A stretch of DNA of 16,358 nt from Phormidiaceae cyanobacterium CTOTU46636. Lineage in GTDB: Bacteria > Cyanobacteriota > Cyanobacteriia > Cyanobacteriales > Aerosakkonemataceae. Shown here piece after piece: positions 1 to 16,358 of this stretch. Made by a program: the position numbers and the translations under genes. The notes beneath the pieces are model-generated. The model saw only the letters and a program-made list of their open reading frames with translations, ran no database searches and was not told the DNA's origin. Numbering within the stretch: the stretch's first letter is position 1; every line of letters begins with the position of its first letter. The stretch is from contig DALYKA010000154.1 of assembly GCA_031969595.1 (NCBI GenBank), positions 1 through 16,358 on the forward strand, in the 5' to 3' direction.

Positions 1-345
1 GGTTTATATCGCCATGAAGGAGTTGTTTTAAATATAGAAACCCAGTCCTTGGGATTTCAATGGAAATTCAAACCCCCTTCAATGGAAGAATATCACCGCA
101 CCGCCAGAGTCAGCATCCGTCCGATTACCATCTTTCACTCGCTATGGAAAATGGTAGATCGAGGCGAAGAAGTTTCCCTAGATGCTTTAATAGAAAACAT
201 GTCCCTGGAATACGGAAATGAACCCGTATCGCACTATCAAAATCTGATTTCCCATCATTACTGGATGTGGTTATCTAAACATTATGGTTTAACCGCCAAA
301 GAATCGTTAAGCACAAGTTTAACAACCCCAGACAATCCCTATTAG
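1..345 (+). CDS. Hypothetical protein, 5'-truncated. The reading frame is open from base 1, and the listed 49..345 ORF is its 3' part.
   Basis: Frame 1 has no stop from position 1 to the TAG at 343-345. The ORF track starts this ORF at a TTG at 49. I recognise no domain. It sits immediately upstream of the nucleotidyltransferase gene, separated from it only by a heptamer repeat tract. Confidence 0.3.
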   Translation, partial: GLYRHEGVVLNIETQSLGFQWKFKPPSMEEYHRTARVSIRPITIFHSLWKMVDRGEEVSLDALIENMSLEYGNEPVSHYQNLISHHYWMWLSKHYGLTAKESLSTSLTTPDNPY

Positions 346-410
346 CAATTAGCAATTAGCAATTAGCAATTAGCAATTAGCAATTACCAATTACCAATTA
401 CCAATTACCA
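341..410. repeat. Tandem heptanucleotide repeat of the cyanobacterial STRR type: six copies of ATTAGCA followed by four copies of ATTACCA.
   Basis: Read directly from the sequence: attagca x6 at 341-382, then attacca x4 at 383-410. It fills the gap between the stop of the upstream ORF and the ATG at 415. Confidence 0.9.
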
Positions 411-414
411 AATT

Positions 415-1500
415 ATGAACCGCCTAGAAGTTGAAAACAGAACAATACTCATTGCTTTAACTGGTTCTAGAGGTTACGGATTAGCAACAGAAACCTCAGA
501 TTACGACTATCGCGGCGTTTTTATTGCGAGCAAACCTTACTATCTGGGATTTGAGAAAATTGAACAAAAAGATAGAGGATGGACGGACGAACCAGGAAAC
601 TTTTCTTATTTAGCTAGAGACACTTGTATCTATGAGTTGAGGAAGTTTTTAGAATTATCTGCCGATAATAACCCGAACATTCTAGAGTTGCTGTGGTTTA
701 AAGACTACGTGCATCTAACCGAAATTGGCAGAATCTTACAACAACAGCGACACATATTTTTGTCTAAGAAAGTCAAGCATACTTATGCAGGATATGGATA
801 TGCTCAAATCAAGAAACTAGAATCGCACCGCCGATGGTTACTAGATCCGCCTCAAGAAAAGACAAAACCAGAAGATTTCGGATTAGAACCAAATCAACCT
901 CTGGGGTTAGTTGATATTAATTCATTTTTGGAATACCTGTATTTGTTGATACGCGATCGCATCCAATTTCTCTCAGAATCAGAGGAACTTTATAACCTAT
1001 TGATGGCTGAAATTGACTACAAAGGAGTGTTAAAACAATACCCGCTTCCAGAAAAAACGCTCGATTATACCCAAAAACTAACAAATAGCTCAAAAGACTT
1101 CATCAAACTGTTGCAAAAAAGCCAGAAATATAACAGCGCTTGCCGCGAATACGACAACTACCAACAATGGAAAAAAAATCGCAACCCAGCTAGAGCAGCA
1201 ATGGAAGCAAAAGTCGGTTACGATTGTAAATTTGCCATGCAAGCAATTCGGCTGTTGCGAACAGGAATAGAAATCTTAGAGACAGGAAACGTGATAGTTG
1301 ACCGCCGAGAAGCCGGAGATGCGAGCGAGTTATTAGCGATTAAAAATGGCGATTACAGCTACGAAGCCGTAATGAAGATTGCCTCAGATCTGTATAACGG
1401 ACTAGATGTTGCTTATACAAAATCTACCTTGCCCAGAGGAGTAGATAAAGAGGCAGTAAATCAACTCTGCATCGATTTAGTTGAACGGCAAGGATGGTAA
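415..1500 (+). CDS. Nucleotidyltransferase of the Pol-beta superfamily, RlaP/COG3541 (Nuc-transf) family.
   Basis: The N-terminal motif LIALTGSRGYGLATETSDYDYRGVF matches the GS-x-YG ... SD-x-D-x-RGV signature of the RlaP/COG3541 predicted nucleotidyltransferases. The 361-aa length fits this family. Confidence 0.65.
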   Translation: MNRLEVENRTILIALTGSRGYGLATETSDYDYRGVFIASKPYYLGFEKIEQKDRGWTDEPGNFSYLARDTCIYELRKFLELSADNNPNILELLWFKDYVHLTEIGRILQQQRHIFLSKKVKHTYAGYGYAQIKKLESHRRWLLDPPQEKTKPEDFGLEPNQPLGLVDINSFLEYLYLLIRDRIQFLSESEELYNLLMAEIDYKGVLKQYPLPEKTLDYTQKLTNSSKDFIKLLQKSQKYNSACREYDNYQQWKKNRNPARAAMEAKVGYDCKFAMQAIRLLRTGIEILETGNVIVDRREAGDASELLAIKNGDYSYEAVMKIASDLYNGLDVAYTKSTLPRGVDKEAVNQLCIDLVERQGW

Positions 1501-1663
1501 AACACCTGATATGATTTCCGCCCAATTGCCATAATAAAAAAACCTGATAAAGTTGTTGCGTAGGGACACGGCATCAGAGATATATCGAATAAACAAATAA
1601 CGTTGATATTGCCGTGTACCGGCTACTAATTATGGGTAATTTTAAGGACATGATATGAGATTA

Positions 1664-1929
1664 GAAACCGGGTTTCTTGCGGCAATTTCTCGTTACCATA
1701 AACGATTTTTCATAGAAACCCGGTTGGGAGCATGTCAAGTTTGTAAATTTACGCCAGCACCCGCGCATGGTGCGGCTATACAAACGCGAGCCATCCTTCG
1801 CGGGCTAAAGCTTTTAAAGCCTGCGTACCGCTAACGCGGAACCCGGAGGGTAGGCAGGCTTTGTTTGTGTAGCGACACCATGCGCGGGTGTCGGCTACTC
1901 TCGTTGACATGCTCCCAACCCGGTTTCTT
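1664..1929. repeat. MITE-like structured element, a long imperfect nested hairpin with terminal inverted repeats of the GAAACCCGG type.
   Basis: gaaacccggttgggagcatgtcaag at 1715-1739 is the reverse complement of ttgacatgctcccaacccggtttc at about 1894-1929. The inner arms also pair: cacccgcgcatggtg at 1759-1773 with caccatgcgcgggtg at 1877-1891, and ctatacaaac with gtttgtgtag. A third copy of the terminal motif, gaaaccgggtttc, sits at 1664-1676. The element lies between two convergent genes. Confidence 0.4.
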
Positions 1930-1932
1930 TAA

Positions 1933-3537
1933 TTAGCCATAGACAAAGTAGGTAAACTTTCCTTTTGCAGGACTCAATCCTTTTGTTGCCAAACCATTGG
2001 CAAAATTGATTGCACCAGCTTGAGCAATGCGAGGATTGTTTGGTTCGCCCGGTTCAGGACGAACTACAACGATATGTCCAATTCCTCCCGGATTTTTCCA
2101 ACAGCCCAAGGTAGGAATTCCCTTACTTGCTGCTGCCGAAGCAACGGCAGCATTAACTTTACGCCATCCATTTGCCGGGTTATTCAACCAGTCAAACATG
2201 GCATTTGCATCTTGCTCTTTTTCCCCAACCCAGTGAGTTAAAGGCGCGCGCAGACAACGCATAACATCCCGAGCAAATATATTGCAGCAGGTGACACTTC
2301 CGTCAGGCCAAAAACGTTTATTACCAGAATCTTCCACGTTGAAGTAGTTAATTACTGCACGAATTTGATCCGCAGAACGAGATTCTGAATCGGCAACAAC
2401 AGGCATATCCGCGTCTTTAATATACCGCGCTCGCTGTCCAGGATTTCCGCTCCATTCTTTAGGGTTAGAATTGGATGGATTTGCGTATCGGCTGCCGAAT
2501 GTAGGCGGGAAGAAAAAGCCAGCTTCTACCCGTTGCTTTTCGCTTGCAGATAAATCCCCAAACTTGACTAGCTGAGGTGCTTTAAACTTACCACCAAGCG
2601 CTGTCCAAGTTTGTTCGCCAACTACCCCATCTACAGTAAGATTGGCTTCGGTTTGAAATGCTATAACAGCCGCTTCGGTTTTAGGGCCAAAATCTCCATC
2701 TACTGTTCCGGCATTAAACCCTCTGGCATTCAAAACTTTTTGCAGTGCTTGAACATCTTCCCCTTTACTACCTAGACGCAGAAAACGGCTGAGAGTTGGT
2801 AATTCAAAGTCAGAATAGACTAAATTCCACGCTTCGCCACGCTTGCCTACATCAGGAATGCGCCAAATTGACGAACCAGGAAAATTACTCAGGTAATCTT
2901 GAAGTTCTGCTGCCGTCGCCGGTTTTGTTGCATCGCTTTCGGAACTCCAGATTGGCAGAATTGGTTTATTCAAACCTAGCCGCTTATGAGCATCCAAACA
3001 AGCCTTAACTTCTTCTGAAGTAGTCAACAAGAAATTGAATTTTTCAAAATAGATTTGAGGTAAAGCAATATCGCAATACTCATCCAACATTTTCCAAGGA
3101 ACGTTAGGATGAAATCCAGGATGTCCAAAACTGGTATATCCGAGCGTTCCTTCTTTAACTAATGAACGTAGAGTAGCAAGAAGCTTTTCTACATTTGGGT
3201 GAGTAGTTTGGTTCTTAACTTCTTCTTCTACATCCAGGATATAACCATCAAGTCCGCAGGCAAGCGCTTGTTTAACTTTGGCTACCTGTTCGTCAACATC
3301 AGCAGTGCCGTAGTGATATCCCCATCCATAAACTTGAATCCCTTGGGATTGGAATTCTTGAACGATTTCAGCAGAACATTGCCAATCCCAAAATGTGGGT
3401 TGGAGTTTACCTTTAAATTTGCCATCAAAGACTTTGAGATAAACTCGCTTAACCTGGCGTTCAACTAGCCGAGCTAGATAATCGCTGCGAATTTCTGACA
3501 AATTCCAAATCCAAATTCCACGAGGTTGATTCACCAC
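1933..3537 (-). CDS. Secreted multidomain cell-wall hydrolase. It has an N-terminal glycoside-hydrolase-like (GH25-like) domain, a central peptidoglycan-binding domain (PG_binding_1), and a C-terminal Cys/His hydrolase-like domain.
   Basis: The segment LRLGSKGEDVQALQKVLNARGFNAGTVDGDFGPKTEAAVIAFQTEANLTVDGVVGEQTWTAL is a textbook PG_binding_1 repeat. The N-terminal region has GH25-like motifs (GIWIWNLSE, GWGYHYG), which is a tentative call. The C-terminal part has conserved Cys (TCCNIF) and His (GHIVVV) residues suggestive of a CHAP or NlpC-like domain, also tentative. Confidence 0.6.
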   Translation of the reverse strand: MVNQPRGIWIWNLSEIRSDYLARLVERQVKRVYLKVFDGKFKGKLQPTFWDWQCSAEIVQEFQSQGIQVYGWGYHYGTADVDEQVAKVKQALACGLDGYILDVEEEVKNQTTHPNVEKLLATLRSLVKEGTLGYTSFGHPGFHPNVPWKMLDEYCDIALPQIYFEKFNFLLTTSEEVKACLDAHKRLGLNKPILPIWSSESDATKPATAAELQDYLSNFPGSSIWRIPDVGKRGEAWNLVYSDFELPTLSRFLRLGSKGEDVQALQKVLNARGFNAGTVDGDFGPKTEAAVIAFQTEANLTVDGVVGEQTWTALGGKFKAPQLVKFGDLSASEKQRVEAGFFFPPTFGSRYANPSNSNPKEWSGNPGQRARYIKDADMPVVADSESRSADQIRAVINYFNVEDSGNKRFWPDGSVTCCNIFARDVMRCLRAPLTHWVGEKEQDANAMFDWLNNPANGWRKVNAAVASAAASKGIPTLGCWKNPGGIGHIVVVRPEPGEPNNPRIAQAGAINFANGLATKGLSPAKGKFTYFVYG

Positions 3538-3845
3538 GATAATACTCCTATTAAATCTAATTAAATAACCACCCCTCAGCCGCTGGCCTTTCAGTACCTG
3601 TAGCGTGTAACGCTACAAGAGATAGAATCAATAGCATTCGGGTTTGTTCCCCACAATTGGCTAGAGTAATGTTTTAATTTCACCAATGCAGTTCTCTATG
3701 AATTTAACTTTTGAGAAAGCTTGTTACCAGTCGCTTTTTTTTGTGACACATAAATGTGGTAACATATAATACGTAACTCAAAAGGGTGAGTTAAAAAATT
3801 TTTTATAATGTTAAATCTGAGATTTTGAAATTAATAAAGGAAAAA

Positions 3846-3905
3846 CTCCCGCAGTCGGTTGATATGCTGGGGGAGTTGTGTTATAGGGGTAGGATGCGAT
3901 CGCGC
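3846..3905. repeat. Copy 1 of a short dispersed hairpin repeat, CCGCAGTCGGT-stem/loop-TTGTGTTATRGGGGTAGG followed by a HIP1 site. It probably also serves as a rho-independent terminator for the minus-strand ORF 3942..4136.
   Basis: The stem is aactccc...gggagtt. On the minus strand the stem is followed by TTTCCTTTATT. Related copies are at 5711-5762 and 5796-5835. Confidence 0.4.
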
Positions 3906-3941
3906 ACCCCAAAGCAACAGCTGTGCGTCGGATATCATCCG

Positions 3942-4136
3942 CTACTTCGTTTGTTGCTCTTTCCATTCAAAGTACTCGCGCAGCACGTTTTCTAACCCCT
4001 CGCTGTAATCGAATCCATTGTCGATGCAGTAGATTTTAAACTTTCTGAGCAAGTCTTGCGGTATTAACCCCCTGACCATGCTGTAATTAGGATCTTTCTT
4101 CTTGTCGGTCACAGTAGCGATGTGTCGATGTAGCAA
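3942..4136 (-). CDS. Small ribbon-helix-helix-like protein, possibly a CopG/Arc-type regulator. The true start may be the internal Met (MVRGL...) at 4079.
   Basis: MVRGLIPQDLLRKFKIYCIDNGFDYSEGLENVLREYF shows the beta-strand, helix, helix pattern of RHH proteins. There is no adjacent partner gene. The call is tentative. Confidence 0.3.
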   Translation of the reverse strand: MLHRHIATVTDKKKDPNYSMVRGLIPQDLLRKFKIYCIDNGFDYSEGLENVLREYFEWKEQQTK

Positions 4137-4319
4137 CTACCGCTCCATTATTTCACTTTCTCTTTGCGAATCGATTTTGTTGTTACGTTGCAGGGTTGTA
4201 AAGTTGCAACTTTATGGTATAGTACTACCAGCAACATAAAAAGCGCCGCGCCCAGGGTGAAGCAGACCCAAAGCGCGACTTTACCACCCATAGACATACC
4301 TACAGGAGGCACATAAACC

Positions 4320-4571
4320 ATGTTACAGACTGATGTCTCATCAGCAAATTTCCCCTTTGTGCCGCTAGAAACTGCGGACAGTTTGCTAGCTGGAACGGAT
4401 GATTACGAAGTGGTGCGGGTTCTAGTAATTGGTTCCCACAGAGGAGTTACTTCTACAATTCGCACGCTTTATGTCGTTCGATTTGCTCAAATTCACGAGT
4501 GGAGTCCATTGTTACCTGCACCCGCCTCTGGTGAGGTGATGAGTATTTTGACTCGGCGAATCAGGTTCTAG
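4320..4571 (+). CDS. Hypothetical small protein of 83 aa.
   Basis: A consensus Shine-Dalgarno AGGAGG lies 10 nt upstream of the ATG (acaggaggcacataaaccATG), which is unusual for cyanobacteria. I recognise no domain. Confidence 0.45.
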   Translation: MLQTDVSSANFPFVPLETADSLLAGTDDYEVVRVLVIGSHRGVTSTIRTLYVVRFAQIHEWSPLLPAPASGEVMSILTRRIRF

Positions 4572-4712
4572 TGAATCATTAAGCGGATTGAGAGCGATCG
4601 CGTGTCGATGTTGGATGCGATCGCCCAGTTGTGTTTTGGGGTTGCGATCGCATGTATAGCACAATTGCTAAAATGATGGCGATCGCTCACTAGAATTTGG
4701 CAGCAAACTAAT

Positions 4713-5183
4713 ATGAAACTTCCTCGTTATCGAATTGGCGACCCGATTTTACCAACCGAATCAGAAGCGGCTATGGCACTAGAGAGTAGCCACATTTTGG
4801 CATCTTATTTAGAAAATCGATCAGGCAGTTGCACCATCAAACTGATGGAAGATGAAACTAACGGAAAAACCATTGAAATTCCGGCTCATGTCATGCAACT
4901 CTTGGTGGAGATTTTAGTACATACGGGGATGGAACACCCGGTCAAAATTAAACCGTATACAAAAGAACTCGCAGATTATCAAGCCGCTGACATTTTGGGT
5001 ATCACCCGTCACCAAGTATGGGAATTAATGAACTCTGGCAAAATTCCCTACAAAATAGAGGGAAACATTCACCTGATGAGCTACCAAGATGTAATTGAAT
5101 ATAAAAAGCAGGATGACGCGAGACGCGATCAAATTATGGATGAACTGGTTGCTGAATCCCAAGCAATGGGTCTGTACGATTAA
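4713..5183 (+). CDS. Excisionase-family (MerR-like HTH_17) DNA-binding protein, the putative antitoxin of an HTH-PIN toxin-antitoxin pair.
   Basis: The C-terminal segment LADYQAADILGITRHQVWELMNSGKIPYKIEGNIHLMSYQDV matches the excisionase/HTH_17 helix-turn-helix pattern. Its stop is 3 nt before the start of the PIN gene. Confidence 0.55.
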   Translation: MKLPRYRIGDPILPTESEAAMALESSHILASYLENRSGSCTIKLMEDETNGKTIEIPAHVMQLLVEILVHTGMEHPVKIKPYTKELADYQAADILGITRHQVWELMNSGKIPYKIEGNIHLMSYQDVIEYKKQDDARRDQIMDELVAESQAMGLYD

Positions 5184-5186
5184 ACT

Positions 5187-5762
5187 ATGACAGATTTAAT
5201 TGTTGTCTATGATGCCAATGTCTTGTATTCAGCACCTCTACGGGATTTTTTGGTTGAGTTAGCACTTACCTCTGTTTTTGAGGCTCGGTGGACAGAGGAA
5301 ATTCACTCGGAATGGATGAGAAATGTACTGCAAAACCGTCCAGATCTGACGCTGGAACAGGTTACAAGAACCAAAAATTTGATGAATGCACACGTTAAAA
5401 ATTGTTTGGTGACAGACTATGAAGAATTAATTCCACAATTGCAGCTTCCAGATCCAGGCGATTCTCATGTCTTCGCAGCGGCAATTCGTTCTCGAGCGGG
5501 TTTCATCGTCACTTTTAATCTGAGTGATTTTCCGAACGAGATTCTTGCACCGTACAACATTCGAGCAATACACCCCGATAGATTTATCTTACGCTTGCTT
5601 GACCTTAATTCCGACGCAGTTTGCCAAGCCGCCCAAACACAACGGCTGCGGCTAAGAAATCCACCGAAAACGCCTGATGAGTATCTGGAAACGCTGATAA
5701 ATCAAGGACTGCCGCAGTCGGTCAGTCTGTTGCGGCAGTTGTGTTATGGGGGTAGTTTCTGA
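5187..5762 (+). CDS. PIN-domain protein (PIN_3-like), putative toxin.
   Basis: The N-terminus LIVVYDANVLYSAPLRDFLVELAL is typical of the first PIN strand and catalytic Asp. The HTH+PIN_3 gene-pair architecture is a known type II toxin-antitoxin arrangement. Confidence 0.6.
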   Translation: MTDLIVVYDANVLYSAPLRDFLVELALTSVFEARWTEEIHSEWMRNVLQNRPDLTLEQVTRTKNLMNAHVKNCLVTDYEELIPQLQLPDPGDSHVFAAAIRSRAGFIVTFNLSDFPNEILAPYNIRAIHPDRFILRLLDLNSDAVCQAAQTQRLRLRNPPKTPDEYLETLINQGLPQSVSLLRQLCYGGSF

Positions 5763-5903
5763 ATTTGAATTTTCAGATCTGAAAATTTGCGGCTAGACTA
5801 CGGCAGTTGAGATATGGGGTAGGGTGCGATCGCCCTGGGATTCACTGGTGAATTTTTGTTGAAATGCCTAGTAATGAGAATTTCCGCAGTCAGCGCTTAT
5901 TTC

Positions 5904-5975
5904 CAAATTTGGAAATCGTGCTATATTATGTAAGTGTCAAGGTTGACACAAAGTGTCAAGTCTTGACATCTATAA
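5904..5975. promoter_or_regulatory. Cluster of palindromes (operator-like sites) overlapping -35-like TTGACA hexamers, upstream of ORF 6257..6514.
   Basis: tttccaaatttggaaa is a 16-nt perfect palindrome. It is followed by gtgtcaa-gg-ttgacac and tgtcaag-tc-ttgaca, two inverted repeats of TGTCAA/TTGACA, and a TATATT -10-like element lies just upstream. Confidence 0.3.
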
Positions 5976-6256
5976 GAAATTGCTTAAATTCCTAATTGGT
6001 ACTTAGGGAAAAAGCAGTAGCTCTAGGGTGTTCTAGGGCGTTACAAGGTGAAAATTTTTATGCGAGGGCGATTAAGTGGTATTTTTGATAGAAAATGCCT
6101 AAAAATCGTCCTTTTTGGTATTTGACTAATGTGAAAAAGTGGCTTTAATATAGATATAGCTTGGCTATCAGCTTATATGGAGTACCAACCCTTGAAAGTC
6201 AAGCTTTTATTTCACCTAGTAAAGCCCAAAATTACAGAACGTTACCCCAAAATTAA

Positions 6257-6514
6257 ATGAGAAATTCAATGAAACAAAATGAATCTCGAAATCCTCTAGA
6301 GCTGCTTGAAAAGTTGCTTGACCATCCTCATGGTTTTGAATTAGCAAAGATGGTTGATCGGCTATACAACGATGTTGATATACAGCCACATCGCCAGCTT
6401 GTTGCTAAAGCCCTCACTCAAGCTGAGAGTTTAGGGATGGATAAAAGACAAATACCGCATTTCATGAGCATGACTAGCGATGAAATTCGGATGTGGATGA
6501 CTCAGAATTCTTAG
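6257..6514 (+). CDS. Hypothetical protein of 85 aa.
   Basis: The ORF is followed by a perfect palindromic hairpin at 6530-6553. No domain recognised. Confidence 0.35.
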   Translation: MRNSMKQNESRNPLELLEKLLDHPHGFELAKMVDRLYNDVDIQPHRQLVAKALTQAESLGMDKRQIPHFMSMTSDEIRMWMTQNS

Positions 6515-6529
6515 CTGAGAAGCACTCAC

Positions 6530-6553
6530 CAGCTGGGAAATAAATTTCCCAGC
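6530..6553 (+). terminator. Perfect 24-nt palindrome (agctgggaaat aa atttcccagct) downstream of ORF 6257..6514. A second long hairpin follows at 6571-6636.
   Basis: An 11-bp perfect stem read from the sequence. There is no clean U-run after it, so it may act as a structural or bidirectional terminator in the convergent gap with cobN. Confidence 0.3.
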
Positions 6554-6660
6554 TAATAGCTAAAGTTGTACGGGCGAAGCATTCGGTGCGAAATCTTTTG
6601 GCGAAACCAACAATTTGTCGTCCGAATGCTTCGCCCCTACGTGGACTGAAATTGCTCATC

Positions 6661-6745
6661 AGTCCTCTTGAGAGGACTTTAGCTATTAGCCAGGGATTTT
6701 AATCCCTGGCGGGTAATGCCATTGATGCAAGATTTCAGAATAACA
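6661..6745. repeat. Copy A of a short dispersed structured repeat: hairpin agtcctcttgagaggact, then hairpin ccagggattttaatccctgg, then a GGCGGG..ATGC..TGATGCAAGATT tail.
   Basis: A near-identical copy B lies at 12631-12712 in the same orientation. The second hairpin shows a compensatory change between copies: ccaggga/tccctgg in copy A against ccagggg/cccctgg in copy B. Confidence 0.6.
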
Positions 6746-6796
6746 ATATTGGCTAGTTAGATGGTGCGTTACGCTATCGCTAACGCACCCTACCAA

Positions 6797-9700
6797 TCAA
6801 ATTGTCACACCTTCCAATTCTTCATCTGTCAACTCGTACAATTCACGTAACTTCTGCAACTTCTCAGGATCGGCTTCCCAAAAACCCCGCCCATGTGCTT
6901 CTAACATTCTGCCGACAATATTGCGAAAAGCTTCCGGATTTGCTTCGCGCAATTTTTTCGCCATTTCTGCATCTAAAGCATAGGTATCCGCAGCTTGATC
7001 GTAAACCCAATTATCGGTAAAATCAGCCGTACCGCCCCACCCAATTAACGCCGTCATGCGTTGGGAAATTTCATACGCGCCGCCGCTACCTTGATTCGCC
7101 ATTGCATCTGCCCATTTGGGATTTAATAACTTCGTGCGATATTCCATCCTCAGTAAATCTTCTAAATTACGCGGGGTTGTATCTTTCGAGAAACTTTCCA
7201 CAAAACTAGCATTAACTTTCTTACCTTGCTGTTTCTCCGCCGCCTTCTTCAAACCACCCGTATTGGCATAATATTCTTGAATATCGGTTAAGCCATATTC
7301 AACAGAATCAATTTCTTGCACCACGCGACGGGTAGTTTGCAATAGCTGGTTTAACACTTGCTTGCGAGATTGACCTTTATCATTTCTGCCATAACTGAAG
7401 GCATTGCGACTTTCCCAAGTACCTGCTAATTCTTCCCCCGACTCCCAATTTCCGTCGGTAACTTGCTCATTTACTAGAGAACCAAAATCGCCAGCGGGGT
7501 TCGAGAATAGACGCGCCGTGGGATTGGGGATATTTTGCGATCGCATCCCCAAAACATGCTTCCGAATAAAATTCATCTCCTCCGGTTCATCCGCATCCGC
7601 CGCCCGTTGAAACAGATCGTCCAACAACTCAATAATATTGACAAAACTATCCCGAAAAATCCCCGAAAGATTAGCCAATACATCAATCCGAGGATGCCCA
7701 AGTTCCGCCAAAGATTTCAACTCATAACGCACAATCCTCCCCGTACCTTCCTTGACGGGTTCTGCCCCCACCAACTCTAACAAAATCCCCAAAGATTCAC
7801 CCTTAGTTTTAATCGCATCCAACCCCCACAACATAACAGCAACCGTCTCCGGATATTCCCCATGTTCTTCTAAGTGTTGATCGATAATTTTCCGGGCAAT
7901 TTCCCTCCCCCGTTCGTAAGCACCAGCAGAAGGCATCCTATAAGGATCTAAAGCATGAATATTCCGCCCCGTAGGCAAAACACCCGCACCATCTCTTAAC
8001 AGATCGCCCCCCGGTGCAGGAGGAATATACTCCCCATTCAACCCCCGCAACAAATTCCTCAACTCCTCCGTATTCTGCCCCAACAAATCTCCAATCCTTC
8101 TCTCCTCTTCTTGGCGTTCTTGGCGTCTTGGCGGTTCGTTATCTTCCTCTCCAAAATAAGCATCAAAATACGATGCCAACTCCTCATCCGTCGGAGGTTC
8201 ACCCAGCGTATGCAACCCCGAAGAAAACAGACGAGTTTCCAACACTTGCAAATACTCGTACAACTTGACTAAATACTCATTAAATGCATGAGCGCTAAAC
8301 ATCCGGACATTCTCCGGCGTAAACGCAATCCCCAACTTTTTAGCATCCTCAAACGCACAATCCGCATCCAATCCCGTATCGACAACCTTCTTACAAATCG
8401 CTTCCTTAAGCGCGTAATTCTTTTGCGGATCTTCTCGATATTCCGCAATTAAATCTCGCAGTGCCACCAATTCCTTATACAACCCCGCCCTCCCGTAAGG
8501 CGGCACATTGTGAGAAATCAGCACCCCATAACCGCGACGCTTTGCCAGGATAGATTCAGACGGATTATTCGCGGCATAGATATACAAATTAGGAATATCT
8601 CCCAATAAAATATCAGGCCAAGAATACCCTGTATTTCCTAACGGAGATCCGGGCAACCATTCAACCGTCCCGTGCATTCCAAAGTGAACCACAGCATCGG
8701 CTTGAAACTCATTTTGCAACCATTTATAAAAAGCCGCATATTGAGGATGGGGCGTCATATCGCGTTCAAACATTAGTCGCATGGGGTCGCCTGCAATTCC
8801 CAATGGTGGTTGCACGCCGATCCAAATATTTCCTAACTCGATACCGCCGATATAATACTCATCTCCGTAGGTTTTGATGCCGCTGCTTGTGAGAGATTTC
8901 CACTGCTTTTCGATTCGGGTTGTGAGTAGGTATCCCAGCCATTTATCTAGAGTTTTGGCATTGACAGTGTTGTATTCATTTCCATCAAGTATCGAGTCAA
9001 TAACTGGTTCCTCTTTTTTGCTACGAATTTGAGGTTCATCTGCTGCTTTAACGCGGCGGATTAATTCTTCTCCATCTTCTGGTAATTCGCCGATAGTATA
9101 ACCTTGTTCTTTAAGTGCTTGGAGTAATTTGATCAAACTGCGCGGTACGTTTAATAATGCCGCCGTTCCTACTGCACCATATCCTGGCGGGAAACCGTAG
9201 AGAAGAATGGCAACTTTGCGCTCTAAAGCATCTTTTTGTCTTAATTTAATCCAATTTTTCAATCTGCCAGTTAAACGTTTGACTCGTTCGGGAATCAGAT
9301 AAATATCTTCTCCAACTAAACCGCCTAATGGCACTGTATCGATGGCTCCATCTAATTCTGGCAGTGCATATAATACGACACTTTGCAACCCTCCAATACC
9401 TTGGCGCGTCCAAGAATGAATATCTTGAATTAGCAAGGGTGCGGCAACAATGTAAGGTATATTCTTGGCAGTCAAAATTCGTCGGGCTACTTCTATTTGC
9501 CTTCCTGCTTCCATTGAACCCGCAGGGCCACCTACGAGGGGAAATCCGATGGTAGAAACTATAGCATCTACTTGGGCTGCTTCGTTAGATAGAGAAGGTG
9601 TTTCAATATTACCGAGTTGACGTTGAGTTATTTCATATTGAGTTGTCATCCAATCGCGCACGGCGACATGCCCTTCAACGCCGTTAATAAAAATAGGTAA

Positions 9701-10519
9701 GGGTATCAGTCCTGCTTGCTCAAAGTAGTTAATTAATTTGGGAATATAAGGCTGTTTGGTTACAACGTGTTTGCGATAAAGCAAAATTCCAACTACTGGT
9801 TTGGTAATTGGTAATTGGTAATCGGTAATTGGTTGTGTGGGTTTTCTCTGCTGATACCATTCCAGATATTTGCGGGGAGATTCAAAATAGCCTTGATAAT
9901 CGGGATGTAACAAACCCATATTGGGTGTTTCGATAGGGGGCGGAATTTCTCCTACTTTTAATTCCAGATATTTTTCGGCGATTGTCCAAAACATAGCGGC
10001 GACATTATCTGTGCCGCCAGCATTCCAATAACCGTAAATAATTAGCCAGTTTCGCAAGTCTTGGACTTTTTGTACTGGGATGTATTTTAATAGTTTCGGC
10101 CCCACTTTCAGGAAGCTGATATAACCGGCGAGTTTGTCTTCTTCTTTGCCGTTGCTGAATTTATCTAAAATGAATTTAACGGGTTTGGGCATTCCTTTGG
10201 GTTTATCACCAATTTTGAAGCCACCAATTTGAGTTAAACTCATCAATTCTAAGGCGGACTCGAACACGAGGCGGATGGGGATTTGCTGCACTCTTTCGCG
10301 CAACCACATCACTTGGTCATAATCAAAGATGAGACTGGCGAAGAAGACATCCGCGCCTTCGAGGGCGTCGGCGACGACTTCCGGTGAAATTGTGAGGGCG
10401 CGATCGCTAAACACCCGCACATCCAAGTCGGAACAGCGGGAAGTCGCTAACTGTGCAGCTTTCCGGTACAAGTCAGCGTTGAAGGATTCAAACCCAGCGA
10501 TCAGAACAATGCGTTTCAT
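6797..10519 (-). CDS. cobN: Cobaltochelatase subunit CobN, CobN/Mg-chelatase H family. The track ORF extends to 10609, but the likely start is the Met of MKRIVLIAGFESF at 10519.
   Basis: A protein of 1240-1270 aa with CobN-family architecture along its whole length. The 30 codons upstream of MKRIV look non-conserved. Confidence 0.8.
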   Translation of the reverse strand: MKRIVLIAGFESFNADLYRKAAQLATSRCSDLDVRVFSDRALTISPEVVADALEGADVFFASLIFDYDQVMWLRERVQQIPIRLVFESALELMSLTQIGGFKIGDKPKGMPKPVKFILDKFSNGKEEDKLAGYISFLKVGPKLLKYIPVQKVQDLRNWLIIYGYWNAGGTDNVAAMFWTIAEKYLELKVGEIPPPIETPNMGLLHPDYQGYFESPRKYLEWYQQRKPTQPITDYQLPITKPVVGILLYRKHVVTKQPYIPKLINYFEQAGLIPLPIFINGVEGHVAVRDWMTTQYEITQRQLGNIETPSLSNEAAQVDAIVSTIGFPLVGGPAGSMEAGRQIEVARRILTAKNIPYIVAAPLLIQDIHSWTRQGIGGLQSVVLYALPELDGAIDTVPLGGLVGEDIYLIPERVKRLTGRLKNWIKLRQKDALERKVAILLYGFPPGYGAVGTAALLNVPRSLIKLLQALKEQGYTIGELPEDGEELIRRVKAADEPQIRSKKEEPVIDSILDGNEYNTVNAKTLDKWLGYLLTTRIEKQWKSLTSSGIKTYGDEYYIGGIELGNIWIGVQPPLGIAGDPMRLMFERDMTPHPQYAAFYKWLQNEFQADAVVHFGMHGTVEWLPGSPLGNTGYSWPDILLGDIPNLYIYAANNPSESILAKRRGYGVLISHNVPPYGRAGLYKELVALRDLIAEYREDPQKNYALKEAICKKVVDTGLDADCAFEDAKKLGIAFTPENVRMFSAHAFNEYLVKLYEYLQVLETRLFSSGLHTLGEPPTDEELASYFDAYFGEEDNEPPRRQERQEEERRIGDLLGQNTEELRNLLRGLNGEYIPPAPGGDLLRDGAGVLPTGRNIHALDPYRMPSAGAYERGREIARKIIDQHLEEHGEYPETVAVMLWGLDAIKTKGESLGILLELVGAEPVKEGTGRIVRYELKSLAELGHPRIDVLANLSGIFRDSFVNIIELLDDLFQRAADADEPEEMNFIRKHVLGMRSQNIPNPTARLFSNPAGDFGSLVNEQVTDGNWESGEELAGTWESRNAFSYGRNDKGQSRKQVLNQLLQTTRRVVQEIDSVEYGLTDIQEYYANTGGLKKAAEKQQGKKVNASFVESFSKDTTPRNLEDLLRMEYRTKLLNPKWADAMANQGSGGAYEISQRMTALIGWGGTADFTDNWVYDQAADTYALDAEMAKKLREANPEAFRNIVGRMLEAHGRGFWEADPEKLQKLRELYELTDEELEGVTI
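9801..9834. repeat. Heptamer tandem repeat (TTGGTAA x3, TCGGTAA, then ttggtt, which is AATTACC on the coding strand) embedded in-frame inside cobN. It encodes the peptide PITDYQLPITK.
   Basis: Read directly from the sequence. It is the same heptamer family as the intergenic tract at 341-410. Confidence 0.7.
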
Positions 10520-10723
10520 ACCCCAAACCCTGAAATATTTCTTTACTTTAATTTTAAGATGGCTTTCAGGTGATGGGCTAGGACAGGCAAGATGCCCATC
10601 CCACAACAAGTTAGGTAGTCACCTTATGCACGACATCTCGCCTACCCCAAGGTTTGATAATAGAAAATGATCGTACACTCGCTCAGAGTTTTACTTTGCG
10701 CTGGAGCGCGATCGCATTTCTCT

Positions 10724-11230
10724 TTATTCAAGCACTTTGATGATTGTGGCAAGCGGGATAAACAATGAAAACTCATCATCCTCTAGCGTTACAAAGCCGT
10801 ATTTCAAATAAAAATTTTTGGCTTGCAGATCTTTAGCATCGACTACTACTGCAAATATTCCCACCTCCTCGGAAAGACGAAGGGATTTTTCAAAACAATT
10901 GATCAACAGTTTTTTGCCCAACCCTCTGCCTTGCATAGAAACAGCAACTGCAAGTTTACCAAGGCGCATAGCTGGTACGGGATAGCGAGGTAATCCTCTC
11001 CGATAATTTTCGGGTAGGGACTCGCGTTTAATTTCAGCCATGCTGACAGAGTAGTACCCTGCAACATCTCCATTTCCACCTTCAGGAATTGCCACAAAGG
11101 TTTTAGCAATTCCTCTTCTATCATTCTGTCGCGCATACTTTTTCAGATATTCATTTAACTCCGGTACGCCACAGTCAAAAGTTTCTCTCCTTACTCTGTC
11201 ATCATCTATTGCACAAAAAATCCATCTCAT
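10724..11230 (-). CDS. GNAT-family acetyltransferase toxin, TacT/AtaT/KacT-like, the partner of a DUF1778 antitoxin.
   Basis: It has the size (168 aa) and motifs of GNAT toxins: FDCGVPELNEYL near the N-terminus, LGKLAVAVSMQGRGLGKKLL as the acetyl-CoA binding Q/R-x-x-G-x-G/A motif, and a C-terminal FYLKYGF. Its ATG lies 3 nt after the stop of the upstream DUF1778 gene. Confidence 0.8.
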   Translation of the reverse strand: MRWIFCAIDDDRVRRETFDCGVPELNEYLKKYARQNDRRGIAKTFVAIPEGGNGDVAGYYSVSMAEIKRESLPENYRRGLPRYPVPAMRLGKLAVAVSMQGRGLGKKLLINCFEKSLRLSEEVGIFAVVVDAKDLQAKNFYLKYGFVTLEDDEFSLFIPLATIIKVLE

Positions 11231-11233
11231 GGG

Positions 11234-11632
11234 TTACCACTTTCCATACTCTTCCTGATACTCTTTAATTGCTGCTTTTAGTGCTTCATTGGGTTCGGGT
11301 GGGTTTTCAATGGCTGATGCAAAGATTTCCCAGTCGCGATCGCTCAATACAATTTGCTCTATTTCTGGAGTTTCTTTGGCTAAAGAGAGAGCTATTTTAA
11401 GCAGATACTCGCTCAGAGTTTTACTTTGCGCTGCGGCAGCTTTTTCGAGAGTTTCTTTGTCTTGTTGGCTGAGGGTTAGCTCGATATTTTCTGCAACTTC
11501 CGCTTTTTGCTTCTCAATTCGCCGTTTCTGGATGAGTTCAATCAGTAAGTCTTGGTCTTCCGGGGAAAGTGCCTCAACGTATTCGATAACGGTTTGTAAT
11601 GCGATCGCGTTGCTCATGTTTTTAGTCTCCAA
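11234..11632 (-). CDS. DUF1778 (TacA-like ribbon-helix-helix) antitoxin carrying a roughly 50-aa N-terminal extension that resembles addiction-module-component domains.
   Basis: The C-terminal half IELTLSQQDKETLEKAAAAQSKTLSEYLL...VLSDRDWEIFASAIENPPEPNEALKAAIKEY matches the DUF1778/TacA consensus, including the D-W-x-x-F ... PP-x-PN-x-AL tail. The N-terminal part VIEYVEALSPEDQDLLIELIQ looks like the short cyanobacterial addiction-module-component family. Confidence 0.75.
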   Translation of the reverse strand: METKNMSNAIALQTVIEYVEALSPEDQDLLIELIQKRRIEKQKAEVAENIELTLSQQDKETLEKAAAAQSKTLSEYLLKIALSLAKETPEIEQIVLSDRDWEIFASAIENPPEPNEALKAAIKEYQEEYGKW

Positions 11633-11848
11633 ATCCCCAATAGGATACCTTGTGGTTATTACTACGATAGCGTTTGCGATATGTCTCTGGTACGAGTAGC
11701 GCGATCGCTCGACTCATATAACTGCAACCTCAGAGCAAACAACTATCTAACTACCGTTATACTATGCAGCAATTTCATCTTTTAACAAAAGCCTTTTAAG
11801 ATCGCTATACGGCGCGGTACGGTAAGTTTGATGCTGAGTGGAAATTTG

Positions 11849-12388
11849 TCATAATAAGCTCTGCAAAAATGCTTCCAGTTCTGTCCGTCCTTGTTGGGTA
11901 ATTGAGTTGTAAAATACTTGTTCTTTTTCGTTGGGAGTGTAGAAGCGATAGAAGCGCCGATCTCGATCGACTTGCCGCAGGTAAACGAGGGGAACGCCAG
12001 CAGATGCAAGGAGTTGGGCTTTTTTGCGATCGCGCACCTGCACCTCTAAGCGATCGTGCCAGTGAGATTGACATTCTACTACCAATTTGGCTTGGCGGCT
12101 GGCACAATAGCCGCGTTCCATTACAGCGATATCGACTCTGGAACTAACCCAAAATTTCCAAAGTTCATTGGGAAGACGGGTGCAAGTTTCTGGACGGGAA
12201 CAGATGACTTCTAGGGGAACTTGGGGACAGTAACGGAAGCAATCGCCTAAAATCATCTCTAGAATATCGAGAGCGATCGTTTCTAATTCGTTGATGATTT
12301 CTCCGCTTTGGAATTGGGGAAAGATTTTCAGCGAATCATCATCGCTGTTGAAGTCGAACTCGTCTGAATAGTTGTAAGTAGAAGTCAT
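11849..12388 (-). CDS. DUF2726-domain protein with a PD-(D/E)xK restriction-endonuclease-like fold.
   Basis: The C-terminal region VDIAVMERG...AKLVVECQSHWHDRLEVQVRDRKKAQLLASAGVPLVYL follows the DUF2726 pattern (D-h-h-h ... hhhE-h-D/Q-x-SH ... R-x-RD ... L-x-x-AG-h-P-L). The gene is transcribed divergently from the NACHT gene. Confidence 0.5.
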   Translation of the reverse strand: MTSTYNYSDEFDFNSDDDSLKIFPQFQSGEIINELETIALDILEMILGDCFRYCPQVPLEVICSRPETCTRLPNELWKFWVSSRVDIAVMERGYCASRQAKLVVECQSHWHDRLEVQVRDRKKAQLLASAGVPLVYLRQVDRDRRFYRFYTPNEKEQVFYNSITQQGRTELEAFLQSLL

Positions 12389-12442
12389 TGATAGGAAATT
12401 GAACTCGATAGTTTGAGGTTACCAAGGTCAACCCTTGTCGCG

Positions 12443-12485
12443 CCAGTTCAGATCGGTTCAGAAAAAGTGAACCGATCTGAACTGG
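12443..12485. repeat. Perfect 18-bp inverted repeat with a 7-nt spacer (ccagttcagatcggttca gaaaaag tgaaccgatctgaactgg).
   Basis: Read directly. It lies 55 nt upstream of the DUF2726 start, in the divergent promoter region shared with the NACHT gene. Confidence 0.8.
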
Positions 12486-12584
12486 TCAAGAAACTAGATG
12501 CTGACTATGCTAGGGATAGTTTTGATTGAGATTTTGCGCCTGTGGTGTTGTCCCGCCGTGGACTCAAGTCCACGGCTAATAGCT

Positions 12585-12620
12585 CAAGTCCACTTAAGTG
12601 GACTGAAGAGCGCTTTTTTT
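12585..12620 (+). terminator. Hairpin (agtccactt aagtggact) followed by gaagagcgc and a run of 7 T, resembling an intrinsic terminator on the plus strand. A second hairpin ccgtggac-tcaa-gtccacgg lies just upstream at 12556-12575.
   Basis: Read directly. No obvious upstream plus-strand gene ends here, so this could terminate an intergenic sRNA or simply be part of the repeat cluster. Confidence 0.25.
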
Positions 12621-12630
12621 GGTCAGCATT

Positions 12631-12712
12631 TAGTCCTCTTTAGAGGACTTTCGCTATGAGCCAGGGGTTTAAACCCCTGGCGGGCTATGCAACTGATGCA
12701 AGATTCTCAATT
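12631..12712. repeat. Copy B of the dispersed structured repeat described at 6661-6745. It overlaps the annotated start codon of the NACHT ORF.
   Basis: agtcctctttagaggactttcgctatgagccaggggtttaaacccctggcgggctatgcaactgatgcaagattc aligns with agtcctcttgagaggactttagctattagccagggattttaatccctggcgggtaatgccattgatgcaagattt. Confidence 0.6.

Positions 12713-16358: not shown

Follow-up and report, generated by a model that had tools for sequence, protein, structure and literature searches.

The two repeat copies described here are probably arms of non-autonomous, REPIN-like mobile elements belonging to a REPIN/RAYT-like system with a Y1 enzyme of subclass 1.2. They lie in a 16,358-nt stretch of cyanobacterial DNA (hereafter the window, to which all coordinates refer). 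This reading draws on the anatomy of the arms, the covariation of their stems, the strand asymmetry of their mispairs, their organisation in doublets, their intergenic location and their flanking of a Y1 transposase gene in other genomes. A sequence-only reading of the window had described an 80-nt structured repeat in two copies; the repeat is confirmed, but neither copy stands alone: each is one arm, the right, of a larger inverted doublet. Both this doublet architecture and the link to the Y1 transposase were missed by that reading.

A repeat search of the window recovers the two copies as a 74-nt direct repeat of 86% identity (6661-6734 versus 12632-12705), complete with the two hairpins and the tail reported previously. 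Hairpin 1 (AGTCCTCTTnAGAGGACT) is the same in both, hairpin 2 reads GCCAGGGATTTTAATCCCTGGC in copy A and GCCAGGGGTTTAAACCCCTGGC in copy B, with the A-T to G-C compensatory change present as described, and both copies carry the tail GGCGGG-NN-ATGC-NNN-TGATGCAAGATT. The RNA folds of the two copies are more stable than those of shuffled sequence (z = -3.5 and -4.0), both copies score about 82 bits (E of about 6e-20) under a covariance model, and the core motif, expected 0.07 times, occurs four times in the window. Four arms are present in total, arranged as two doublets, both of them intergenic (Table 1). Doublet B, located between a DUF2726 gene (- strand) and a NACHT gene (+ strand), has unlike stem sequences in its left and right arms, folds as single-stranded DNA at -44.2 kcal/mol (z = -7.9) and is about 95% conserved at three orthologous loci (L063, L135 and L136). 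Doublet A occupies the convergent gap between an ORF at 6257-6514 (+) and cobN (-), downstream of cobN, and shares 92% identity over 184 nt with a composite element of Microseira wollei (L030). In its left arm, hairpin 2 and the linker are intact and hairpin 1 is split, its remnant GTGGACT lying at 6641-6647, by a nested GTAG-tagged REP doublet of a separate repeat family placed in the hairpin loop. The junction of this nested doublet is the same in M. wollei, and the orthologous site at L043 is empty. Another GTAG-tagged repeat lies at 6763-6793. The window and L043 together hold three doublets in about 24 kb of the source genome; at other loci, the background is roughly one additional element in every 45 kb.

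Table 1. Repeat features of the window and the adjoining start of the annotated NACHT ORF.
Feature	Coordinates	Strand	Parts and basis
Doublet A	6502..6740	.	Inverted arm pair; alignment against its own reverse complement
Left arm, doublet A	6517..6599	-	Covariance model R1, 34.6 bits, helix 1 interrupted by a 21-nt insertion; hairpin 2 6531-6554
Nested GTAG-tagged REP doublet, 73 nt	6568..6640	.	GTAC-GGGCGAAGCATTCGG ... CCGAATGCTTCGCCC-CTAC; inverted repeat
Right arm, doublet A (copy A)	6652..6725	+	R1 82.1 bits, E 6.2e-20; fold; hairpin 1 6661-6678, linker 6679-6688, hairpin 2 6689-6710, tail to ~6740
Doublet B	12525..12718	.	Complete inverted arm pair, tails outward; self-complementarity alignment
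Left arm, doublet B	12540..12613	-	R1 75.0 bits, E 4.2e-18; hairpin 2 12555-12576 (GCCGTGGACTCAAGTCCACGGC), hairpin 1 12587-12604
Right arm, doublet B (copy B)	12623..12696	+	R1 82.2 bits, E 5.9e-20; fold; hairpin 1 12632-12649, linker 12650-12659, hairpin 2 12660-12681, then GGCGGG, tail to ~12712
N-terminal extension of the annotated NACHT ORF, 16 codons	12687..12734	+	Begins within the doublet B tail; probably untranslated

The arm is a module of about 60 nt with the organisation AGTCC-hairpin-GGACTT-NN-GCTAT-N-AGCC-hairpin-GGCGG (consensus AGTCC…GGACTTnnGCTATnAGCC…GGCGG), and its consensus has no GTAG or CGTC tetranucleotide at the hairpin foot. The non-palindromic linker GGACTT-NN-GCTAT-N-AGCC is almost invariant across cyanobacterial orders, and both stems vary freely provided that complementarity is kept. 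Hairpin types are discrete, and arms join them in many combinations. Tandem expansions affect the 3' half of hairpin 2 at L022 and L112. The wider family suggested from the two copies proved to be extensive: among the matches listed, a genome scan places the module in more than 115 cyanobacterial loci of many orders, with hosts in Oscillatoriales, Coleofasciculales, Leptolyngbya-like and unicellular taxa, and up to six of these loci come from a single genome.

Inverted doublets are the prevailing arrangement. Neighbouring arms less than 400 nt apart are in -/+ orientation in 84 of 93 pairs (the other orientations accounting for 5, 3 and 1), with a spacing within -/+ pairs of mostly 0-20 nt, and a doublet of two inverted modules, hairpin-1 ends facing each other, spans about 150-190 bp. 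Identity at variable stem positions is 40% between the two arms of a doublet and 46% between random arm pairs, and hairpin-2 stems were identical in none of 26 doublets, with pairing within arms at 98%. As similarity between the arms of a doublet is no greater than between arms taken at random, a single long left-right hairpin is not formed. Long ORFs contain just 2 of 136 elements, and arrays of reiterated arms occur at L124, L129-L132 and L042. The collected loci contain no pair of filled and empty orthologous doublet sites, and no transposition event was seen among them; no such pair is expected, as the loci were chosen for carrying the motif. Neither a consistent target duplication nor a cleavage site could be defined, the Phormidium copies showing apparent duplications of 4 bp, 5 bp or none. 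The module had zero matches in viral contigs, giving no sign of a phage vector, and two weak matches, without annotation, in a plasmid collection; in the literature, its sequence strings matched only unrelated human primers.

The outer tails differ by lineage, and some tail subfamilies bear GTAG tags at their outer ends. Tail type GGTGCAAGATnTnAG also bounds short elements that hold other cargo or just one arm, so a different system may be responsible for some of the mobility. In a rival reading, the elements would be classical MITEs moved by a DDE transposase that recognises their outer terminal inverted repeats (…nAnATCTTGCACC / GGTGCAAGATnTnAG…), with the module as internal cargo and the adjacency to Y1 genes as secondary. 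The tails in the window do end in TGATGCAAGATT(C)TCA, and the same ends bound both single-arm Stigonema elements (L069, L087 and L100) and elements of about 135 nt with very different internal hairpins (L055 and L099), while at L025 a backbone with these ends is found with and without the module. MITE families, however, normally keep their ends and vary inside, whereas the module carries at least three unrelated tail types. Moreover, no transposase gene was found between these ends, the sole long candidate (L025) enclosing a TauE exporter gene; a consistent target duplication is lacking; and the doublets flanking Y1 genes at L121 and L042 share a TGCAAGAT tail, which may thus belong to the Y1 system itself. 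A MITE-like nature, as proposed in the sequence-only reading, is supported, but it is unlikely that a DDE transposase accounts for it. Candidates for a longer autonomous element bounded by GGTGCAAGAT ends were rejected as chance matches or, at L025, as two separate small elements around the TauE gene.

Arms flank a solo gene for a 147-aa Y1 (HUH) transposase at 13 loci, which represent at least 11 taxa and all lie in genomes other than the source genome of the window; the first such Y1_Tnp genes were those at L018, L033 and L042. Retrieval by protein sequence only yielded 10 homologues from 10 taxa, and arms (45-78 bits) lie directly beside the gene in all ten. The arms are often on both sides of the gene or in arrays, and at L123, L126 and L128 a minus-strand arm upstream and a plus-strand arm downstream enclose it, the doublet having the layout of arm, Y1 gene and arm minus the gene. 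Other families found repeatedly close to arms (TPR-CHAT, kinases, ABC transporters and Uma2) provide no specific partner and were rejected as common multi-copy cyanobacterial families.

This enclosed layout would also arise if the Y1 gene were an ordinary IS200-type insertion sequence inserting into the centre of existing doublets, the arms being its target and not its substrate. Some insertion sequences target REPs, the window itself shows another repeat inserted in hairpin 1, and the protein scores as IS200/IS605 in NCBIfam (NF033573, 87-103 bits against a cut-off of 55). Such an origin nevertheless appears quite unlikely. Each Y1 protein occurs at one genomic context only (P0183, present on 25 contigs, has the same neighbouring genes at all four places among the matches listed), different genera retain the synteny (L121 and L129-L132), tnpB is absent from all Y1 loci examined, and the literature describes the subclass as low copy, with 36% identity between within-genome copies and without IS200-type ends.

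The protein matches subclass 1.2. It carries DHIH, WQ and YVxNQKxHH and lacks the class-2 RAYT motif Y-x-x-x-N-P; our alignment shows no variation in the HuH motif, WQ or N-Q-K-x-H-H, and 12 of 13 sequences have the tyrosine. P0134 has Ser at the position of the catalytic Tyr. With the curated RAYT model NF047646, whose cut-off is 80, the protein scores only 22-30 bits. Among solved structures, the closest are the IS608 and ISDra2 TnpA proteins, and the PDB matches do not include E. coli TnpA-REP. According to Quentin et al. 2018 (PMC6006769), TnpA-Y1 proteins of subclass 1.2 are about 148 aa long, have the motifs DH[IV]H, WQ and YIKNQKEHH, occur in Cyanobacteria at low copy and have REP scored as 'no'. 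Aligned against Table 1 of that study, our protein has the size (about 148 aa), the DH[IV]H, WQ and Y---Q--HH motifs, the low copy number and the cyanobacterial distribution of this subclass. In contrast to its published description, the two-hairpin module stands beside the gene at 13 of 13 loci. By description, and not by sequence, the subclass can be likened to Group 3 of Bertels (2017, PMC5581495), which has no duplicates and unusually abundant flanking 16-mers. The arms look like mobile passengers of this enzyme, for which earlier surveys reported no associated repeat.

Taking IS608 TnpA and the TnpA-REP of E. coli as analogues, we infer that the arms are bound, cleaved and mobilised by the Y1 enzyme. 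The cognate protein would be the solo, low-copy HUH/Y1 transposase of about 147 aa, of the IS200-related subclass 1.2, which would bind the folded hairpins, feet and linker on one strand of single-stranded DNA, for instance at replication forks, and cut and rejoin it nearby, so that doublets would spread through intergenic DNA. Mobilisation would be limited to copies that still fold, and because only folding copies would be mobilised, covariation across the family could exist alongside decay of resident copies. Doublets A and B of the window would be such resident passengers, the tail of B supplying a spurious in-frame ATG.

Covariation across the family is massive. In 124 arms, stem positions are paired in 95.5% of 2,108 cells, compared with 82.5% in shuffles and 28-51% with slid partners, and double-sided changes affect 286 cells versus 94 in shuffles, a level reached in 0 of 500 shuffles. 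A second set of 58 arms, mostly adjacent to Y1 genes and not picked by the DNA search pattern, agrees, with 95.8% of cells paired, double changes at 12 of 17 pairs, and 159 cells versus 44. The claim that compensatory change keeps the structure, made earlier from a single base pair, therefore holds for the family. Among hairpin-2 mispairs in 171 arms, G:T wobbles far outnumber A:C mismatches (47 versus 5), which points to the folding of one specific strand of the arm. At orthologous loci, the few stem and linker changes seen are non-compensatory, indicating that resident copies decay.

The folded form is presumably single-stranded DNA, a view that has to be set against the equally good fit of the sequence alone to RNA folding. 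Were the module to act as RNA, as a bidirectional terminator, 3'-end stabiliser, processing site or small RNA, covariation would reflect selection on the RNA fold; the hairpins are stable, and tolerance of G:U far above A:C is a classic sign of a structure that is read from a single strand. Between tandem genes, the elements are closer to the 3' end of the upstream gene (median 59-86 nt) than to the next start, and the distal arm of a doublet is sense to transcription from either side. Conversely, no T-run, and hence no U-tract, follows either hairpin, and a terminator scan finds no site at 6650-6745 or 12540-12720, which speaks against the terminator proposed in the sequence-only reading. The discrete small RNA or regulatory element that it also envisaged finds no match in Rfam 15 at gathering score (E-value mode returning only far sub-threshold generic hairpins), single arms are antisense to incoming transcription in 23 cases and sense in 9, elements frequently occur between divergent genes as well (17 cases), and the changes that build up in orthologous copies are uncompensated. 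An RNA function, which would account for neither the invariant linker nor the arms beside a DNA transposase gene, is in our view very unlikely, and the Y1 link offers a DNA-level reason for the covariation that requires no regulatory RNA. No tRNA or tmRNA genes were found. Finally, although every stem is a near-perfect palindrome, hairpin types are discrete and freely combined and the 3' half of hairpin 2 can be tandemly expanded, it is highly improbable that structural selection is absent and that template switching in quasi-palindromes copies hairpin halves, or that doublets are double-stranded palindromic sites of host architecture, as neither predicts that G:T should exceed A:C 9:1 on a single strand, the invariant non-palindromic linker across orders or the Y1 association, and as decay at orthologous sites shows that correction is not automatic.

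Among known systems, the module most resembles the REPIN-RAYT systems or REPtrons (Nunvar 2010, Bertels & Rainey 2011, Ton-Hoang/Messing 2012) in its short extragenic palindromic units, mostly in inverted doublets with a short spacer, its single-copy HUH/Y1 gene flanked by repeats and without tnpB, its long persistence with apparent vertical inheritance, and hairpins that are kept while the stem sequence varies. It differs in several respects: the unit has two hairpins and a linker in about 60 nt where a REP is one hairpin of 20-40 nt, no 5' GTAG or CGTC tag is present on the module, the arms of a doublet carry different stems and form no single long hairpin, the module spans many cyanobacterial orders with its linker almost unchanged, and the enzyme has Y-x-x-N-Q-K-x-H-H in place of the class-2 RAYT motif. 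The REP of the N. punctiforme RAYT npun_F5543 (GTTGGGTTTCGTTCCTCAACCCAAC, Bertels & Rainey) was considered and rejected as a different sequence.

The IS200/IS605 elements and their palindrome-associated derivatives share with the module system the transposase family and subterminal hairpins recognised as structure, and their single-strand logic suits the G:T bias. IS200/IS605 ends, however, have both hairpins on the same strand and are not inverted repeats, unlike the inverted arms here, and the module system has no multi-copy identical insertion sequence, no tnpB and a gene in conserved synteny. The BIMEs of E. coli, in which Y and Z REP types alternate, are likewise inverted pairs of two distinct hairpin types, sometimes in arrays, but their units are single GTAG-tagged hairpins. 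BIMEs are bound by the host proteins IHF and gyrase. In Nostoc, the SDR4-6 repeats, associated with work by Elhai and co-workers in 2008, are reportedly 21-27 nt long with a common predicted structure and compensatory mutations, and are said to be often embedded in minitransposons and nested in one another. To our knowledge, no transposase has been linked to SDRs. According to a later paper (PMC5861425), SDRs are found only in Nostocaceae, whereas the module, compared with SDR4-6 by description only, is found in Oscillatoriales, Coleofasciculales, Leptolyngbya-like and unicellular taxa.

These results provide a concrete candidate DNA substrate for a subclass described as low-copy and without insertion-sequence properties or repeats, which makes Y1 activity directly testable with defined oligonucleotides. 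They would also bring thousands of unannotated cyanobacterial intergenic hairpins into one family and offer a second system outside Proteobacteria for long-lived REPIN-type intragenomic replicators. More tentatively, the subclass 1.2 Y1 enzyme could represent a second, independent 'domesticated' lineage that keeps a cyanobacteria-wide population of two-hairpin, REPIN-like elements, largely vertical across orders, whose code is structure plus an invariant linker and whose doublet arms are kept non-identical. If so, REPIN-type partnerships between replicator and host arose more than once, and a ligand has been identified for an enzyme class without a known DNA substrate.

The doublets also affect gene annotation. 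As the sequence-only reading had pointed out, the ATG at 12687, the start of the NACHT ORF in the public annotation (P0001, 965 aa), lies within the tail of copy B, and its suspicion of this start is borne out at two of three orthologous loci (L063 and L136), where an in-frame TAG separates the element ATG from the conserved MSQTMASRS. Because of this stop in two orthologues, the start at 12687 is probably spurious and the 16-codon extension untranslated, the true start likely being the ATG at 12735 or that at 12747. By creating false start codons in NACHT and in homologues annotated as MQLMQ… or MQNSQ…, such elements call for masking before gene calling. Other NACHT homologues are annotated from MASRS or MSQTM.

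The two repeat copies picked out by the sequence-only reading belong to a repeat that lies between genes, folds in a strand-specific manner and is arranged in doublets; in many taxa its members stand on either side of a solo HUH/Y1 (IS200-related) transposase gene, and the element is best filed with the REP/REPIN-Y1 transposase kind. Both copies are real and carry the two shared hairpins and tail described in that reading, together with the A-T to G-C exchange in hairpin 2, and a repeat search of the window aligned them over 74 nt at 86% identity. They are not, however, stand-alone 80-nt units but halves of larger elements: alignment of the intergenic regions to their own reverse complement revealed imperfect palindromes, in which each copy is the right arm. 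An arm is a module of ~60 nt (hairpin 1, linker, hairpin 2 and GGCGG), and a doublet consists of two inverted arms with their hairpin-1 ends facing. The copies fold better than all shuffles (z = -3.5 and -4.0), the core motif is present at four places in the window, where chance would give 0.07, and a covariance model of the arm found exactly the four arms of the two doublets there and nothing else of significance.

Coordinates and sequence features of the repeats in the window
Feature	Position	Detail
Doublet A	~6502-6740	left-arm hairpin 1 split by 73-nt insertion
Copy A (right arm), aligned part	6661-6734	
Insertion in doublet A (REP doublet)	6568-6640	GTAC-GGGCGAAGCATTCGG…CCGAATGCTTCGCCC-CTAC
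Doublet B	~12525-12718	
Left arm of doublet B	12540-12613	(-) orientation
Copy B (right arm), aligned part	12632-12705	
Hairpin 1, both copies		AGTCCTCTTnAGAGGACT, then linker
Hairpin 2		copy A GCCAGGGATTTTAATCCCTGGC; copy B GCCAGGGGTTTAAACCCCTGGC
Tail, both copies		GGCGGG-NN-ATGC-NNN-TGATGCAAGATT
Separate REP hairpin	6763-6793	reverse complement GTAGGGTGCGTTAGCGATAGCGTAACGCACC
Palindromic element	1714-1928	~215 nt
59-nt dispersed repeat	3834-3892; 5697-5755; also 4627-4648	ends in GTTGTGTTATnGGGGTAG, then GCGATCGC
Exact 27-nt direct repeat	10677-10703; 11407-11433	ACTCGCTCAGAGTTTTACTTTGCGCTG
Tandem heptamers	327-417	ATTAGCA/ATTACCA
Same heptamers in cobN	9800-9833	TTGGTAA…

One pattern scan of a species-representative genome collection with GGACTTNNGCTATNAGCCNNGG returned at least 120 stretches. 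Among the matches listed, four were hairpin-less chance matches (in a Pseudomonadales, an alphaproteobacterial, a deltaproteobacterial and a Dehalococcoidales genome) and nearly all others were cyanobacterial, including Microcoleus, Microseira, Phormidium, Symploca and Caldora as well as Coleofasciculaceae, Nostoc, Anabaena, Calothrix, Stigonema, Leptolyngbya PCC 6406, Phormidesmidales and others. Three loci under other labels (L105, an Acetobacteraceae MAG, and L039 and L092, 'uncultured bacterium') have the same typical arms and cyanobacterial-looking flanks, and are therefore probably mis-binned or unlabelled cyanobacterial DNA. Tandem arrays of the hairpin 2 3' half plus GGCGGG occur in L022 (~6215 onward, unit GGCGGGTAATTCCCT), L112 (~4420 downward, unit GGCGGGCT) and L119 (~2135 onward), a pattern suggestive of slippage or of repeated processing there.

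Hairpin halves outside the search pattern were complementary in almost every case. In an alignment of 124 arms, standard pairs made up 95.5% of stem cells, whereas shuffles gave 82.5% and slid partners 28-51%; 286 cells differed from the commonest pair on both sides (94 in shuffles; none of 500 shuffles equalled this). A second set comprised 58 distinct arms at transposase-gene loci, most fetched via the protein and three via the pattern scan; it was 95.8% paired, with double-sided changes in 12 of 17 pairs (159 cells versus 44), and since its alignment was fitted to the covariance model, it should be judged against the slid controls. In this second set the linker GGACTT-NN-GCTAT-N-AGCC hardly varied; in the first, its constancy was fixed by the search pattern. 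Across 171 arms, hairpin 2 contained 1,630 Watson-Crick pairs, 47 G:T, 5 A:C and 28 other mismatches. Because transitions from any pair are equally likely to yield G:T and A:C, the G:T excess means that folding takes place on the strand that runs 5' to 3' from hairpin 1 into hairpin 2. Such a bias would not be expected of a symmetric double-stranded cruciform or of a protein acting on a double-stranded palindrome; RNA and single-stranded DNA would both be compatible with the data.

Among neighbouring arm pairs less than 400 nt apart, 84 of 93 were in -/+ orientation, with hairpin-1 ends facing, tails outward and usually 0-20 nt between them. Arms within a doublet resembled each other no more than arms of different loci do: their likeness at variable stem positions was 0.40 (0.46 between different loci) and none of 26 doublets had identical hairpin-2 stems, with pairing within arms at the same positions reaching 0.98. 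These values argue that the conserved structure is a local hairpin set, not a long left-right hairpin, and we infer that the non-identical arms also avert a long perfect palindrome. The elements are intergenic, with just 2 of 136 falling in long ORFs, and the gene pairs around elements were tandem (43), convergent (23) or divergent (17). The suggested role as a terminator finds no backing: neither hairpin has a T-run behind it, and a terminator scan gave no site there. Nor does that of a small RNA: an Rfam search returned no matching family, and single arms showed no sense preference relative to incoming transcription (9 sense, 23 antisense).

Clustering of ORFs across loci identified a partner for the arms: one small family of ORFs (147-175 aa; L018, L033 and L042) whose median distance to an arm was 34 nt, matching Pfam Y1_Tnp and having arms on both sides of each gene. 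For an unbiased test, the protein collection was searched with one Y1 protein, and ten homologue loci were chosen by contig extent and taxon only (Microcoleus sp. FACHB-53, Coleofasciculus sp. H7-2, Anabaena catenula, Microcoleus sp. EPA2, Cyanosarcina radialis, a Leptolyngbyaceae strain, Heteroscytonema crispum, Limnoraphis robusta, Merismopedia glauca and one metagenomic 5.8-Mb contig). Arms stood directly beside the Y1 gene in all ten (45-78 bits, covariance model) and nowhere else in these ~5.4-kb loci. With a background of about one extra element per 45 kb in pattern-selected loci, chance falls far short of accounting for all ten. Three loci (L123, L126 and L128) have a single arm (-), ~100 nt, the gene, ~15 nt and a single arm (+), which is a doublet with the gene in its centre; the remaining Y1 loci have doublets on both sides or doublet arrays, and a tnpB gene is absent from all Y1 loci.

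Upstream of the Y1 gene (at 2501) in four Limnoraphis samples (L129-L132) lie ~2, 4, 7 or 8 tandem doublets, in which the arms overlap by ~36 nt and have one central hairpin 1 in common; the Y1 proteins are 100% identical despite the differing array sizes, which indicates rapid expansion and contraction. Here and in Microcoleus sp. FACHB-53 (L121) the gene sits in a defence-island-like setting, between a PAPS_reduct/HNH pair and an AAA_23/SMC_N gene, and relative to these neighbours it points in opposite directions in the two taxa, as though the stretch enclosed by the inverted arms had been turned round. The L121 protein (P0134, 2501-2944) has Ser at the catalytic Tyr position of the other 12 (…AVDSVKNQKAHH) and may be inactive; its flanking doublets are intact.

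The Y1 proteins score 87-103 bits against NCBIfam IS200/IS605 transposases (cut-off 55) and 22-30 bits, below the cut-off of 80, against REP-associated tyrosine transposases (RAYTs), and their nearest solved structures are IS608 and ISDra2 TnpA. The motifs common to all 13 (DHIH, WQ and Y-V-x-N-Q-K-x-H-H), a length of ~148 aa, low copy number and cyanobacterial range define them as "subclass 1.2" of Quentin et al. 2018 (PMC6006769), a group described there as lacking insertion-sequence properties and having "no" as its REP entry, whereas here two-hairpin arms adjoin the gene. They may be the same clade as "RAYT-like IS200 Group 3" of Bertels et al. 2017 (PMC5581495), in which duplicates are absent and flanking 16-mers abundant. 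For this subclass no repeat had been described, and among the papers searched none later than Quentin et al. 2018 ties it to one. The system would work much as REPIN-RAYT systems do, but its enzyme falls in an IS200-related subclass instead of the RAYT class, and the repeat unit, which cyanobacteria of different orders have conserved, is a module of two hairpins; the REP reported beside the N. punctiforme RAYT differs in sequence from the arm.

By analogy with IS608 TnpA and E. coli TnpA-REP, the hairpins, folded on single-stranded DNA, would be recognised by the enzyme together with their feet and the linker; the enzyme would then cut and rejoin nearby, spreading gene-less doublets. Selection would act at the moment of copying, so that under this model the family keeps its pairing and resident copies drift. 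Doublet B is ~95% conserved at the NACHT orthologues L063, L135 and L136, and all stem and linker changes there are uncompensated (L136 has C to A in left hairpin 2, L063 has right hairpin 2 scrambled in its 5' half, and L135 and L136 have T to G in the left linker), in line with drifting resident copies. The earlier claim of selection on structure holds at family level. Among the loci compared, no instance of transposition could be made out, nor a target or cleavage site. Tails past GGCGG are lineage-specific (GGTGCAAGATnTnAG, the window's type; CTTAAGTTGACACCAATG…GCCCCTAC; ATGTTGGTAATGACAAGCCCTAC), and since GGTGCAAGATnTnAG also bounds single-arm Stigonema elements and short elements with other internal hairpins, the module could be cargo of a classical MITE system; this seems unlikely, as a search for a parent transposon found none and the same tail occurs on doublets flanking the Y1 gene. 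A Y1 gene that is itself an insertion sequence targeting doublets is slightly less probable still, given the single genomic context of each Y1 protein, the synteny conserved between Microcoleus sp. FACHB-53 and Limnoraphis, and the low copy number reported (Quentin et al. 2018, PMC6006769).

The suspicion that copy B supplies a false start to the NACHT gene is supported. The annotated protein (965 aa) begins at ATG 12687, within the doublet B tail; L063 and L136 have an in-frame TAG ahead of the conserved MSQTMASRSVRIDG, annotated starts of homologues vary (MQLMQ…, MQNSQ…, MSQTM… or MASRS…), and the 16 upstream codons are variable (D/N, RF/PL, W/C/stop, G/A), with the next 20 residues nearly invariant. 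Translation most likely begins at 12735 or 12747. Between window 12735-15584 and L135 and L136, which have the same DUF2726 neighbour, the upstream region and first ~100 NACHT residues are ~95% conserved and the whole proteins 56-57% identical, so that the NTPase and repeat part is hypervariable.

The insertion in doublet A is a GTAG-tagged REP doublet inside the loop of left hairpin 1, replacing ~8 nt. An identical junction occurs at a different locus in Microseira wollei (L030, 1335-1410), and in the genome of the window the orthologous locus (L043, ~95-115) is without the insertion; this second repeat family thus seems to insert site-specifically into this hairpin 1. A further REP hairpin with a GTAG tag, separate from this doublet, follows closely after the cobN stop codon, which brings the repeat families nested or adjacent in the convergent gap to three. 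The window also has features typical of filamentous cyanobacterial genomes, GCGATCGC palindromes and heptamer repeats, the latter upstream of an RlaP-like gene and, as a 97% complementary run, inside the cobN coding region. The palindromic element in the gap before a peptidoglycan-binding protein gene has 25-nt arms (96% complementary) and 33-nt arms (85%), and its AGAAACCCGGTT motif recurs adjoining arms in L056 and L119. The 59-nt dispersed repeat (copies 78% identical) appears to be yet another family. One copy of the 27-nt direct repeat lies past the 3' end of a GNAT (TacT-like) toxin gene and the other within a TacA-like antitoxin gene.
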